From Candidatus Saccharimonadota bacterium (GTDB taxonomy: Bacteria > Patescibacteriota > Saccharimonadia > Saccharimonadales > Saccharimonadaceae), in assembly GCA_017406405.1 (NCBI GenBank), contig JAFQYO010000011.1, positions 35,435 through 99,434 on the forward strand: a stretch of 64,000 bases of DNA, in the 5' to 3' direction. Both the position numbers and the translations under genes were made by a program. Below, one piece after another: positions 1 through 64,000 of the stretch. Numbering within the stretch: position 1 is the stretch's first letter; each line of letters begins with the position of its first letter. The notes below the pieces were generated by a model. That model ran no database searches and had not been told where the DNA came from. It saw only the letters and a program-made list of their open reading frames with translations.

Positions 1-40
1 TCTACTCCTTTTTGTGTTATTATAAAAGGAGTAATTTTTA

Positions 41-1483
41 TTGAGGTCCACGATGCATTTCAAAACCATTTTCAAATCCCTAAAAAACAAAGATATGCTG
101 AAACGTCTGATGATTATCTTCGGGATTCTTGTCGTCTATTGCTTCTTGTCTCATATCCCCGTTCCCGTTGGTGAAGTCAGCACATTTCGCGACGCCGTCC
201 ATAACTTACTCAACTCGACCGATTTCGGTTCCTTCTTAAACATGATTTCCGGCGGGGGGCTCACCTCTTTCTCGATTATCCTCATCGGCCTCTCCCCTTA
301 CATTACCTCTTCTATCGTCGTCCAGCTCATGACAAAAGCCATTCCTTCCCTCGAAGAACTCTCTCAGGATGGCGAAGCCGGCCGCCGAAAGATAAACCAG
401 TGGACCCGTATTATCGCCGTTCCTCTCGCTATCGTCCAGTCTATTGCTTACACATACATCATCTATCAAAAAATCGTCGGTTCTTCGACCGCAGTCCTTC
501 CTGATTTGACTACGATTCAATGGATTATTGCTATCGTCTCCATAGTCGCCGGCTCGATTATCCTCATGTGGCTCGGCGAGCTCATAACCGAACAGGGAAT
601 TGGGAACGGAATTTCAATGCTGATTTTCGCTTCCATTATCACCGGCTTCCCGAAAACTTTCGCAAGTTTAACCTCCGCCCTCCTCGACACGTCTAACGGT
701 TCGCTTTCTCTCTTTGGCTGGCTTAATCTCCCCGTAAACCCGACTTGGTTCTGGATTTCGCTCGCCTTCGTCACCGCCATCGTCATAATCATCTATTTCC
801 TTGTAAAGCTAAACGAGGCCCAGCGTATCATCACCATAAACTACGCGAAGCGTGTCCATGGCAACTCCGCCTATGGTGGCATCCGTTCAATCCTCCCTCT
901 TAAACTTATCTCTGCCGGCGTCATCCCCGTTATCTTTGCGACCGCTTTTCTTTCGCTTCCCGCCCTCATCGGCCAATTTATCCTCTCGAAAAACGGCGAT
1001 AACACCTTCGCCCAAAATCTCGTTGCGATTTTCACCGCTCCGAACGCCTCAAATTTTGCCGAACTCTATCCTCTCGGCATAACTTGGCGATGGTTTATTT
1101 ATCCCGCTATTTACTTTGTCCTCGTCTTCGCGTTTACCTTCTTCTACACCAGCATCATCTTCAACACTAAAGAAATCGCCGACAACCTCCAGAAACAAGG
1201 TGGCTTTATCGAAGGCGTCCGCCCCGGCTTAAAAACCTCAGAATATCTCGAAAAAATTATCAACCGCCTAAACCTCTTCGGTGCGCTCGCGCTCGGCGCT
1301 ATCGCCCTCCTTCCGTTTATTTCCGACTACATCTTTATCGTCTTTAATGGCGCCCCAATCGGCCTATCCCTCTCCGGAACTGGGCTCTTGATTGTTGTCA
1401 CCGTCGCTCTCGAAAACCTCCGCGCTCTCGATTCAAAGGCCTTAATGGTCACCTACGACGATTATGGAAAAGAAACCGTTTAA
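41..1483 (+). CDS. secY: Preprotein translocase subunit SecY
   Basis: 480 aa with ~10 hydrophobic segments; SecY motifs (GLSPYITSSIVVQL, LMWLGELITEQGIGNGISMLIF, GGFIEGVRPG); AAGGAG at 26-31 before TTG. Confidence 0.97.
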   Translation: MRSTMHFKTIFKSLKNKDMLKRLMIIFGILVVYCFLSHIPVPVGEVSTFRDAVHNLLNSTDFGSFLNMISGGGLTSFSIILIGLSPYITSSIVVQLMTKAIPSLEELSQDGEAGRRKINQWTRIIAVPLAIVQSIAYTYIIYQKIVGSSTAVLPDLTTIQWIIAIVSIVAGSIILMWLGELITEQGIGNGISMLIFASIITGFPKTFASLTSALLDTSNGSLSLFGWLNLPVNPTWFWISLAFVTAIVIIIYFLVKLNEAQRIITINYAKRVHGNSAYGGIRSILPLKLISAGVIPVIFATAFLSLPALIGQFILSKNGDNTFAQNLVAIFTAPNASNFAELYPLGITWRWFIYPAIYFVLVFAFTFFYTSIIFNTKEIADNLQKQGGFIEGVRPGLKTSEYLEKIINRLNLFGALALGAIALLPFISDYIFIVFNGAPIGLSLSGTGLLIVVTVALENLRALDSKALMVTYDDYGKETV

Positions 1484-1501
1484 TAATAAAAAGGGTGGTA
1501 T

Positions 1502-2278
1502 ATGAAAAAACCTCAAAAAAAATCATCTCAAAAGTCCCAAAAACAAACAAAAGACTCTCTAAACCTTCGCGAACCTCGTCGCGCTAAGTCCGAAAGTCTC
1601 TCTCTGAGTTTTTCAAAAGTTCTGATAGAAAAAATCGTCCTTTTTGTTGTTCTAATTCTCCTCGGGATTTTCTTCGTCCGCATCGCAATCTGGGAACATA
1701 ATTATTATACAGAAATGGAAGGAAAACCCCGCGCGACCGCCGAAACCGTCAGCTCTGACTCCGGCGAGCTTGACGAAACCCCCGTCACCGAAGAGCAAAT
1801 TCGCGAGCATATCGTCCCCGCTGACCACCCACGCTATCTCTCGATTCAAAAACTCGGAATTAAAAACGCCCGCATCCTTTCCGAAGGACTGAAGTCAAAC
1901 GGAGAGCTCGACACGCCGGTCGGAATCTTCGACGTCGGTTGGTACTCGTCGTCCGGAACTCCCGGCTCTGGTCGCCCAATCCTCCTCGACGGCCACAACG
2001 GCGGCCCAAACGTCGTCGGCGTCTTTAAATACCTAAACCAGCTTTATTCCGGAGACACCTTCACGATTGAGCGTGGCGACGGCGAAATCTTCACCTACGA
2101 AGTTGTAGAAAACAAAGAAGTCCCCCTTAGCGAATCTGACGATTATATGGGGACCGCATTGAGTTCGCCGCTTCCCGGCCGCGAAAGCGTTACTCTTATT
2201 TCCTGTACTGGCGAATGGTCCCAAACCCAAAACACCTACCTCTCCCGCCAGTTCGTTCGCGCCGTAATCAAAGATTAG
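1502..2278 (+). CDS. Sortase, class F-like
   Basis: N-terminal TM; His (LDGHNGG), TLISC catalytic Cys and downstream Arg (YLSRQFV). Confidence 0.85.
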   Translation: MKKPQKKSSQKSQKQTKDSLNLREPRRAKSESLSLSFSKVLIEKIVLFVVLILLGIFFVRIAIWEHNYYTEMEGKPRATAETVSSDSGELDETPVTEEQIREHIVPADHPRYLSIQKLGIKNARILSEGLKSNGELDTPVGIFDVGWYSSSGTPGSGRPILLDGHNGGPNVVGVFKYLNQLYSGDTFTIERGDGEIFTYEVVENKEVPLSESDDYMGTALSSPLPGRESVTLISCTGEWSQTQNTYLSRQFVRAVIKD

Positions 2279-2342
2279 CCAAAATTCTTAAAAATCCCTC
2301 TTGAAAAACGCTACATTTTTTGATATAATTACCACGTAATTT

Positions 2343-2561
2343 ATGGCTAGTCAAAAGGAAGTGATTAAACTCACAGGTAAAGTCGTTGAGGCTTTGCCTA
2401 ATGCCCAGTTTCGGGTTGAACTCGAGAATGGCCATATTATCATTGCGCACATGAGCGGAAAAATGCGCAAAAACTTTATCCGTCTTGTGCCCGGTGATAC
2501 GGTAGATGTTGAGTTAACCCCTTACGATCTTACAAAGGGCAGAATCAGCTTCCGCCGCTAA
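2343..2561 (+). CDS. infA: Translation initiation factor IF-1
   Basis: [16 protein letters not shown]...[15 protein letters not shown]...PYDLTKGRI. Confidence 0.98.
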
Positions 2562-2663
2562 TTTCGGGTTTTCCCCCGTTTTGGTTTTTTCATAAAACTT
2601 TTAATGGCTCCATTTCCCGAAAAATTACAATATAAACCTTAATCAAGGAAAGTTTTTTACACT

Positions 2664-2780
2664 ATGAAAGTACGCGCAAGTGTTAAAAAAATCTCCCCTG
2701 ATGATATCCTCGTCCGCCGAAAAGGCGTCCTTCGAGTCATCAACAAGAAAAAACCTAAGAACAAACAAAGGCAGGGTTAA
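2664..2780 (+). CDS. rpmJ: 50S ribosomal protein L36 (not in ORF track; Cys-free form)
   Basis: Hand translation: [38 protein letters not shown]; lies between infA and rpsM. Confidence 0.95.
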
Positions 2781-2782
2781 GC

Positions 2783-3169
2783 ATGGCAAGAATTGCTAGC
2801 GTTGTTATTCCTTCCGAGAAGCAAGTTGAAACCGCTCTCACTTACATCTACGGAATCGGATTGACAACAAGTAAAGCCATCCTTGCGGAGGCCAAAATTG
2901 AGCCTACCACTCGGGTGAAAGATCTCACCGAGGCTGAAGAACAAAAACTCAACGATATTATTTCCGCCAAATATTCCGTTGAGGGGGATCTAAAACGCCT
3001 CGTGACCAACAATATCAAACGTCTAAAAGACATTAATTCCTATAAAGGTCTGCGTCATAAAGCTGGTCTCCCAGTCAACGGTCAAAGAACCCGCACGAAT
3101 GCGCGTACTCGTAAGGGCAAAGCTATCGCGGTCGGTGGCGCACAACCTAAAGCAGCAAGCAAAACCTAG
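2783..3169 (+). CDS. rpsM: 30S ribosomal protein S13
   Basis: ALTYIYGIG...[23 protein letters not shown]. Confidence 0.98.
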
Positions 3170-3181
3170 GAGTCTCTATAT

Positions 3182-3613
3182 ATGACAGAAGAAAAAACTA
3201 CCCAAGCTCCTGCGGTTGAAGCTCAAGCCGCAAAAAAGGTTAAAGGAAAGAAAGGAAAAAGAGTTGTCCAATCCGGTCAAGTCCATATCCAAGCCACCTT
3301 TAACAACACCATCATCAGCGTAAGCGACAAAAACGGAGGCGTCCTCGCCGCTTCTTCCGCCGGAGCTAATGGCTTCCGCGGTTCGAAGAAGGGAACTGCC
3401 TACGCCGCTCAAATCGCCGCTGAAAAAGCTCTCGAAATCGCGAAAAAGGACCACGGTCTCTCTTCCGTCGACGTTTTCGTCAAGGGAATTGGCCTCGGTC
3501 GCGACAGCGCTATCCGCGCTATTTCCGGCCTCGGTATTCGCATCGACAGCATCACCGACATAACCCCGATCGCTCACGGTGGTGTGCGACCTAAGGGAGA
3601 AAGGAAACCGTAA
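3182..3613 (+). CDS. rpsK: 30S ribosomal protein S11
   Basis: HIQATFNNTII...GFRGSKKGTAYAAQ...DITPIAHGG. Confidence 0.98.
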   Translation: MTEEKTTQAPAVEAQAAKKVKGKKGKRVVQSGQVHIQATFNNTIISVSDKNGGVLAASSAGANGFRGSKKGTAYAAQIAAEKALEIAKKDHGLSSVDVFVKGIGLGRDSAIRAISGLGIRIDSITDITPIAHGGVRPKGERKP

Positions 3614-4215
3614 TGGCTCGCGATAAATCTCCAATTGTCAAACAATCTCGTCGCGAAGGTTACGCCCTCGCACCTAAAGCTCACAAAGTCATGGCGAAGA
3701 AAAGCGGTATTCCGGGCGAACACACAGGTATGCGTTCTCGTTCCCAAAGCCTCTATCTTGTCCAACTTCGTGAAAAACAAAAAGTCCGCCGTCTTTACGG
3801 CCTCCTCGAAAAACAATTCGCGAAGTTAATGAAAGAAGCCCAAAAAGCCGAAGGTTTGACAGGCGAAAACCTGCTCCAATACCTCGAGCGTCGCGCTGAT
3901 AACGCCGTTTATCGTGCCGGTTTCGCGACAACCCGTCGCCAAGCTCGTCAGCTCGTCTCTCACGGCCACTTCCTCTTGAACGGCAAGAGAATAAATATCC
4001 CGTCCATCCGTCTTAAACCCGGAGACGTCCTCGAAGTCCGTCCAAAGTCTCAAAAATCCGAATACTTCAAGATTATTTCTCCGTCCGCCGTCCAGCTTTC
4101 TTGGATGAAAGCCGACCCAAAGAAAATGAAAATTGAAGTCACCGGTTTACCGAAGCGCGAAGAAGCTGAGGTGGGCATTAACGAACAACTAATCGTCGAG
4201 TACTACTCGCGCTAA
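3613..4215 (+). CDS. rpsD: 30S ribosomal protein S4
   Basis: QLREKQKVRRLYGL...LERRADNAVYRAGF...ARQLVSHGHF...IVEYYSR. Confidence 0.98.
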   Translation: MARDKSPIVKQSRREGYALAPKAHKVMAKKSGIPGEHTGMRSRSQSLYLVQLREKQKVRRLYGLLEKQFAKLMKEAQKAEGLTGENLLQYLERRADNAVYRAGFATTRRQARQLVSHGHFLLNGKRINIPSIRLKPGDVLEVRPKSQKSEYFKIISPSAVQLSWMKADPKKMKIEVTGLPKREEAEVGINEQLIVEYYSR

Positions 4216-4234
4216 GTAAAAGGAGAGAATATAA

Positions 4235-5185
4235 ATGACAACAAAAGTTATTCACGAAGCAAATCTCGCCGAGGTCAAAGAACTCGGAGAAAACAGCGCC
4301 GAGTTTATTATCAAACCGCTTTATTACGGCTATGGTAACACTCTCGGAAATTCTCTTCGTCGTGTGCTTCTTTCTTCAATCAAAGGCGCCGCTATCACCG
4401 CTTTCTCGATTGACGGAACAAACCACGAATTTTCTACCGTCCCTGGTATTCGCGAAGATGTCGTCGACATCATGTTGAACCTAAAAAACATTCGCTTGAA
4501 AAATCACAGCGACTCGCCTGTCGAAGCCACTCTCGAAATCAAGGGTAGCAACCAGTCGAAAAAAGACGGCGAAGGTCGTGTTACCGCTAGCGATATCCGC
4601 TTGCCGGCCGATGTCGAACTCGGAAACCCGAACCAAACCATCTGCCACATCGACGACCCGAACGTAACCCTTAAAATGAATTTCATCATCGAATCCGGCC
4701 GAGGTTACCTCACAATTGACGAAGCCTCGAAAGACCGTCTTTACAGCGACATGATTGCCCTCGACGCCGTCTTTACCCCGGTTCTTCGCGTTCGCTACAA
4801 AGTAGAAAACACACGTGTCGGCCAAGACACAAACCTTCAGCAGCTTTCTCTCACTATCGACACCGACGGAACTATCACCCCGCGTGAAGCTTTCGAAGAA
4901 GCTGCCGCCATCCTCGTAAACCAATACAAAGCCCTTTCCGGCAAAACTGAAGTCGAAACTGCTCCTGCGCCTGGAAACGTCCCCGAAGAAGACAATTCTG
5001 GTCTCTTGCTCCCGATTGAGGAACTCGGACTTTCCGCCAGAACAGCCAACGCTCTCACTAACAACGGAATTAAGAATCTCAACCAACTTATCGGTCTGAC
5101 CGAAACCCAGTTGAAAGATCTTAAAGGCTTTGGTGCTAAGGCTCTCGAGGAAGTTCAAGAAAAAATAACGGAGTTTAGAAAATAA
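4235..5185 (+). CDS. rpoA: RNA polymerase subunit alpha
   Basis: GYGNTLGNSLRRVLLSSI, HEFSTVPGIREDV, alpha-CTD IEELGLSARTANAL. Confidence 0.98.
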   Translation: MTTKVIHEANLAEVKELGENSAEFIIKPLYYGYGNTLGNSLRRVLLSSIKGAAITAFSIDGTNHEFSTVPGIREDVVDIMLNLKNIRLKNHSDSPVEATLEIKGSNQSKKDGEGRVTASDIRLPADVELGNPNQTICHIDDPNVTLKMNFIIESGRGYLTIDEASKDRLYSDMIALDAVFTPVLRVRYKVENTRVGQDTNLQQLSLTIDTDGTITPREAFEEAAAILVNQYKALSGKTEVETAPAPGNVPEEDNSGLLLPIEELGLSARTANALTNNGIKNLNQLIGLTETQLKDLKGFGAKALEEVQEKITEFRK

Positions 5186-5592
5186 TGCACCGCCACGGAT
5201 ATAAAGGCCGCAAGTTCGGCCGAGAAACCGACCAGAGGACAGCGCTAGAACGTGGGCTGATGTGCTCCCTCCTTAAATATCAAAGTATAACCACCACTCT
5301 CGCTCGTGCCAAAGAAATCCGTCGCTCGACTGAGAAGTTAATCACTATCGCCAAAAAAGGCGATCTCGCTTCTCGTCGTCTCGTCATTTCTCGCCTTAAC
5401 GACCTTGAGACCGCTGACCTCCTTGTCGACGTCATCGCCCCTCAAATCAAGCGCGATTCTGGCTATCTTCGCATCGAACGCGCCGGTTTCCGCAAAGGCG
5501 ACCACGCCGAAATGGGTACGATTTCCTTTGTCGACGATATTGACCTCGACATGAAACCTGCCAAATCTTCCGAGAAGAAAGGGGATAAATAG
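5185..5592 (+). CDS. rplQ: 50S ribosomal protein L17
   Basis: MHRHGYKGRKFGR...ITTTLARAKE...GYLRIERAGFRKGDHA. Confidence 0.97.
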   Translation: MHRHGYKGRKFGRETDQRTALERGLMCSLLKYQSITTTLARAKEIRRSTEKLITIAKKGDLASRRLVISRLNDLETADLLVDVIAPQIKRDSGYLRIERAGFRKGDHAEMGTISFVDDIDLDMKPAKSSEKKGDK

Positions 5593-5594
5593 TC

Positions 5595-6020
5595 ATGAAA
5601 ACCTATTCCCAAAAATCATCTGAAATTTCCCGCGAATGGTGGATTATCGACGCTTCGACTATGCCGCTTGGCCGTCTCGCCGTCGTTATCGCCGACAAGT
5701 TAATGGGAAAGTCAAAAGTTACCTATACCCCGCACATTGACAATGGTGATTATGTCGTCGTCATCAACGCCAAAAACCTCGTTGTTACTGGCGAAAAAAT
5801 GACCGACAAAAAATACTACCGCCACTCCGGCTTCCCGGGCGGCCTGACCGAACTTAAACTCGAAGAAGTCATCGAGAAAAACCCGGAAAACGCCATAAAA
5901 GCCGCTGTAAAGGGTATGCTCCCAAAGAACAAACTTGCCGCTGGACGTCTTGCTCGTCTCCGCGTTTTCGACGGAGCCGAACACGCCCACACTGCACAAA
6001 ATCCAAAGGAGATTAAATAA
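5595..6020 (+). CDS. rplM: 50S ribosomal protein L13
   Basis: GRLAVVIA...YTPHIDNGDYVVVINA...YYRHSGFPGG...GMLPKN. Confidence 0.98.
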   Translation: MKTYSQKSSEISREWWIIDASTMPLGRLAVVIADKLMGKSKVTYTPHIDNGDYVVVINAKNLVVTGEKMTDKKYYRHSGFPGGLTELKLEEVIEKNPENAIKAAVKGMLPKNKLAAGRLARLRVFDGAEHAHTAQNPKEIK

Positions 6021-6421
6021 TGACCGATAAGAAAACCTATATTTACGGCCTCGGTCGCAGAAAAGCCGCTTCCGCTCGCGCCCGCCTCTATAAAGGCAAA
6101 GGCAACATCACCATCAACGGCAAAGATGCTCTCGAATATTTCTCCGGCAACAAAAGCTACGTCGCAGAAATCACCGATCCTCTTGCCTTGACTCAAAAAC
6201 AAAAGGACTATGACATTTCCGTTCGTGTCCTCGGTGGTGGTCTCGCGGGTCAAGTCGATGCGATTAAACTCGCCATCTCTAAAGCTATCCAAACCGAGTC
6301 TCCCGACCTTCGCCCTGTCCTCAAAAAAGCCGGGTTCGTCAAACGCGACCCCCGCGAAAAGGAAAGGAAAAAATACGGTCTTCGTTCCGCTCGCAAGAAA
6401 GAACAATTCAGCAAGCGTTAA
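6020..6421 (+). CDS. rpsI: 30S ribosomal protein S9
   Basis: GLGRRK...GGGLAGQ...RDPREKERKKYG...QFSKR. Confidence 0.98.
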   Translation: MTDKKTYIYGLGRRKAASARARLYKGKGNITINGKDALEYFSGNKSYVAEITDPLALTQKQKDYDISVRVLGGGLAGQVDAIKLAISKAIQTESPDLRPVLKKAGFVKRDPREKERKKYGLRSARKKEQFSKR

Positions 6422-6429
6422 AACACCAG

Positions 6430-6459
6430 AAAAAAGACCCCTTCTCGGGGCCTTTTTTT
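6430..6459 (+). terminator. Intrinsic terminator after rpsI, probably bidirectional
   Basis: AAAAAAGACCCC-TTCTC-GGGGCCTTTTTTT hairpin with A and T tracts, between convergent genes. Confidence 0.8.
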
Positions 6460-6503
6460 GGTTTTGGAATAATGATGAAACAACAATAAGAACAAATCTA
6501 TCT

Positions 6504-7304
6504 TTATGAATAAGGGTCTCCGAGGTCAAACCAGTACGAACCTCCACTTCCGTTGGGGCTAAAATAATTGTGCGCCCCATCTCCATAATAATAGAGATAT
6601 CCTTTTGGTAAAGTTCGTCCGGAGTCCTCGACCCCGTCTTTCTCCGCCGCCCATCTCTGGAGCACGTCAATCGCAATCTCGACCTCATACTCCTCATAGG
6701 GCTCTCCCGACCAATAATAAAACTGGCTCGGCGCGGTCAGAATAGACCAGAAATCCGTAGACCCCCCATATCCAGCATCAACACGATTTAAAACCGTCCA
6801 AGCGACCATACTCTGTTCGCGTTTCGAACAGCCTCGTGCTTCTCCCCACATCAACTGCGCCAAAGCGACCGCCTTGTCATAGTCATACGGATAATCAGAA
6901 ATCTGCTTTTCTGCGACCTCTGTTTCCGTTTCAGTTTCTAACTCTGCTTCTGTCTCTGTTTCCGTTTCTGTCTCGGTCTCAATCTCCGTATCAGTCTCAG
7001 TTTCCGTTTCCAGCTCTGCGTCCGACTCGGAGGATTCTACCTTTGATTTCTTAGGCCTACTCTCAGACTCCGTCTCTATCGGAGCCCCCTGCTCGTCGTT
7101 AAGCTCCGCCTCACTCATCTCTTCTAATTCTTCGCTCTCCTTCGTCGAACTTGCATACGCATAATATCGCAGGTTCGAAATCCAGGACATCGTTAAAACA
7201 GTAAAGACCATGATTAGAGCCGAACAAACCAGCATAAATCTCCGATTTAACGTCTCTCGTCTCTCTGCTTTCTCTTGTCTACACTTTTCAATTCGTCTGT
7301 TCAT
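6504..7304 (-). CDS. Cell wall hydrolase, SleB (Hydrolase_2) family, with N-terminal TM and acidic Glu-Thr linker
   Basis: LAQLMWGEARG...MVAWTVLNRV...ILTAPSQF matches the SleB catalytic Glu and NRV/QF motifs. Confidence 0.75.
   Translation of the reverse strand: MNRRIEKCRQEKAERRETLNRRFMLVCSALIMVFTVLTMSWISNLRYYAYASSTKESEELEEMSEAELNDEQGAPIETESESRPKKSKVESSESDAELETETETDTEIETETETETETEAELETETETEVAEKQISDYPYDYDKAVALAQLMWGEARGCSKREQSMVAWTVLNRVDAGYGGSTDFWSILTAPSQFYYWSGEPYEEYEVEIAIDVLQRWAAEKDGVEDSGRTLPKGYLYYYGDGAHNYFSPNGSGGSYWFDLGDPYS
6918..7020 (-). repeat. Degenerate 6-bp repeat encoding (ET)n
   Basis: Encodes DAELETETETDTEIETETETETEAELETETETEVAE. Confidence 0.8.
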
Positions 7305-7377
7305 AAAACCTCCATTCTATCCACGAGTTCCAAAACCAAATTGATAAGTTTCAAGGGAGAAAACTCCCCATCTATTC

Positions 7378-7406
7378 ATTTTATCATACTTTTGCTTTTT
7401 TGTCAA
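7378..7406 (-). promoter_or_regulatory. Sigma70 promoter for the SleB-like gene
   Basis: Reverse strand TTGACA-N17-TAAAAT with TG extension. Confidence 0.75.
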
Positions 7407-7423
7407 TTACACCCCTTTAATTA

Positions 7424-7452
7424 TTGACTTTTTCCCTAATATCATGTATAAT
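7424..7452 (+). promoter_or_regulatory. Sigma70 promoter for 7483..8184
   Basis: TTGACT-N17-TATAAT; AGGAGG upstream of the GTG. Confidence 0.75.
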
Positions 7453-7482
7453 TATCTCATAACATTACTTTAGGAGGACTAC

Positions 7483-8184
7483 GTGTCCGCTTTTTTTATC
7501 AAAAAACCGCTATTAAGCCCCTTTAGCTTCGGGAAAACCCCAAAAAAGAATTCTCGCTTCGTCTCTTTCCCAAATCCTACCGAATTCACCTCTGTTGACG
7601 AGCGTCCTTTCTGGGAAATCCAACGCGCCGAAGCTCTCGAAGTCTTGACAAATCTTTATAATCATTGGCGAAATTCTTGGAACAACACTAAGGCTTCTCT
7701 TGGCGACCTCAATCTCTCGAGCTCGCTTCGCTCTCGCATCAACTTCTACGAAGCGGAACAACAAAAAGCTATTCTCTCCCTCCTTTCAAAAATTCTCGTC
7801 GCCTGGGAAAAATACGACGAAGTCGCCTTCTCCGAAAACATTCTCGCCCTCGCAAAGGAATTTCGGCCTTCTTACGCATATCTCGAAAACGATCCGGAAG
7901 AAGGCGCGTCCTTTCAGCTCACCGAGTCCCAGCTCTCGATTTTACGTAACTTTATTTCGACCGAAGCGACCGTACTAAAAGATTCTGTTCGCGAGCTCCA
8001 ACTCATGTCTTGGAAAAAAATCGACTTCGGCGACAATACCCTCACCGAATCCGCCGCCGAAGCTCTGCTCCGCGAACGACTCGGTCTCATCTATTTCGAT
8101 TTTGTAGAAGGGAACGAAACTCCCGAATTTTCTAGCGGCTATTATCCCGCTCTCCTTCAAGACCTCACCGACCAAGGACTCTAA
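7483..8184 (+). CDS. Hypothetical protein
   Basis: 233 aa ORF with its own promoter and SD; no recognisable motif. Confidence 0.7.
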   Translation: MSAFFIKKPLLSPFSFGKTPKKNSRFVSFPNPTEFTSVDERPFWEIQRAEALEVLTNLYNHWRNSWNNTKASLGDLNLSSSLRSRINFYEAEQQKAILSLLSKILVAWEKYDEVAFSENILALAKEFRPSYAYLENDPEEGASFQLTESQLSILRNFISTEATVLKDSVRELQLMSWKKIDFGDNTLTESAAEALLRERLGLIYFDFVEGNETPEFSSGYYPALLQDLTDQGL

Positions 8185-8202
8185 CCTCCCACCCCTATCG
8201 CC

Positions 8203-8231
8203 TTGACAACAGCGTCTCTCCATGATATAAT
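8203..8231 (+). promoter_or_regulatory. Perfect-consensus sigma70 promoter
   Basis: TTGACA-N17-TATAAT with TG extension. Confidence 0.85.
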
Positions 8232-8297
8232 CAAAAGCAGGAAGAATCTCCCCTTCTTCCTTGTAACTTAAAATTTTTCAAACAACGGAGGGAAAGA

Positions 8298-8831
8298 ATG
8301 TTTAAAATTTCCGAAAATGCTAATCAACCCTATATGAGCATTCTTGCAGAAAAAGATGGATGCCAGTTAATTTGTCGAGCCGTTGATTCCGAAAACGACC
8401 TCCTTGCTGGAGGCGAATCAGCTGTTCATCGTCTCTTTGAAGAAGTTTTGACCCCGTTTTGTTGCAACTGTTCTTCTGCGGAGACAATCAACGAGTTTTT
8501 CACTCAGGTCTTGGCCGGAACCACACCTCGAGCCGCCCTTCAGGAAATCCGTTTCTTCGAAGACCACATCGAGATTATCCACGCCCAGCACCACTTCCAG
8601 AGAAACTCAAAAGGTCGCCTTCGCGACAAAACCTACAGCAACAGAACAACTTATTCTGATACTTTTCTCGCCGGAAGCGTAAACTTTGCTCTCGAAATCG
8701 ACGTCCTTGACGAAAATTCCGAAATCGTCGAAGCATACGCTATCCTTTTTTGCCCCGGCGTGATAAACATAAGTCCCATGGAAACAGAAACGGACAACTC
8801 CGTAACTTTTTCCTTACCGATTGCAGTTTAA
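8298..8831 (+). CDS. Hypothetical protein
   Basis: 177 aa ORF, GGAGG SD, own promoter and downstream terminator. Confidence 0.7.
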   Translation: MFKISENANQPYMSILAEKDGCQLICRAVDSENDLLAGGESAVHRLFEEVLTPFCCNCSSAETINEFFTQVLAGTTPRAALQEIRFFEDHIEIIHAQHHFQRNSKGRLRDKTYSNRTTYSDTFLAGSVNFALEIDVLDENSEIVEAYAILFCPGVINISPMETETDNSVTFSLPIAV

Positions 8832-8856
8832 CCCCTGCAAACCACGTTTGAAAAAC

Positions 8857-8884
8857 AAAGCCGTCCCGAAAGGGGCGGTTTTTC
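8857..8884. terminator. Bidirectional intrinsic terminator
   Basis: AAAGCCGTCCC-GAAA-GGGGCGGTTTTT between the convergent ORF and tRNA. Confidence 0.8.
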
Positions 8885-8894
8885 AATCTATACT

Positions 8895-8981
8895 TGGTGG
8901 GCGAGGAGGGAATCGAACCCTCACTCTCTTGCGAGAACTAGATTTTGAGTCTGGCGCGTCTACCAATTCCGCCACTCGCCC
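8895..8981 (-). tRNA. tRNA-Leu(CAA)
   Basis: Reverse complement GGGCGAGTGGCGGAATTGGTAGACGCG...CT-CAA-AA...long variable arm...GGTTCGATTCCC...CACCA with encoded CCA; upstream TTGAAA-N17-TAAAAT at 8992-9020. Confidence 0.97.
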
Positions 8982-9060
8982 TAGCCCCCTTATTTTACTA
9001 TACCTCATATTTTTTTTCAAATATGTTATAATGAAATGACAACTAATTGGAGGATGATTC

Positions 9061-9822
9061 ATGTTCAATCTCAAGAAAAAAGTCGCCGTCGTCACCGGAG
9101 CCAGTTCTGGGCTCGGAAAACAAATGGCTGAAGCTTTCGCGTCTCAAGGCGCTTCGCTTGCTATTTTAGCTCGCCGATTTGACCGTCTCGAAGCTTTCGC
9201 AAAAGAGCTGACCGAAAAATACAAAGTTGAAATCTTGCCCGTAAAATGCGACGTAACCGACACGACTTCTATTAACGAAGCCGCCAAAGCCGTCGAAAAG
9301 AAATTCAAACGTGTCGATATTCTTTTGAACTGCGCCGGCTCCTCAAAAGACAAAGGCGTCCTCGACATGACTGACGAAGAATGGGATTTCACCATCGCGA
9401 CCGACGAAACTTCCGTCTTTAAGATGACCCGCGCTTTCGCCAATATCATGAAAAAACATAACTACGGCCGCATCATTAACATCGCCTCGATGTACGGCCT
9501 CGTCGGCAACACAGAAATCCACACTGTCGCCTACCATTCTTCAAAAGGCGCCGTCGTAAACTTCACTCGCGCCGTCGCCGCCGAACTCGCCACTTCCGGA
9601 ATCACCTGCAACGCTATCTGCCCCGGCTATTTTTACACCGAGCTGACCCAACCCGTCCTCGACACCGACCGCTTCCAAGAATTCGCTAAAACTCACGTCC
9701 CGATGGAACGCTACGGAAAACCCGGCGAACTCAACGCCGCCGCTGTCTTCCTCGCCTCCGAAGAAGCTTCTTATGTTACCGGCGCTATTCTTCCGGTTGA
9801 TGGTGGCTACACTTGCGTCTAA
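9061..9822 (+). CDS. Short-chain dehydrogenase/reductase (gluconate 5-dehydrogenase/FabG-like)
   Basis: TGASSGLG, LNCAG, catalytic YHSSK, VDGG; substrate not determinable. Confidence 0.9.
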   Translation: MFNLKKKVAVVTGASSGLGKQMAEAFASQGASLAILARRFDRLEAFAKELTEKYKVEILPVKCDVTDTTSINEAAKAVEKKFKRVDILLNCAGSSKDKGVLDMTDEEWDFTIATDETSVFKMTRAFANIMKKHNYGRIINIASMYGLVGNTEIHTVAYHSSKGAVVNFTRAVAAELATSGITCNAICPGYFYTELTQPVLDTDRFQEFAKTHVPMERYGKPGELNAAAVFLASEEASYVTGAILPVDGGYTCV

Positions 9823-9852
9823 CCCATCACCCTACTCTTTCTAAACTTCACT

Positions 9853-9882
9853 AAATACCCCCCCTCTAAGGGGGGTATTTTA
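9853..9882. terminator. Bidirectional hairpin terminator
   Basis: AAATACCCCCC-CTCTAA-GGGGGGTATTT between convergent genes. Confidence 0.8.
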
Positions 9883-9897
9883 GCCCCCGTTCTAGCT

Positions 9898-11175
9898 CTA
9901 TTCCTGCCCCGTCAACCACTTCCAGATACGTTCGAAAAGCGTATCTTCGTTTCTCGGCATCTCCGTTTCGATCTCGCCGACCTCAATTTCGGTATCTTCC
10001 GCCTTCTTCGCCCCTTCATAGCTCGGGCTAACTTGTTCCGCAGAAATCAAAAGGCGATATCTGCTCGTCCCAAGCGGCCAACAAGTTACGAGCGTCAACA
10101 TCGGCTTGTCCGTATCTAAAATCAACTTCGACACTTCTGTCGGCTCAATAATCTCGCTCCCCGTCATTTTATAGGTATATCTCACTTCGTTATAATGAAC
10201 ATAGATAATATCGCCCGGCTCAAGCCTCTCAAGCCCCGAGAAAATAAACTTATATTGGTTCGCAGAATAAATATCCCCAGCCGAATGTCCCGTAATCACA
10301 AAATTTCCGATTTCTCCCGGATAAGCGCTCGCACCGTTTATTCGATAGTGCACCACTCCCTCATTCATCTTCGCCATCACATCATCAAGCCCGACCTCAA
10401 AATGAACCGGCACGTCGATATTTAGTTTCGGGATAATCAACCTGTTTTCCGCCGAAACCTTTGTCAAAGTCACCGTCGGGTCAACAGCCGAAATCTCGCT
10501 CGCCGGCTGGTCTCCCGGAGAAACATAAGCCGCAATCGGCGCAAAAATCAACCGGTTGTATTGCAAGAACAGAATCATAAGTACGACCGCTCCCCCAAAC
10601 AAAATCGGCATCACCCATCGTCTTCGCGCAGTTGTCTTTGCGCGTTCAAACGCCTTCTCTCGAATCCTTTCCTTAAACTGCTTTGCGCGAGAAGACGGAA
10701 GCTCCGAATTCTTCTCCCCCTGCGAGCCCGCTGACCCGCTTCCCGAATCAGCCCCAAAACCGCTCGAAAGCCCATTCTTTTTTAAGTTTTCTTCTTCACG
10801 AAGTTTTTTAACTTGTTCTTTCGCGACATACTCCTTTGCCGCGTTCATATAATACTGACTATAGTATTTTTGATAATAATCTTGCCACGCCGTGTGATAT
10901 TTCTTCCACTCTTCGTTCGAAACTTGTCTTAAAACTGGCGTCGCCGAAACCCCGAGCGCGCCCCTTTTCTCGGATTTTTCTAAAATTTCGAGCGCGTGTC
11001 GAACTTCCGAAGATTTCTCGGCAGAATCAAGGTTTTTCCCCTGTTTTTTAATAAAATCAGCCGCTTCCTTCACCTCCTGTTTTTCGTAAGACATCAAAAC
11101 CTTCCGCCGCGCAATTTCTGTCGCCGCTTGACGCTGTTTCTCATCAGAAGAAAGCCCACCAGTCTTAGAATCCAT
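9898..11175 (-). CDS. Sortase with long charged N-terminal extension
   Basis: TM at about residue 190-205; LIIPKLNIDVPV, ITGHS, LTLVTCWP...RYRL. Confidence 0.85.
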   Translation of the reverse strand: MDSKTGGLSSDEKQRQAATEIARRKVLMSYEKQEVKEAADFIKKQGKNLDSAEKSSEVRHALEILEKSEKRGALGVSATPVLRQVSNEEWKKYHTAWQDYYQKYYSQYYMNAAKEYVAKEQVKKLREEENLKKNGLSSGFGADSGSGSAGSQGEKNSELPSSRAKQFKERIREKAFERAKTTARRRWVMPILFGGAVVLMILFLQYNRLIFAPIAAYVSPGDQPASEISAVDPTVTLTKVSAENRLIIPKLNIDVPVHFEVGLDDVMAKMNEGVVHYRINGASAYPGEIGNFVITGHSAGDIYSANQYKFIFSGLERLEPGDIIYVHYNEVRYTYKMTGSEIIEPTEVSKLILDTDKPMLTLVTCWPLGTSRYRLLISAEQVSPSYEGAKKAEDTEIEVGEIETEMPRNEDTLFERIWKWLTGQE

Positions 11176-11231
11176 ATATAGAATTATATCATAGTTTCAT
11201 GTATAATAAAAACATAAAACAAGGAGTTTTT

Positions 11232-11774
11232 ATGTTTGACACCGAAAAATATCAAAAATCCATGGAGGAAGCTCTTGCTCACTTCAAAGACGAACTGAAA
11301 AAAGTCCGCACCGGCCGCGCTCACCCCGATATGCTTTCCGGCGTAAAAGTCGAGGCCTATGGCCAGTGGATGCCTCTAAACCAAGTCGCAAACGTAACCG
11401 TCTCCGGCGCGACTATGCTCCTTGTAACGCCTTATGACCCCGCGACCATCCCTAACATCTCAAATTCCATCCGCTCCGATTCCTCCCTCGGGCTTAATCC
11501 TTCCGACGACGGTCGAGTCGTCCGCGTCCCTATTCCTCCTCTGACTGAGGAAAGAAGAAAAGAAATCGTCAAAACCGCTTCGAAATTCGTCGAAGAGTCG
11601 AAAGTGAAAATCCGCAGCGTTCGCGAAGACGCGAGAAAAGACCTTAAATCCGCCGAGCTCTCCGAAGATGCGAAAAAACGCGCCGAAAAGTCGATTGACG
11701 ACCTCACAAAATCCTTTAACGAAAAAATCGACGCCGAGTTCAAGGAAAAAGAAAAAGAAATCCTCACGATTTAG
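11232..11774 (+). CDS. frr: Ribosome recycling factor
   Basis: RTGRAHP...LNPSDDG...IPPLTEERRKE; start moved to the ATG after AAGGAG. Confidence 0.97.
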   Translation: MFDTEKYQKSMEEALAHFKDELKKVRTGRAHPDMLSGVKVEAYGQWMPLNQVANVTVSGATMLLVTPYDPATIPNISNSIRSDSSLGLNPSDDGRVVRVPIPPLTEERRKEIVKTASKFVEESKVKIRSVREDARKDLKSAELSEDAKKRAEKSIDDLTKSFNEKIDAEFKEKEKEILTI

Positions 11775-11808
11775 TCCACTTTTAAGTTTCTTATGTTAAA
11801 ATAAAACC

Positions 11809-13038
11809 ATGTATATTTTTCTAGGTATCGTTGTGGGGCATTTATGTTTAATGTTTTTGATTGTCGCGCACGAATTCGGCCACTTTCTCATGGCCAGAAA
11901 ATCCGGCGTGACCGTAAAAGAGTTCGGGATCGGTTTTCCGCCTCGTCTTTTTGCCTGGAAACGCGTAAAAAAATCCGGAAAGAAAGGTTGGGAAAAACTC
12001 CCTAAAAAAGACTGGGGGAAAGACGAAGATTCGCTGATTTTTTCCATTAACGCGCTTCCGATTGGTGGCTTTTGTTCGATGGATGGAGAATCCGACGACG
12101 ACGTCCGGAAGGGAACGTTCGGCTCTGTCTCTTATTGGAAAAAGACCAAAATCCTCTTTGGCGGCGTTCTCATGAACTGGCTTGTTGCCTTTTTAATTTT
12201 AACCGTTCTCGCTTGGACTGGCCTCCCTGCTCTCCTAGATAACCAATTCTCCATTAAATCCGACGAACATATAGAAGTCGTCGAACCTGTTACCGTCGCT
12301 GAGGTCCTCGAAAATTCCCCCGCCGAAAAAGCCGGCTTTAAATCCGGCGATATCATCTCCTACGCCGGTTCGACCGCCATTCTCTCGAGCGATGATCTCA
12401 TCTCTTTTAACAACGAGCACGCCGGCAAAACCGTGACCTATGAACTAAAGCGTGCTGAATCTTCGTCCGATAACCCGGTTTATGAGAATCATTATCTTGA
12501 AGTCGCGCTTAACCCCGCGGATTCCGAATATCTCCTCGGAGTGACCATGAACTACGGCTCTGTCAAAACCCGCTATACATGGTCCGCTCCCGTTGTCGGC
12601 GCCGGCCTCACCGTCCAAATCACCGGAGAAACCTTCAAAGGTCTCTGGAACCTGGTCGTAAATCTCGCGACTGGGACCGTTCGCCAAGTCTCGACCGACG
12701 CTTCCGTGCGCCAAGAGGGAAGAGCCCAAATCTCCGAAGCCTCCGAAGGCGTCGCCGGCATCGTTGGAATCATCGGCGGTTATTTCCCGAGCCTCGTCCA
12801 ATCCGGACCTTCTCTCGTTTTCCTCTTTATGGCCGTCATTTCGATTTCTCTCGCTTGTATGAACGTCCTCCCGATTCCTGCGCTTGATGGCGGCCGCTGG
12901 TTAATGATTACTATCGCTCGACTCCGCCGGAAAAAACTCTCGAAAGAAACCGAACAAAGAATCGTCGCAAAAACCTTCGTTTTTCTTCTTATTCTCATGG
13001 CTCTTATTACTGTCCTCGATATAATCCGGCTATTTTAG
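11809..13038 (+). CDS. rseP: Site-2 (M50) intramembrane zinc protease with PDZ domain
   Basis: HEFGH, PIGGF, PDZ (SPAEKAG), NVLPIPALDGG; next to frr. Confidence 0.9.
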   Translation: MYIFLGIVVGHLCLMFLIVAHEFGHFLMARKSGVTVKEFGIGFPPRLFAWKRVKKSGKKGWEKLPKKDWGKDEDSLIFSINALPIGGFCSMDGESDDDVRKGTFGSVSYWKKTKILFGGVLMNWLVAFLILTVLAWTGLPALLDNQFSIKSDEHIEVVEPVTVAEVLENSPAEKAGFKSGDIISYAGSTAILSSDDLISFNNEHAGKTVTYELKRAESSSDNPVYENHYLEVALNPADSEYLLGVTMNYGSVKTRYTWSAPVVGAGLTVQITGETFKGLWNLVVNLATGTVRQVSTDASVRQEGRAQISEASEGVAGIVGIIGGYFPSLVQSGPSLVFLFMAVISISLACMNVLPIPALDGGRWLMITIARLRRKKLSKETEQRIVAKTFVFLLILMALITVLDIIRLF

Positions 13039-13046
13039 GAGGAAAC

Positions 13047-13790
13047 ATGAAAAAAGAAAAAAACCAGTTCGCCTTCCGCGACTTCTTAAAAATTCTTGCT
13101 CTCCCCGCTTGGGCCTTTGTCTCCGTCATAGCCGTCCAATACGCCGTCGTTTATGGGCTCTATTTCCTCCTCGGTCGCGAAGCCTTAGAAACCCCGGTCT
13201 GGATGACCGTTATGAACGCTCTGATTTATTCTCTTTCTCTCTTAGTTATTATCTTCGTTCCAATAAAAGTCTTTGGAAAATGGCGGACCTCCCGCGAAGA
13301 ACTCGGCCTTTCCGGATTGCCGACCTGGACCGACATCGGTCTTGCGCCTGTCGGATTTATCGTCTATTTTATCCTCGCCGCTATCCTCGTCGCGATTTTC
13401 TCAATTTTTCCGTTTTTCGACGCCTCCGAGGCTCAAGATGTCGGCTACCAATTCTTAAACACCGGTCTCGACCGCGCCGTCGCCTTCCTCGCTCTCGTCG
13501 TTATTGCTCCCATCGCCGAAGAAATTATCTTTCGTGGCTGGCTTTACGGAAAACTCCGTTCGAAACTCCCCGGAGAAAAACTCTCCCTTATCGTCTCAAT
13601 CCTAATCACCTCTGTTCTGTTCGCTGTTATGCACGGCCAATGGAATGTCGGCGTCAACGTCTTCACTATGTCGATTGTCCTCTGTCTCCTCCGCGAAATG
13701 AACGGAACAATCTACTCGGGAATTCTCCTTCATATCCTTAAAAACGGTGTTGCTTTTGTTCTTCTCTATATTCTAAACATCGGTTTCTAA
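13047..13790 (+). CDS. CPBP (CAAX/Abi) intramembrane metalloprotease
   Basis: PIAEEIIFRG, FAVMH, ILLH; multi-TM. Confidence 0.9.
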   Translation: MKKEKNQFAFRDFLKILALPAWAFVSVIAVQYAVVYGLYFLLGREALETPVWMTVMNALIYSLSLLVIIFVPIKVFGKWRTSREELGLSGLPTWTDIGLAPVGFIVYFILAAILVAIFSIFPFFDASEAQDVGYQFLNTGLDRAVAFLALVVIAPIAEEIIFRGWLYGKLRSKLPGEKLSLIVSILITSVLFAVMHGQWNVGVNVFTMSIVLCLLREMNGTIYSGILLHILKNGVAFVLLYILNIGF

Positions 13791-13808
13791 ATATGTTATA
13801 ATAACTTC

Positions 13809-15320
13809 ATGACAACATTATCTGATTATCGAAACGAACGTTTAAGAAAACTCGACGAAATAAAATCCCTCGGAATAAATCCCTACCCCGCGAAATCCCG
13901 TCGCGACACAAAAATCTCCGACGTCGTCGAAAAATTCGATTCCTTAAACGGAAAGACCGCGACCGTTGCCGGCCGTATCGTCGCAATTCGTTCCTTCGGT
14001 AAACTCGCCTTCATAAAAATCCGCGACAATTCCGGCGAAGTTCAGATTTTCATGCAGTCTGAAGAACCCTCTAAATCCTCCGAAAAACTGTTCAATACAA
14101 AACGCCTAAAGCTCCTTGATTCTGGCGATTTTATCGAAGCGACCGGTCTCGTCGGAAAATCCTCAACTGGAGAAATCTCTATCTTCTCAAACGCCGTCCG
14201 TCTGCTCGGAAAAGCTCTTCGTCCTCTCCCTGGTCGCGACGGTTTTTCGAACAAAGAAGAACGCTATCGCCGTCGTTACGTCGATATGAACGTAAACCCG
14301 GAAGTCCGCGAACGTCTTATTCGCCGCTCTAAATTCTGGCAAGCGACTCGCGATTTTATGAACTCTCACGGTTTCGTCGAAATAAACACCCCCGTTCTCG
14401 AACACACGACCGGCGGCGCCGACGCGACCCCGTTCGAGACGCATATGTCTGCTCTTGACGAAGATTTTTACCTCCGCATTTCTCACGAACTCCCCTTAAA
14501 ACGCCTTCTCGGCGGCGGTTTCGAAAAAGTCTATGATATCGGCCCCCGTTTCCGAAACGAAGGCGTCGATGACGAACACCTCCCGGAGCATATCGCGTTC
14601 GAGGCATACTCCGCGTACGAAGATTACGAAGACGGTATGAATCTTTACGAAGAAATGATAAAACATGTCGCAAAAGAAACCTGGGGGGCCTTAAAATTCA
14701 ACGTCTCCGGTTTCGAAATCGACCTCGGAAACGGCGGAAAGCCCTGGCCAAGAATAAAATACGCTGACCTCCTAAAAGAAAAATACAACATCGACGTCTT
14801 TAACCCCGACCGCGAAGAACTGAAGCGTATCCTCCTCGAAGAATTCAAAAAGTCCGAGGATAAAAACGACCGCTCCGCAAAGAAATCTCTCGACCATACC
14901 CTCGAAACCGCCTCGACTGAACGCCTTATTGACCATGTCTGGAAACTAATCAGAAAAACCTCCGCCGGGCCTTTCTGGCTAATTGAAGAACCTCTTTCGC
15001 TCTCACCTCTCGCAAAAGTTGTCGAAGAAAACCCGCTCGTGACTCAACGTTTCCACCCCATCATCGCCGGAACAGAAATGGGGAACGGCTATTCCGAGCT
15101 TAATGACCCCCTCGACCAACTCGCCCGTTTTAAAGAACAACAAGCCCTCCGCGACGCAGGCGATTCCGAAGCCCAAATGCTCGACCTCGATTTCGTCGAG
15201 ATGCTTGAATACGGAATGCCTCCCGCTTGCGGCTGGGGAAATAGTGAACGGAATTTTTGGATTCTTGAAGGCGTCTCAGGGCGCGAAGCCGTCCCCTTCC
15301 CAATCATCAAATCCCGCTAG
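13809..15320 (+). CDS. lysS: Lysine--tRNA ligase (class II)
   Basis: OB domain, YRRRYVD, GGADATPF, FRNEG, YGMPP. Confidence 0.98.
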   Translation: MTTLSDYRNERLRKLDEIKSLGINPYPAKSRRDTKISDVVEKFDSLNGKTATVAGRIVAIRSFGKLAFIKIRDNSGEVQIFMQSEEPSKSSEKLFNTKRLKLLDSGDFIEATGLVGKSSTGEISIFSNAVRLLGKALRPLPGRDGFSNKEERYRRRYVDMNVNPEVRERLIRRSKFWQATRDFMNSHGFVEINTPVLEHTTGGADATPFETHMSALDEDFYLRISHELPLKRLLGGGFEKVYDIGPRFRNEGVDDEHLPEHIAFEAYSAYEDYEDGMNLYEEMIKHVAKETWGALKFNVSGFEIDLGNGGKPWPRIKYADLLKEKYNIDVFNPDREELKRILLEEFKKSEDKNDRSAKKSLDHTLETASTERLIDHVWKLIRKTSAGPFWLIEEPLSLSPLAKVVEENPLVTQRFHPIIAGTEMGNGYSELNDPLDQLARFKEQQALRDAGDSEAQMLDLDFVEMLEYGMPPACGWGNSERNFWILEGVSGREAVPFPIIKSR

Positions 15321-15327
15321 TCCTCCA

Positions 15328-15539
15328 CCCGCGACTTCGGCCTCCTCAGCGCTCCATTATCATATGTGAGGAGTGGCCTCTATTACTGGTATTCTGCAGA
15401 GCCTAGCCATCGAGACTCAAATAGTCGCTATTGGACACTTCGCTCTCTTGATACCACAAGCTCAAACACTTCATATTCCCTCTCTTCACGCTTAGCTCCT
15501 CAGTACTACGGTTATCGTGGAGGAGGATTTGCGACGCTC
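15328..15539 (+). other. Cassette U1 (divergent), CLec/FISUMP-like C-terminal fragment without start codon
   Basis: RDFGLLSAPLSYVRSGLYYWYSAEPSHRDSNSRYWTLRS...PQYYGYRGGGFATL; stop-free. Confidence 0.8.
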
Positions 15540-15541
15540 TT

Positions 15542-15753
15542 CCCGCGACTTCGGCCTCCTCAGCGCCCCATTATCGTATGTGAGGAGTGGCAACTACAGC
15601 TGGAGTACCACAAACCTTAATAATAGAAGTTCACGCGGCTACTGCTGGTCATCTCGCTCCGACAACACTGAACACTCCAGCTATCTAACCTTCAACCCAT
15701 CGAACCTACTTCCTCGTTACAATGACTTTCGCGGACTCGGGTTTGCGGTGCGT
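15542..15753 (+). other. Cassette U2 (divergent)
   Basis: RDFGLLSAPLSYVRSGNYSWSTTNLNNRSSRGYCWSSRS...YLTFNPSNLLPRYNDFRGLGFAVR. Confidence 0.85.
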
Positions 15754-15754
15754 T

Positions 15755-15966
15755 CCCGCGACTTCGGCCTTCTCAGCTCCCCATTATCGTATGTGAGAAG
15801 CGGCTACTACGACTGGTACTCTACGGGGCTTAGCTATAGAGGTTCGTACGGCTGCTATTGGTCGCTTCGTTCCGCCAATACTACGGCCTCCTACTACCTG
15901 CGCTTCAACTCATCGTACTTGTACCCTCAGTACGGCGACCGTCGCGGAAACGGGTTTGCGGTGCGC
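15755..15966 (+). other. Cassette U3 (intact VR-like)
   Basis: RDFGLLSSPLSYVRSGYYDWYSTGLSYRGSYGCYWSLRSANTTASYYLRFNSSYLYPQYGDRRGNGFAVR. Confidence 0.9.
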
Positions 15967-16022
15967 AAAAAACTCCTCACCTCCCCAAACCCTCAGCCGT
16001 CTCAACTCTCAAACTCCCTCCA

Positions 16023-16234
16023 CCCGCGACTTCGGCCTCCTCAGCGCCCCATTATCGTATGTGGGGAGTGGCACCTACCACTGGGGCTCTACGGGGCTTA
16101 ACAGCAGAGGTTCGAACGGCTACTATTGGTCGCTTCGTTCCTACAGTAGTACGTACTCTGACTTCCTGAACTTCAACTCGTCGGCCTTCTACCCTCAGGG
16201 CAGCAACAATCGTGGCTACGGGTTTGCGGTGCGA
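16023..16234 (+). other. Cassette U4 (intact VR-like)
   Basis: RDFGLLSAPLSYVGSGTYHWGSTGLNSRGSNGYYWSLRSYSSTYSDFLNFNSSAFYPQGSNNRGYGFAVR. Confidence 0.9.
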
Positions 16235-16245
16235 CACAAGAACCA

Positions 16246-16457
16246 CCCGCGACTACGGCCTTCTTAGCGCCCCATTATCGTATATGAGAAGCGGCGATTA
16301 TAATCAGTCATCTGCAACACCTAGCTATAGAAGTTCACATGGCTATTATTGGACATCTCGTTCTCGTGATGTTGCATATCCATATAATTTAACCTTGCAT
16401 ACGTCATACTTAATTCCTCAGAGTTACAACTATTGCGGAACCGGCTTTGCGGTGTAT
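16246..16457 (+). other. Cassette U5 (divergent)
   Basis: RDYGLLSAPLSYMRSGDYNQSSATPSYRSSHGYYWTSRS...PQSYNYCGTGFAVY. Confidence 0.8.
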
Positions 16458-16458
16458 T

Positions 16459-16670
16459 CCCGCGACTTCGGCCTTCTCAGCTCCCCATTATCGTATGTGA
16501 GGAGTGGAGATTATGCCTGGGACTCTACGGGGCTTGTCAACAGAGGTTCGCGCGGCTACTATTGGTCGCTTCGTTCCGGCAATGCTACGAGCTCCAACGG
16601 CCTGTACTTCTACTCATCAGCCTTGGGCCCTCAGTATAGCAGCGATCGCGGCTACGGGTTTGCGGTGCAT
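16459..16670 (+). other. Cassette U6 (intact VR-like)
   Basis: RDFGLLSSPLSYVRSGDYAWDSTGLVNRGSRGYYWSLRSGNATSSNGLYFYSSALGPQYSSDRGYGFAVH. Confidence 0.9.
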
Positions 16671-16732
16671 AAAATCTCAAAGCCTAAACCTCCCTTTACA
16701 TTTCGCTTAAGCTTATATATAATATATTATAT

Positions 16733-17644
16733 ATGTCAAACAAAGTTATGATTGTTGGAACCGGGAACGTTGGCGCCTCTGTTGCCTTCTCGCTTATAAA
16801 TCAGCGGACCGCCGTAAACGAACTTGTCCTTGTCGACATCGACACGAACGACGCCGAAGGCGAAGCTATGGATCTTCGCGATGCTCTCGCTGTCGCTCCG
16901 AGCTTTTTAAAAATCAAAGCCGGAAGCTATAAAGACGCGAAGTCGTGCGACATTATCGTCATCACCGCCGGCACAAACCAAAAACCTGGCGAAACCCGCC
17001 TCAATTTATTAAAGAAAAACTCTGCGATTTTCCGCCCAATGATAAAAGGAATCATGCGAAACGGCTTTCATGGTATTTTTCTCGTCGTCACAAACCCGAT
17101 GGACGTTTTGACTTTCCTAACCTGGAAATATTCCGGTCTCCCTTCTGACCATATTCTCGGCTCCGGAACCGTCCTCGATTCCGCTCGCCTCCGTCTCCGT
17201 CTTTCCGAAAAACTAAACTTAAACCCGAAATCGATTCACGCTTTCCAAATCGCCGAACATGGCGACTCCGAATTTGCGCTCTGGTCCTCAGCAAACGTCT
17301 CTGGTGCCCCGATTTCTAGCTTCCTCTCAAAACCTGCTCTCGCCGAAATTGAAGATTACGCCCGAAACGAAGCTTACGAAATTATAAACAAAAAGGGCGC
17401 GACCTATTATGGAATCGGCGTCTGCGTAGCCCATATCATCCAAGCCGTTCTGAACGACGAACGTCGCATCCTTTCCGTTTCCTCTTATGACGACTGTGCC
17501 GGAGTTTTTGCCGGCTTCCCAACCGTCGTCGGTCGTCGCGGCGCGATTAAACGCCTCGACCTCGAATTGTCCGAAGAAGAAGGAATAAAATACCAAAAAT
17601 CCATAAACGCCTTGAAATCCGCCATAAAATCCGTTCGTTCGTGA
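16733..17644 (+). CDS. ldh: L-lactate dehydrogenase
   Basis: VGTGNVG, ITAG..QKPGETRLNL, TNPMD, GSGTVLDSARL, EHGDS, KGATYYGIG. Confidence 0.92.
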   Translation: MSNKVMIVGTGNVGASVAFSLINQRTAVNELVLVDIDTNDAEGEAMDLRDALAVAPSFLKIKAGSYKDAKSCDIIVITAGTNQKPGETRLNLLKKNSAIFRPMIKGIMRNGFHGIFLVVTNPMDVLTFLTWKYSGLPSDHILGSGTVLDSARLRLRLSEKLNLNPKSIHAFQIAEHGDSEFALWSSANVSGAPISSFLSKPALAEIEDYARNEAYEIINKKGATYYGIGVCVAHIIQAVLNDERRILSVSSYDDCAGVFAGFPTVVGRRGAIKRLDLELSEEEGIKYQKSINALKSAIKSVRS

Positions 17645-17656
17645 TAAAATAAACTT

Positions 17657-19513
17657 ATGAAATCCTTAAAATTCTTTCTTAGTTTATTTATATCTCTATT
17701 TCTGAGCCTCCTGCCTTCGCTCGCCTTCGCCGACACTAATAGTTTTTATTTCGAAGATGCGACCTTTGACTATTATTTATCATCGACCGAAACTGGCGCC
17801 TCGACCATGCGGGTCGAAGAATCCCTTACTGCGGTCTTCCCGACCTACGCCCAAAATCACGGCATCATACGCTGTATCCCTTATTCTTATCGCGGAGTAA
17901 AATCCCTCGACGAGTCAAGTTTCTCCGTCACAAGAAACGGAGTTTCAGAGCCCTTCACGACCTACCAAGACGACTCTCTCACCTGCCTCCGAATCGGCTC
18001 GGCAAATAGCTACGTGACCGACAAACAAGTTTATAATATCTCCTACGTTCTAAACAACGTTATCCTCGCCCCAGATAATTCTCCCTATCAAGAACTCTAT
18101 TGGGATACAAACGGAACCGAATGGTCTCAGCCTTTTTATTCTTTAACCGCGAACATCCATCTCTCCGACCCGCTTATTAACGCCTGGAACGGCGAAACTT
18201 CCTGCTATGTCGGCGCCCAAGGCGCAGGCGGAAGCGACGCGATGTCTCGATGCGAAACCTCCATCTCCGAAGACAAGTCCGTTATCACTTTTTCTTCCAA
18301 AAACCTCGCCCCGAGAGAGAACTTGACTTTCGACCTCCGTTTTATGCCCGAAACATTCTACATTAAAAAATCCCCAGCGGCCCTTGTCTTGGCCGCCATC
18401 GGCGGAATTGTCGCCCTTATCCTCGGTTTCTCCGGCTATAAATGGTATCAGGCCGAAAAAAGAATAAAAGAAAAGAAAAAACTTGCAAAAGAAAAAATCG
18501 TCCCCGTCCAATACACTCCCCCGAAAGATTTAACCGTCGCCGAAGCCGGAACCGCTTATCTAAAGTCCACAAAAGACCTTAAGGTCGCGACTCTCATGGA
18601 ACTCGCCATAAAGCACCATATTGAGCTCAAACGCGGAGAAAAGAAAGTCTTCGGCGGCTATCACTGGATTATTCACGTCAAAAACACAACAAACCTCACT
18701 TCCGAGCAAACCATCGTTCTCGAAATCCTCAACGGAGGCAATTCTGTCCACGACGGCGACTCAATTGAAGTAAAACGCCACACCGCGACAACCCACCTAG
18801 AAAAACTCGGCCATGATTTCGATCGAGACCTTAAAATCTCCCTAAAGTCCAAAGGCCTCTTCGAAGAGAAAAAGTCGAACAGCTCCTCCTCAAAATCAGC
18901 TCCCTTCCTTATCTTCTTCATTCTTGTTATCGTCTTCGGCTTTATTGCGCCGATAATCTTGAAAAACATTAACTTCACTTCTTTCTTCGGACTTTTCTCT
19001 CCGGAAATTCAATCGTTCCTTATTGTCGGCGGCTTCTTCCTCTTTATGATATACATAATCACCCTCATTATCATTTCTATAAACATCCAAAAATACAAAG
19101 AACGCACTCTAGAGGGCATAAAAGTCACGAAATACCTCGATGGCCTGAAAGAATACATGACTCTCGCCGAGAAAGACCGCCTAAAGTTCCTTCAGAGCGT
19201 TAAAGGCGTCGACACTTCAAATCAAGGAATCGTAAAATTATACGAAAAACTCCTCCCTTATGCTGTTCTCTTTGGTGTCGAAGAATCCTGGATGGACGAA
19301 CTCTCTAAATACTATAAGCTCGACGACGTCTCCGAGCCATATTGGATGTACGGCGCCTATCGTTTTTCCGCTAACGACTTCCGCGCCTTCTCTTCCTATG
19401 CTTCGAGTTCAATTTCGAGCAGTGTTGCTTCCAGCTCCTCCGGCAGCTCTGGTGGCGGAGGCGGCGGCTTCTCTGGCGGCGGAGGGGGCGGCGGCGGAGG
19501 CGGAGGTTGGTAA
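17657..19513 (+). CDS. DUF2207-family membrane protein
   Basis: Signal peptide, ELYWD..G..W, central TMs, LLPYAVLFG, C-terminal GGGGFSGGGGGGGGGGGW. Confidence 0.85.
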   Translation: MKSLKFFLSLFISLFLSLLPSLAFADTNSFYFEDATFDYYLSSTETGASTMRVEESLTAVFPTYAQNHGIIRCIPYSYRGVKSLDESSFSVTRNGVSEPFTTYQDDSLTCLRIGSANSYVTDKQVYNISYVLNNVILAPDNSPYQELYWDTNGTEWSQPFYSLTANIHLSDPLINAWNGETSCYVGAQGAGGSDAMSRCETSISEDKSVITFSSKNLAPRENLTFDLRFMPETFYIKKSPAALVLAAIGGIVALILGFSGYKWYQAEKRIKEKKKLAKEKIVPVQYTPPKDLTVAEAGTAYLKSTKDLKVATLMELAIKHHIELKRGEKKVFGGYHWIIHVKNTTNLTSEQTIVLEILNGGNSVHDGDSIEVKRHTATTHLEKLGHDFDRDLKISLKSKGLFEEKKSNSSSSKSAPFLIFFILVIVFGFIAPIILKNINFTSFFGLFSPEIQSFLIVGGFFLFMIYIITLIIISINIQKYKERTLEGIKVTKYLDGLKEYMTLAEKDRLKFLQSVKGVDTSNQGIVKLYEKLLPYAVLFGVEESWMDELSKYYKLDDVSEPYWMYGAYRFSANDFRAFSSYASSSISSSVASSSSGSSGGGGGGFSGGGGGGGGGGGW

Positions 19514-19552
19514 TCTTCTCCCGTTTTGTCGCTTGTATGGTATAATATACGC

Positions 19553-20797
19553 ATGTTAGACATAAAATTCATTCGTGACCATGAACACGAAGTTGAACGC
19601 GCGATTCGCGAAAAACGCTATAAAATCTCTCTCGAAAAACTCCTTAAACTCGACGACGAACGTCGTGAGCTCCTAAAGGAAGTTGAATCTCTTCGAAAAG
19701 AAAAGAACGATACCGCCGCCTCGATGAAGGGGAAAAGACCCTCCCCCGAAGCGATAAAACGAGGAAAAGAAATAAAAGAAAAACTTTCCTCGCTCGAAAA
19801 GGCTCTCTCCGAAAAGGAATCCGCCCTAACGACAGCTTTAAAATCCGTCCCAAACATCATTTTCGACGACGTTCCGCTCGGCGGGGAAGAAGATTCCGTC
19901 GAAATAAAATCTTGGGGCGAGAAGAAAAAATCCGGTGTTGACCATCTCGACTATGCCGTCTCTCGCGACTGGGTTGATTTTGAACGTGGAGCAAAAGTCG
20001 CCGGCGCAAAGTTCTATTATCTTAAAAACGAACTTGCTCTTCTCGAAAACGCTCTGCTTCAATACGGCCTTAAAAAGGTCCAAGAACACGGTTTTACCTA
20101 CATGACCGTCCCCGACCTCGTCTCCTCGAAAATCCTCGAAGGTTGCGGGTTTAACCCCCGAACCTCCGACCAGTCCGACGAATATTTCGTCGAAAACGAA
20201 GACCTCGCCCTGATTGCGACCGCCGAAATGCCGCTTACTGGTTATCATATGGACGAAATTCTCGACGAAGACAAACTCCCGCTCTTTTATGCCGGCTATT
20301 CCGCCTGCTTTAGAAAAGAAGCCGGAACCTACGGAAAATACACTCGTGGCCTCTTCCGCGTCCACCAATTTAATAAACTAGAGATGTATGCCTTCTGTCT
20401 CCCCGAACAGTCGAAAGAAATCCACGAAAAAATCCTCAAAATCGAAGAAGACATCTGGCAAGGCCTAAATATCCCTTATCGCATCATTAACATCGCCGCT
20501 GGCGACCTCGGTTCACCTGCCGCGAAAAAATACGACATGGAATACTGGTCGCCCGTAAACCAAAAATACCAGGAAATCACAAGCTGTTCAAACTGCACCG
20601 ATTTCCAGGCTCGCGCCGTAAACTGCCGAGTTCGCCGAAAAGACGGAACTGTAGAATTTGTTCATACTCTTAACGGAACCGCAATCCCGCTCGCCCGCGC
20701 GCTCGTCGTCATCTTAGAAAACTATGCCGCCGAAGGTGGAAAACTAAAAGTCCCAGAAGTCCTAAAACCTTATCTAAATAACAAGGAGGAAATCTAA
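19553..20797 (+). CDS. serS: Serine--tRNA ligase
   Basis: MLDIKFIR start, ATAE, FRKEAG, GLFRVHQF, EITSCSNCTDFQ, HTLNGT. Confidence 0.98.
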   Translation: MLDIKFIRDHEHEVERAIREKRYKISLEKLLKLDDERRELLKEVESLRKEKNDTAASMKGKRPSPEAIKRGKEIKEKLSSLEKALSEKESALTTALKSVPNIIFDDVPLGGEEDSVEIKSWGEKKKSGVDHLDYAVSRDWVDFERGAKVAGAKFYYLKNELALLENALLQYGLKKVQEHGFTYMTVPDLVSSKILEGCGFNPRTSDQSDEYFVENEDLALIATAEMPLTGYHMDEILDEDKLPLFYAGYSACFRKEAGTYGKYTRGLFRVHQFNKLEMYAFCLPEQSKEIHEKILKIEEDIWQGLNIPYRIINIAAGDLGSPAAKKYDMEYWSPVNQKYQEITSCSNCTDFQARAVNCRVRRKDGTVEFVHTLNGTAIPLARALVVILENYAAEGGKLKVPEVLKPYLNNKEEI

Positions 20798-20799
20798 CC

Positions 20800-21165
20800 A
20801 TGATTAACAAAATCGACATTTCTGGTTCAAATTACAAGCCCGAGGAAAACTTCAAAAAATACGCGACCAAAAAAATCGGCAAACTCGACCGCTATCTCCC
20901 CGGAGGCCACAAAAAAGATGTTGTTGCGAAAGTTGTAGTTAGCGAACTCAACCACGACAAAACCCATAAATACGAAATCTCCGTCGCGATGGAAATCCCC
21001 GGCGGAAAAGTTATTTCCTCAAAAGACGAATGTACAAACATCTACGCCGGAATCGACATAGTCGAAGCAAAACTCGCCGGCCAGATTCGTCGCTTTAAGC
21101 TTGAACAAACCCCCCACCTAAAGAAAGAAAAACGCGGACTCAAAGGCCTATTCCGCAAAAAATAA
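20800..21165 (+). CDS. hpf: Ribosome hibernation factor HPF/RaiA
   Basis: KYATKKIGKLDRY...NIYAGIDIVEAKLAGQIRRFK; directly upstream of secA. Confidence 0.8.
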   Translation: MINKIDISGSNYKPEENFKKYATKKIGKLDRYLPGGHKKDVVAKVVVSELNHDKTHKYEISVAMEIPGGKVISSKDECTNIYAGIDIVEAKLAGQIRRFKLEQTPHLKKEKRGLKGLFRKK

Positions 21166-21180
21166 TGGAGAACTGACTGC

Positions 21181-23985
21181 ATGCCTAATCCAACCCTAAA
21201 ATCCCCTAAACCGAAAAAAGCTAAAAAACCTTCTGATAAGCTTGCCGACAAGACAAAAACCGAAAAATTTCTCCAAACTATTTTTGGCGATGCTCAGAAA
21301 AAAACCTTAAAACGTCTCTACAAAAAAGTTGAAGAAATCAACAAACTCGAGAAAAAATACGAAAAAATGTCGGACGAAGAACTCTCCGACCAAACCGAAA
21401 TCCTGAAACAAAAGCTCGCAAAGCTCACGAAAAAATCCGAAGCCGAAGTAGCAAAAGAAACAATCTCCGAAAAAAGTTCTAAAAAACCGAAACGAAAGAA
21501 AGCCACTTCTCAAGAACTCCTTCAAAAATCACTTGATTCGATTCTTCCGGATACTTTCGCGGTTTGTCGCGAAGCAACTCGTCGCGTCCTCGGCATGCGC
21601 CATTACGACGTCCAACTTATCGGCGGTATAGTCCTTCATGAAGGTTGTGTCGCCGAAATGAAAACCGGCGAAGGAAAAACCCTCGTCGCGCTTCTTCCTG
21701 CCGTTTTGAACGCTTTGACCGGTCGCGGTGTCCACGTCGTCACCGTGAACGACTATCTTGCCCAGCGCGACGCTGGTTGGAACGGCCCAGTGTATGATTT
21801 TCTTGGGCTTTCTGTTGGCGTCATCATCAACAACGCTTCCTTTGTCTATGACAAAAACTATGATAACGAAGAACATGACGACGAACGTTTTCGCCACCTC
21901 CGCCCTGCGACCCGTAAAGACGCTTATCTCGCCGACATCACCTATGGAACAAACAACGAATTCGGCTTTGACTATCTCCGTGACAACATGGCGAGCGAAG
22001 TCAAATACCTTCGCCAACGCGAACTTAATTTCGCTATCGTTGACGAAGTCGACTCAATCCTCATCGACGAAGCCCGAACTCCGCTAATCATCTCCGCTCC
22101 CGCCGGCGACAATCCCGACGCCTACTATCAGTTCGCTAAAATTGCCTCTCGTCTCACTCCTGCTGACTATGTTCTGGACGAAAAACACCGCTCCGTAACT
22201 TTAACCGACCACGGCGTTGAAAAAGTCGAAGAAATCCTCGGAATTGAAAACCTCTACTCGACAAAAAACACTCGTCTTGTTTATCATCTCGAACAAGCTC
22301 TTCGCGCCGAAACCCTCTTTAAACGCGACAAAGATTACGTCGTTACTAACTCCGGCGAGGTCATCATCGTCGACGAACACACCGGCCGTCTTATGCAGGG
22401 TCGCCGTTATAACGAAGGTCTCCACCAAGCCATCGAAGCTAAAGAAGGCGTCGCCGTTAAGCAAGAATCTATGACCCTCGCGACGATTTCTTTCCAAAAT
22501 TTCTTCCGCCTCTATGATAAACTATCCGGAATGACCGGAACCGCCTTTACAGAAGCCGAAGAGTTCCAACAAATCTACGCTCTCGACGTTATCCAAATCC
22601 CGCCTAACCGTCCGATTGCTCGTGTTGACAAAGACGATTTAATTTTCAAAACCGAAGCCGGAAAGCTTCACGCAATCGCGACCGAAATCAAAAAATACCA
22701 CGAAAAAGGTCAGCCCGTACTTGTTGGCTCTGCTTCTATCGTTAAAAACGAACTTATCGCTTCTTATCTTGACGAAGAAGGAATCCCCTACGAAATCCTA
22801 AACGCAAAAAACAACGAACGCGAAGCCGCTATTATCGCTCGTGCCGGCGAAAAAGGCGCCGTAACTCTCGCGACAAACATGGCTGGACGCGGAACCGATA
22901 TTAAACTCGGTCCGGGCGTCAAGGAACTTGGTGGTCTCGTCGTCATTGGCTCCGAACGTCACGATTCTCGTCGTGTTGACAATCAGTTACGCGGTCGTGG
23001 CGGTCGTCAAGGCGACCCGGGCACAACCCAATTCTTTGTCTCCTGCGAAGACGACCTCATGCGTATTTTTCAAGGCGACCGCATCGCGATTCTCATGTCT
23101 CGTCTCGGCGTCGACGAAAACACCCCTATCCAGGCCAAGTCAATTTCAAAGACCCTTGAATCCGCCCAGAAAAAGGTCGAAGGTTTCAACTTCGACTCCC
23201 GAAAAAACGTCGTCCAATACGACAACGTCATAAACCGCCACAGAAAAGTCGTCTATTCTATGCGCCGGAAAATCCTTGAAGGCGCCGACATTCGCCCAGA
23301 AATCTTCCGCCTGATAAAAGACGCTACGACTTCCTTGACCGTTGATTCTTCTCGCGTCAACAAATTCTTCAAAGAAGAGTTCCTCGCCGTCTTTAAGCTC
23401 GACGAAGACCTTGTCGAAGAAATCGGAAAGATGCGAAAAGAGACCGAACGAGCTCATCTCGCCCGAGTCGCCGTCGAAGAAGCTTACGCAAACAAAGAAG
23501 CCGAGATTGGCCCGGAAGTCATGCGTAAGCTCGAACGCGAAGTTTATCTCCGCGTCCTCGACACTCTTTGGATGCAACATCTCGAAAACATGCAACACCT
23601 CCGCGAAGGAATTCACTGGCGTTCCGTCGGCCAACGCGACCCGCTCGTCGAATATCGTTCCGAGTCTCAAAAACTTTTCGATAACCTCCAAAGAAATCTT
23701 CGCGAAGAAGTCCTGAAAGTCCTCTTAAATATCACAAAACAAGAAGCTTCCGCGACTAACACCATCGACGATGGAGAATATGATTCCGAACTAACAAAAA
23801 TGGCCGAATCCGCGACCGAAAAAGGCGTCAACGAAATTACCGCCGGCGATAAAAACCTCGACTCCGAATTTAGAAAAGAAGAGGGAAAGAAACGCCCTTC
23901 CGGTTCCAATACTAACTCAAACACTGCTCGAAACAAACAAAAAGCAAAACGAAAACAACAACGAAAAAACAAAAAACGCCACTAA
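21181..23985 (+). CDS. secA: Preprotein translocase ATPase SecA
   Basis: EMKTGEGKT, DEVDSILIDEARTPLIIS, ATNMAGRGTDI, QLRGRGGRQGDPG. Confidence 0.98.
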   Translation: MPNPTLKSPKPKKAKKPSDKLADKTKTEKFLQTIFGDAQKKTLKRLYKKVEEINKLEKKYEKMSDEELSDQTEILKQKLAKLTKKSEAEVAKETISEKSSKKPKRKKATSQELLQKSLDSILPDTFAVCREATRRVLGMRHYDVQLIGGIVLHEGCVAEMKTGEGKTLVALLPAVLNALTGRGVHVVTVNDYLAQRDAGWNGPVYDFLGLSVGVIINNASFVYDKNYDNEEHDDERFRHLRPATRKDAYLADITYGTNNEFGFDYLRDNMASEVKYLRQRELNFAIVDEVDSILIDEARTPLIISAPAGDNPDAYYQFAKIASRLTPADYVLDEKHRSVTLTDHGVEKVEEILGIENLYSTKNTRLVYHLEQALRAETLFKRDKDYVVTNSGEVIIVDEHTGRLMQGRRYNEGLHQAIEAKEGVAVKQESMTLATISFQNFFRLYDKLSGMTGTAFTEAEEFQQIYALDVIQIPPNRPIARVDKDDLIFKTEAGKLHAIATEIKKYHEKGQPVLVGSASIVKNELIASYLDEEGIPYEILNAKNNEREAAIIARAGEKGAVTLATNMAGRGTDIKLGPGVKELGGLVVIGSERHDSRRVDNQLRGRGGRQGDPGTTQFFVSCEDDLMRIFQGDRIAILMSRLGVDENTPIQAKSISKTLESAQKKVEGFNFDSRKNVVQYDNVINRHRKVVYSMRRKILEGADIRPEIFRLIKDATTSLTVDSSRVNKFFKEEFLAVFKLDEDLVEEIGKMRKETERAHLARVAVEEAYANKEAEIGPEVMRKLEREVYLRVLDTLWMQHLENMQHLREGIHWRSVGQRDPLVEYRSESQKLFDNLQRNLREEVLKVLLNITKQEASATNTIDDGEYDSELTKMAESATEKGVNEITAGDKNLDSEFRKEEGKKRPSGSNTNSNTARNKQKAKRKQQRKNKKRH

Positions 23986-24000
23986 ACCCGTATAAAAACC

Positions 24001-25275
24001 ATGAAGCACTCCGTCGAAGAAGTCCACCTTAAATCCGGTGCACGGGGACTCCTTATTAACGTTCCCGGCGCCAGCGTCATGTCAACTCGCGTTCAATTCC
24101 GCGGAGGGCTTCGTTACGCAAAAAAACCGTCCCTCTATGAAATCGCACATATCACCGAGCACCTTTCTTTCGGAGCAAACGCAAAATACAAATCCGAATC
24201 CGCCTACGAATCCGAATTCACTAAAAACGGCGCATACCACAACGCCTGGACTTCCGACCTCTCGATTTGCTACGAAACCGAATGTGCTGATTTTGAATGG
24301 GATAGAATTCTCGATTTGAAACGACTTGCTATTTGCGAACCCCGCTTTAATGATGTCGAACTCAAAAGCGAAAAGGGAAACGTCAAATCCGAGCTAACCG
24401 GTTATATGAACGATTATAATCGCCTTCTCTGGCCGCGCCTCCAACAGGCAATTGGCGAAAACGTCCTTAACCTCTCGGAAAGAATTAAAACCCTCCCAAA
24501 CATAGAACTAAAAGATATTCGCGAACATTATCGCCGAACCCACACTTCGAGCAACATGCGTTTTGTGATTGCCGGAAATCTCGGATTCCGACGGCGCCGA
24601 AAAATTATTAAAATGCTCGAAAGCTGGGACTTAAAAACAGGCGAGCGCCTCGAAATCCCCCTCGACGAGCTACGTTCCGAATCGGCCGTTCTGATTCGTC
24701 GCAAAGACGCATCAAATATAACTTTCGGATTTTCTTTCGTCACTCCGCGTCGGCTCGACTCCGCCTGCACAATCGCCATGTCCTGTCTGAACCACATTTT
24801 AACCGGCACAATGTCCTCTCGAATTTTCGGCGAAGCCCGTCGTCGCGGACTTACCTATGGTATAGGCAGCTCGCTTAATCTCGACGAATCAAAATCATCA
24901 TGGGATTTTGATGGCGAAGTTGATGAAGAAAATGCCGAAGAACTTTTTTCGCTAATCCGTTCCGAACTTACGAAAGTCTTAAACGGCGAAATCTCCAACG
25001 AAGAACTCGAATCCGCCAAAAGCTATTGCCTCGGCCGATTCCAAATGTCCGCCCAAACCGTCGGCCAAATCGCCGATTGTTACGCCGAAGAATATTTTAA
25101 GTCAGACGAAATAGAAAAATATCATAAAATCCCCGACATCGTCCGCACCGTCGATAAAACCGAAATCATCGAACTCGCTCGCGAGCTCGTCGGCTCAAAC
25201 ATTTTTGCTTTCGTTGCGGTCGGTTCCTGCGAAAAAGCTCTCGTCAACTCTCTCGCCGAGAAATTGAAATTATAG
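24001..25275 (+). CDS. M16-family zinc peptidase
   Basis: Inverted zinc motif HITEH, NAWT, SSRIFGEARRRGLTY. Confidence 0.85.
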   Translation: MKHSVEEVHLKSGARGLLINVPGASVMSTRVQFRGGLRYAKKPSLYEIAHITEHLSFGANAKYKSESAYESEFTKNGAYHNAWTSDLSICYETECADFEWDRILDLKRLAICEPRFNDVELKSEKGNVKSELTGYMNDYNRLLWPRLQQAIGENVLNLSERIKTLPNIELKDIREHYRRTHTSSNMRFVIAGNLGFRRRRKIIKMLESWDLKTGERLEIPLDELRSESAVLIRRKDASNITFGFSFVTPRRLDSACTIAMSCLNHILTGTMSSRIFGEARRRGLTYGIGSSLNLDESKSSWDFDGEVDEENAEELFSLIRSELTKVLNGEISNEELESAKSYCLGRFQMSAQTVGQIADCYAEEYFKSDEIEKYHKIPDIVRTVDKTEIIELARELVGSNIFAFVAVGSCEKALVNSLAEKLKL

Positions 25276-25306
25276 CGTCCTTATCTTTCTGTGTTATACT
25301 AAATTC

Positions 25307-26656
25307 ATGAATATTCTTATCCTCGGAAATGGCGTCGAGGGAAAATCTGCCGCCAACTATTTCAAACACGACCCAAGTCTTTTCGAACATACAAAACTCG
25401 AAGTTCTCGACCATTTCAAAAAAGAAGAACTCCTCTTTAGAGACTTTTCGAAATACGATTTAGTTTTCCGTACGCCTTCGGTCCCCCCGAAATTCATTCC
25501 CGCCCCCGAAGAAAAAATCACCTCCGTTACAAAATACTTTTTTAATAACTGTCCCGCCCCAATCATCGGCGTAACTGGGACAAAAGGAAAGGGAACCACC
25601 TGTTCTTTTATCCGCGACATCTTAGAAGCCCTTATCCCCCGCGAAGAAAGAAAAGTCCACCTAGTCGGAAACATCGGCATCCCTGCGCTCGACATTCTTC
25701 CCGAGATTTCTCGAAACGACGTTGTTGTTTATGAACTCTCTTCTTTTCAGCTGTGGGACTTAAAAAAATCCCCTGCTGTTTCCGTCATTCTTCGTCTCGA
25801 GCCGGATCACCTCGACGTCCACGAATCCTTCAAAGAATATCTAGATGCAAAAAAGAATATTGTCCTCCACCAAACCCCTAAAGACTACGTTGTCTTCTTT
25901 TCGGAAAACCAGAACACAAAATCCCTTGCAGATTCTTCCCCCGCCCAAAAACTCCCATTCCCGACGAAAGACGACTCTAAAACTCTCGCGCATGTCCTTG
26001 ATTCTTTGTCCGTCCCCGGCCCTCACAATCGCGAAGACGCCGAAGCGGCCATTCTCGCCTGTTTCGCCTATTATAAACACGAAAAACAGTTCTCGGGCTC
26101 TCTCGATTCCTTCCTTAAAAAATACGATTTAAACATCAAATCCGCCCTTAAAAATTTCCAGCCCCTTCCTCACCACCTCGAATTTGTTCGCGAGCTCCAC
26201 GATATAGCCTATTACGACGATTCTTTTTCGACCGTCTCGACCTCTCTTGAGGCCGCCCTCAACGCCTTTCCCGAAACTCCCTTTGTTCTTATCGTCGGAG
26301 GAAAAGATAAAGGTTTTGACCTCGCCCCCGTAAAACGCCTTATCTTCGACAACAAAAACCTTATCAAAGCCGTCCTTATCGGCGAAACCGCAAAAAAACT
26401 TTCCGAATCTGAAGACCCCGAGAAATTCTTCAACGCCGGAACCGATTTTGAACTCGCCATAAAAAAGGCTCAGGAATTCGCCGAACAAAAACTCACTTCC
26501 GAAGAAACAAATTCGGACACTTGCCTCATCGACGCAAAACCAAAAATAAAATTCCCGATTGTGATTCTATCTCCCTGTGCCAGTTCCTTTGATATGTTCG
26601 AAAACTACAAAGAACGTGGCAATCTCTTTAAACAACTTGTAAACAACTTAAAATAA
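25307..26656 (+). CDS. murD: UDP-MurNAc-L-Ala--D-Glu ligase
   Basis: GVTGTKGKGTT, GNIG.P, ELSSFQL, DHLD.H, GGKDKG, LSPCASSFDMF.NYKERG. Confidence 0.95.
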   Translation: MNILILGNGVEGKSAANYFKHDPSLFEHTKLEVLDHFKKEELLFRDFSKYDLVFRTPSVPPKFIPAPEEKITSVTKYFFNNCPAPIIGVTGTKGKGTTCSFIRDILEALIPREERKVHLVGNIGIPALDILPEISRNDVVVYELSSFQLWDLKKSPAVSVILRLEPDHLDVHESFKEYLDAKKNIVLHQTPKDYVVFFSENQNTKSLADSSPAQKLPFPTKDDSKTLAHVLDSLSVPGPHNREDAEAAILACFAYYKHEKQFSGSLDSFLKKYDLNIKSALKNFQPLPHHLEFVRELHDIAYYDDSFSTVSTSLEAALNAFPETPFVLIVGGKDKGFDLAPVKRLIFDNKNLIKAVLIGETAKKLSESEDPEKFFNAGTDFELAIKKAQEFAEQKLTSEETNSDTCLIDAKPKIKFPIVILSPCASSFDMFENYKERGNLFKQLVNNLK

Positions 26657-26659
26657 CCT

Positions 26660-27736
26660 ATGGACGAACTAAAATCCACCCTCGATTCTCTCTCGCTCGA
26701 GTTCGACTCGGCTTGGAAAAAACTCAATCTCGATGAAAAGCTTAAAGAAAAATCCGCTCTCGAGACAATTATTTCCGAGCCAGAACTTTGGAACAACCCC
26801 GCTCGCGCGAAAGAAAAGAACTCCGAATTTTCCCGCCTCTCCGCCGAAGTCGAACCCTGGGTTCTCTTAAAGACCCAACTTTCTGATATTTCCGAGCTTA
26901 TCGAACTCGGCGGAGAAGATTTAAAAGAAGAAATCTCTGCCCAAATCAACGCCCTCTCAAATTCTCTATCAAACTTAAAAAAATCTCTCCGTTTCACCGG
27001 CGAATACGACAAAAACAACGCAATTTTACGCATCACCGCTGGCGTTGGCGGAACTGAAGCTATGGACTGGTCGAGTATGCTCGAGCGCATGTATCTTCGC
27101 TTTTTCGAAAAAGAAAACTTCAAAGCGAATTTAATCGAACGTGTCCCCGGCGAAGAAGCCGGAATAAAAACCGCTGTCTATGAAATCTCCGGACCAAACG
27201 CCTATGGCGCTCTTAAATCCGAACATGGAGTTCATCGTCTCGTTCGTCTCTCTCCGTTCAATGCCGATAACCTCCGCCAAACCTCTTTTTCTCTCGTCGA
27301 AGTACTTCCAGTCATCAACTCCGATACAGACGTCGAAATTAACGACAAAGATCTTCGTATCGACGTTTATCATTCCGGCGGACATGGCGGCCAATCCGTC
27401 AACACCACAAATTCCGCCGTCCGCATCACTCATCTTCCGACTAATACAGTCGTCGCTATCCAAAACGAACGTTCTCAGCTCCAAAACAAAGAAAAAGCTA
27501 TGGAAATTCTTCGTGGCAAACTCGCCCAAATGAAGCTCGAACAACAAGCCGAGTCAATCGACAAACTCCGTGCCGGCGAATCCGCCAAATGGGGACAACA
27601 AATCCGCAACTATGTCCTCCAGCCATACAAACTCGTCAAAGACACTCGCACGAAGCACGAAGAAACCGACGCCGACGCCGTCCTCGACGGAAATATCATG
27701 CCTTTTATTGACGCTTTCCTGGAAGAAAACCTCTAA
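26660..27736 (+). CDS. prfB: Peptide chain release factor 2 (single reading frame)
   Basis: SPF tripeptide (RLSPFN), GGQ, WGQQIRNYVLQPY. Confidence 0.96.
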   Translation: MDELKSTLDSLSLEFDSAWKKLNLDEKLKEKSALETIISEPELWNNPARAKEKNSEFSRLSAEVEPWVLLKTQLSDISELIELGGEDLKEEISAQINALSNSLSNLKKSLRFTGEYDKNNAILRITAGVGGTEAMDWSSMLERMYLRFFEKENFKANLIERVPGEEAGIKTAVYEISGPNAYGALKSEHGVHRLVRLSPFNADNLRQTSFSLVEVLPVINSDTDVEINDKDLRIDVYHSGGHGGQSVNTTNSAVRITHLPTNTVVAIQNERSQLQNKEKAMEILRGKLAQMKLEQQAESIDKLRAGESAKWGQQIRNYVLQPYKLVKDTRTKHEETDADAVLDGNIMPFIDAFLEENL

Positions 27737-27775
27737 GTCGTTGTTTTTTCGAAATAGTTATGCTAATATAATGAT

Positions 27776-28540
27776 ATGATTCTGCTTGATAGCGTTACGA
27801 AAATCTATCCCGGGGACAAAAAACCCGCCCTCGACAACGTCTCTCTTCATATCGGGCCGAATGATTTTGTTTTTCTCGTCGGAAAGTCTGGCGCCGGAAA
27901 ATCAACCCTTATAAAAATGATTACAAAAGAAGAAAACCCCTCTTCCGGGAAAATCGTCGTCGGCGGAATCGACCTCGATTACATTAAACGTCGCCATATT
28001 CCTCATTATCGTCGTCGCCTCGGCGTCGTCTTCCAAGATTTCAAACTTCTTCCTCGCCGCACCGTTTACGAAAACGTCGCTTTTGCTCTCGAAATCGCCG
28101 GTATGTCTGGTCGCGACATAAAACACACCGTCCCGAAAGTTCTAGAACTTGTCGGCCTCCTCGACCAAGCCAACAAATTCCCGGCCCAACTCGCCGGCGG
28201 CCAACAACAGCGTGTTTCGATTGCTCGTTCTGTCGCTAGACAGCCTAAAATCCTCATCGCGGACGAGCCGACCGCAAACCTCGACAAAGCGACTTCCGCC
28301 GAAATCATCTCCCTTCTTCAGAAAATCAACGACTTCGGAACGACCGTCCTCGTCACAACTCACAACGAAAACATCGTCAACAATCTCGGGAAACGCGTCG
28401 TGACCTTAAAAGGCGGGAAAATCGTCTCCGACCAAAAACAAAACGGCGTTTATAAACTCGACGGCGACGCCGAAACTATTTACGACAGCGCCCCTAAGGC
28501 CCCCGGTTTTAAAACTAAGTCGAAGAAAAAGGTTCTTTAA
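27776..28540 (+). CDS. ftsE: Cell division ATPase FtsE
   Basis: GKSGAGKST, VFQDFKLL, GGQQQRV, ADEPT; upstream of ftsX. Confidence 0.93.
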   Translation: MILLDSVTKIYPGDKKPALDNVSLHIGPNDFVFLVGKSGAGKSTLIKMITKEENPSSGKIVVGGIDLDYIKRRHIPHYRRRLGVVFQDFKLLPRRTVYENVAFALEIAGMSGRDIKHTVPKVLELVGLLDQANKFPAQLAGGQQQRVSIARSVARQPKILIADEPTANLDKATSAEIISLLQKINDFGTTVLVTTHNENIVNNLGKRVVTLKGGKIVSDQKQNGVYKLDGDAETIYDSAPKAPGFKTKSKKKVL

Positions 28541-28542
28541 GC

Positions 28543-29571
28543 ATGAAAAATTCCGCCCAAAAATCCATCACGAAAAAACACTTAAAAACCCTAACAAAAA
28601 ACGGACGCTCGAAAAAATTCCGCAACACGACCCGGATTCTTAAATACGGCACAATAAATTTCGGCCGCAATATCTGGCTCTCCGCCGCCGCAACGCTAAT
28701 CATGACCCTCACGCTCGTTGTTCTCGCGATGACTCTTGTAGCGACCATCGTCCTTTCCGAAACCGCCGACGCTATGCGCGACAAAATCGACATCACCCTC
28801 TTTTTCAAGCCCGAAACTCCCCTCGAAACCCTCGAAAAAATGAAAACCACTATTTCCGCCGACGAAAACATCAAATCCGTCGAGGTCCGTACAAGCGAAG
28901 AAGAATACGAAAACTTCCTTAAAGAAAACGCCGACAACGACCTCCTGATTGAGACCCTCGAAGACCCCGATATGAACATGCGCGAGACCATGATTTCTAC
29001 CATGCAGTCCACAATGCGCATAAAAGTCCATGACACCGAAAACCTCGACTCTATTAAATCCATCGTTGCTTCCGATATCGATTTCGTTAAAAACCTCGAC
29101 GAAACCGAAGAGCCGACCTACGACGTCAACAAAACCGAAATCGCGACCATCACTCGTTGGGCAAAAATCGCCAAAACCGGCGGGATTATCCTCTCTCTCG
29201 TCTTTCTTACTATCTCCGTCCTCGTCATATTCAACACAATTCGCATGGCGATTTTCTCGCGTCGCGAAGAAATATACATGATGAAGCTCGTCGGGGCTGA
29301 CGGAAATTTCATCCGCGGTCCTTTCCTCGTTGAGGCCCAGCTCAGCGGAATGATTTCCGGAATTATCGCGAGCGCGCTTTGTTTCTTTGGATTCCGTTTT
29401 ATCGAACCAAAACTCGCAAAATACGGAATCAACGTCTCGACCGTCTCCAGTTATATCGAAACCAACAAAATCGTCTATGTCATCCTCGCGATGATTCTCG
29501 CCGGCATTATTATCGGGACCGTCTCTGCGCGCCTTGCCGTCCATAAATACATGCGCAACACCGCAAAATAA
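28543..29571 (+). CDS. ftsX: Cell division permease FtsX
   Basis: FGRNIWLS, 4 TMs, NTIRMAIFSRREEI..MKLVGA..FIRGPF. Confidence 0.93.
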   Translation: MKNSAQKSITKKHLKTLTKNGRSKKFRNTTRILKYGTINFGRNIWLSAAATLIMTLTLVVLAMTLVATIVLSETADAMRDKIDITLFFKPETPLETLEKMKTTISADENIKSVEVRTSEEEYENFLKENADNDLLIETLEDPDMNMRETMISTMQSTMRIKVHDTENLDSIKSIVASDIDFVKNLDETEEPTYDVNKTEIATITRWAKIAKTGGIILSLVFLTISVLVIFNTIRMAIFSRREEIYMMKLVGADGNFIRGPFLVEAQLSGMISGIIASALCFFGFRFIEPKLAKYGINVSTVSSYIETNKIVYVILAMILAGIIIGTVSARLAVHKYMRNTAK

Positions 29572-29619
29572 TTTCGAAACATTATTGCTTTTTTAAGAAA
29601 AAAGCGTTATGATATTTTT

Positions 29620-30741
29620 ATGGTAATGCTTAAAAGACTAAAAATCATTTCCGTCGCCGTTGTAGCGTGTTTTTCGTCTCTCGTTTTTAGTCAAAATTCC
29701 TTCGCGACGAACTATTGCGTTTCCGACGAATGTAAAGCCGCCGAAGCCGCCGAAGCCGCCGCCCGAGAAAAAGCCGCGAATGCCGCCGCCGAGGCGAACA
29801 ACCTCGAGTCCGTCGTTCAGGGCCTCGAGCTTGACATCTATGCCCTTGAAGCAAAAATCGCCTCGAACAAAGCCGTCGCTGACGACCTAAAAAAGAAAAT
29901 AGAAGACGACGAAGCTAAGCTCGAAGTCCAAAAATCCGCCCTTGCCTCTCTTCTTGTCGATAATTATTTCGACTCAAACCCCGATACAATCATGCTTCTC
30001 GCCGGCTCAAATTCAATTTCGGATTTGACCGAACGAGAAACCCGCGCCGAAACCGTTAAAAACCAAATCAACATCTCCGCGAAAAACATCAAATCCGCAA
30101 AACAAAAACTCGAGGAGCAAAAATCCGAAGTCGATAAAATCATCGAAAACCAAAACAGTCAGCGCGAAGAAATCTCGAAAAAACGCGCCGAGAAAAACGC
30201 CCTAATCGAACAATACAAAGACAACGCCGAGGCTTATTCCGCCGATGCCGAAGAAGCCCGCAAGAAAAAACAAGAAGAAATTCAAAACTACATAAACCAA
30301 ATGAACCAAGCCACCGGTGGCGGAATCGTGACCGACCCTGGGCTAAACTCCTATCCTTACGCCGGCCAATGCCCTGGCTTGAACTGGCGATATACTTTGG
30401 CTGGATACGGAAGCGACAGCCGTTTCGGCGGATACTATTGCGAATGTGTCAGCTATGCCGCCTGGAAAGTTTATGAATATTGGGGTCGCTCGATTTACTG
30501 GGGCGACGCAAACAGTTGGGGCTACATGGCTAAAAATTCCGGCTTCTACTACGATTCAAACCCAGAACCGTATTCCGTCGGCTTCTACACAAACCAAGCT
30601 TGGGGTCACGTCGTTTGGGTTGAAGGCGTAAACGGCGATGGCACCATAAATTATTCCGAGTATAACGGAGCCTACACCGCCGACTTTTCTTATCGCACCG
30701 GCGTCAACGCTTCGAATTTCTACTATATTCATTTCCACTAA
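29620..30741 (+). CDS. Secreted coiled-coil + CHAP peptidoglycan hydrolase (PcsB/CwlO-like)
   Basis: Signal peptide, long coiled coil, CHAP catalytic Cys (ECVSYA) and His (GHVVWVE); follows ftsEX. Confidence 0.88.
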   Translation: MVMLKRLKIISVAVVACFSSLVFSQNSFATNYCVSDECKAAEAAEAAAREKAANAAAEANNLESVVQGLELDIYALEAKIASNKAVADDLKKKIEDDEAKLEVQKSALASLLVDNYFDSNPDTIMLLAGSNSISDLTERETRAETVKNQINISAKNIKSAKQKLEEQKSEVDKIIENQNSQREEISKKRAEKNALIEQYKDNAEAYSADAEEARKKKQEEIQNYINQMNQATGGGIVTDPGLNSYPYAGQCPGLNWRYTLAGYGSDSRFGGYYCECVSYAAWKVYEYWGRSIYWGDANSWGYMAKNSGFYYDSNPEPYSVGFYTNQAWGHVVWVEGVNGDGTINYSEYNGAYTADFSYRTGVNASNFYYIHFH

Positions 30742-30763
30742 AATAGTCTATAATATATAGAGC

Positions 30764-31954
30764 ATGTCAAAGTCTAATTGGAAAGATATTAGGATAAAGT
30801 TAGGGAGCGCTATCATCGTTGCCGCCCTCACTCTCGTCGTCGGAATCGTCATCGGCGTTAAATGGAACGATTTTGCGCCCTATCTTGGCGCTAAAAAATC
30901 CGGCTCTTCCGCTTCGATTTCTTGGAACGCGCTCGACGAAGTTTATAGCGCTCTCATAAAAAACTATGATGGTGAAGTCGATAAATCTGCCGTTATCGAA
31001 GGCGCAAAAAAGGGAATCGTTGATTCTGTCGGCGACCAATACACGGTCTACATGACTAAAGAAGAATCTGTCGAGTTCAACAAAAGCCTTCATGGCGACG
31101 TTGGCGCCGGAATCGGAATCGAAATGGGCTTAAGAGACGGATACGTCCGCGTAATTCGCACTCTTCCCGACAATCCCGCCCGAAAAGCAGGCGTCATGGC
31201 CGGCGATATTATCTATAAAGTCGACGACGAAGAAGTCTATACCTGGGATGCCGAAAAAATCTCCGAAGTTCTTCGCGGGTCTGCTGGAACTTCCGTAAAG
31301 TTGACTGTTGTTCGCGACGGCGAAGAAAAATTCTTTGATCTCGTCCGCGAAACCATTAACAACGTCTCCGCCTACTATGATTTCAAGGGCGATAAAACCG
31401 CCGTCATCACCATCACTCGCTTTGACGACGACACTGGCGCCCTCGTCGCCAGCTTTGCCGACGACATTCTAAACCATGACACAAAAAAGATTATTCTCGA
31501 CCTCCGCGGGAACGGTGGCGGCTATGTTAGCGCCGCAAAAGACCTGCTCGGACTTTGGCTCGATGGCGAAAAAGTCCTTATCCAACGCTCAAAACTCTCG
31601 TCCTCCGACGAACTCACCTACACCCCCCGCGGGAAAGCCGTCTTCGCCAATACAAAAACCGTCGTTCTCGTCAACGGAAACACCGCCTCCGCCTCAGAAA
31701 TCACAGTTGGCGCCCTTAAAGATTATAAAAAAGCTACTATCATCGGCGAAAAAACCTTCGGAAAGGGCGTCGTCCAAGTCATGGAAAACCTCTCCGGCGG
31801 AACGACCTTAAAAGTCACCTCGGCTCACTGGTACACCCCGCTCGGCAACTCAATCAACGAAACCGGTATCGAACCAGATATGGAAGTTATTAACACCTAT
31901 GACGATACAAATCACTCCCGCGACCCTCAAATGGACGCCGCTCTTGCGTATTAG
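30764..31954 (+). CDS. S41 C-terminal processing protease (CtpA/Prc family)
   Basis: PDZ, LDLRGNGGG, TASASE, TFGKG, GIEPD. Confidence 0.93.
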   Translation: MSKSNWKDIRIKLGSAIIVAALTLVVGIVIGVKWNDFAPYLGAKKSGSSASISWNALDEVYSALIKNYDGEVDKSAVIEGAKKGIVDSVGDQYTVYMTKEESVEFNKSLHGDVGAGIGIEMGLRDGYVRVIRTLPDNPARKAGVMAGDIIYKVDDEEVYTWDAEKISEVLRGSAGTSVKLTVVRDGEEKFFDLVRETINNVSAYYDFKGDKTAVITITRFDDDTGALVASFADDILNHDTKKIILDLRGNGGGYVSAAKDLLGLWLDGEKVLIQRSKLSSSDELTYTPRGKAVFANTKTVVLVNGNTASASEITVGALKDYKKATIIGEKTFGKGVVQVMENLSGGTTLKVTSAHWYTPLGNSINETGIEPDMEVINTYDDTNHSRDPQMDAALAY

Positions 31955-31980
31955 CTTATACTTATGATATAATATACACC

Positions 31981-33063
31981 ATGAGGACCGATAAAAAGTC
32001 CCTAAATTTAGCATATTATCTCGCATTTTTCTTGTTCGGGCTGTTTTTTGCGCTCAGCGTTGTTTTTATGCCAAAAACCTTCGCCGAAGACGAAGAAACC
32101 GACGAAGAGCCCGAATACTCCGTTATCGATTCTGAACGTTTCGTGACGATTTATGACGGCGAAATAAAAAAGACTGTCAAGACCGACGCCGAAACCGTCC
32201 GCGACGTCCTAGAGCGTCTGAATATCGTCCTTTCCAAGACCGATTCCGTCTCCCCCGAGCTCGACGCTAAAATCGACGCTAATAACTTCTTCATCAACAT
32301 TTATCGCTCTCGTCCTATCCTCGTTCTCGACGGCGCCCTCTCTAAAATCGTCAACGTCTCGAGTTACGACCCTCTGACCGCTCTCCGTTCGGCCGGCTTT
32401 ACGATTTATGACGGCGATAAAGTCGAACCCGTCTCAAATCCAAACTTCCTTGAGACTGGATTCGTTTCTGCCTACAGAATCATCCGGGGCGACGGCGCGA
32501 CTATCACCTTAGAAGAAGATATCCCCTTCGAAACCGAAACAAAAAAGGACTACGACATTCCGGCCGGAACTGAAGAAGTTCGCCAACTCGGCGAGCTCGG
32601 AAAGAAAAAACTCACTTTCCACATAAAAACCGTGAACGGGGAAGAAGTCGAGAGGGAACTTATCTCCGAAGAAATCCTCCGCGCTCCAGTCAACCGTCTA
32701 GTCGCCGTTGGCGCGACAAAAATTTCCGCAAACGCCCTTACCGCCTCAATGGGTCGGAATCGTTACACTTCGACAAACCTTCAAGGCGAGACCGTCGAAC
32801 GCCAAGAAACCTTCTATGACTTGAACATGTCAGTTGTTATGTCGTATTGTGGGAAGTCTAGTTATACCGTCCGCGATGATGGCGCGAAGGTTGACGACGA
32901 GGGCTATGTCCTCGTTGCCGCTGAGCTCTCTCGCTATCCTCGATGTTCCGTCGTCGAAACGTCTCTCGGTCCCGGAAAAGTCTATGACACCGGAGGCTTC
33001 GCCGCGACCAACCCCGAACAGTTCGACCTCGCGACGGATTGGACTAATCGAGACGGAATTTAA
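31981..33063 (+). CDS. YabE-like protein (DUF348 repeats + G5 + putative 3D-like transglycosylase domain)
   Basis: TDAETVRDVL repeats, G5-like segment, C-terminal DTGG...FDL; directly upstream of rsmA as in Firmicutes. Confidence 0.7.
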   Translation: MRTDKKSLNLAYYLAFFLFGLFFALSVVFMPKTFAEDEETDEEPEYSVIDSERFVTIYDGEIKKTVKTDAETVRDVLERLNIVLSKTDSVSPELDAKIDANNFFINIYRSRPILVLDGALSKIVNVSSYDPLTALRSAGFTIYDGDKVEPVSNPNFLETGFVSAYRIIRGDGATITLEEDIPFETETKKDYDIPAGTEEVRQLGELGKKKLTFHIKTVNGEEVERELISEEILRAPVNRLVAVGATKISANALTASMGRNRYTSTNLQGETVERQETFYDLNMSVVMSYCGKSSYTVRDDGAKVDDEGYVLVAAELSRYPRCSVVETSLGPGKVYDTGGFAATNPEQFDLATDWTNRDGI

Positions 33064-33852
33064 ATGAAAAACAAAAAATCCCTCGGTCAAAACTGGCTCA
33101 AAGACCGCAAAACCCTTGAAGAAATCGCCGATCTCGTCGCTGACCCGTCCGAAGACAATCTCGAAACTCCCCCAAATCTCTGCCTGGAAATCGGGCCTGG
33201 TCTCGGGACTTTAACCTCGAGCCTGCTAAAGCGTTTCAAAAAGGTCATCGCAATCGAACTCGATGATCAGCTCGCAGAAAACCTCCCGAAATCCTTCCCC
33301 GGAAAAAACCTCGTCGTCGAACATGCCGACATCTTAAACTACGATTTTAAAACCCTTAAAGAGCCCTTTGTTGTCGCCGGAAATATCCCCTATTACATCA
33401 CTACCCCTATCATTAAAAAACTCTTATCCCTCGAGAACAAACCAGAAAAAATCGTTCTTCTCGTCCAAAAAGAAGTCGCAGAAAAAATCACTTCAAAAAC
33501 CGCGAGTTCCTCGCTTAGTCTTTTTATAGACAACCTCGCCAAATCTTCTCCCGGGCCCGTCGTCAAACGCGATTTGTTTACCCCGCCCCCGAAAGTCGAT
33601 TCCCAAATCCTCGTCTTAGAACCATATAAATCCCCTCTGTTTTCAGATAACTCAGGCCTCTTCGACTTCATCCAAATTTGTTTTTCTAGCCCTCGGAAAA
33701 AACTTTCTGTAAATCTCGCCGCCTCCGGATTAGCCTCAAAAAAAGAAGTTGAGAACATTTTTGCATCCCTCGGAATATCCCCAAACGCCCGTCCGTCCGA
33801 TCTCGACTTAAAAAAATATGTTATGCTTGCTAAAACCCTTAAAAAACGATAA
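33064..33852 (+). CDS. rsmA: 16S rRNA m6,2A dimethyltransferase KsgA
   Basis: KSLGQNWL, LEIGPGLG, GNIPYYIT, PPPKVDS. Confidence 0.96.
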   Translation: MKNKKSLGQNWLKDRKTLEEIADLVADPSEDNLETPPNLCLEIGPGLGTLTSSLLKRFKKVIAIELDDQLAENLPKSFPGKNLVVEHADILNYDFKTLKEPFVVAGNIPYYITTPIIKKLLSLENKPEKIVLLVQKEVAEKITSKTASSSLSLFIDNLAKSSPGPVVKRDLFTPPPKVDSQILVLEPYKSPLFSDNSGLFDFIQICFSSPRKKLSVNLAASGLASKKEVENIFASLGISPNARPSDLDLKKYVMLAKTLKKR

Positions 33853-33888
33853 AATAAAATTAAGTTTTTATATCAAACGGAGAGAAAT

Positions 33889-34515
33889 ATGAACCAAGAC
33901 CCTACGAATCCAATAAACCCCGCAACGGCCGCAACGCCGCCAGTTTCGCCCATGCCGACGCCGAACGTTCCGTCCCCCGATTCAGTATCTCCGGCTCTCG
34001 AAACCCCAGCCATGCCGACCCCTCCGTCTATGGAAGCCCCTGTCGCGCCGGAAACTCCTGTCGCTCCCGAAGTTCCGACGATTGACCCTTCCATCATCCA
34101 ACAAGCCATCAACGACGTCCCCGAAGAAGCGACTGCTTCCGCTCCCGCCGCCCCGACGGCCACGCCATTAGAAAACCTCGGCTCCGAAATCCCTACTCCC
34201 CCCGCCGCCCCTCAAGACCCAAACCTCGCCTCGTCCTCTCCGTTCGCTTCCGCGACTCCGGTCGCAGATTTTAACGTTTCTTCTCCCGCCCAGAACGCCA
34301 CCCCCGCTCCTAACGCCGGCGATCCGGCCCAAAACCCTCCTTCCGTAGCTTTTAACGACCCTGCCGCCGAAGAAGAAAAAAAAGAAAAACCCGGCACTAT
34401 CCATTTCAAAAAACCCGCCTTCCTCGATAAAATGAGCCCCGTCGCCATGATTCTTATCGGCGGAACCATTGTCATCGTCGCCCTTATCCTCATTATTTAC
34501 TTCCTAACTCGTTAA
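33889..34515 (+). CDS. Pro-rich protein with C-terminal TM anchor
   Basis: P/A/T-rich low-complexity body; final ~22 residues hydrophobic. Confidence 0.8.
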   Translation: MNQDPTNPINPATAATPPVSPMPTPNVPSPDSVSPALETPAMPTPPSMEAPVAPETPVAPEVPTIDPSIIQQAINDVPEEATASAPAAPTATPLENLGSEIPTPPAAPQDPNLASSSPFASATPVADFNVSSPAQNATPAPNAGDPAQNPPSVAFNDPAAEEEKKEKPGTIHFKKPAFLDKMSPVAMILIGGTIVIVALILIIYFLTR

Positions 34516-34525
34516 CTTTAACCTC

Positions 34526-35962
34526 ATGCAAAAATCCCTCTACCTAACCACTGCTATTCCTTACGTCAACGGAGCGCCTCATATTGGGCATTCGCTTGAT
34601 TATTGTATTGCCGACGTTTTTTATCGCTATCATACCCAGCGCGGTCATAAAATCCGCTTCCAGGCCGGGACAGACGAACATGGCAATAAAATCGCCAACA
34701 AAGCCAAGTCCCTAAACGCCCCTATCGAAGAATACGTCGCTAAAAACTCAAAAACCTTCCGAGAATTCATTAAAACCCTCGAGGTCTTCCCGACGGATTT
34801 TATTCGCACGACCGACCCAGACCATATCCGCCGTTGTCAAGAAATCTGGAAAAAGCTCGCTCCCTTCGTCTATTCTGCGACCTATGAAGGCTGGTATTGC
34901 ACCGGCTGCGAGAGTTTTATCACTCAAAAAGAATACGAAGAAACCGGCGGTGTCTGTCCCGACCATAAAACCCCCTACGAAAAACTCTCCGAAAAAAACT
35001 ACTACTTAAAAATCTCCGCTTTTAAAGAAAAAATCGCCGAAAAAATCTCCTCCGACGAGCTGAAGATTTTGCCCGATTTCCGCAAAAAAGAAATCTTAAA
35101 CCTCATAAAAGACTCGCCAGACGTTTCTATTTCTCGTCCAAAGAAAAATCTCTCCTGGGGAATCCCCGTTCCCGGAGACGAAGACCAAATCATGTATGTC
35201 TGGATTGACGCCCTCTCGAACTATCTAACCGTCCTCGGTTTCCCCGACGCCGACATCTCTGAATTCTGGCCTGCTGACCTTCAGGTCGTCGGCAAAGACG
35301 TTCTTCGCTTCCACGCTATCATCTGGCCGGCCCTCCTTCTCGCGCTTGACCTCCCACTTCCGAAAGTTATCCTCTGCCACGGTCATGTCCTCTCGAACGG
35401 CCAAAAAATGTCTAAATCTCTCGGAAACGTCGTTGACCCCGTCGAAGTCATTAAAAAATACGGTCCTGAACCTTTCCGTTATTTCTTCCTCCGCCATATC
35501 GACACTTTCGCGGATTCTGATTTTACCTGGGACAAATACGACGCCGCCTATGCCGGCGAACTCGCCAACGACCTCGGAAATCTCGTCCAGCGTCTCGCTA
35601 CTCTCTGTTCTAAAAACTCCGTCTCTCTCTCCTCCTCTGACCTCGAAGAGTCGAAATCCCTCGCCCTTAACGACTCCGGTTTCGACGAGCTAGTCAAATC
35701 CTTCGCTTTTTCAGACGCATTTGATTATGTTTGGGGAAAAGTTCAAGACCTTAACCGTCGAATCGACGAAGAAAAACCTTGGTCGCTTATCAAATCCGAC
35801 AAACCGGCCGCCATCTCATGCTTAAAATCCCTCGCAAAGTCCCTCCTCACCGTTTCCGCCCTCCTCTATCCTTTCCTCCCGAAAACCTCAGAAACCATCG
35901 TTGATATTTTCTCAAAAGAAAAAATCACCCCTCCCGAATCTCCTCTCTTCCCGAAATCCTAG
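34526..35962 (+). CDS. metG: Methionine--tRNA ligase (short form)
   Basis: HIGH, GTDEHG, CTGC..CPDH knuckle, YVWIDAL, KMSKS. Confidence 0.97.
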   Translation: MQKSLYLTTAIPYVNGAPHIGHSLDYCIADVFYRYHTQRGHKIRFQAGTDEHGNKIANKAKSLNAPIEEYVAKNSKTFREFIKTLEVFPTDFIRTTDPDHIRRCQEIWKKLAPFVYSATYEGWYCTGCESFITQKEYEETGGVCPDHKTPYEKLSEKNYYLKISAFKEKIAEKISSDELKILPDFRKKEILNLIKDSPDVSISRPKKNLSWGIPVPGDEDQIMYVWIDALSNYLTVLGFPDADISEFWPADLQVVGKDVLRFHAIIWPALLLALDLPLPKVILCHGHVLSNGQKMSKSLGNVVDPVEVIKKYGPEPFRYFFLRHIDTFADSDFTWDKYDAAYAGELANDLGNLVQRLATLCSKNSVSLSSSDLEESKSLALNDSGFDELVKSFAFSDAFDYVWGKVQDLNRRIDEEKPWSLIKSDKPAAISCLKSLAKSLLTVSALLYPFLPKTSETIVDIFSKEKITPPESPLFPKS

Positions 35963-36036
35963 CTATCACCTCGTCTCTGTCTCACCCCAATAGTTTTCGG
36001 AGATTCGCTCCGCGCTCAAAATTCTCGCCCTCTAAT

Positions 36037-36070
36037 AAAAAACCGCCCCTTTCGGGGCGATTCTTTTTTC
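36037..36070. terminator. Bidirectional terminator
   Basis: AAAAAACCGCCCC-TTTC-GGGGCGATTCTTTTTT between convergent genes. Confidence 0.75.
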
Positions 36071-36077
36071 TTTATCG

Positions 36078-37061
36078 CTATTTCTCTTCGGCTAGAATAT
36101 TCGAAGTATCAGACAACCAGAAGCCGATAACCCCGCCGATAACCGGAAAGAGAACATAACAGAAGAGCGCCTGAGCAATCCCGCCTAAGAGCTCCATCAC
36201 TCCGTCCGCCGCCGAAGGCATAATTCCATACATCAAAGAAATCGCCGGATTGAGCATAAAGTTCCCAGACAATCCAAAGTATGCGTAGGAAAGGAGATAA
36301 ACCACAACCACCGCGATAGTCATCCCGCCCGCAACAACAGTCGCAAACGCCACTACGCTCTTTTTGTATTGTTGAGCTCTCGCATAGAAGAAACCAACAA
36401 TCGCCGCACCTAAGAACTCTAAGAACGCCACAACCCAATAATACCCCTCTTGAATCACGGCCATCGAAGGGAACTCCGACTCTGTTCCAGTTACGCCCGC
36501 ACTAGTGCTAATAAAGGCCTTCACAATCACATACCCGAGCCAAGCGCCGACCACCTGCGCGAGCAGGTACAAAACGCCTCGAATTGCAGACATTCTTCTC
36601 GTTACCATCATTCCGACGGTGTTAATCGGGTTAAGTTGCGCGCCTGACAGCTTATAAACCGCAATCACAACCCCAAGCAGAATGAAGAACATATATAACG
36701 GCTGAGACAGACCAAGCGTAAAGATAATGAGAGCAATAAACATCGTCCCGAAAACCTCGCCGAGGATGTTTCCATAAATCTTATGGTCTTTGAAGATGGT
36801 CAAAATTGACTCGTTTTCTTCGTATTTTTTCGCCCAGAACTTCCCGCAGAAGGTGTTTTTCTTCGCGCTTTGAGCTGGTATTTGAGCCGGTTTCTCAGAC
36901 TTCTCAGTCTTCACGACTTTTTCAGTCTTCTCAACTTTCTCAGCTTTCACTTCTTTCTCGTCTTTTTTCTCAACCTTTTCAGTTTCTTTAGGAAGCTTTT
37001 CTTCCTTGACTGAAGGTTTTGCTGTTTTTGGCTTCTTTCCAGATTTTTTCGATTTAGCCAT
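36078..37061 (-). CDS. MIP/aquaporin-family channel with Lys/Glu-rich N-terminus
   Basis: GEVFGT, SGAQLNPI, AQVVGA, EFLG, LNPA; 6 TMs; AAGGAGG SD. Confidence 0.85.
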   Translation of the reverse strand: MAKSKKSGKKPKTAKPSVKEEKLPKETEKVEKKDEKEVKAEKVEKTEKVVKTEKSEKPAQIPAQSAKKNTFCGKFWAKKYEENESILTIFKDHKIYGNILGEVFGTMFIALIIFTLGLSQPLYMFFILLGVVIAVYKLSGAQLNPINTVGMMVTRRMSAIRGVLYLLAQVVGAWLGYVIVKAFISTSAGVTGTESEFPSMAVIQEGYYWVVAFLEFLGAAIVGFFYARAQQYKKSVVAFATVVAGGMTIAVVVVYLLSYAYFGLSGNFMLNPAISLMYGIMPSAADGVMELLGGIAQALFCYVLFPVIGGVIGFWLSDTSNILAEEK

Positions 37062-37156
37062 AAACCTCCTTACATATTATTTGTCTGGATTATAGCACAC
37101 ATGTGGTATAATTGTAAGCATAATTTCAAATAATCGAAGAAGAAAAAGGAGAAACC

Positions 37157-37387
37157 ATGGGTGTACTCGTCGCCAAAGAAGAAGATGACAATGTCTCACT
37201 AACCAACAAAATCAACGCCGACCTCCGCGAAAAAATGGCTAAAACCCAAAACCCCGAAGAAGATGACCCAGATTTCGAAGACGCCGAATATCTCGCACAA
37301 TACAAAAAAACCGGCCGCTTTACTTGGGTTTGGTTCATTTTGATCGCGCTCGCCATCGCTTCGCTGACCTATATTATCCTCACTTAG
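37157..37387 (+). CDS. Small membrane protein (DUF4229/DUF-type, unassigned)
   Basis: 76 aa, AAGGAG SD, C-terminal TM. Confidence 0.7.
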   Translation: MGVLVAKEEDDNVSLTNKINADLREKMAKTQNPEEDDPDFEDAEYLAQYKKTGRFTWVWFILIALAIASLTYIILT

Positions 37388-37429
37388 TCCTATCCCCGAT
37401 TGCGGAGTATATGATATAATATATATAAT

Positions 37430-38377
37430 ATGTCAAAGCTAGATGAACTTAAAGCCGAGCTAAAATCCCTCGGCAAAGAATACGCAAAAATCAAAACCCT
37501 CCGCGAGTCCGAGCGCAAAGCTTTTGGCGAAGCTCTAAACGCAAAAAAAGCGAGAATTTTGAGCGCAATTAAAAACTCCGAAAACGAGGCCGATTCTTCC
37601 GCGCTCGCCCCTATCGATCTAACCGCTCCTTTTGCGGAAAATTCCTCCCCCCTCCCCGCTTCAAAGGGAACAAAACACCCTCTCACGACCGAGCTCGACC
37701 TTGTCGCCGAAATCTACCGGAATATGGGCTTCACTATCATCGAATCTCGTCAGCTCGACGACGAATTTCACATGTTCGAGTCTCTTAACTTCCCCGAGGG
37801 TCACCCCGCTCGCGACGGTTATGACACCTTCCGAACCCGCGAAGGCTTCATCCCCCCTGCCCACACCTCGACGATGCAATATCGCGCTTTGACTCGTTTC
37901 CGTTCCGACCTCGACAATTACGGCCAAATTGCCGTCGTGATTCCTGGTCGCGTCTTCCGAAACGAAGACGTCGATGTGACTCATGAACACACTTTTTACC
38001 AGTGCGAAGGCATCTTCGTCTCAAAATCCGCGACCCTCGGCCAGCTTCTCGCGACCTGGAAAAACTTCTTCGAAACCTATTACGGCCAAAAACTGAACAT
38101 AAAAACCCAGCCTGGTTTCTTCCCGTTCACCGAACCTTCGCTCGAGTTCCAAATCGAAAAACCTGCCGCCCTCGGCGGAAAAGGTGACGACTGGCTGGAA
38201 ATGGGTGGCTGTGGCATGATTCACCCTAACGTCCTTAAAACCGCTGGAATCGACCCCGACGTTTACAAAGGCTTTGCCTGGGGCGGCGGAATCGACCGTC
38301 TCGTCATGCTGAAATACGGAATCTCCGACGTTCGCTACTTCGAATCCGGAAAACTTGACTTCTTAAAGGAATTTTAA
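37430..38377 (+). CDS. pheS: Phenylalanine--tRNA ligase alpha subunit
   Basis: HPARD..DTF, AHTS, GRVFRNE, FPFTEPS, GIDRLVML. Confidence 0.98.
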   Translation: MSKLDELKAELKSLGKEYAKIKTLRESERKAFGEALNAKKARILSAIKNSENEADSSALAPIDLTAPFAENSSPLPASKGTKHPLTTELDLVAEIYRNMGFTIIESRQLDDEFHMFESLNFPEGHPARDGYDTFRTREGFIPPAHTSTMQYRALTRFRSDLDNYGQIAVVIPGRVFRNEDVDVTHEHTFYQCEGIFVSKSATLGQLLATWKNFFETYYGQKLNIKTQPGFFPFTEPSLEFQIEKPAALGGKGDDWLEMGGCGMIHPNVLKTAGIDPDVYKGFAWGGGIDRLVMLKYGISDVRYFESGKLDFLKEF

Positions 38378-38379
38378 CC

Positions 38380-40881
38380 ATGCTCATCTCTCTTAACGAA
38401 CTCAAAAAACTTGTTGACATAAAAATCCCCGACGACGAACTTTTCTCGCTCATCGGCTCGCGTCTTGTCGAAATCGAGTCAGTTGACGACTGGACAAAAA
38501 AGTTTCATAAAATATACATAGTCAAAGTCCTCAGTTGTGAAGGCATCGAAGGAACTCATCTTCATCTCTGCAAAATCGACGCCGGTCAAGACCTTAACAG
38601 CGAAATCGACCCCGAACATAGCGATTATATCCAGGTCGTCTGCGGCGCCCCGAATGTAAAAACCGGCATGTTCGCCGCCTGGATTGCTCCCGGAGCCGTT
38701 GTTCCTGCGACCGCTGGCACCTCCGAACCTTTCGAAATTTCCGCCCGAAAGCTCCGTGGTTATATGAGCTATGGCATGCTCGCTGGCGCCGACGAGCTCG
38801 GTCTCGGCGATGACCATTCTGGCATCGTCGAACTCGACCCGACCTCTCTTAAACCCGGCGCTCTCCTCTCCGACGCTCTCGATTTAAACGACAAAATCAT
38901 CGAAGTCGAGAACAAGTCTCTGACCCACCGCCCGGATTGTTTCGGAATTTACGGGTTCGCCCGCGAAGTCGCCGGCATCCTCGGCCAAGAGTTCAAAGAA
39001 CCGCTCGCCTCGATTGGCGAACCTCTTAAAGACTTCCTCTCTAGCCATTCTTCGACCGCTCCCGACTTCTCTATTAACCTCCTCGACCGCTCTATCTGCC
39101 CCGCCTACGAAGCCCTCGTTTTTGATTTTTCCACTCTCCCCGCCCGAAAAACCCCCTATCTCGCCCCCGACGACATCTTCCTCTTCAAGTCCGGCATGCG
39201 CCCGATTTCGCCCCTCGTCGATGCGACAAACCTCATCATGCTTAAAACCGGCCAGCCTCTTCATGCTTTCGACTACGACAAATTCCTAGCCGTCGGTTCA
39301 AAAACCTCCGCCCCAGAAATCTCTGTCCGCCTCGCTCGCAATGGCGAAAAACTCACCCTCCTTGACGGCCGAGAAATCACCCTCGAAAGAACCGACATCG
39401 TGATTTGTTCCGGCGACACCCCTGTCGCTCTCGCCGGCGCTATGGGCGGGAAATCGACCGAAATCGACGCTTCCACGAAAAAAATCATCGTCGAAATCGC
39501 CAGCTTCTCCCTTTATAACCTCCGAAAAACCCAAATGTCTCACGGGATTTTCTCCGAAGCTATCACTCGTTTCACAAAAGGCCGCCCCGCGACCGACCTC
39601 GCTCCTGCGACCGACCTCTCTATTCAATCTTTCGCCGCCCTCGGCGGGAAATTCTCAGGCGCCGTCTTCGAAGACGCCCCCGAGCCTCTCGAAAACTCCC
39701 CGATTCGCGTATCTATCCCCGAGACAAACTCCCTCCTCGGCTCAAATTATTCAAAAGACCTAATCATAAAAACCCTTAAAAACGTCAACATCCGCGTCGA
39801 ATCTTCTTCCGAGAACACGCTCGAAGTCTTTCCTCCGGTTTGGCGCACCGACCTTCATATAAAAGAAGACGTTATCGAAGAAGTTGGCCGTCTCCTCGGC
39901 TACGACAATCTCCCGCTCTCCTTCCCGACTCGCCCGCTAACCTGCGCAAAAATCGACCCGCTTCTCTCCTTAAAATCAAGAGTCCGTTCGATTCTCTCCG
40001 ACCGCCTCGGGTTTAACGAACTTCTGACCTATTCTTTCGTCTCCCGAAAGCTCTTTGAAAAAGCCGACAGTTCCCCCGAAGACGCCTACGAAATTGTCAA
40101 CTCAATTTCCCCCGAGCTCGAACTTTTCCGCCCGTCGCTCGTCCCGACCCTTGTCGAAAAAACCTACGAAAACCTCCGCGCCGGCCATAAAGACTTCACC
40201 CTCTACGAAATAAACCAAGTCTCGAAAAAATCCTTCGGTTTGAACGAAGAAAACGTCCCAAATTTGAAAACTTGCCTTTCCGTCGTTTCGCTTCGCGATT
40301 TTTATTTCATAAAATCCGTCATTTTAGAGCTCAAAAAGTCCCTGGGCCTTGACCTCGTTTTAAAATCCGCTCCCCGCTCCGCCTTCGAAAACTCCCCGTT
40401 TGAGCCTCTTCGTTCGCTCGAAATCTACCTTACTTCCGGCTCTGACGAAATCTTGCTCGGTCGCCTCGGCGAGCTTAAATCCTCAGTGAAAAAATCCTTC
40501 AAACTTTCGGAAGTTTGCTCCGCGCTCGAAATTTCGCTCGAACCCCTTATTCTCGTTAAAAATCCAAAATCCTCCGCCCCCCTAAAAATCTCTCTCTCGA
40601 AATTCCCGTTCGTCTCGCGCGATTTGACCTTCCGTGTCTCCGAGGACACTCCTTTTGCAGCTGTCGAATCCGCCCTTATCTCCGCTCTCTCCGAGGATAA
40701 AGACCTCGTCTTTAACCTCACTCCCACCTCAATTTACAAAAAACCAGTCTCCTCGACTAAAAATCTCTCCTTCCACCTCGACCTAACAAATAAAACAAAA
40801 ACCCTGAACTCCGCCGAAATATCTGCTATAATAGAGGACATCACCGCTCGGCTTTCCGCGCTTGGCGCCGAGTTAGTCTAA
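38380..40881 (+). CDS. pheT: Phenylalanine--tRNA ligase beta subunit
   Basis: VVCGAPNV, NKSLTHRPD, B3/4, EEVGRLLGYD, C-terminal FDX (SRDLTF). Confidence 0.97.
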   Translation: MLISLNELKKLVDIKIPDDELFSLIGSRLVEIESVDDWTKKFHKIYIVKVLSCEGIEGTHLHLCKIDAGQDLNSEIDPEHSDYIQVVCGAPNVKTGMFAAWIAPGAVVPATAGTSEPFEISARKLRGYMSYGMLAGADELGLGDDHSGIVELDPTSLKPGALLSDALDLNDKIIEVENKSLTHRPDCFGIYGFAREVAGILGQEFKEPLASIGEPLKDFLSSHSSTAPDFSINLLDRSICPAYEALVFDFSTLPARKTPYLAPDDIFLFKSGMRPISPLVDATNLIMLKTGQPLHAFDYDKFLAVGSKTSAPEISVRLARNGEKLTLLDGREITLERTDIVICSGDTPVALAGAMGGKSTEIDASTKKIIVEIASFSLYNLRKTQMSHGIFSEAITRFTKGRPATDLAPATDLSIQSFAALGGKFSGAVFEDAPEPLENSPIRVSIPETNSLLGSNYSKDLIIKTLKNVNIRVESSSENTLEVFPPVWRTDLHIKEDVIEEVGRLLGYDNLPLSFPTRPLTCAKIDPLLSLKSRVRSILSDRLGFNELLTYSFVSRKLFEKADSSPEDAYEIVNSISPELELFRPSLVPTLVEKTYENLRAGHKDFTLYEINQVSKKSFGLNEENVPNLKTCLSVVSLRDFYFIKSVILELKKSLGLDLVLKSAPRSAFENSPFEPLRSLEIYLTSGSDEILLGRLGELKSSVKKSFKLSEVCSALEISLEPLILVKNPKSSAPLKISLSKFPFVSRDLTFRVSEDTPFAAVESALISALSEDKDLVFNLTPTSIYKKPVSSTKNLSFHLDLTNKTKTLNSAEISAIIEDITARLSALGAELV

Positions 40882-40901
40882 CTCTAACCACAGGAGGAAT
40901 C

Positions 40902-41648
40902 ATGGAAGAACAAGCCCTAAAAACAACTTGGAAACAACGCTTAGTTATCGCTTTAATCGCTATTATTATGCTCGGCTCGACTATCGCCGTCTATATTTTC
41001 ATCGCGCTCGGGAAAGATGTCGATTATTCAAAGATGACCACAAACCAGCTCCAAACCGCCTACGAAGAGACCTACGAAAAATACGAAGAACGCGTCTCTT
41101 CGCTCTCGAGCGAATATTTCGACGAATTTGTCGCCTATAAACAAAACGTCAAGGCTTACAACTCCACGACCGCAAACTCAAACGGCGTTACCTCAACCGA
41201 CCTTAAAGAAGGCACTGGCGACGAAATCGGAGACGATTATTCTGCTTATTATATCGGTTGGTGCGCCGACGAAACCATCTTCGATTCGTCTTTTGACAAT
41301 TACGAAACCCCGACCGCGCTGGAAGCTCCGCTTTCTGTCACTCCTGACAGTTTGATCGAAGGTTGGTACCTCGGAACCTCCGGAATGCGCTACGGCGGAA
41401 TTCGAGAAGTTACCATCCCCGGCTCGCTCGCTTATGGCGACACTCAAGAAATCTGCGGTTCAAAAAACGCCCCGCTTAAATTCATTATCCTCGCCATCAA
41501 ACAAGATAAAGACCTCGAAGTTCTCTCCGAAAAACTCAGCAGCATCTACGCCGCCCTCTCCTCTGCCTTCGCCTCTGAATACTCTAACTATTCCGACGAA
41601 TCCGTCGTCGAAGGCGAAGACGGCGAAACGGTCACAGTCAGCGAGTAG
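40902..41648 (+). CDS. Membrane-anchored FKBP-type peptidyl-prolyl isomerase
   Basis: N-terminal TM; YIGW...FDSS...LIEGW...GM..GG.RE..IP..LAYG. Confidence 0.85.
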   Translation: MEEQALKTTWKQRLVIALIAIIMLGSTIAVYIFIALGKDVDYSKMTTNQLQTAYEETYEKYEERVSSLSSEYFDEFVAYKQNVKAYNSTTANSNGVTSTDLKEGTGDEIGDDYSAYYIGWCADETIFDSSFDNYETPTALEAPLSVTPDSLIEGWYLGTSGMRYGGIREVTIPGSLAYGDTQEICGSKNAPLKFIILAIKQDKDLEVLSEKLSSIYAALSSAFASEYSNYSDESVVEGEDGETVTVSE

Positions 41649-41653
41649 TCTCC

Positions 41654-43072
41654 ATGGCTCGCCCGTCTTTCTTCTTTTATGACCTAGAAACCTCAGGTTT
41701 AAGTTCCGCCGACGACCGCATTATGCAGTTCGCCGGCCAACGCACAAACCTCGATTTGAAGCCAATCGGCGACCCTTATAACATCCTCGTCAAACTTCCC
41801 GACGACACCCTGCCGTCCCCCGGTGCAATTCTCACCACAAAAATCACCCCCCAAGAAACCCAATCCGACGGAATTCTAGAAAGCGAACTCTCGAAAACCC
41901 TCGCCGAAGAAGTCTTCCGTCCCGACACTATTATCGTCGGCTTTAACTCCGTCCGCTTCGACGACAAATTCATCCAACATCTCTTCTGGCGTAATTTTTA
42001 CGACCCTTATGAGTGGCAATGGCGCGACGGTCGCTCTCGCTGGGATATGCTCGACGTCGTTCGTATGACTCGTGCCCTCCGCCCCGAAGGAATAAACTGG
42101 CCCTTCACCGACGACGGAAAGCCCACAAACCGCCTCGAGCTCATCACAAAGCTAAACGGCATCTCCCACGAATCCGCCCACGACGCCCTCTCCGACGTAA
42201 ACGCCTTGATTGAAGTAACTCGTCTTGTCCGCGACCGCCAAGAAAAACTATTTAGCTACCTCTTGAAAATGCGCGACAAACGCGAAGTAAAAGGACTGAT
42301 AAATCTCCACTCTCCGAAGCCTTTTGTCTATACTTCCGGCCGCTATGGGTCGAAGTACAATTTCACGACCGTCGTTTATCCCTTATTTTTGACAAAAAAG
42401 GGAAATGTTGTCGTCTTTGACCTCCGCAAAAACCTCGACGAGCTTCTCGAAAAAGCCAAAATTTCGAGCGCGGACAAAACTTCCGAAAAACCTTTAAATA
42501 ATCTTTTCTACCCGACCATAAAAGAGCTCGCCTTTAATCGCTGTCCCGCTGTGGCTCCGCTCGGCGTCCTCGACCAAGAATCCGGCTGGGAAAAAATCGG
42601 ACTTTCCCGCGAGACCGTCTTTAAAAACCTCGAAACCCTAAAAAACCACCCCGACTTCCTCAAATCCCTTAAAAAAGACTTCGATTCCGACGAATACGAG
42701 AAAAAACCGCTCGATGTCGAAGGCTCCCTCTATGATTCATTCACCCCCGACGAAGACAAAGTCCGCATCGCCGCCGTCCGCTCCGGAACTGCCGCTTCTC
42801 TCGCTGATTTTCACCCTAACTTCGTTGACGAACGCCTTTCCGAACTCCTCGTCCATTACAAAGCAAAAAACTTCCCAGATTCTCTGACCGAATCCGAAGC
42901 CGCCGAATGGCGAAAATATCGCGAAGCTCGCCTGTCGCGCCAAGCCCCGATTTTTCTCGCCGAGCTAAAAAAGTGTCAAGAAACCCCAGAAATCATGAAC
43001 AACCCCGAAAAATCCTTCCTCTTAGAAGAGCTTCTTCTCTGGTATCAGTCTCTTCAAGAACTCGACTACTAG
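41654..43072 (+). CDS. sbcB: Exodeoxyribonuclease I
   Basis: FYDLETSG, QFAGQRT, GFNSVRFDD, AHDALSDV. Confidence 0.92.
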   Translation: MARPSFFFYDLETSGLSSADDRIMQFAGQRTNLDLKPIGDPYNILVKLPDDTLPSPGAILTTKITPQETQSDGILESELSKTLAEEVFRPDTIIVGFNSVRFDDKFIQHLFWRNFYDPYEWQWRDGRSRWDMLDVVRMTRALRPEGINWPFTDDGKPTNRLELITKLNGISHESAHDALSDVNALIEVTRLVRDRQEKLFSYLLKMRDKREVKGLINLHSPKPFVYTSGRYGSKYNFTTVVYPLFLTKKGNVVVFDLRKNLDELLEKAKISSADKTSEKPLNNLFYPTIKELAFNRCPAVAPLGVLDQESGWEKIGLSRETVFKNLETLKNHPDFLKSLKKDFDSDEYEKKPLDVEGSLYDSFTPDEDKVRIAAVRSGTAASLADFHPNFVDERLSELLVHYKAKNFPDSLTESEAAEWRKYREARLSRQAPIFLAELKKCQETPEIMNNPEKSFLLEELLLWYQSLQELDY

Positions 43073-43124
43073 CGCTCTGCGGGTCTGGACTTTTTCCTAA
43101 AAATCCTGTATAATGTCTAAGTTT

Positions 43125-46001
43125 ATGGAAGAGAACTATATAAAAATCCGCGGCGCCCGCCAACACAACTTAAAAAACATCAACGTCGATATCCCTCGCG
43201 ATAAACTCGTCGTTCTGACGGGTCTTTCCGGCTCCGGAAAATCCTCGCTTGCTTTCGACACAATTTACGCCGAAGGCCAACGTCGTTATGTCGAGTCTCT
43301 CTCTTCCTACGCTCGAATGTTTCTCGGTGTCATGGACAAGCCTGATGTCGACACCATCACCGGCCTTTCCCCCGCCATCTCTATCGACCAAAAATCCACC
43401 TCAAGAAACCCTCGTTCGACCGTCGCGACCGTGACCGAGGTCTATGATTATCTTCGCCTTCTCTTCGCTCGCGTCGGCGTGCCTCACTGTCCGGTCTGCC
43501 ATCGCCCCGTCTCTCGTCGTTCGGTCGAAGACATCGTGAACGAAGTCTTAAAACTCCCTCTCGGCTCAAAACTCATGCTCCTCGCGCCTATCGTCTCCGC
43601 AAAAAAAGGCGAATTTGCCCATATCCCCGACCAATTCATCCCGAAAGGTTTCTCTCGTGTCCGCATCGACGGCATCATCTACGCCCTCGACGAATTTCCG
43701 TCCCTCGAAAAAAACGAACGCCACGATATCGAGCTCGTCGTCGACCGTTTTATCCTTTCTCCCGACCAACGCACCCGCATCTCCGGTTCAATCGAACAAG
43801 CTCTCGAGCTCGGCCAGGGAATCATAAAACTCCTTAAAATCACCGACAACTCGACTTCGATTTCCGATAAAGGTATAAAAGATTCCGAAATCCTCACCTT
43901 CTCCCAGCGCTACGCTTGCGACCTTCACCCCGACGAACTTATCCCCGAACTCACCCCGCGCCTTTTCTCGTTCAACGCCCCCGAAGGTGCCTGCCCGACC
44001 TGTACTGGCCTCGGGAGTCGCATGGAAATCGACCCTGCCCTCGTTTTTAACCCAAACTTAACCATCTCCGAAGGCGGCATCCGCCCCTTTAATCGCGTTT
44101 CTTATGACTCTTACTGGCTAAAACGCCTCGCTTCGGTCGGCGAACGCCACGGTTTTTCTATTCACACCCCAATCCGCGATTTAAAGCCCGAACATCTCGA
44201 GATGATTCTTTACGGAACCGGAGACGAAAAATACAAGGTAACCGTCTCTGGCCGCGGAAAATTCTCCGCCGGAACCATCTACGAAACGACTTATGAGGGC
44301 GTCATCCCTAATCTCGAACGCCGCTACAATAACCCCGACACTTCCGAATTCATAAAAAAAGATATCGAACGATTCATGCGTGTCCGGGAGTGTCAGACCT
44401 GTCATGGCGCCCGCTTAAAACCCGTTGTTCTCGCCGTCACTATCCACGACCTCAACATTATCGACATGTGCTCCATGGATGTCGACTCAACTCTAAAAGT
44501 CCTTAATTCCGACCTTAAATTCTCCCCTGAAGAATCCTTAATCGCCGACCCAATTCTAAAAGAAATCCGCGAACGCGTAAAATTCATGCAAGACGTCGGT
44601 CTCGGCTATCTCGAGCTCGCTCGCGCCGCCAACACTCTCTCCGGCGGCGAGGCCCAACGCATCCGTCTCGCGACCCAAATCGGCTCCGGCCTCCAGGGCG
44701 TTCTTTACGTCCTCGACGAACCTTCGATTGGTCTTCACCAACGCGACAACGACAAATTGATTTCGACCTTAAAACACCTCCGAGACTTAAAAAACACCGT
44801 CCTTGTTGTCGAACACGACGAAGACACCATGCTCTCGTCCGACTACATTATCGACATCGGCCCCGGAGCTGGCTCTGGCGGCGGACGGCTCGTTGCCGCT
44901 GGCACCCCCGAAGAAATCATGAAAAACCCCGCCTCGATTACCGGGAAATACCTCTCCGGTGCCTTAAAAATCGACCCCCCGAAAAAACGCCGCACCCCGA
45001 AAAAGGATAAATTTCTCACCGTCGTCGGCGCCCGCGAAAACAACTTAAAAAACCTCACGGTCCGGTTCCCGCTCGGAGTGATGACCGTCGTTTCTGGCGT
45101 CTCCGGCTCCGGAAAATCGACCCTCGTTAACGAAATCATCGCTAAAGAGCTTCAAGCTCGCTTAAACCACGCCCAGACCGTCCCCGGTCTCCACTCCCGA
45201 ATCGACGGAATCGAAAACCTCGACAAAGTCGTCATCGTCGACCAATCCCCGATCGGCCGCACCCCCCGCAGCAACCCTGCGACTTACACCGGCGTTTTTA
45301 CTGCCATTCGCGACCTCTACGCCGCTCAGCCCGAGTCCGAAGTCCGCGGTTATAAATCCGGCCGTTTCTCGTTCAACGTTAAAGGCGGTCGTTGCGAAGC
45401 TTGCCAAGGCGACGGCGTCAACAAAATCGAAATGCACTTCCTCCCCGACGTTTATGTTACCTGCCCGACTTGTCATGGTCGCCGCTACAATCGCGAAGCC
45501 CTCGAAATCAAATACAAGGGAAAGGATATCTCCGAAGTTCTCGAAATGACCATCGACGAAGCTGTCGAATTCTTCAAAAACATCCCCGCTATCCATAACA
45601 AACTCAAAACCCTCCAAGAAGTCGGCCTCGGCTACATCCGCCTGGGCCAGCCCGCCACGACTTTCTCGGGTGGCGAAGCCCAAAGAATAAAGCTCGCGAC
45701 CGAACTTTCCCGCCGAAGCACCGGAAAAACTCTCTATATCCTCGACGAGCCTACGACCGGTCTCCACACCGACGACGTCAAACGTCTCTTGAAAATCCTC
45801 GACAAACTCGTCTCTGGCGGAAACTCTATGATTGTCATCGAACACAATCTCCACGTCATCAAATCCGCCGACTGGATTATCGACATGGGTCCGGAAGGCG
45901 GTCAGGGCGGAGGCGAAGTCGTCGCCACCGGCACTCCTGAAGACCTCGCTAAATCCGCCTCGACCCCGACCGGCGAATACTTGAAAAAGTTTCTAAAATA
46001 G
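43125..46001 (+). CDS. uvrA: Excinuclease ABC subunit A
   Basis: [14 protein letters not shown], zinc fingers, two ABC cassettes; start taken as MEENY because the ATG at 43113 overlaps the -10 box. Confidence 0.98.
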
Positions 46002-46056
46002 TATATAATATCCCTCATTATTTGCACCTTAAAATTTTCGAAAGAGGAGGGGTATT

Positions 46057-46527
46057 ATGTATTATTTTGAACAGAAACAATTGGCACTCCAGCTACAATT
46101 CGCTAGACCTGGCTCTCCCGAAGAACTCAACTTAGTTACCCAGCTCACCGGGCTCGTCAAAACCGAAACCGGCTGGGACGACCCGACGAAATCTGCCGAA
46201 TCCTCAGCTGACCGAGACGAAGAGTTTTTCGAAAAGTCAAAAACCTACCTTCGTGGTCTCACGATAGAAGAACTAACCCACTTAAAACCTGTCGTCTATG
46301 AAGCGATTATCACCCGTTTTATAAATCACTTCTCGAACCTCGAGAAAAACTATCTTTTCCCTCGCGACAAAGCCGTACTTTTGTTTAGCTATCAAATAAT
46401 CTCCCAGCTTATTCGAGCCTCCCAATCTTCTCCCGGCGCTCCAGCTATTCTCGACTCGACCATCTCCGAAGAACTCAACAAAACCCTCCAGCTCGAAAAG
46501 TATCTCCCTCAAGAATATCTTTCTTGA
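46057..46527 (+). CDS. Hypothetical protein (stand-alone accessory gene)
   Basis: TTGAAA-N17-TATAAT (45981-46009), GAGGAGG SD, hairpin at 46536-46555. Confidence 0.75.
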   Translation: MYYFEQKQLALQLQFARPGSPEELNLVTQLTGLVKTETGWDDPTKSAESSADRDEEFFEKSKTYLRGLTIEELTHLKPVVYEAIITRFINHFSNLEKNYLFPRDKAVLLFSYQIISQLIRASQSSPGAPAILDSTISEELNKTLQLEKYLPQEYLS

Positions 46528-46535
46528 CCGATTTT

Positions 46536-46565
46536 GGCCCCTATTTATAGGGGTCTTGTTTTTTG
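46536..46565 (+). terminator. Intrinsic terminator
   Basis: GGCCCCTAT-TT-ATAGGGGTC followed by TTGTTTTTT. Confidence 0.65.
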
Positions 46566-46606
46566 AACAAATCTACTATAAAATAGATACAAATTAAGGA
46601 GGTAAA

Positions 46607-47332
46607 ATGTCTGAATACAATTTAAGTTTGAGCGTCCGCACCGAAACAGGAAAGAAAGCCCTCGTTCTCCGTAAATCTGGTTTTATTCCTTCAGTTATTT
46701 ATGGCGGAAAATCTGAGATTCTCGCGAAATCTCCCTATAACGAAACCGAAAAAGTCCTTCGCGGCGCCGGTTATCACTCCCCGATTTCTCTTGACATCGA
46801 CGGGAAGAAATCCCTTGCCGTCATCAAAAACGTCTCGCTCGACCCAGTTTCTCGTCGAATCACCTCTGTTTCCTTCAAGGCCGTCTCCGCCCGCAAGCCC
46901 GTCGAAGCTTCCGCTCCGATCATCCTTAAAGATTTCGAATCTTCCGAAGCAAACAAAAACCACCTCTCTCTGTCTCAAGTTCTCGAAGAAATCGCCGTCG
47001 TTGCAAAACCTTCTGATCTCCCGAAAGAACTCCCAATTGACGCGTCTAAACTCGCCACTTTAGAGGACAAACTCTTCGTCAAAGACATCGTCCTCCCGAA
47101 AGGTGTCGAATTTGCCGAAAAAGATTTGAATCCCGAAACCGTCGTCGCGACGTTATTTGACGCCGCCGCCGAGGCTGCCGCCCGCGAAGAAGCCGAAAGA
47201 AAAGCCGCTGAGGCCGAAAAAGCCGCCGAGGCCGAATCTTCCGACGCCGAACCCTCCGAAGAAGCCTCTGAAAAAGCCTCCGAAGAATCCCCCGAGTCCT
47301 CCGAACCTTCCAGAGAAACCCCCGAAAACTAG
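46607..47332 (+). CDS. rplY: 50S ribosomal protein L25/Ctc
   Basis: GK...LRKSGFIPSVIYGG; C-terminal beta domain and acidic tail. Confidence 0.9.
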   Translation: MSEYNLSLSVRTETGKKALVLRKSGFIPSVIYGGKSEILAKSPYNETEKVLRGAGYHSPISLDIDGKKSLAVIKNVSLDPVSRRITSVSFKAVSARKPVEASAPIILKDFESSEANKNHLSLSQVLEEIAVVAKPSDLPKELPIDASKLATLEDKLFVKDIVLPKGVEFAEKDLNPETVVATLFDAAAEAAAREEAERKAAEAEKAAEAESSDAEPSEEASEKASEESPESSEPSRETPEN

Positions 47333-47339
47333 TCGTTTT

Positions 47340-47370
47340 AAAACCGCCCTCTCGGGCGGTTATTTTTTTT
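47340..47370. terminator. Bidirectional terminator
   Basis: AAAACCGCCC-TCTC-GGGCGGTTATTTTTTTT. Confidence 0.8.
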
Positions 47371-47695
47371 AGAAGTTTCTTCGATTGGTTGCCATAGCTT
47401 CCCTCATAAGTTCCATATAATCTATGCTTATCTCTGCAAGCGCGTGGATTTTTTCCTCGACTTTTCCCGGAACAATTTCTTCCGTTTCAACAAACCGAAT
47501 CGCCGAGAAAGCCCACTCCCATATCTCTTTCACTCCTTCCTGAATTTTGATTTCAAGTCTCTCGACATCTTGAACAAGATTATCTTTAAGTATCTGATAA
47601 GCCGGACAATTTTCAAGCTTATCTGCTTCGTTCAAGATATCATACTTGTTTCTTAATTCCTTCAGGTCCCATCTGAGTTCATCCAAATCAACCAT
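47369..47695 (-). CDS. Hypothetical helical protein (stand-alone accessory gene)
   Basis: Start re-assigned to MVDLDEL after GAGGAGG; TTGACT-N17-TATAAT at 47742-47770 on the - strand; AT-richer than flanks. Confidence 0.7.
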   Translation of the reverse strand: MVDLDELRWDLKELRNKYDILNEADKLENCPAYQILKDNLVQDVERLEIKIQEGVKEIWEWAFSAIRFVETEEIVPGKVEEKIHALAEISIDYMELMREAMATNRRNF

Positions 47696-47849
47696 CTTAC
47701 CCCTCCTCGAGAAAAAGTTACTTAACAACAGTTACTCTTCTATTATATCACACTTTTTGAAAAAAGTCAACGCTAAGCTTTTCTCCCTCCTTTCAACCCT
47801 TGAAAAAATATCCTTTCAAAACTCATAAAACTTATGCTAAAATAAACTT

Positions 47850-49670
47850 ATGAGCAACAAAATTTTGATTGTCGGAAATGTTTTGAAAGACATCTACCTG
47901 CGGCTTGACGAACGAAAAGAAGAAATTGAACATGACGAAACAAACACAAAATGGCTTAACTGGGGTTTTAACGGAAGCTCCCACGAATTCTTTCGTCGGA
48001 CGAGCGTTTATTCCGGAGCAGTAGTAACCCTCGAGGTGCTCCGAAAGTTCGGAATTGGCGCCGAAATCATCAACGAAGTCGCAAAAGTCGACAAAGGCGG
48101 TGTTGAGCTCGACGAAATAAAAACCGCGAACTACCGCTACATCCTCCAGGCCGAAGACCAAATATCCTACCTCGTGCCGAGTGAAAAAACCCCGACCGAA
48201 TTTCCGCTCGAAACCCTCCCCGCCGAATACAAGTGGATTTTTCTCGACAGGTCGGCCGTCCTGTCTCAAGCCCTGACCGAAAAACTCCTAAAAATCCTCG
48301 ACGCCCGTAAAGACGTCCGCTTCGCCTTCTATGTCCCGAAACGAATCACCAAACCCGCTATTCCGCTCGCCGAACGCGCCGATTTGCTCTTCACTGACGG
48401 AGACATGAAGGGAATCTACCCAAGAGGGAAAGTCTGCTTCATTTCCGAAACCGGCGTCCGAATCGGAAAAAGCGAAGTCGCTTTCTCTGGCTTGAAAAAG
48501 ACCGACCTCCTCACCCACCTCACGACCTACTCGATTATCGCCGCGACTTTGCTCGGCTCGGCTTTAAGAGGGAAGACGATCGGCGATTCGCTCCTCATGG
48601 CAAGGCTCAACATAGAAAACACAAAGCTCGACGAAACCGTCGAATTCGAAAAACTCGAAGAACTCGTCCGAGAAGAAAAAACCCATGGCGTTGACCTCCG
48701 TATGATGGCCGCCCAGATCATGGCTCGAGGAAAGGGAATCTTAGCCGCGGACGAATCCGGCGGCTCGATTCATAAAAAATTCGAAGCCCTTAAAATCCCT
48801 GATGATTTCGCGCACCGTCGCGACTACCGAGAAATGCTCTTAACGACCCCGAACTTAGAAAACTACATAAACGGCGTCATCCTCTTCGACGAAACCGCCC
48901 GCCAAAAAACCTATTTCGGCGAAAACTTCGTGGATTACCTCACCGAAAAGGGAATTATCCCCGGTATAAAAGTCGATCTCGGCTTAAAAACCATCGCCGA
49001 CTCTAAAGAAACCTACACGACCGGGCTCGAAGGTCTCCCCGAGCGCCTCGAAGAATACTACGAAATGGGTCTCAGGTTCGCAAAATGGCGCGCCGCCTTC
49101 GAAATCTCCGAAACCACGCCGACAAAGAACGCAGTCCTAAAAAACGTAGCTATCTTGGCCGACTACGCCCTCCTGTGTCAGCGTGCAAGAATCGTGCCGA
49201 TTGTCGAGCCGGAAGTCGTCTATGATGGCGATTACTCTATCGAGAAATGCGCCGCCGTGACCGGAATCATCCTCCGAGAGCTGTTCGAAGAACTAAAGAA
49301 AAAGGAAGTCCAGCTAAACGCCGTCATCTTAAAAGTAAACATGATACTCTCCGGGAAAAAGTCCGGAGAAACCTCGACTCCTCTCGAAGTCGGCGATTGG
49401 ACATCAAGAGTCCTCCGCAGATTCGTCCCGAAAGAAGTCGCCGGCGTCGTTTTCCTCTCTGGAGGCCAAACCCCGACCCAGGCGACAGAAAACCTCCAGT
49501 CCGTCACAAACCAAGGCCCGTTCCCCTGGCCGGTCTCCTTCTCGTTCGCCCGAGCTCTCCAAGACCCGGCTCTAGAAGCCTGGGCTGGCGACCATGCGAA
49601 CGCCCCGAAGGCCCAAGAAAAATTCCTCGAACGCTTAATCGCGAACGCATCCGCCCTGAAGAAAAACTAA
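47850..49670 (+). CDS. Class I fructose-bisphosphate aldolase with N-terminal degenerate PfkB-like domain
   Basis: GKGILAADES, PGIKVD, FAKWR, VPIVEPE, Schiff-base LKVNM, FLSGGQ, SFSFARALQ; first ~280 aa PfkB-like. Confidence 0.9.
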   Translation: MSNKILIVGNVLKDIYLRLDERKEEIEHDETNTKWLNWGFNGSSHEFFRRTSVYSGAVVTLEVLRKFGIGAEIINEVAKVDKGGVELDEIKTANYRYILQAEDQISYLVPSEKTPTEFPLETLPAEYKWIFLDRSAVLSQALTEKLLKILDARKDVRFAFYVPKRITKPAIPLAERADLLFTDGDMKGIYPRGKVCFISETGVRIGKSEVAFSGLKKTDLLTHLTTYSIIAATLLGSALRGKTIGDSLLMARLNIENTKLDETVEFEKLEELVREEKTHGVDLRMMAAQIMARGKGILAADESGGSIHKKFEALKIPDDFAHRRDYREMLLTTPNLENYINGVILFDETARQKTYFGENFVDYLTEKGIIPGIKVDLGLKTIADSKETYTTGLEGLPERLEEYYEMGLRFAKWRAAFEISETTPTKNAVLKNVAILADYALLCQRARIVPIVEPEVVYDGDYSIEKCAAVTGIILRELFEELKKKEVQLNAVILKVNMILSGKKSGETSTPLEVGDWTSRVLRRFVPKEVAGVVFLSGGQTPTQATENLQSVTNQGPFPWPVSFSFARALQDPALEAWAGDHANAPKAQEKFLERLIANASALKKN

Positions 49671-49722
49671 AAACCGCCCTCGCCCCGCCCGCGATTGCGG
49701 TTTCCTAAACCCCGCCTAAAAA

Positions 49723-49995
49723 CTATCTAACTTCAACACGAACGCGCGGAACAGATTTTCCAGAGAAGTGAGACTTCTTTGTCTTCACAAAGGTAACAAC
49801 CCCGTCTTTCTTTGCGTGAATCGTGAAGTTTCGGCTCATATAAGTTCCTTCGCCCGCAATTTTCGTGCTTCCAGTTTGGCGAACAAGAACTTCACCAGCC
49901 TTTACTTTTTGACCGCCAAAGCGTTTTACGCCAAGGCGTTGTCCAGCGTTGTTATGTACGTTCTTAGCGGTACCACCGGCTTTGACATGTGACAT
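49723..49995 (-). CDS. rpmA: 50S ribosomal protein L27
   Basis: MSHVKAGG...RLGVKRFGGQKVKAGEVLVRQ. Confidence 0.97.
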   Translation of the reverse strand: MSHVKAGGTAKNVHNNAGQRLGVKRFGGQKVKAGEVLVRQTGSTKIAGEGTYMSRNFTIHAKKDGVVTFVKTKKSHFSGKSVPRVRVEVR

Positions 49996-49996
49996 C

Positions 49997-51145
49997 TTAT
50001 TTTTTCCTTAATACTATTATTTCTCTAGCGACAATTTGACCTTCCCTAAAATAGAGCAGGTCTCCCTGGCTAGAGTTTCTAAAACTTACTACATTATACC
50101 CCAACTCGCGGATTTCGTCAACAAGATTTAACCTTGAGTATTCACCATTTTCTCTTAGCCAGGCTGGGACCGCTACCACGACCGGCGCTCCCGAAGAAAT
50201 CTGCCCGCTTAAGTTCTTTAAAAATCCGACCAAAATCGCCCCGCACCTCTGTTTTTCTTCTTTTAACTTTATCTGCACCGGCGGTTTTGACATCGGCTGG
50301 CCGAGAAAAATCTCCGTCGCGACCGCATCTATCTTTCCGTTCCACTTAAAATTCGTTGCGTCTCCCTTCTCGACCGTCGCCTTCTCTATAAGTTCTCCAG
50401 AAACCCCGCGGAACGTCTTTTTCGTCACCTCCGAACCAAACCATTTCAGATTTCTAAGAGAGTATTCCACCATTCTCGGGTTCAAATCTGTCCCGTAGGG
50501 GACAAACCCGTGGAGCAAAGCCTCCTGCAAAACCACTCCTGTCCCACAAAACGGGTCGAGCACTCGCGCATTCTTCTCGAGCGGCCCACAAAGATTTATC
50601 AAAATCTGCGCCAACTTCGGCGGCAACATCCCGACCTTCGCATCTCGCGCTGGCCTCGCTTGGTCGCGTTTCGCATACTCCGTGATATTTTGAACCCCGA
50701 TTAGGCTATAATTCCCAAAATCTGTCAAAACAATTTCGACATGATTTTTCTTTTCTGCAAGTTGATTATGATGCGAAGTCGCAGTTGACAAAATAACTTC
50801 CTTATTTTCTAAAACCCGAACGCTACGTCCGTTCTTCGAGAGAATCCGTTTTAGTTTCATCGCTTCGACTCGGGTTTTTCGGAGATTTGCCCCGCGCTTA
50901 AAATTGCTCACTCCGAGAGTAATTTTTCCTTCCGGCATCTCTGTTAAAAACTCTACGAGCTCGTTAAACCCGCCGGGAATCTCCTCACAAAATTTAAGAA
51001 CCCCGCCAAATCGTTTTATGTCTGGTTTTTCCGTACTTAAAAACGTCGCTAGCCCCGCCTTTTTTCTTTCCACGTCCGAAAACTGAGCCTCAAGCTCAGC
51101 TAAAGAAATCTTCTCAAGTCTCCCTAAAATCGCCAAATACTTCAT
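49997..51145 (-). CDS. TRM11-like SAM-dependent RNA methyltransferase
   Basis: GMLPPKLAQILIN, VLDPFCGTG, GTDLN, GDAT. Confidence 0.85.
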   Translation of the reverse strand: MKYLAILGRLEKISLAELEAQFSDVERKKAGLATFLSTEKPDIKRFGGVLKFCEEIPGGFNELVEFLTEMPEGKITLGVSNFKRGANLRKTRVEAMKLKRILSKNGRSVRVLENKEVILSTATSHHNQLAEKKNHVEIVLTDFGNYSLIGVQNITEYAKRDQARPARDAKVGMLPPKLAQILINLCGPLEKNARVLDPFCGTGVVLQEALLHGFVPYGTDLNPRMVEYSLRNLKWFGSEVTKKTFRGVSGELIEKATVEKGDATNFKWNGKIDAVATEIFLGQPMSKPPVQIKLKEEKQRCGAILVGFLKNLSGQISSGAPVVVAVPAWLRENGEYSRLNLVDEIRELGYNVVSFRNSSQGDLLYFREGQIVAREIIVLRKK

Positions 51146-51149
51146 TACT

Positions 51150-51175
51150 AAATTATAGCATATATGCTATAATTT
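51150..51175. promoter_or_regulatory. Perfect 26-bp palindrome made of two back-to-back extended -10 promoters
   Basis: AAATTATAGCATATATGCTATAATTT; TGCTATAAT-N6-ATG on both strands. Confidence 0.8.
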
Positions 51176-51179
51176 TTCT

Positions 51180-52301
51180 ATGTGTGCAAAGCCGAAAACC
51201 AAACCTTTTAAACTCTCGTTTAAATTCATCCTCTCGGTTCTGACCCTTTTCTTAGTTGTCTTTATCGTCTATCGAAACTGGAACGACATCATCTCCGCTG
51301 TTGACCATATCCGCGAAACAAACATCTTTATCCTTCTCCTGATTATCCCCGAACAACTCATGATGCTTTACTCCGGCGGAAAAATCTTCTTCTCTTATAA
51401 AGAATCCGCCGCCGACGCGAAACTCGCCCAAACCTCCTCTGAGCCCGCCTTAAAATCCCCCTCTTTCTTCAAAATCGTCCGAATCTCCCTAGAAAGCGCC
51501 TTCGCCCGCCAAGCTTACCCTTCGGCTGGCATCTCGAGCGCGACTTTCCTCTCCTGGCGTCTAAAGCCCTATGGTTTCTCCCCCGCCCAGACAAGTTTTC
51601 TTTATCTTCTTCGTTACTTCGCCATCGTCTGCACAAACCAGCTCCAAACTCTCCTCGCCGTCATTCTCCTCGCCTTCACGATCGACTTATCCCCGGCCGG
51701 AAAAACCATCTTGGTCCTAGCGACCTTCATCGCCATCATCACCGGCCTTTTTCTCGGCGCGACTATCGTCCTCATCTCCTCAAAACGTCGCACAGTCTGG
51801 TTCTTAAACAAAGTAACAAAGTTCTTAAATTTCCTCGTCCGCACTTTCACCTTCGGGAAGAAGCGAAAGCTAATCGACTTTAAAAAAGTCGAATCCTTCC
51901 TTACGGAACTCCACGAAACCTATCTTGTCGCCAGGAAAAACCTTAAAATCCTTAAAAAACCTATTCTCTGGGGAATGTTTTATAGCTTTTTCGAAATCGC
52001 GACTTATTGGGTCGTCGCCATTAGTCTCGGTCATCCCGAACTTCTCCCCCAAATCATGATTGGCGAAGCAGTCGGCTCGGTCGCCGGCGCCGTCGTTCCT
52101 TACGGTCTTTATGAACTCGGTATGGCCGGAGCTATGGCGAGCCTCGGCGTTGACCTCGGCCTTTCGAGCGTCATTGTCCTCTTGACTCGTATTCTCGTCC
52201 TCGGAGAAAACCTCATTCCTGGCTACGTCGTCTACCAACACACAATCTTAAAAACCAAAGCCCTCGGGAAGCCCGCCTATGTTCCTCCGGAGGAAACCTA
52301 A
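51180..52301 (+). CDS. UPF0104/lysylphosphatidylglycerol synthase TM (flippase-like) membrane protein
   Basis: Multi-TM; G+ELGM motif (PYGLYELGM). Confidence 0.7.
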   Translation: MCAKPKTKPFKLSFKFILSVLTLFLVVFIVYRNWNDIISAVDHIRETNIFILLLIIPEQLMMLYSGGKIFFSYKESAADAKLAQTSSEPALKSPSFFKIVRISLESAFARQAYPSAGISSATFLSWRLKPYGFSPAQTSFLYLLRYFAIVCTNQLQTLLAVILLAFTIDLSPAGKTILVLATFIAIITGLFLGATIVLISSKRRTVWFLNKVTKFLNFLVRTFTFGKKRKLIDFKKVESFLTELHETYLVARKNLKILKKPILWGMFYSFFEIATYWVVAISLGHPELLPQIMIGEAVGSVAGAVVPYGLYELGMAGAMASLGVDLGLSSVIVLLTRILVLGENLIPGYVVYQHTILKTKALGKPAYVPPEET

Positions 52302-53410
52302 TGGAAGATTCGCTTCCCCTAACTCCTCGTTTCTCTGTCGCAAATTTCCTCGAAGTCTGTAACCAAACTTTCGATTACGCCCTCTCGAACACCGAAGTCG
52401 AGGGCGAAGTTGCAAACTTCAAAGTCTCAAAAGGGAAGTGGGTCTTTTTTGATTTAAAAGACCGCGAGTCCACCCTCCCTTGTTTCATGACAATCTTCCA
52501 GCTCCGCTCGACTGTCCGCGACGGAATGCGTGTTGTTGTTTCCGGGAGTCCTCGTCTCTCGAACTCTGGCCGTTTTTCCTTCTCCGCGACCAACATCCAG
52601 CCTCTCGGAGAAGGGAACATCAAAAAATCCTTCGAACTCCTTAAAGAAAAATTGACAAAAGAAGGCCTTTTTGACCGTTCAAAAAAACGTCCTCTCCCCG
52701 AAAACCTGAAAAAAATCGGTCTAATTTCCTCTGTTACTGCCGCCGGCTATACCGACTTTTTAAAAATCCTCGACGAACGTTGGGGCGGCCTCGACGTTAC
52801 CGTCGCCAACTGCGGTGTCCAAGGCCTCCAAGCCGCCGACGAGATTATTCGCGCCATCGACTTTTTTAACGAACGTGGAGACTGCGACATTATCGTCATC
52901 GTCCGAGGCGGCGGCTCCGCCGATGACCTCGCCGTCTTTAACGACGAACTTTTAACTCGCCGAATCGCCTCCTCTCGTATCCCGATTATGACCGGCATAG
53001 GTCATGAAATCGACACCTCTCTCGCCGACCTCGCCGCTGACCTTCGCGCTTCGACCCCAACAAACGCCGCAGAAATGCTCACAAAAGACAAAAACGCCGA
53101 ACTATGGCGCATCTATGACAATTTCTCCGCCCTCGAAAAATACCTTTTCCAATATCTCGACACTTTAAAAGAAACGAACAAAACCTCAATTTCCTCCATC
53201 TCTCGCGAAATTATCTCAAAAATCGACACCTCTTCCGAACTCATAAAACAAAAACTAAAAGTCCTTGCCTCCCTTAATCCCGAAAAAATCCTTAAACAAG
53301 GTTACTCAATTCTCTCTGGAAAAATTTCCCCCGGAAACGTTATAAAAATCACAACAACAAACCAAATCATAACCGCAGAGGTAAAAAATGTCCAAACCAG
53401 AATCCCCTAA
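52301..53410 (+). CDS. xseA: Exodeoxyribonuclease VII large subunit
   Basis: GEVANF, LFDRSKKRPLP, VRGGGSADDL, TGIGHEID, TPT. Confidence 0.95.
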   Translation: MEDSLPLTPRFSVANFLEVCNQTFDYALSNTEVEGEVANFKVSKGKWVFFDLKDRESTLPCFMTIFQLRSTVRDGMRVVVSGSPRLSNSGRFSFSATNIQPLGEGNIKKSFELLKEKLTKEGLFDRSKKRPLPENLKKIGLISSVTAAGYTDFLKILDERWGGLDVTVANCGVQGLQAADEIIRAIDFFNERGDCDIIVIVRGGGSADDLAVFNDELLTRRIASSRIPIMTGIGHEIDTSLADLAADLRASTPTNAAEMLTKDKNAELWRIYDNFSALEKYLFQYLDTLKETNKTSISSISREIISKIDTSSELIKQKLKVLASLNPEKILKQGYSILSGKISPGNVIKITTTNQIITAEVKNVQTRIP

Positions 53411-53600
53411 CACCCCCTCCATAAACCAAAAACTCGCCGACCTAAACACGAAAATCGAATGGTTTTATTCTGATGATTTTTCCCTTGATTCCGCGAGCAA
53501 AAACTATAAAACCGCCGTTGCCCTCGCGAAAGAAATCGAAAATGACCTCGAAAATTTAAAAAACGATATTAAGATTCTCGGCCACGACTTTACGCGTTAA
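53388..53600 (+). CDS. xseB: Exodeoxyribonuclease VII small subunit
   Basis: 70 aa, overlaps xseA end; L..L...IE...LD.A...Y..A..L pattern. Confidence 0.8.
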   Translation: MSKPESPNTPSINQKLADLNTKIEWFYSDDFSLDSASKNYKTAVALAKEIENDLENLKNDIKILGHDFTR

Positions 53601-53623
53601 AAAGTTTATGCTACTATAAAATC

Positions 53624-54379
53624 ATGAATAACAACTATTCTCCTCAAATGCCCCCCGTGAACCCCGCTCCGGGTTCTGCCCCCACTGGCCCGATTTCTTC
53701 CTCCGCTATCCCTCCGACTCCCGTTGCTCCCGTGAAAGCTCGCTCTGGCGACTCCTCTCTCCTTAAAACCGTCATTATTATCCTCTTGAGTCTTCTCTTG
53801 ATTGGCGCTATTCTCCTCGCGTATTATTTTTACTCCGAATATCGCGCCTTGAGCTCAAAGTTCGACAGTGAAGTCGAAGCCGCCGTCATCGATGCGAACA
53901 AGCTCCTCGAAAACGAACTCCAGGCTAAGTTCGACGAACAAGAAAAGAACCCTTACGACACCTTTACCGGCCCGAGTGACTACGGCTCCCTCAGCTTTAA
54001 ATACCCTAAAACCTGGAGCGTTTACATCGAAAGAGACGCTTCGAACGGCGGCGAATTCCGCGCTTATCTCCACCCTAAAGAAATTTATCCTATCGACGAC
54101 GACCATAAAAACGCCCTCGAAGTCTCCATCGACACCGACACATACGAAAACGCGACTGGGGCCTTCTCTGACCTCGTTAAAGACGGCGACTTAACCACCT
54201 CCGTCATAAAAATCAACGGCGAAGATGCGACCCGCTATGACGGGAAATTCTCCGACGATATCACCGGCTCCCTCGTCATCATCAAAATCCGCGACAAAAT
54301 CGCCATCATCCGCACCGACGCCGAAATCTACCGCGACGATTTCAACAAAATCCTCGAAACCATCACATTTAACCAATAA
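53624..54379 (+). CDS. Pro-rich single-pass membrane protein with coiled coil and PsbP-like external domain
   Basis: Pro-rich N-terminus, TM, coiled coil, GSLSFKYPKTW. Confidence 0.65.
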   Translation: MNNNYSPQMPPVNPAPGSAPTGPISSSAIPPTPVAPVKARSGDSSLLKTVIIILLSLLLIGAILLAYYFYSEYRALSSKFDSEVEAAVIDANKLLENELQAKFDEQEKNPYDTFTGPSDYGSLSFKYPKTWSVYIERDASNGGEFRAYLHPKEIYPIDDDHKNALEVSIDTDTYENATGAFSDLVKDGDLTTSVIKINGEDATRYDGKFSDDITGSLVIIKIRDKIAIIRTDAEIYRDDFNKILETITFNQ

Positions 54380-54390
54380 GGAGAAAAAAC

Positions 54391-55011
54391 ATGGCTCATA
54401 TAAACCGTAAATACATCGACAGCCATTGGCTTATCCCGACCTTAAAAGGTCTCTTCGCCCTCGGCTTCGGCTTTATTTCGCTATTCACAATGAATCGCGA
54501 CTTCGACTACATGGTCACCATTGTCGGAACTTTCTTGTTGACTCTGTCTATCCTCGAGTTCATCAGCGCCCTCTACCTCGCGCAGAAAAAAACCGGCTGG
54601 GCCGTCGCCCTCGCTCTCGCCATCATCGACGCTGTCGTTGCTCTTGCCCTCCTCTTCACCTTAAAACAAAGCGCGACCTGGCATCTCGTCATCATCGCCA
54701 TCTATACCTTCATCCGCGGTTTCTGCGAAATTGTCGCCGGCTTCCGAACCACCATTGACCCGACCGACCGCTTCACCTGGGTTTTCGGCGGCATGTGTGG
54801 CGCCATCATGGGCATCGTCATCCTTAACTCCGGAGAATTCTTCATCCGCTTCTTCGGCGTTTATCTCGTTATTCTCGGGATTTGTAGCCTCTTCTACGGA
54901 ATCCACAACCGAGCCCAAAAAATCGAAGACCGCATCGCTCGCCAAGAAACCGCCCGTCTCTCCGCCTCAAAGCGCAAAAAATCCGCTAAACGTTCTAAAA
55001 AATCCAAATAG
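54391..55011 (+). CDS. DUF308/HdeD-family membrane protein
   Basis: Six TMs in repeated pattern, WLIPTLKG..., FIRGFCEI. Confidence 0.7.
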   Translation: MAHINRKYIDSHWLIPTLKGLFALGFGFISLFTMNRDFDYMVTIVGTFLLTLSILEFISALYLAQKKTGWAVALALAIIDAVVALALLFTLKQSATWHLVIIAIYTFIRGFCEIVAGFRTTIDPTDRFTWVFGGMCGAIMGIVILNSGEFFIRFFGVYLVILGICSLFYGIHNRAQKIEDRIARQETARLSASKRKKSAKRSKKSK

Positions 55012-55027
55012 ATGATATAATCCGACT

Positions 55028-55903
55028 ATGAACTACAAATCTCCTACAAAAGCCATCATAACCGATGCTGGCTTTGCCAGCCGCTTCCTCCCCATCACAA
55101 AAACCATTCCAAAAGCCATGTTGCCTATTGGCAACCGTCCCGTCATGCAACTCGTGATTGAAGAATGTCTCGAAGCCGGCATTAAAGAAATCATCATCGT
55201 CGCGACCCCCGAGGGAAAGCCTCTTTACGAAGATTATTTCACAAACCCCGTCGAAAAGATAAAAACCCAGCTCTACTCCCAGGGGAAACAAGACCGTTTC
55301 GCCTCTGTCGAAAAAGTCCTTTCTCTCCCGAAAGTTATCGTCATCACTCAAGACCCCTCTCTCCCTTACGGGAACGGTTCTCCGGTCGCTTCCGCGAAAG
55401 ACTTTATAAATCCCGACGAAGCTTTCATCGTCGCCTATTCCGACGACGTCGTCTATAAAAAATCCGCTATAAAAGACCTCGTTGAGTCCTTTAAGGCTCA
55501 CCCCGACGCCCGCGCTATCATCGGTTGTCAACTCGTCCCTCATAAAGAAATCGTAAAATACGCTTCTGTCGATTACGACCCGAAGACTGAAGTCCTAAAC
55601 GGCCTTATCGAGAAACCATCTCTCGACGAAGCCACCTCCGACCTCGCCTCCTACGGCCGCTATCTCTTGACCCCTGAAGTTTTCCCCCATCTTATCCCCG
55701 AAAACACCGGAAAAGACGACGAACTCTGGCTCCCCGAGGCCATCGCTCGCTTAATCCCGACGAAAAAAGTCTACGCAAAACCGACCTCCGGCCTCTGGAT
55801 GACGACCGGCGACCCGCGAAACTACGCTTTTGCTCAGCTTAAATACCTTTTGGACAACGAAGATTTCGCCGACGAAATCCGAGAATACATAAAAACAAAT
55901 TAA
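55028..55903 (+). CDS. GalU-family sugar-1-phosphate nucleotidyltransferase
   Basis: AGFASRFLPITKTIPKAMLPI, Q...YGNG, LIEKP, GRYLL, ELWL. Confidence 0.88.
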   Translation: MNYKSPTKAIITDAGFASRFLPITKTIPKAMLPIGNRPVMQLVIEECLEAGIKEIIIVATPEGKPLYEDYFTNPVEKIKTQLYSQGKQDRFASVEKVLSLPKVIVITQDPSLPYGNGSPVASAKDFINPDEAFIVAYSDDVVYKKSAIKDLVESFKAHPDARAIIGCQLVPHKEIVKYASVDYDPKTEVLNGLIEKPSLDEATSDLASYGRYLLTPEVFPHLIPENTGKDDELWLPEAIARLIPTKKVYAKPTSGLWMTTGDPRNYAFAQLKYLLDNEDFADEIREYIKTN

Positions 55904-55913
55904 AGGAGAAAAC

Positions 55914-56222
55914 ATGAACACCGCCGAATGGATTATCGCCTTAATTCTCGCCGTCACTCTCTTCGTCTTTCTAATTATCGGAATCATCCTCTTCATTAAA
56001 CTCATCGACCTCAGTCGCGAAGTTAAAATCGTCGTCAAAACCAGCCAAGACATCGCCGAAAAAACCGAAGACGTCGTCGAGAACGTCCGTGATTTCACCT
56101 CAATCGGCGGAATCGCTAAAGCCATCTCTCATCGTCTTGAACGAAAGGGAATCGAAGTCGAATTCGTCGAAAAACAAAAGCCAAAATCCGCCCCGAAAAA
56201 TGCCAAACCCGAAAAGAAATAA
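55914..56222 (+). CDS. Small single-pass membrane protein with coiled coil
   Basis: N-terminal TM then heptad-like segment; AAGGAG SD. Confidence 0.7.
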   Translation: MNTAEWIIALILAVTLFVFLIIGIILFIKLIDLSREVKIVVKTSQDIAEKTEDVVENVRDFTSIGGIAKAISHRLERKGIEVEFVEKQKPKSAPKNAKPEKK

Positions 56223-56249
56223 CCCCCGCCCTTCGCGAAAAACTCGCCT

Positions 56250-56275
56250 AAAGTCCTTCTTCGGAAGGCTTTTTG
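56250..56275 (+). terminator. Intrinsic terminator with cUUCGg tetraloop
   Basis: AAAGTCCTTC-TTCG-GAAGGCTTTTT. Confidence 0.8.
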
Positions 56276-56370
56276 GCACTATCTGCGGTTTCTTTGCTGG
56301 TCTCTGTACGGCCCCGAGAGATTCAGAATAGTCGTCGAGCCCCACTGCCCTCTGACACCTCACCCCCGTA

Positions 56371-56399
56371 TTGACTTTTTTCTCTGTTTATAGTATAAT
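56371..56399 (+). promoter_or_regulatory. Sigma70 promoter
   Basis: TTGACT-N17-TATAAT. Confidence 0.8.
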
Positions 56400-56475
56400 A
56401 AAGATAGTGACCTTCTCTGGTCGCTTTTTCTGCACCTTAAATCCTAGTTTTCGAGGCAAAGGAGGGAATTCTTAT

Positions 56476-57351
56476 ATGTCTAGAAAGAAAAAACATTTGA
56501 GACTAAGATACTCGGTCTCAAGACGTTATCCATTGTTAAAAATTGTCTCAGTCATAATCTTAACTCTGCTCGCTATCAGTATTATCATGTTTTTCTCGCT
56601 CTCTGTTCATGCGTCGGAATTATCGTCTCCGACCGCCACCCCATCTTCGGTCGAAGCCCCTACTAGCGTTTTCCCCGAAGGCGGAGAACAAAGCGCCCCG
56701 TTTATCTTTGAGCTCCAGTCTCTCTTGAATAACCTCGGTTACACGAACTCCTTATCCGGGACTTTCGACGAAACGACTGCAAAAGCCGTAAAAGCCTTCC
56801 AGTTCGATTATGACCTCGCCGTGGACGGCGTCGTCGGAGAGAAAACCGCCGAAACTCTCGGCCTAAATCTCGCGGCGGGAACGAAATACTTCTATGCTGT
56901 CGATTTTTCGACTATCGCTAGAAATACCGATAAAACCCGCCTGATTTACATCAGTCTAAGGTCAAAAACCTTATCTGTTTTTCTCTATGATGTCGGGCAA
57001 AACGCCTGGGAACTATATGGTTCTTATCCCTGCGCAATCGGCGCGCCAAACTCCCCAACTCCCGTCGGTGTTTTTTATGTCTATTCAAACACCTATGAAT
57101 ATTTCAAACACGGCGAGTATCTCTACTACACCCCTAGTTTCTTCAACGACAACGTCGGAATCCACTCCGTCGCCTTCGACCCCGAAACAGAAACTTGGTT
57201 CACCGAAGTCCTCGGCGAAGCCGTTTCTCTCGGTTGTATCCGTGTCGAATACTCGGTCGCCTCTTGGATTCAAGAAAACTGCCCGCTCGGCACCCCTGTC
57301 ATAGTTGACGACCGAGCCTACGACCCCTTGAACGTACTAGGAACCAGATAA
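56476..57351 (+). CDS. L,D-transpeptidase (YkuD) with peptidoglycan-binding domain
   Basis: Start at MSRKK after GGAGG; TM; LQSLLNNLGY...FDETT..AVKAFQ...VDGVVG..T; GIHS...SLGCIRV. Confidence 0.88.
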   Translation: MSRKKKHLRLRYSVSRRYPLLKIVSVIILTLLAISIIMFFSLSVHASELSSPTATPSSVEAPTSVFPEGGEQSAPFIFELQSLLNNLGYTNSLSGTFDETTAKAVKAFQFDYDLAVDGVVGEKTAETLGLNLAAGTKYFYAVDFSTIARNTDKTRLIYISLRSKTLSVFLYDVGQNAWELYGSYPCAIGAPNSPTPVGVFYVYSNTYEYFKHGEYLYYTPSFFNDNVGIHSVAFDPETETWFTEVLGEAVSLGCIRVEYSVASWIQENCPLGTPVIVDDRAYDPLNVLGTR

Positions 57352-57365
57352 AAAGCACCTTTCCG

Positions 57366-57400
57366 CCCTCTGTCAAACCAGACAGAGGGTTTTCTTTTTT
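57366..57400. terminator. Intrinsic terminator
   Basis: CCCTCTGTC-AAACCA-GACAGAGGG then TTTTCTTTTTT. Confidence 0.85.
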
Positions 57401-57410
57401 CTTGTTTCCT

Positions 57411-60400
57411 CTAAACAACTTTCACGCAATCTTCCCCCACCACCTCTTTCATCTCCCCTAAAAACGCTTTTCCCGCCTCAACCCTGAATGGCATCTTCAA
57501 AGCCTTTTTCTCCTCTTTCTCCTCGAGTACTAAAATCACGTCTTGCATCCCTAAATTCCGATCACAAACTTTCTTTATCGCCCCAAGAACCTCGACATCA
57601 TCAGGTTTCTTCACTAAGATATACACTTTTTCTTTTCTAACATCTTTCGGAGGCTCGACAACTCGAACTCTCTCAATCTCCTCATCTCCTCCAGAATTCG
57701 CCCTATTCGCGCTCGCCCCCTTAAAACTGGCTCCTCCGGCCCTAAATCCGCCTCCCCCTCTGGAAACGCCCGAAGCCGAGCTCCTACTCCTCCCTCTAAA
57801 TCCCTGAGCTTCTTTGGGTGGCGCTAGCTTCGTCCCTGTTGCCTTATAGCTACCTAAAACCTCGTCCGAAATAACTTCGCAAGAATCCATCAAGACCTTA
57901 GCTTCGGAAACAACATTCCCGTTTTTGTCTCGCGCGTTGACTTTTCCCGTTACTTTTATCACATTATCTTGGACCAACTTTCCCCCGTATTCCTCGAACA
58001 CGTTCGGAAAAACAACTATCTCTTGTTCGCCGGTCTTATTTTCTATTTTAACAAAAGCCATTTTTGTATTATTTTTCGTCAAAATCGTCCGCACCCCCGT
58101 TACGATGCCCCCAACCACGACCGTTTTTCCGTCATTCTCCTCCGACACCAGCGAAAGCGGATGTGTCTGTTCTTCAAAAAACGTATCATATTTATCTAAA
58201 GGATGCGCAGAAATATAAAGCCCCATCAAATCCCGTTCCCAGAGCAGCTGTTCTTTTTCGCTATATTGCGCCGGCGCGGCCTTAATTTCCACCTCCGGAA
58301 TCGCCGCGGCCGCCCCAAACGCCCCGAACAAATCAGTTTGTCCGCTCGCCGCGTCTTTCTGAAGCTTCGCCCCATATGCCTGAATACTCTCGAGGTTATA
58401 AAGCAAATCGCTCCTCGTTCCAAAACTGTCAAACGCCCCTGTTTTTATCGAAGATTCCCAAGCTTTCTTATTAAATTTCGTCGAATCGACTCTTTTTGCA
58501 AAGTCACAAACACTCTTGAACGGCCCTCCCGAATCTCTCTCCGGAATCACTTTTTCCTCAACTAACGCCTTCCCGACCCCTTTAATCCCGGCGAGCCCGA
58601 ACCGAATCGTGTTTTCTCCTCCGACAATCCCAAAATCCCCGTAACTCTGATTTATGTCCGGCCCGAGAACTTTAAGCCCCATTCTCTTACATTCTGCAAT
58701 CTCGATAGCGAGCCGGTCTGTCCACCTCATATCCGCCGTCATCAAAGCCGCCATATACGCATCCGGATAGTGCGCCTTAAGATACGCTGTCCAATAAGAA
58801 ACCAGTCCGTAACACGCCGCGTGAGACTTGTTGAAACAATAGTTCGCAAAATCCAAAAGTTGCGCCCAAAACTTCTCCGCAATCTCCTCTGTCGCGCCCC
58901 CGACTTTAATCGCCCCCTCGATAAATTGCGGTTTCACTTTCTTCATCATGTCGATTTTCTTCTTTCCGACCGCCTTCCGAAGTGTGTCCGCCTGCCCGCC
59001 GGTAAATCCGCACCATTCTCGACTTATCTGCATGAACTGTTCCTGATAGATAAGAATCCCATAGGTATTTTTCAAAGAGTTTTCTAGTCCCGGATGAAGA
59101 TAGGTTATCTCCTCCTGGCCATGTTTTCGCCGAATAAACGAGTCAATAAATTGCATCGGCCCCGGGCGATAAAGTGCAACCATAGCGATAATATCCTCAA
59201 AATGATCAGCCTTGAGGTCTTTAAGATAGCGTTTCATTCCAGGCGACTCAAGCTGGAACACCCCTGTTGTCTCGGCATTCTGGAGCAACTTATACGTTTT
59301 TTCGTCATCAAGCGGAACCGAATACATGTCGATATCTTCTTTATAAACTTTCCGAATCATCCTCAGCGCATTATTTATAACCGAAAGGTTTGAAAGCCCT
59401 AAAAAGTCCATTTTAAGAAGCCCGAGCTCCTCAATGGTCCCCATCGGGAATTGCGCCGCAATCGGTCCCTTCGCCGACACCTCAAGTGGCACAAATTTCA
59501 CTAAATCGTCCGGCGCAATCACAACCCCGCAGGCATGCACCCCATGTCCCCGAATCGTCCCCTCTAATCTGCTCGCAAAATCAAGCACTTCTCTCGAAGT
59601 CGGGTTCGTTTCATATTCATTTTTAAGGTCCGGGACATTCTTAATCGCGTCCGGAAGGTGAACATGATGCCCCATAACCGGGTCTGGAACCATTTTTGCG
59701 AGCCTGTCCGCCTCCGCATAAGGAACTTCGAGCACCCTCGCGACGTCTCGCACCGCGTTTTTCGCCATCATCTTGCCAAACGTCGCGATATTAGAAACCC
59801 GCCCCTCCCCATATTTTTCCGTACAATACTGAATAACTTCGTCGCGCCGCGTGTCCTGGATGTCCGTGTCGATATCCGGCATAGAAATTCGGTCTGGGTT
59901 CAAAAATCGCTCGAAAAGCAGGTCATATTTCATCGGGTCGAGCTCGGTTATCCTCATCGCATAGGCGAGTAACGCCCCCGCCGCGCTCCCCCTTCCCGGG
60001 CCATAAATAATCCCTTTCTGTTTTCCCCAGTTAATAAAATCCCAGACAATAAGGAAATATCCGTTATACCCCATCTTATCCACTACCGAAAGCTCATAAT
60101 CTATCCTCGGGAGCAGTTTATGCGTCTCGTCCCGCCCCTTATCGACTTCCTCGAGAATTTTCCGACACTCCGGAATCGAAAGTTTACTCGCTTCTTCCTC
60201 TGTCTTCCCGCCATATCTAAAAACTAGTCCCGAAAACACCAGTTTGTCGAGATAACTCTTGTCCGTCTCTCCTTCCGGAACCGGAAATTTCGGAATCAAA
60301 ATCCTCCCAAGCTCAAGCTCGACATTACACCTCTCCATAATCCTCTTTGTGTTCAAAACCGCTTCCGGACAAGTTTTTTGCCACCTAGAAATAATCTCGT

Positions 60401-61208
60401 CTGGCGGAATCACATGAAGCTGAAATTCTTTTAAAGACATCCTGTTTGTGTCCGACAGGTTCGACCCCGTCCCAACACAAAGCAAAACCTCGTGAGTGTC
60501 TTGATCTTCGTGCTTCAGATAGTGCGCATCACACGTTACAACGAGCGGAAGTTGAAGCACCTTCGCGTGCTCCATCAACCAATTATTTATCTTCGTCTGT
60601 TCTTCCCAATGCGTCGGCGAGTCAGGATGCCCATGGTCTTGCATCTCGAGATAAAACCGGTCTTTAAACACGTTCCGATACCACTCGATTAGCTCTAAAG
60701 CCCGTTTATCGTCTCCCGCTCGAATCGCTTCCGAAATTTCCGACCCCGCGCATCCCGAAAGACAAATAATCCCTTCGTTATATTTCTCCATGTCTTTATG
60801 GTCGGTCCGCGGTTTATAATATTTTCCATTAATCTCCGCGTTCGACATTATCCGACAAAGATTCTCAAACCCCTTGTTGTTCATCGCAAGGAGCGTGATA
60901 TGAAACCTCTGTTTATCGTGCGCCGGGTCTCTATCTTCGAGATTTCTCGCCGCCACATACGCCTCGAGCCCTAAAATCGGTTTTATCCCCGCTTCCTTAC
61001 AAGTCTTATAAAGTTCGACCAGCCCCGACATCGTCCCGTGGTCGGTCACGGCGACCCCCTCCATCCCGGTCTCTTTACAAAACTCGACAAGTTCCGGAAT
61101 TTTCGTCAGTCCATCAAGCAGGGAATAATGCGTATGGTTGTGAAGATGCACAAAATCACTCGGCTTCAAAACAATTTTTTCTGACTTCTCCACTTTTTCT
61201 TTACTCAT
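57411..61208 (-). CDS. dnaE: DNA polymerase III subunit alpha
   Basis: PHP domain HLHNHT..SLLDG, GPGRGSAAG, MPDIDTD, KMDFLGL, FNKSHA, OB domain. Confidence 0.98.
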   Translation of the reverse strand: MSKEKVEKSEKIVLKPSDFVHLHNHTHYSLLDGLTKIPELVEFCKETGMEGVAVTDHGTMSGLVELYKTCKEAGIKPILGLEAYVAARNLEDRDPAHDKQRFHITLLAMNNKGFENLCRIMSNAEINGKYYKPRTDHKDMEKYNEGIICLSGCAGSEISEAIRAGDDKRALELIEWYRNVFKDRFYLEMQDHGHPDSPTHWEEQTKINNWLMEHAKVLQLPLVVTCDAHYLKHEDQDTHEVLLCVGTGSNLSDTNRMSLKEFQLHVIPPDEIISRWQKTCPEAVLNTKRIMERCNVELELGRILIPKFPVPEGETDKSYLDKLVFSGLVFRYGGKTEEEASKLSIPECRKILEEVDKGRDETHKLLPRIDYELSVVDKMGYNGYFLIVWDFINWGKQKGIIYGPGRGSAAGALLAYAMRITELDPMKYDLLFERFLNPDRISMPDIDTDIQDTRRDEVIQYCTEKYGEGRVSNIATFGKMMAKNAVRDVARVLEVPYAEADRLAKMVPDPVMGHHVHLPDAIKNVPDLKNEYETNPTSREVLDFASRLEGTIRGHGVHACGVVIAPDDLVKFVPLEVSAKGPIAAQFPMGTIEELGLLKMDFLGLSNLSVINNALRMIRKVYKEDIDMYSVPLDDEKTYKLLQNAETTGVFQLESPGMKRYLKDLKADHFEDIIAMVALYRPGPMQFIDSFIRRKHGQEEITYLHPGLENSLKNTYGILIYQEQFMQISREWCGFTGGQADTLRKAVGKKKIDMMKKVKPQFIEGAIKVGGATEEIAEKFWAQLLDFANYCFNKSHAACYGLVSYWTAYLKAHYPDAYMAALMTADMRWTDRLAIEIAECKRMGLKVLGPDINQSYGDFGIVGGENTIRFGLAGIKGVGKALVEEKVIPERDSGGPFKSVCDFAKRVDSTKFNKKAWESSIKTGAFDSFGTRSDLLYNLESIQAYGAKLQKDAASGQTDLFGAFGAAAAIPEVEIKAAPAQYSEKEQLLWERDLMGLYISAHPLDKYDTFFEEQTHPLSLVSEENDGKTVVVGGIVTGVRTILTKNNTKMAFVKIENKTGEQEIVVFPNVFEEYGGKLVQDNVIKVTGKVNARDKNGNVVSEAKVLMDSCEVISDEVLGSYKATGTKLAPPKEAQGFRGRSRSSASGVSRGGGGFRAGGASFKGASANRANSGGDEEIERVRVVEPPKDVRKEKVYILVKKPDDVEVLGAIKKVCDRNLGMQDVILVLEEKEEKKALKMPFRVEAGKAFLGEMKEVVGEDCVKVV

Positions 61209-61248
61209 AAGTCTATTATATCAAAAAACTTTGTGTTATACTTACTTT

Positions 61249-62220
61249 ATGGATAACGATAACGCTTTAAAATCGCTTAAAACAAACACTCCTCCCCCCG
61301 AAGAAGAAATTTTGAGCGCGGACAAAACTTCCGAACCCCCCAGGGAAGCGACCCCTGTCGAAAAACCCGAGGAAAAACCCGTCGAAACTCCCGAACCCGT
61401 CCTTCCGGAAACCCCGGCTTTTAACCCTGAACAGCCTCTTCCTTCGACCGAGCCGAACAAGAAAAAATCCCGCCTTGCCCCCATTTTAATCGTGTTTTTG
61501 ATGCTCCTCCTGACCGCCTGTGGCGCCTGCTATTATATCTCCGTCTATCGCCCCGATTTAAACCCATTCGCCAAATCCGCCCCGGCCCCCGCTAAAGTCG
61601 AGCCCGTCGAAGAGTCCGGAGGCACAAAAGAAGCCGAAGCCCCAGAGCTGTCTAACTCCGAGCTACACGCCCTCGTCGACACATATTTCACGGAAGAACT
61701 CCCCTGCGATTACCTCATTTTCGAAAAACTCTCCGACGGGAACAATCCCGATTTCTGGAAACGTGATTTCGCCTGGTCTAAAATCAGTTCAAAACACGAA
61801 GGAACTTACGACGAAACCGGCACGAAAAAATACTTCCGAGACTTATCCTACGAAGAGCTTAATAAAACCTACCAAACCCTCTTCGGCTCCGACGAAACCG
61901 CCACAAAATCCCCCGAGGCAGTCGAATCATGCTTTAGGTTGAATTACGACGAAACAGAAAACCTGTTCTATGTCGGTTCTGGTTGCGAATGTATCCAATT
62001 CTTAACAAGCGCCTACGAAATCCTCAGCGAAAAAAAGGATGACGACCTATACGAAATCACCATCTCCGTAACGAATTCAGTCAAAGAAGATTTCGACAAC
62101 CAAAGTTTCGTCGAAGCATCAGATACCACCTACCCAGAAACCACAAAATACCTCCTCGCCTTCAAATACGACCCGACTCTCGAAAAATACGTATTAAAAG
62201 ATTCAGAAAAACTAAAATAA
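61249..62220 (+). CDS. Pro-rich single-pass membrane/lipoprotein-like hypothetical protein
   Basis: Start at MDNDN (TATACT-N6-ATG); Pro-rich, then TM ending LLTACGAC, then Cys-containing external domain. Confidence 0.75.
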   Translation: MDNDNALKSLKTNTPPPEEEILSADKTSEPPREATPVEKPEEKPVETPEPVLPETPAFNPEQPLPSTEPNKKKSRLAPILIVFLMLLLTACGACYYISVYRPDLNPFAKSAPAPAKVEPVEESGGTKEAEAPELSNSELHALVDTYFTEELPCDYLIFEKLSDGNNPDFWKRDFAWSKISSKHEGTYDETGTKKYFRDLSYEELNKTYQTLFGSDETATKSPEAVESCFRLNYDETENLFYVGSGCECIQFLTSAYEILSEKKDDDLYEITISVTNSVKEDFDNQSFVEASDTTYPETTKYLLAFKYDPTLEKYVLKDSEKLK

Positions 62221-62230
62221 GGAAAATAAC

Positions 62231-62860
62231 ATGGATCCAAACCAACCAAACCCAACCCCAACAACCCCTGAAACCCCGACGCCGCCCGCGCCCGAGCCGG
62301 CTCCAGCTCCAGAAGCCTCCGCGCCGGAAACATCTGGACCATCTCCCGAGCCGACCGCCCCGGAAGCTCCGGCTCCTGCCCCAGAAATCCCCGTAACCGA
62401 CAACACCGCCCCTGTCTCCGAGCCTTTCTCTACGCCGGAAACCCCTATCACCCCCGCCGAAACGCCCCTCCCTGCCTCGAGCGGAGAAAAGAAAAACATG
62501 ACGACCGTCATTCTCGTTGTTGTTCTTGTCTTGCTCCTTCTCGGTGGTGGTGCCGCCTATTACTTCCTCGTCTTAAAGCCGGAAATGGACGCTAAAAAAG
62601 CCCAAGAGTCCCAAAAACCTTCCACGACTCTCGTCGAGGAAGACGAAGATTACTTCGAAAGCACGACCGACACCCTCATAGAAGAAGCTTCCGACGACGA
62701 AGTTACAGTTTACGAAGAAGACGAAAAATCCGGCGAAGAAACCCCGACGACCGTCATCGAACCCGACGCGGCCGGAACTTCGAGCTCAACACAAAACGCC
62801 TCAGGAAACGAAGCTTCCTCCGATTCGACCTCGACCTCCGAAATCCCTCAAGGCGGCTAG
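62231..62860 (+). CDS. Pro-rich single-pass membrane protein with acidic tail
   Basis: PTP/PEP-rich N-terminus, TM (VILVVVLVLLLLGGGAAYY), E/D/S/T-rich C-terminus. Confidence 0.8.
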   Translation: MDPNQPNPTPTTPETPTPPAPEPAPAPEASAPETSGPSPEPTAPEAPAPAPEIPVTDNTAPVSEPFSTPETPITPAETPLPASSGEKKNMTTVILVVVLVLLLLGGGAAYYFLVLKPEMDAKKAQESQKPSTTLVEEDEDYFESTTDTLIEEASDDEVTVYEEDEKSGEETPTTVIEPDAAGTSSSTQNASGNEASSDSTSTSEIPQGG

Positions 62861-62873
62861 ATTTCTTAAAAAG

Positions 62874-63392
62874 CTAGATATTCGACAGCCCAAACAAACA
62901 AATCCCCGTCGCGACCGAAACATTAAACGACTCTTTTTTCCCCTTCATCGGGATTTCTAAAAACAGGTCGATTATATCATAAAGTGATTTTTCTATTCCT
63001 CCGACTTCCTCCCCGAGGATAAGGACGACTTTCTCTCCGGCTCGTCGAGAAATCTCGGAAAAATTCTCTGAACAGAGGGGAATCAGTCTCTCGTCGTCGA
63101 TATTATTTTCGAGCCCGACGATTCTGTACCCCTCTTTCTTGTATTTTTCAAGTCCAGAAATTATGTCATCACACGAATTTCTTTTTACATATCTTTCCGC
63201 CCCGAGCGCCGTTTTCTCGATTTGTGCGTTCAGTTTTTCTCTTAAATGTGGCAAAACTCGCTCATCATCCACCCTCGGCGTATAGCCCGAAAAAACCACT
63301 TCTCTCACCCCAAACCCGTCGGCCGTTCGAAGAATCGAGCCGACATTTCCCGTCGCCCGAATATTATGTAAAACTAAGATGATTTTCTTCAT
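62874..63392 (-). CDS. TrmH/SpoU-family RNA 2'-O-methyltransferase
   Basis: HNIRATGNVGSILRTADGFG, LILGEE..G, IPM.G..ESFNVS; start re-assigned to MKKII. Confidence 0.9.
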   Translation of the reverse strand: MKKIILVLHNIRATGNVGSILRTADGFGVREVVFSGYTPRVDDERVLPHLREKLNAQIEKTALGAERYVKRNSCDDIISGLEKYKKEGYRIVGLENNIDDERLIPLCSENFSEISRRAGEKVVLILGEEVGGIEKSLYDIIDLFLEIPMKGKKESFNVSVATGICLFGLSNI

Positions 63393-63418
63393 CCATTTAT
63401 GATACAATAATCCTGAGT

Positions 63419-64000
63419 ATGATACAAATTGAAAAAGATTCAGTTTCCCAAATCATAAAATCCCTTAACTCCGGCTTAGTTGTTGCTCTCCCGACCGAAA
63501 CCGTTTATGGCCTCGCTATTTCTCTAAATTCCTCGACCGCCCTCGAAAAACTGATTTATCTCAAACGTCGCGACTTAAAATCCGGAAAAGTCTTCACTCT
63601 AGTCCCGGATGGCCTCCGAAATTTCCCGACTTATGCCGTCATCACAAAGCTCGCTCGCGAATTTATCGGCAAATACGTCCCCGGAGAAATCACCCTTATC
63701 CTCCATAAAAACCCCGAATTTTCTCATCCTTATTTCGACCATTTTTCGACCATCGGCCTCCGTCTTCCTCGCTCATCTCTTTTCTCTCGTATCCTCCCCG
63801 AAACCGGCCCTCTTCTCCTGACCTCGGCGAACCCCCGCGGCGACACCCCCGCGACCACTTCCGCCGAAGTCATCGAAACCATGCCAAAAGTCGATGTTGT
63901 CGTCTCTGGCGCCTCCCCCGCCGGAAAACTCCCTTCGACCGTCGTCGATTTAACGGGGAAGAAGCCCGTCGTCGTCCGCCAAGGCGGTTTGAAAATCTAG
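63419..64000 (+). CDS. tsaC: Threonylcarbamoyl-AMP synthase (YrdC/Sua5)
   Basis: ALPTETVYGL, LKRR, TIGLRLP, LLTSAN, PSTVVD. Confidence 0.92.
   Translation: MIQIEKDSVSQIIKSLNSGLVVALPTETVYGLAISLNSSTALEKLIYLKRRDLKSGKVFTLVPDGLRNFPTYAVITKLAREFIGKYVPGEITLILHKNPEFSHPYFDHFSTIGLRLPRSSLFSRILPETGPLLLTSANPRGDTPATTSAEVIETMPKVDVVVSGASPAGKLPSTVVDLTGKKPVVVRQGGLKI

Follow-up and report, generated by a model that had tools for sequence, protein, structure and literature searches.

DGRs are understood as mutators that overwrite their target in place and keep no history. Gene conversion from silent cassettes is a separate route to surface variation, used by a few pathogens. The locus described here, an array of six cassettes between lysS and ldh, has features of both. 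It lies in a stretch of 64,000 nucleotides (the window, C8:35435-99434) of genome G000, which has a total length of 697,629 bp in 20 contigs.

In Borrelia burgdorferi a single expressed surface-protein gene, vlsE, is accompanied by head-to-tail vls cassettes that hold only its variable part and have neither promoter nor start codon. The same arrangement is present here, with short conserved sequences bounding the cassettes and occasional changes of frame from one to the next. As in vls, the donors are unchanged while tracts of them, variable in length, turn up at the expression site, in this case as seen in metagenome contigs. Unlike vls, the variation in these cassettes was made by a retroelement, through adenine mutagenesis from a template repeat, and the recipient sites are themselves DGR targets. 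The five arrays and two singletons found here are scattered among housekeeping genes rather than placed beside the expression site, and switching is read from assemblies, whereas in vls it is known from experiment.

The expressed pilE gene of Neisseria undergoes RecA-dependent gene conversion from dispersed silent pilS loci, each of which has one to six tandem, 5'-truncated copies with conserved boxes. The present cassettes are likewise dispersed, tandem, 5'-truncated and boxed by conserved sequence, and a RecA gene is present in the genome. A G4 or sRNA initiator of the pilE kind was not found here, the variable product is a predicted FISUMP/lectin-type tip rather than pilin, and a DGR layer is added. 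A third system, sapA of Campylobacter fetus, uses a conserved segment to connect its single promoter and gene body with one or another promoter-less copy. Similarly, a gene body or truncated stub is linked here to different VR ends in different samples, in metagenome contigs only. However, sapA swaps whole ORFs by inversion, and the cassettes here are much shorter.

The canonical DGRs (Bordetella phage BPP-1 with mtd, avd, TR and brt; Treponema denticola; Legionella) have in common with the present system an RT with the SQ motif, template and variable repeats whose mismatches are confined to adenines, a common 3' element and remote targets. In both, the VR lies at the C-terminal end of a lectin-type domain, predicted in the present case from its sequence family. 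DGR targets of the CLec2/Fib_succ_major class have been described (Wu et al. 2018, PMC5758913), and surveys of DGRs report at most about eight targets, nearly all of them within ORFs (PMC5758913, PMC3521204). In contrast, most of the copies found here are gene-less, lack the homing element, are not rewritten and appear to recombine with the live copies. Nothing comparable to gene-less, tandem or silent DGR cassettes was found in the literature searched.

The array between lysS and ldh

The six units, each of about 212 bp, are on one strand and are separated by spacers of 2, 1, 56, 11 and 1 bp (Table 1). A 50-bp header, conserved at over 90%, opens each unit and is followed by a variable middle and a conserved tail, GGGTTTGCGGTGCG. 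The mean column identity of the header is 93% over 28 genomic copies, and the six units are 60–81% identical to one another in pairwise comparison. Tandem Repeats Finder did not detect the array, because its copies are too divergent. Unit 1 begins 7 bp past the lysS stop codon and shares its frame with lysS. The 56-bp spacer is also present between units in strain L096 and, as judged from ORF translations, in the array at C14:26k.

Table 1. Features of the lysS-ldh region, with positions counted from the first nucleotide of the window. Mismatches are to the template repeat, which has 56 adenine and 120 non-adenine positions.
Feature	Position	Strand	Adenine-site mismatches	Non-adenine mismatches	Remarks
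lysS (lysyl-tRNA synthetase)	13809..15320	+			ORF list; Pfam tRNA-synt_2 on the identical L096 gene; TAG stop
Cassette unit 1	15328..15539	+	30	34	Divergent VR body after conserved header; frame 0
Cassette unit 2	15542..15753	+	21	27	Divergent; frame 1, in frame with unit 3
Cassette unit 3	15755..15966	+	25	4	Young; frame 1; old-template marker T93 among the 4
56-bp spacer	15967..16022	+			3' end resembles target-gene sequence just 5' of the header
Cassette unit 4	16023..16234	+	23	4	Young; frame 2
Cassette unit 5	16246..16457	+	24	45	Most divergent; frame 0, in frame with unit 6
Cassette unit 6	16459..16670	+	28	7	Young; frame 0
ldh promoter-like site	16695..16723	+			TTTACA, 17 nt, TATAAT; 11/12 matches
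ldh (L-lactate dehydrogenase)	16733..17644	+			ORF list; Pfam Ldh_1_N/Ldh_1_C on 99%-identical P0001

No start codon is present in any of the six units, none of them has an ATG, GTG or TTG with a ribosome-binding site, and the prediction of terminator-like sites gave none between lysS and ldh. Among promoter-like sites in this interval, only that of ldh itself is strong. Site-specific recombinases were not seen beside any of the arrays, every flank consisting of housekeeping genes, and neither the lysS-ldh array nor the template locus contains a known RNA family. An earlier note, made from the window sequence, had described six units of 212 bp in the same orientation, lacking start codons, stop codons and downstream hairpins. 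This description holds, with its unit starts and spacers, and a near-identical array is present in L097, a separate sample with an independent assembly, where positions 15282-17700 of the window are reproduced at 99.3% identity and units 1 to 5 are identical.

The DGR of the same genome

Searches of the whole of G000 by tblastn and blastn found 29 headers and 30 unit-like stretches. These make up five arrays, at C8:32.9k (2 units), lysS-ldh (6), C14:26k (6), C14:54k (6) and C17:21k (4), and beyond the arrays there are two singletons on C4, three copies at contig ends and one special copy at C4:946-1121. The non-rewritten cassettes number 26, including the six between lysS and ldh. The special copy is without a header and has Asn (AAC or AAT) at each codon where the units vary; it is therefore the template repeat. 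It is 176 nt long and contains 56 adenines, hence the 120 non-adenine positions scored. There is no template repeat within 11 kb of the RT, the template having been found on another contig through its Asn-rich translation. The VRs of the three contig-end copies (C4:125, C8:50 and C14:97573) differ from the template at 16–20 of the 56 adenines and at none of the 120 other positions. This adenine-only mismatch pattern is the signature of a DGR.

The RT is encoded by an ORF of 372 aa (C14:38072-39190) with an RVT_1 score of 48.7 bits and the motifs IGNLSSQ and YVDD. Its best match in the PDB is 8ub7, a 328-aa RT taken here to be the Bordetella DGR bRT, with an E value of 9e-23 as against 3.5e-6 for a group II maturase. 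The SQ dipeptide is a criterion for DGR RTs (PMC3521204). Relatives of the RT are found in Candidatus Saccharibacteria from goat gut and similar sources. The gene that immediately precedes the RT gene encodes a protein of 264 aa. Unlike the partner in canonical DGRs, this protein has no Avd match, nor did it match any entry in Pfam, NCBIfam or the PDB, and it is kept beside the RT in seven related loci at 30–64% identity. In the relative G080 the layout is compact, with target, VR, template and RT together.

Overlaps between contig ends join the three writable VRs, via a 124-bp repeat, to one gene body and two start-less stubs. The gene body, on C9, encodes at least 974 aa and the stubs have 48–54 codons. 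In another sample, L101, the gene, VR, template and a methyltransferase are on one contig and the gene product is 1031 aa long, with the VR in the last 60 residues before the stop. This full-length target scores 49.7 bits against TIGR02145/FISUMP (cut-off 41.65), and the array units match the last third of the same profile. The target is thus predicted to be a FISUMP-domain surface protein with a lectin-type tip. The tally for G000 is one full-length gene, two start-less long copies that are writable, and 26 cassettes.

The family call made in the earlier note from motifs, FISUMP/Fib_succ_major, and its proposal of a DGR origin are both borne out by these results. Its statement that RT, template and full-length target are absent is correct for the window and incorrect for the genome, where all three are present elsewhere. 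The genome-wide search that it proposed has recovered each of them; their absence, together with an invariant array, would by that note have marked the array as a fossil.

The canonical 3' element, of about 65 nt, is found in only six places: the three writable copies, the template, one singleton and a template-less duplicate of the template flanks. It is missing from 25 of the 26 cassettes, including all of those in arrays; the exception is the singleton C4:15579. Array units end at GCGGTGCG, where the next header abuts. The template is identical in four to five other samples, yet the adjacent VR is different each time, with 18–22 adenine sites and 0–1 other sites changed. This shows that the DGR is active on the copies that keep the 3' element; the arrays are not rewritten. 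Array units have from 3 to 45 non-adenine mismatches to the template. Of the 19 young (little-diverged) cassettes, 18 carry T in place of the C that stands at position 93 of the template and of all active VRs. The six-unit array at C14:54k shows 0–1 mismatch over 4.8 kb in five other samples, and at least two other samples have an unchanged copy of the two-unit array that follows tsf. T93, the missing 3' element and the invariance across samples together indicate that the cassettes, which are 5'-truncated copies of the DGR target VR, were made from an older template allele and have been frozen since. This agrees with the suggestion in the earlier note that the array is an archive of past DGR products.

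Two related models were rejected. An origin of the units by retro-copying, as cDNA of the target mRNA or of the template, is ruled out by the header, because this is not part of the template homology and shows no mutagenesis at its eight adenines. A polar archive like that of CRISPR is rejected, non-adenine divergence being non-monotonic in every array.

Probable recombination between cassettes and writable copies

Cassettes of different arrays have mosaic segments in common, in which 22–26 variable columns in a row are shared, the median run being 7. L097 is 99.9% identical to G000, and 14 out of 18 differences between the two fall within the 3' half of unit 6 (16575-16667). These changes keep the T93 and TCATCA markers and are therefore attributed to segmental conversion rather than to rewriting from the template.

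The number of units between lysS and ldh varies across strains and species. Where G000 has six, strain L096, whose lysS is 96.6% identical, has three and is without the divergent units 1, 2 and 5; the lysS junction, the 56-bp spacer and the 3' flank are the same in both. The sister species G019 and G059 have an empty site, with a lysS-ldh gap of only 50–56 bp. Two units in opposite orientation are found at this location in G046, and two other FISUMP-type cassettes in G014.

All of the evidence of transfer into writable copies was obtained from a repeat family in metagenomes assembled from short reads, where chimeric contigs are possible. The comparison covered six full-length target alleles of other samples. 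In four of them the gene differs by 0–1 SNP over its first 2860 bp, whereas the 50-nt header differs at 2–6 positions. In the full-length gene of L101, a tract of 120 nt across header and the first 84 nt of the VR has the exact sequence of cassette C8:32883. This tract holds four header SNPs that lie beyond the template homology and the non-adenine change G38A, and the 3' half of the VR is of template type, with C93. The writable stub of L150, on a contig of 561 bp, has about 128 nt that match cassette C14:27287 except at two header positions. This tract includes a Trp-to-Tyr scaffold change and is followed by a template-type 3' half. The Trp-to-Tyr change in L150, and the header SNPs and G38A in L101, are markers that the template cannot supply. 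Cassette-type non-adenine markers are also seen in L121, which has cassette-type changes at positions 4, 15, 18 and 21, and in L125, where the writable VR has T93. A further cassette-specific non-adenine marker is GGA-GAT-TAT.

The cassette tracts in writable VRs are about 90–120 nt long and are found in 4 of approximately 10 distinct writable-VR alleles. None of those observed derives from the six units of the lysS-ldh array, and the three writable VRs of G000 itself contain no cassette markers. The 5' junctions in L101 and L150 require 21-mers with unique gene sequence at one end and cassette-type header SNPs at the other, which argues against chimeras of the assembly graph. Donor cassettes do not change from sample to sample, whereas each sample has its own recipient sequence. 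Transfer out of a cassette into a writable site is therefore the more parsimonious direction, and the invariance of the donors suggests that this was the direction taken. The idea in the earlier note of silent donors copied into an expressed gene is supported by these tracts and by the invariance of the arrays.

Unit-like matches are present in 94 of 121 sampled congeners, ten of which have from 20 to 95, and the RT is present in 80 of the 121. A cluster of 10 kb in G066 contains about 25 units on both strands. In G079 there are 95 matches, none of them with a stop codon, and neither an RT nor an Asn-rich template was found in its 97%-complete assembly. Both of these genomes have two discrete classes of 5' truncation, every class with its own highly conserved leader. 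Cassettes occupy up to about 3% of some genomes in the genus, and they break assemblies.

Possible function of the cassettes

The frozen, DGR-made variants probably serve as silent donors for segmental gene conversion, in the manner of vls and pilS and layered on the DGR. Transfer would be by RecA-type segmental gene conversion with its 5' anchor in the header, resolving in the conserved central scaffold islands or in the 14-nt tail. The DGR would afterwards re-mutagenise the 3' half from its own 3' anchor. Loss of the 3' element from a duplicate of the VR would create a new cassette, and arrays would grow and shrink by unequal crossing-over between headers. The epibiont would in this way gain a store of earlier binding-tip variants beside de novo mutagenesis, and such a store would be adaptive. 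As 3' homology, the 14-nt tail is short for a RecA-type exchange.

A more far-reaching proposal can be made only tentatively. The arrays may be an adaptive memory, coupled to the mutator, for the host-recognition specificity of an obligate epibiont. The DGR would write new binding-tip variants, a VR duplicate without the homing element would be stored as a frozen cassette, and header-anchored gene conversion would recall stored tips to DGR-writable sites, with the 3' half mutagenised anew. This loop may persist by recombination alone in lineages such as G079, with its 95 cassettes in an assembly without RT or template.

The main alternative is that the cassettes are non-functional litter: duplicates of the target 3' end that lack the homing element, have been amplified by unequal crossing-over and recombine by accident, without selection. 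This would be in keeping with cassettes that are unchanged between samples and carry an old template allele, that have no promoter or start codon and are in mixed frames, with the empty site in sister species, and with the lack of cassette input to the three writable VRs of G000. It is nevertheless considered less likely. When the observed numbers of non-adenine substitutions are scattered randomly on each unit, 14 of the 26 cassettes are expected to contain an in-frame stop, yet none does. Multiplied together, the stop-free probabilities come to 1e-12 for the 26 cassettes and to about 4e-8 when only the seven divergent units are counted. Common ancestry of the units makes this value too extreme, but not to such an extent. 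For unit 1, which is stop-free, P(no stop) under neutral substitution is 0.07; for unit 5, which has neither a stop nor an indel and a header that departs from the consensus at 4 of 50 positions, it is 0.018. All of the indels among cassettes are multiples of three, and pN/pS is 0.49 at scaffold codons, which are those without a template adenine. This suggests that the cassette reading frame is under selection, although the stop-free frames could in part be due to recent origin out of expressed copies.

Synonymous divergence in the seven divergent units is 0.15 in the header and 0.45 in the body/scaffold. The approximately threefold lower value suggests that the header is held or homogenised at the DNA level, which speaks against litter. 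Accumulation by chance also sits poorly with the retention of 26 copies in a streamlined 0.7-Mb genome, with relatives that have up to 95 copies, stop-free, and with the recurrence of cassette tracts in writable copies.

It is very improbable that the units are instead translated, as small proteins or by read-through from lysS, into independent lectin-tip peptides. In favour are the open frames, the continuity of frame between lysS and unit 1 and between tsf and the first unit of its array, the lack of a predicted terminator after lysS, and the 81-aa ORFs that gene callers start at a Met just 5' of the header in the longer copies. However, each housekeeping gene ends in a stop codon before the first unit is reached, the frame shifts from unit to unit, and the lysS-ldh units have no ATG, GTG or TTG plus ribosome-binding site from which to begin. 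Furthermore, a unit spans only about positions 117–175 of the 176 in the FISUMP profile and is unlikely to fold alone.

Slightly less probable again is that the six units are current DGR targets, each still rewritten in place as part of a multi-VR DGR. Their variation does coincide with template adenines, 21–30 of 56 being changed per unit, and orthologous positions differ between G000 and the 96.6%-identical L096. All of the arrays are, however, without the canonical 3' element, and rewriting would erase T93 and the other non-adenine mismatches. Units 1 to 5 and two other arrays are identical across samples whose live VR always differs, and the one recent change, in the 3' half of unit 6, retains the old markers. 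That the array is an artefact of assembly, chaining VR alleles of a variable population, can be given practically no credence: assembly does break at VR repeats, with six contig ends of G000 in the target 3' region, but this array or others are recovered base for base in several samples and by two assemblers, the array has unique flanks on both sides, and its independent reproduction in L097 answers the earlier note's concern on this point.

Retroelement mutagenesis and silent-cassette conversion therefore appear to be joined in one locus family. The start-less stubs are still rewritten, from which it follows that the homing element, and not the coding context, decides what the DGR writes. The share of some genomes that the cassettes occupy, and the breaks that they cause in assemblies, are relevant to annotation, and to DGR surveys that look only near the RT. 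The system is also a candidate explanation of the means by which ultra-small, epibiotic Saccharibacteria, with genomes of 0.7 Mb, keep track of the changing surfaces of their hosts. If confirmed, cells bearing a DGR would be able to store and reuse past solutions, going beyond random search.

Reading frame and headers of the cassettes

In both arrays that are oriented along the upstream gene, those behind lysS and tsf, the first unit lies in the frame of that gene, with only a stop codon between the two. The chance of both first units being in frame is approximately 1 in 9. Each unit header contains a 7 bp inverted repeat, CT(C/T)CT(C/T)A ... TGAG(G/A)AG, found at the same place in every header and straddling the boundary at which homology to the template begins. 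Across 28 copies, 99.5% of cells are paired. One pair covaries, being CG in 16 copies, UA in 6, and UG in 6, and never C-A, which was matched in only 1 of 500 shuffles. The changes in the repeat are synonymous and are consistent with a sense-strand hairpin. No equivalent hairpin was seen in the headers of the congener G066.

Coordinates of features in the G000 genome, in other samples, and in G066
Feature	Location	Characteristic
lysS to unit 1 junction	window 15318-15335	intervening stop TAG
tsf to first unit junction	G000:C8:32868-32890	intervening stop TAA
Header inverted repeat	window 15342-15373	
264-aa ORF	L001:475-1269 (G000:C14:37277-38071)	end coincides exactly with RT start
Duplicate of template flanks	L006:590-745 (G000:C4)	between VR and template
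1123-aa open frame	G000:C14:74818-76995 (L002, L003, L007)	two FISUMP domains
Palindrome	L150:1-60	contig start
Cluster of ~25 cassettes, 10 kb	G066:C7:16869-26742 (L044)	strands alternate

A candidate DGR accessory gene, a duplicate of template flanks and a FISUMP paralogue

The 264-aa ORF upstream of the RT has no relative in Pfam, NCBIfam or PDB. Its conservation beside the RT in seven related loci (30–64% identity) makes its product a candidate for a DGR accessory protein other than Avd. On the template contig, the upstream leader and the 3' element of the template occur a second time, with the template body deleted; the spacing of this duplicate is equal in other samples. The 1123-aa frame has only a remote relationship to the cassettes; it is a non-diversified paralogue.

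Linkage of the gene body and stubs to VR ends

Sequences from other samples (L101, L122, L121, and L150) were compared with the G000 contig ends C9_R, C8_R, C4_L, and C8_L. The VR end that is joined to the full-length gene body or to a start-less stub varies by sample. In L101 and L122 the gene body is continued by the C4-type downstream sequence, which in L150 comes after a stub. In L121 the gene body leads into the C8-type downstream sequence. These linkages could be assembly joins, or they could reflect recombinational switching of whole 3' ends. The AT-rich region upstream of the L150 stub includes a perfect 60-nt palindrome, probably a hairpin artefact at the assembly end.

Cassettes in congeners

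In the G066 cluster, short-header units occupy one strand; the units on the opposite strand are longer, diverge more and have a conserved ATGAATGTAGGAAG leader. The whole genome of a second congener, G079 (L107-L120), has 95 cassette-like matches, none with a stop, making up approximately 2.7% of the genome. Neither an RT nor an Asn-rich template was found in this 97%-complete assembly. The DGR contig may be absent from the bin, or G079 may represent a cassette system without a DGR.

Follow-up and report, generated by a model that had tools for sequence, protein, structure and literature searches.

Six head-to-tail units of ~213 bp each lie between lysS and ldh at positions 15328–16667 of the window (the whole stretch of 64,000 nucleotides that was analysed). 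They belong to a genome-wide set of 26 orphans, copies that have neither gene body, start nor promoter and that together make up ~5.5 kb of DNA. That these orphans are frozen, flank-less copies of a protein tip written by a diversity-generating retroelement (DGR), and not DGR targets, is well supported. On balance, the units probably serve a DGR target as recombination partners or as donor cassettes, and a donor or archive function of the orphans would be plausible.

The array between lysS and ldh

The array starts 8 nt past the stop codon of lysS (lysyl-tRNA synthetase; 13809..15320, + strand), with no terminator-like site between the two. It is followed on the same strand by a promoter-like site (16695..16723; 11/12 consensus matches) and by an ldh/mdh-type dehydrogenase gene (16733..17644); both genes were assigned from their open reading frames and the Pfam families of their proteins. 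The site ahead of ldh is the sole strong promoter match in 15000–17000, and the same scan gave no convincing promoter ahead of the array. Likewise, no start codon, ribosome-binding site or signal peptide was identified for the array, and no Rfam families are present in 14800–17200. The units were defined by repeat search and alignment, Tandem Repeats Finder having returned nothing because the units are too diverged, and Pfam searches of the unit ORFs yielded only a sub-threshold hint of Fib_succ_major.

Each unit leads from a conserved 50-nt header through a variable core to a conserved GGGTTTGCG tail. The header follows the pattern CCCGCGACT[T/A]CGG ... GAGGAGTGGC (~50 nt), and the tail reads CGCGG-NNN-GGGTTTGCG. 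Unit starts are at 15328, 15542, 15755, 16023, 16246 and 16459, giving spacings of 214, 213, 268, 223 and 213. The frames of U1 to U6 are 0, 1, 1, 2, 0 and 0; every unit is open in its own frame, and U2 and U3 are mutually in frame, as are U5 and U6. A tandem-repeat protein gene was considered as the class of the array and rejected, since there is no single continuous frame and no start codon.

Relative to the template repeat (TR), an AAC-rich copy at C4:946–1120, the window units exhibit 5–45 non-adenine mismatches. U3 (15755..15963), U4 (16023..16231) and U6 (16459..16667) are young orphans, with 5, 5 and 7 differences at 121 non-adenine sites; adenine sites are changed at 25/56 positions in U3 and 28/56 in U6, and U4 bears a lone A>G change in its header. 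U2 (15542..15750) is a diverged orphan (27/121), U1 (15328..15536) is old and diverged (35/121), and U5 (16246..16454) is the most diverged of all (45/121). All six are on the + strand, as is the 59-nt junction between U3 and U4 (15964..16022), which consists of CGC and a 55-nt Ser/Pro/Thr-type linker remnant and shifts the frame by +1. This junction type recurs in another array at C14:26362–27751, and the presence of the same junction types in different arrays shows block duplication. Further orphan arrays are located at C14:54129–55546, C17:21281–22447 and C8:32881–33320, with two single copies on contig C4. Across all orphans, non-adenine differences from the TR range from 1 to 45, with at least three in all but one.

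The DGR and the ends of the units

The genome comprises 0.70 Mb in 20 contigs and contains 30 unit copies. Live variable regions (VRs) are situated at three contig ends (C4:123–334, C8:48–259 and C14:97364–97575), where they differ from the TR at 16–20 of 56 adenines and at 0/121 non-adenine sites. Past the tail the live VRs run on through CGT-TGC-GTA-TCG-CAG-TAG and ~50 nt common to the TR, encoding R-C-V-S-Q-stop ahead of an IMH-like region, and their 74-nt 3' flank is identical to that of the TR. This flank was found at the live VRs, at the TR and at one single-copy orphan (90% identity) and nowhere else; it is missing from all other orphans, the six window units among them. A 372-aa reverse transcriptase (RT) encoded at C14:38072–39187 matches RVT_1 (E 1e-12) and contains IGNLSSQ and YVDD motifs recognised by eye, and its matches to the group II, retron and Drt families of NCBIfam all fall far below the cut-offs. 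An ORF of 264 aa without an assigned family lies directly 5' of the RT. There is no TR within 9 kb of the RT, the two being on different contigs, and a genome-wide search for Avd (PF05635) gave no match.

A contig from another sample joins the end of contig C9 to the start of C4 and thereby yields a full-length target gene of 1031 aa, which has an N-terminal membrane/signal segment, shows a weak C-terminal Fib_succ_major match (residues 885–1029) and ends in the TR-adjacent VR. Two more contig ends carry gene fragments truncated ~50 codons 5' of the header, each behind an A/T-rich stretch, and it is most likely to these two 5'-truncated fragments that the other two live VRs are joined. A unit corresponds to the C-terminal half of the lectin-like domain only. 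Each orphan has its own adenine-site pattern, and was thus copied from a DGR-made VR state.

Live loci change between samples. The TR-adjacent live VR shows 30 and 26 differences, all but one in each comparison (29 and 25) falling in TR-adenine columns, and the live locus beside the DUF5674 gene also varies, with 0–1 non-adenine mismatches. Three other assemblies, made by two pipelines, contain the 1.4-kb window array at 100% identity, and unitigs of three runs tile it at the depth of the flanking genes with no differences; Logan contigs, which are blind to rare variants, show the array present and unchanged. Two orphans that lie as a pair between tsf and rplF match their counterparts in other samples at 100% and 99.94% identity. 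Given the missing 74-nt flank, the non-adenine mismatches and the identity across assemblies, the window units were rejected as active DGR VRs.

Homology between the TR and the units begins at TATGTGAGGAGTGGC, header nt 36, and overlaps the last 15 nt of the header. In the header at 15328..15377 (+ strand), for example, nt 1–35 are target-gene sequence that the TR lacks, and TR homology opens with the remaining 15 nt. The first-pass annotation had proposed that each unit carries target-gene sequence 5' of the mutagenised zone and is not raw cDNA, and this is borne out: the check for a TR spanning the whole header was negative. Its proposal that the header escapes adenine mutagenesis holds as a description. 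Across the 26 orphan units, the three header adenines that belong to the TR are changed in 1/78 cases, and in live VRs in 0/9, compared with 553/1296 (43%) of core adenines in the same 26 units, and the sole A-to-N header change relative to the window consensus is AGG>GGG in U4. However, of the 6–10 header adenines per unit (7 in the window consensus), 4–5 simply lie outside the TR; those in the first 35 nt escape mutagenesis for this reason and require no special mechanism. The stability of adenines in the last 15 nt fits either a 5' homology anchor for cDNA integration or selection on Y-V-R-S-G. The only common A/T difference in the first 35 header nt is a Phe/Tyr polymorphism, TTC versus TAC, which is a T/A polymorphism. 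Mismatch rates are 5–7% in the header and 13% at non-adenine sites of the core, and the old units illustrate this at their non-adenine sites: U2 differs at 0/42 header sites versus 27/88 core sites, and U5, whose header is thus off consensus, at 5/42 versus 38/88.

The 5' boundary of the units is sharp, with homology in every orphan starting ~5 nt (CTCC[A/T/G]) before CCCGCGAC. At the 3' end, homology ceases 0–3 nt past GCGGTG in five of the six window units, U1 having GCGACG instead, which together with the absent 74-nt flank agrees with the earlier description of the window units as lacking an IMH-type 3' flank. The further claim that all units stop at GCGGTG applies to these five units, but not genome-wide: other arrays of the genome have ragged 3' junctions (genome-wide range 7–62 nt), and seven units retain 8–13 further nt (CGTTGCGTATCGC) that take in the Cys codon and run into the 3' flank. 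These ragged ends, along with the absence of a recombinase gene near any array in the genome, do not support the dedicated capture step that precise ends had suggested. Tyrosine recombinases are encoded only at C4:50.9 kb and C17:83.1 kb, and one serine recombinase at C12:5.3 kb, all far from the arrays; a site-specific cassette system of the integron or shufflon type was rejected because no array has an adjacent dedicated recombinase. RecA is present in the genome. The 3' homology left in the window units amounts to only ~15–24 nt, which is short for RecA.

Exchange, constraint and distribution

Header haplotypes are mosaic, with all combinations of the polymorphic sites represented. The Phe variant is present in 5/6 window units versus 3/23 units elsewhere, irrespective of unit age. 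At live loci, the header haplotype varies by sample despite near-identical flanks. In one sample the VR body is that of the source genome and the header differs at 3 sites, and another sample has an orphan-type header (T at -1) at the second live locus.

The most telling case is sample ERZ28018966, where the intact 1031-aa gene has no mismatch over 1917 nt upstream (100% identity) and a single one downstream. The VR of this gene equals the orphan at C8:32881 over 119 nt and the 5 nt before them (124 bases), a tract that spans four header variants and six mutated adenine sites as well as one non-adenine G>A change and that ends in the adenine-free block TATTGGTCGCTTCGTTCC. The 3' half of the VR is fresh, with 0 non-adenine mismatches, and other samples carry the C8:32881 orphan unaltered. 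One possibility is that the tract preserves an old VR state, retained in this strain and copied earlier into the orphan. Since the G>A site is already G in the TR of this sample, and no more than one non-adenine mismatch occurs over the full length of any other live VR compared, the comparison favours donation of the tract by the frozen orphan. A single MEGAHIT contig of one sample contains the 119+5-nt tract, and chimeric assembly is a risk at repeats; a look-up found no second sample with the exact chimeric 1031-aa protein. No window units were seen in any live locus, the three live VRs of the source genome exhibit no imported non-adenine variant, and barcode sharing between live VRs and orphans of the same genome is limited to chance-level runs of 4 mutated sites. 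Exchange via the header is supported by several observations, namely the mosaic headers, the sample-dependent headers at live loci and the shared tract. The homology-driven exchange suggested by the first-pass annotation is supported in part, the tract coming from a single metagenome contig.

All 29 units are stop-free, and every indel is a multiple of three; under neutral decay with the observed mutation spectrum, the probability that the ten most diverged units are all open is ~10^-7. Non-adenine changes comprise 241 synonymous and 108 nonsynonymous differences versus 146 and 203 expected; these counts come from units that are not statistically independent, and an older TR may account, through adenine mutagenesis, for some of the private changes in old units. 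The synonymous bias is confined to variants shared by at least two units (47 synonymous, 25 nonsynonymous), whereas private variants look neutral (19 synonymous, 43 nonsynonymous). The constraint thus goes back to the TR/VR lineage as it evolved; selection acting on the cassettes was rejected as the source of the bias, and no purifying selection on them is detectable in the private changes. ACT is present in 23 units at a codon where the TR and live VRs now have ACC.

Some orphans have a common 5' adenine-site pattern and then diverge towards the 3' end, nearly always at adenine sites. For C14:27078 and C14:55122, the shared 5' block has 0 non-adenine differences, and outside it 20/39 adenine and 2/102 non-adenine sites differ. 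Such pairs may represent partial 3'-end rewriting between two snapshots of one VR, and on this reading the arrays would hold successive VR states. No CRISPR-like age gradient along the arrays is apparent.

The lysS relatives are from Candidatus Saccharibacteria or Candidatus Nanosyncoccus, mostly of goat, sheep and yak gut. In most related species ldh follows ~50–80 nt after lysS. Among the best 80 lysS loci, ldh is within ~110 nt in ~20, and units are present just behind lysS in only three, so that the arrays are insertions. A unit profile matches 104 of the 120 other genomes sampled from the genus, although part of these matches may be ordinary VR-bearing genes, and many genus genomes contain 25 to at least 49 matches, with short open frames for most of those among the matches listed. 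Header DNA and header peptide were not found outside the source genome in GTDB representatives, and relatives were reached only by profile searches. One genome (G066) has 25 units within 10 kb in both orientations, some of them following a conserved ATG context. Another (G046) has two units in the same lysS–ldh gap, in opposite orientation, which match the TR of their own species and reach ~30–50 nt upstream of the TR homology.

Explanations and comparison with known systems

In the proposed explanation, the units are orphan cassettes that hold, as DNA, the final ~70 codons of a secreted FISUMP/C-type-lectin-like surface protein of 1031 aa; these codons form its variable tip, which a DGR in this Candidatus Nanosyncoccus (Saccharibacteria) genome actively rewrites. 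The last 15 header nt would function as the 5' homology anchor, in which changes are almost never transferred or tolerated, and the orphans, lacking the 3' flank, are no longer rewritten. The uninterrupted 50-nt header and the internal adenine-free blocks may be sites of homologous recombination, RecA being present. Such exchange would run among orphans and between orphans and live loci, would homogenise the header, and could carry stored tips, including framework variants that the TR cannot encode, into the expressed gene, which the DGR could then re-mutagenise from the 3' end. A more elaborate scheme, offered tentatively and less likely than not, is a two-layer system in which the DGR writes tips, a DNA-level step stores flank-stripped VR states (5' cut ~5 nt before the header) in arrays at favoured sites directly behind housekeeping genes, safe there from rewriting, and recombination via the header returns them, so that an obligate epibiont would possess a heritable archive of past binding specificities.

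The serious rival to donor cassettes, with a substantial minority chance of being correct, is that the arrays are passive fossils, VR fragments duplicated by unequal crossing-over or illegitimate recombination and left to neutral decay, with header conservation and rare exchange as side effects of the only long identical stretch. Private changes that look neutral, unit ages that are unordered within arrays, ragged 3' ends, the lack of a dedicated enzyme gene near the arrays and an ancestral lysS–ldh gap that is empty in most relatives are all consistent with this explanation. It accounts less readily for the persistence of ~5.5 kb of such DNA in a genome of 0.70 Mb and for the profile matches across the genus, of which many may be VR-bearing genes but which reach at least 49 copies per genome. 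Nor does it easily accommodate units at the lysS–ldh site of another species that match that species' own TR, the stop-free state of all units with their triplet indels, or the orphan tract inside an intact expressed gene.

Translation of the array, as a frameshifted tandem-repeat protein or as small proteins, is very improbable. Each unit is open in its own frame, two pairs of units are in frame with each other and some units in G066 follow an ATG context, but the frame changes repeatedly along the window array across junctions of 214, 268 and 223 nt, the usual signals (start codon, ribosome-binding site, signal peptide and promoter) are absent from an array that starts directly behind the lysS stop codon, and a unit encodes half a domain whose private changes are unconstrained. 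Adenine-specific variation and head-to-tail order would suit concatenated DGR cDNA or extra RT templates; this origin has slimmer prospects still, as every unit opens with 35 nt that the TR lacks and whose adenines are unmutagenised, and the units are adenine-depleted and lack the 74-nt flank of the TR and live VRs that RT recognition would need. Several contigs of the genome break at these repeats, as might follow if a hypervariable population had been collapsed into a false tandem array. Such an artefact has a negligible probability, however, considering that the identical array was assembled independently in three other samples and that unitigs tile it evenly at flank depth.

DGRs are generally regarded as working alone, with one template, endless rewriting and no memory. 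In the present 0.7-Mb epibiont genome, dozens of old variants, protected from rewriting, stand beside a DGR target and have tracts in common with the live gene. Should the exchange prove real and recurrent, ultra-small bacteria that depend on a host would pair hypermutation with a cassette store, and both a return to earlier specificities and variation at framework positions beyond the template would become possible. DGR surveys that count only A-only VRs would in that case miss most of the system. The units also offer a natural time series by which the evolution of the TR and the activity of the DGR could be dated.

A Patescibacteria-restricted group of DGRs, clade 2, has been described (Roux et al. 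2021, PMC8144416), and remote DGR targets are documented (PMC5758913). The present system resembles cellular DGRs that have several or remote VRs and C-type-lectin-fold targets (the Treponema denticola TvpA family, Legionella LdtA and DGR clade 2) in its DGR-motif RT, its AAC-rich TR and its adenine-only differences; similarly, one TR serves several VRs in trans, the VR is at the C-terminus of a lectin-like domain, and TR and VR share a 3' flank. Unlike these DGRs, it combines three live VRs with 26 beheaded, flank-less copies that are not rewritten, stand in tandem between housekeeping genes and have tracts in common with live loci; in addition, no Avd was found, and the RT and TR are on separate contigs. 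In the part of the literature searched, DGR surveys, which define remote targets by A-only differences, give no account of orphan, flank-less VR copies.

Silent-cassette antigenic variation by gene conversion operates in Neisseria (pilE/pilS), Borrelia (vlsE/vls) and Anaplasma (msp2 pseudogenes). Unlike in those systems, the variation stored here is itself written by a retroelement, and the expression site is also rewritten by cDNA; moreover, the 3' conserved block is very short, and transfer from cassette to gene is putative here. The likeness is extensive nonetheless. In both cases head-to-tail copies of the variable part of a surface gene, promoterless and 5'-truncated, have a conserved 5' block ahead of a variable core, the cassettes stay fixed while the expression site changes, and a tract is shared between cassette and gene. 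Like silent donors, the orphans lack a promoter and a start and reproduce, in truncated form, the variable part of a gene that is expressed.

Insertion sites of the orphan sets

Two sets of orphans, the start-less copies of the target gene's variable tip that lack the 3' flank, begin 8–10 nt past a housekeeping gene's stop codon, one at 15328 of the window, following lysS, and the other at C8:32881-33320 of the same genome, following tsf and lying between tsf and rplF. A short pyrimidine tract precedes each set, and the shared position and tract may reflect a preferred insertion context. When sequencing-run contigs were aligned to the window, three runs had a contig that tracks lysS up to window position 15311 and then continues into a hairpin-like sequence, GACCGCATTTGCGGTC, where the array would be. 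Such a contig probably derives from a co-resident relative in which the lysS-ldh gap is empty, the ancestral state.

Genomic placement of the DGR components

The reverse transcriptase of the DGR is encoded at C14:38072-39187, downstream of a 264-residue ORF of no known family and a CYTH-domain ORF, and adjoins neither the template repeat (TR; C4:946-1120) nor any variable region (VR) in this genome. A search of the whole genome found no member of the Avd family. A second, gutted template-like copy is present at C4:574-749, between the VR and the TR; its leader of ~80 nt is 86% like that of the TR and is followed directly by CTTTGCGGTG and the 75-nt 3' flank, the TR body being entirely absent.

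The target-gene family is interrupted at six contig ends (the ends of C8, C9 and C14 and the starts of C4, C8 and C16). Three of these carry gene bodies with an identical ~115–124 nt ahead of the header, the conserved opening of each unit, and the other three carry a VR with its flank. Because two of the three bodies comprise just ~50 codons and lie behind A/T-rich, promoter-like sequence, two DGR-active VRs may be part of truncated fragments.

Live loci between samples and units in a related genome

Comparison of two loci from sample ERZ27256797 reveals that the DUF5674-adjacent locus bears the VR that the window's genome has at the TR-adjacent locus. This placement suggests either exchange of whole VRs between live loci by way of the 125-nt and 74-nt flanks they have in common, or ambiguity in the assembly. 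In the C7:15000-28000 region of the related genome G066, 25 units of alternating orientation occur within 10 kb. A conserved ~40-nt element that contains ATGAATGTAGGA lies ahead of the units of one subfamily; thus, some of the units in this genome may be small expressed genes or members of invertible pairs.

Follow-up and report, generated by a model that had tools for sequence, protein, structure and literature searches.

Six truncated repeat units between lysS and ldh in a Candidatus Saccharimonadota genome, three of them very probably written by a DGR

Genomic context and organization of the array

The window, i.e. the whole stretch of 64,000 nucleotides that was analysed, spans positions 35435-99434 of contig C8 of genome G000, a metagenome-assembled genome of 697,629 bases in 20 contigs with an estimated completeness of about 97%. 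A gene coding for a lysyl-tRNA synthetase (lysS, 13809..15320, forward strand), taken from the ORF list and 75-85% identical to its orthologues in five relatives, is followed on the same strand by six head-to-tail units, U1 to U6 (15328-16667), and then by the right neighbour of the array, a gene coding for an L-lactate dehydrogenase (ldh, 16733..17644, forward strand, also from the ORF list). Each unit is composed of a 47-nt header and a 162-nt body and ends in GGGTTTGCGGTG. All six are on the forward strand, namely U1 (15328..15536, body 15375-15536), U2 (15542..15750, body 15589-15750), U3 (15755..15963, header 15755-15801, body 15802-15963), U4 (16023..16231, body 16070-16231), U5 (16246..16454, body 16293-16454) and U6 (16459..16667, body 16506-16667), with spacings of, in order, 214, 213, 268, 223 and 213 nt. 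No terminator-like site was found between lysS and ldh, and the only strong promoter-like site at the array region is that of ldh, situated 3' of the array (16695..16723, forward strand, 11 of 12 consensus positions).

The reading frame changes along the array. The TAG stop codon of lysS lies 7 nt ahead of U1, which is in the lysS frame; U2, at +1 relative to U1, forms an in-frame fusion with U3 in frame +1; U4, in frame +2, is alone in its frame; and U5 and U6, fused in frame, are back at 0. All three frame breaks within the window are +1. The gap of 59 nt between U3 and the header of U4 (15964..16022, forward strand), which includes an A6 run (15967-15972), puts U4 in +1 relative to U3, and the same linker recurs, at the same offset, in an array on contig C14. 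Over all arrays of the genome, the linker length modulo 3 is 0 at 7 junctions, 1 at 9 and 2 at 3, and some linkers contain stop codons; one long repeat protein read by means of programmed frameshifts was rejected on these grounds. No window unit has a start codon, and of the lectin-like domain the N-terminal half is absent from all six. Because of these two absences and of their distribution over three frames, U1-U6 are gene fragments and not working genes. Indeed, none of U3, U4 and U6 is located at the end of an intact ORF with a complete lectin- or Ig-like domain, as the repeat of a target gene of a diversity-generating retroelement (DGR) is.

The header of the units is the sequence that lies directly 5' of the variable repeat in the target gene and translates to ...RDFGLLSAPLSYVRSG, and the GGGTTTGCGGTG at the unit ends represents the first 12-13 nt of the 3' homology. 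A hairpin can be drawn in the header (CTCCTCA...TGAGGAG), with 99.5% of cells paired and one pair showing a compensatory change, possibly a single inherited event; single-sequence folding of this hairpin gave z-scores of about 0.

Template repeat and adenine-specific variation

A preliminary description of the array, made from its letters, had proposed that U3, U4 and U6 underwent adenine-specific mutagenesis and that the AAY-rich template repeat (TR) could be reconstructed from them. Its codon tally over the 54 columns of the three units (24 identical, 22 hypervariable, 8 with a one-base difference) was exact on recount; likewise, each of the 66 codons of the 22 hypervariable columns has C or T as its last letter, and 19 of these columns keep one third base throughout. 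A whole-genome search with U3 yielded 30 homologous stretches on contigs C4, C8, C14 and C17, which were then aligned. The template repeat among them is C4:946-1119 (174 nt, 56 adenines), which reads AAC or AAT wherever the other copies vary. The predicted TR thus exists: the reconstruction matches C4:958-1119 at 159 of 162 bases (98%), and all four of its ambiguity codes include the true base. Its errors concern codon 27 (ACC, guessed as AAT) and codon 40 (TTA, guessed as TTG), and the A-to-G/C change of the units at codon 40 is itself an adenine change. In the real template, the 22 hypervariable columns correspond to 21 AAY codons and one ACC codon. A near-perfect hit had been expected beside a reverse transcriptase (RT) gene; the hit was found but the adjacency was not, the template being encoded on C4 and the RT mid-contig on C14. 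When all copies were tested against all others as templates, in every ordered pair, only C4:946-1119 yielded products with 0-9 non-adenine mismatches, and any other unit taken as template left at least 10.

The mismatches of U3, U4 and U6 are concentrated at the adenines of C4:946-1119, as had been proposed. Within the 162-nt body, for which the template has 53 adenines, U3 shows 25 adenine-site and 2 other mismatches, U4 22 and 4, and U6 28 and 6 (Fisher test of adenine bias, p = 1.3e-12, 3.3e-9 and 1.8e-11, respectively); over the 174-nt homology the counts are 25/4, 23/4 and 28/6. The expectation that mismatches would fall almost only at TR adenines therefore holds for their concentration but not for their purity, with 2-6 non-adenine differences per unit versus 0-1 in the four cleanest copies. 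The latter are the variable repeats C4:103-353 (20 adenine-site and 0 other mismatches), C8:28-278 (19/0) and C14:97345-97583 (16/0) and a start-less orphan repeat, C17:22217-22467 (22/1), all counted over 174 nt. Adenine bias is little or absent in the three other window units, i.e. the strongly diverged and stop-free U1 (30/33 in the body, p = 0.002), the diverged U2 (21/27, p = 0.07) and U5, which is the most diverged unit of the window and is also stop-free (24/40, p = 0.31); over 174 nt their counts are 30/33, 21/27 and 24/43, respectively. Among the 21 well-preserved units of the genome, 49 of the 56 template adenine sites vary, the states being A (62%), G (20%), T (13%) and C (6%). Because they read as adenine-mutagenised copies of a template repeat that exists in the same genome, U3, U4 and U6 appear to be products written by a DGR.

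On contig C4, the template is situated about 600 nt downstream of the variable repeat with which the contig starts, and a methyltransferase-like gene in convergent orientation comes next. The header has no recognisable counterpart in the template, the 5' flank of which resembles a diverged header copy. On the 3' side, a flank of 76 nt is identical between the template and the live or cleanest copies, and a hairpin with a 10-bp stem follows the live copy (C4:404-431). The window units may lack a complete homing signal, since they retain only 12-13 nt of this 76-nt flank. Furthermore, a second template scaffold, the body of which is deleted, lies next to the real template (C4:574-752) and shares with it both the 84-nt upstream element and the 3' flank; it could be what is left of a lost template.

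Reverse transcriptase and partner ORF

A single RVT_1 match (E=1e-12) was found in the genome, in an ORF of 372 aa (C14:38072-39190) with 38 kb of contig between it and the closer end. Among solved structures (PDB), the one it matches best is bRT, the DGR enzyme of phage BPP-1 (8ub7, E=9e-23); IGNLSSQ corresponds in the alignment to IGSLTSQ, and YVDD to YMDD. A reverse-transcriptase family of PHROGs is also matched, with E=4e-75. The motifs of the ORF (I/LGxxxSQ, YxDD) are those of a reverse transcriptase of the DGR clade. Directly upstream, an ORF of 264 aa ends at the RT start, a position that is conserved in relatives, in which the ORF shares 24-64% identity. No sequence match to this ORF was obtained in Pfam, NCBIfam, PHROGs or PDB, and no similarity to Avd was detectable. 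The relatives recovered in the RT search are Candidatus Saccharibacteria, several of which are from goat gut.

The co-membership of contigs C4, C8, C9, C14 and C16 in one genome rests on binning, on identical overlaps of contig ends and on the shared repeat family. By the defining features, i.e. an RT of this clade and adenine-only differences between template and repeats, the system is a DGR; adjacency of template and RT, which is usual in DGRs and not strictly defining, is absent here and in the relative G066.

Target gene and repeat family

The body of the target gene occurs once in the genome (C9:35965-38826); it encodes 954 aa before the contig ends, and a hydrophobic segment is present at the N-terminus. 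Three contig ends (C9, the end of C8 and the start of C16) lie in the last 40-44 codons of the gene body and three others (C4, the start of C8 and the end of C14) start in the repeat, the contig ends of the repeat family overlapping by 115-125 identical bases. Because the gene body is single and the contig ends are shared, at most one of the three perfect repeats belongs to a full-length gene. The live copy (C4:2-349) resembles FISUMP/Fib_succ_major (TIGR02145) weakly, below the cut-off (E=4e-7), and the intact orthologue of G080 passes this cut-off (54.3 vs 41.65 bits, profile positions 44-175). A single unit covers about positions 122-175 of the 176 of the FISUMP profile, i.e. the last third to half of the domain. 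Genome-wide, 29 units are homologous to the template, of which at most one is part of the full-length surface-protein gene; the remaining 28 copies are start-less and without the lectin-like domain's N-terminal half. An invertase dedicated to the arrays and encoded close to them was also considered and rejected, as the genome encodes only two tyrosine recombinases, neither of them beside an array.

Distribution within the genus

Of 101 sampled genomes of the genus, 68 contain the RT family and 93 contain unit-like matches, nearly all of these matches being in open frames of 50-250 aa, and at least nine genomes contain 20 to 59 or more copies. The closest relative, G066, in which the RT is 74% identical and has the same neighbours, encodes its template (C2:66873-67079) on a contig other than that of the RT and contains 57 units, about 25 of which alternate in orientation over a stretch of 10 kb; just three of the 57 differ from its template by 3 or fewer non-adenine mismatches. 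In G046, which contains 29 units, and in G080, the template is situated beside the RT. The lysS-ldh gap itself is variable: it harbours two units on the opposite strand in G046, including an orphan with 26 adenine-site and 0 other mismatches, it measures 42 nt in G074, and it contains unrelated small genes in G049 and G080; the contig of G066 breaks 27 nt after lysS. A search for strain variants of the locus found no identical Ldh on record, and no exact match to the linkers or the header in metagenome or genome collections.

Proposed origin of the units

The array very probably consists of six 5'-truncated copies of the 3' end of one DGR target gene, three of which were written by the DGR. 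Direct support comes from the presence of a template and an RT, from changes specific to adenines, from the truncated state of the units and from their recurrence across the genus. We infer the retrohoming steps, their last date and the route of fragment multiplication as follows. RNA of the template repeat (C4:946-1119) would be copied by the DGR RT (C14:38072-39190), with the conserved 264-aa partner ORF; the RT would misread template adenines during cDNA synthesis, and the mutagenised cDNA would replace the homologous DNA in the bodies of U3, U4 and U6. Such misreading of template adenines would be the source of the change of AAY codons into NNY codons, which never produces a stop codon. 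In phage BPP-1, the sequence upstream of VR is dispensable for homing, the target functions in both orientations, and the 3' signal and the hairpin are sufficient at the target (PMC3240598); the known mechanism thus does not require the target to be a gene.

Among 28 units, the eight adenines of the header stay the same, with the exception of one A/T site. Since these adenines do not vary, the headers were presumably copied as DNA and not through the RT; the units would thus have been multiplied as DNA, and the template-homologous part alone would have been written through the RT. For the header, the invariant adenines also exclude that the units were made by RT copying of the target mRNA. Header identity remains at about 90% even beside bodies with 28-36% divergence at non-adenine sites. 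Moreover, units of different arrays share long 5' parts despite different linkers, and the shared 5' runs are longer than the 3' runs.

Template position 93 is T in 23 of the 29 units, including U3, U4 and U6, and C in the template and in the four cleanest copies. Because a single homing event from the present template across this site would restore C, the latest rewriting of U3, U4 and U6 probably used an older template allele, or else a template that has been lost. The few non-adenine sites at which these three units depart from the present template are common to most of the other orphan units. U1, U2 and U5 are much older copies. A second repeat family behind these three units was considered and rejected, as the derived states of the diverged units coincide only in part and no single group emerges.

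Open reading frames and alternative explanations

No stop codon is present in the 29 x 54 codons of the units, and all indels within units are multiples of 3. If the units are treated as independent, the joint probability of finding no stop is about 1e-9 over all units; it is about 1e-6 for the seven most diverged ones. The non-adenine differences from the template comprise 234 synonymous and 105 non-synonymous changes, against 143 and 196 expected under the observed mutation spectrum, and a synonymous count as high as that observed was reached in 0 of 2000 simulations. Pure decay leaves both the missing stops and the synonymous bias unaccounted for. Three causes could be involved: (i) homing possibly resets the units repeatedly to an open frame; (ii) part of the divergence may have arisen on a selected template lineage, the orphans being fossils of old template states, which fits since many derived states are common to orphan units; (iii) selection may act on the cassettes themselves, by analogy with silent-cassette systems, although the cleanest copies carry no cassette-specific non-adenine variant, which counts against such selection in this genome.

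The third of these causes belongs to a broader alternative, which we regard as doubtful, namely that silent cassettes ('functional pseudogenes') are stored in the arrays for use: the DGR would write them, selection would keep them open and RecA-type recombination would exchange them with the expressed gene. Start-less cassettes with conserved ends and a variable core, kept open, are what such a store would contain, and they are present here; the probabilities and the synonymous excess given above, the in-frame indels, the conservation of the header beside diverged bodies, the long 5' parts common to units of different arrays and the presence of recA in the genome are all consistent with it, and the invariant header and the 3' GGGTTTGCGGTG would be the ends at which recombination takes place. 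Nevertheless, the three or four cleanest repeats have 0, 0, 0 and 1 non-adenine mismatches, and no transfer into the live copy is visible; segments of cassettes were looked for in the expressed copy, by checking the cleanest copies for cassette-specific non-adenine variants, and were not found. The synonymous bias and the absence of stops could, in addition, record a selected template lineage, given the many derived states shared among orphans, and homing alone resets units to an open frame. A two-tier surface variation across the genus, in which a DGR-written archive of start-less tips would be exchanged with a single adhesin-like gene through the header and the 3' end, is in the same way rather improbable. 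It is possible, albeit unlikely, that the DGR continues to rewrite U3, U4 and U6 in place at present, in which case these units, while not genes, would be live targets. Start-less orphans that differ from their template only or almost only at adenines do exist, such as C17:22217-22467 in this genome and C41:7458-7685 (26/0), C38:6903-7130 (30/0) and C34:1587-1814 (27/1) in G046; furthermore, of the three perfect copies found at contig ends, no fewer than two must be attached to truncated gene bodies, and in pairs of units the 5' part is shared while adenine sites of the 3' part differ, a polarity that partial homing would be expected to produce. Yet recombination between units explains these pairs equally well, the 3' homology of U3, U4 and U6 ends after 12-13 nt, and their 4-6 non-adenine mismatches over 174 nt include C93T, which a single homing event with the present template would erase.

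Two further explanations would remove the units from the class of DGR products altogether. That the array is a row of alternative templates, as in a multi-template DGR, is very improbable: the body-deleted scaffold beside the real template (C4:574-752) shows that a second template-like element exists, but the units are adenine-poor exactly where a template must be adenine-rich, they are without the 76-nt 3' flank, and the test of all ordered pairs, in which C4:946-1119 stood apart from every other copy, rules them out as templates. It is equally hard to believe that the array is an assembly artefact, or codes for an ordinary Tyr/Ser/Asn-rich repeat protein without any link to a retroelement. 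The assembly is indeed derived from a metagenome, and three of its 20 contigs break inside the repeat family. Against this stand the unique flanks lysS and ldh, the distinct linkers and the very different ages of the units, the wide occurrence and high copy numbers of unit-like matches in the genus, the units that G046 carries at the same lysS-ldh site on the other strand, and the presence of both a template and an RT in the genome.

Comparison with known systems

Several traits are shared with the DGR of phage BPP-1 (mtd-VR, avd, TR, brt): (i) the transfer from template to repeat is adenine-specific and the template is AAY-rich, (ii) the RT has the I/LGxxxSQ motif and bRT is its best PDB match, (iii) the variable repeat is located at the C-terminal end of a lectin-like binding domain, with 3' homology extending past the repeat. 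In contrast to the phage system, the template is here remote from the RT, the partner ORF (264 aa) has no detectable resemblance to Avd in sequence, the identical 76-nt 3' flank shows no IMH/IMH* difference, and 29 repeat copies are present, of which at most one is in a full-length gene. Paul and co-workers are said to have described, in 2017, DGRs of CPR/Patescibacteria, with episymbiont hosts of small genome size and a lectin-like target, as here.

Multiple targets per element are known: TvpA and seven non-adjacent targets in Treponema denticola, and eight tandem targets in Stenotrophomonas, whereas DGRs from CPR generally possess one target (Wu et al. 2018, PMC5758913). The present system resembles those of Treponema and Stenotrophomonas in that one template is accompanied by many copies scattered over the chromosome. 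It differs in that those targets are described as genes (PMC5758913), whereas 28 copies are here start-less fragments, in arrays and in arbitrary frames. Orphan start-less arrays are not described in the DGR surveys consulted, PMC5758913 among them, and in others of these surveys multiple repeats are reported only inside genes. Four departures from a typical DGR are therefore to be noted, namely the remote template, the partner that is not Avd-like, the 28 start-less fragments, and window units that are not the ends of intact target genes. The genome encodes all the parts together: a template and an RT, one target of full length, and orphans in a graded range.

Antigenic variation by means of silent cassettes is known from the functional pseudogenes of Anaplasma msp2, from pilS/pilE of Neisseria, from vls of Borrelia and from MgPar of Mycoplasma genitalium. 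As in these systems, the cassettes are here start-less, truncated and stop-free, with conserved flanks and a variable core, in a small genome with one expressed copy. Unlike in these systems, the diversity of the cassettes would come from a reverse transcriptase and not from point mutation, and no transfer into the expressed copy was seen. If selection keeps the fragments, as the absent stops and the synonymous bias suggest, a layer of cassettes would be superimposed on hypermutation in episymbionts that depend on attachment; were the two-tier reading true, the arrays would not be litter but would pass on variants of the binding site as a heritable memory. If, on the other hand, the fragments are mere by-products, they would constitute a dated fossil record of past states of template and repeat.

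The blind reconstruction of the TR from three of its products, 98% of which was confirmed on another contig, indicates that orphan repeats can be used to locate distant parts of a DGR when an assembly is fragmented. Fragments of this kind would escape surveys for DGRs in which an ORF or proximity to an RT is a requirement. In the surveys consulted, the maxima are 7-8 targets per element (PMC5758913), versus 29 copies here. Start-less, DGR-written fragments of one surface-protein gene make up about 1% of this 0.7-Mb genome, and their share is higher in relatives.

Template and reverse transcriptase loci

Besides the template repeat of the diversity-generating retroelement (G000:C4:946-1119), the source genome G000 carries a second template scaffold (G000:C4:574-752), which is located on a contig other than that of the window and from which the repeat body is deleted. 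This scaffold has an 84-nt upstream element and the 3' flank in common with the real template. It may be the leftover of the template allele behind the T93 units, i.e. the 23 of 29 units that have a T where the template has a C at position 93.

An ORF of 264 aa (G000:C14:37277-38071) is encoded immediately 5' of the reverse transcriptase gene (G000:C14:38072-39190), and this position is kept across the genus. Sequence searches with the predicted protein against Pfam, NCBIfam, PHROGs and PDB gave no match, and it is a candidate non-Avd accessory protein.

Contig ends and truncated target genes

Three contigs of G000 begin inside a variable repeat (C4 start, C8 start, C14 end) and three terminate in the final 40-44 codons of the target gene body, the part upstream of the repeat (C9 end, C8 end, C16 start); the overlap among these ends amounts to 115-125 identical bases. 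The full gene body is present on C9 only and, therefore, at least two perfect adenine-only repeats, which differ from the template at adenines only, lie on truncated genes.

Unit headers, linkers and reading frames

The header of every unit contains, at the equivalent position, an inverted repeat (CTCCTCA and TGAGGAG separated by 18 nt; window 15774-15805), which straddles the start point of the template homology. Its cells are paired in 99.5% of cases and one pair shows a compensatory change from C-G to T-A in six units; its folding energy was not better than that of shuffled sequence.

The linker between U3 and U4, two of the six start-less units (U1-U6) located between lysS and ldh, contains an A6 run (window 15967-15972), and deletion of a single A from this run would result in an in-frame fusion of both units via a Ser/Pro/Thr-rich linker. 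The C14 array carries a paralogous copy of this linker (G000:C14:26755-26860), in which the A6 run and the +1 offset are likewise present. All frame breaks within the window (3/3) are +1.

Two arrays have the orientation of the gene upstream of them, and both open in the frame of that gene, 7-10 nt past its stop codon, the chance of both doing so being about 1 in 9. In one, U1 follows the TAG stop codon of lysS (window 15318-15335); in the other, outside the window, a unit follows the TAA stop codon of an EF-Ts-like gene (G000:C8:32868-32885).

Comparison with related genomes

Comparison with five genomes of the same genus identified the lysS-ldh gap as a variable site. G074 (L048) has an empty gap of 42 nt, G049 (L046) and G080 (L047) have unrelated small genes there, G046 (L045) has two units, both encoded on the opposite strand, and in G066 (L044) the gap is interrupted by a contig break.

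A unit cluster is also present in G066 (G066:C7:16860-26748; loci L093, L094, L104, L110-L112 and L114-L116), with approximately 25 units in alternating orientations within 10 kb. Many of these units are paired tail-to-tail, with 13-54 nt between their 3' ends; such pairs would form large palindromes centred just beyond the homing signal.

Other feature of the window

A tRNA gene on the minus strand (window 8898-8981) is the sole Rfam match at the gathering threshold within the window.
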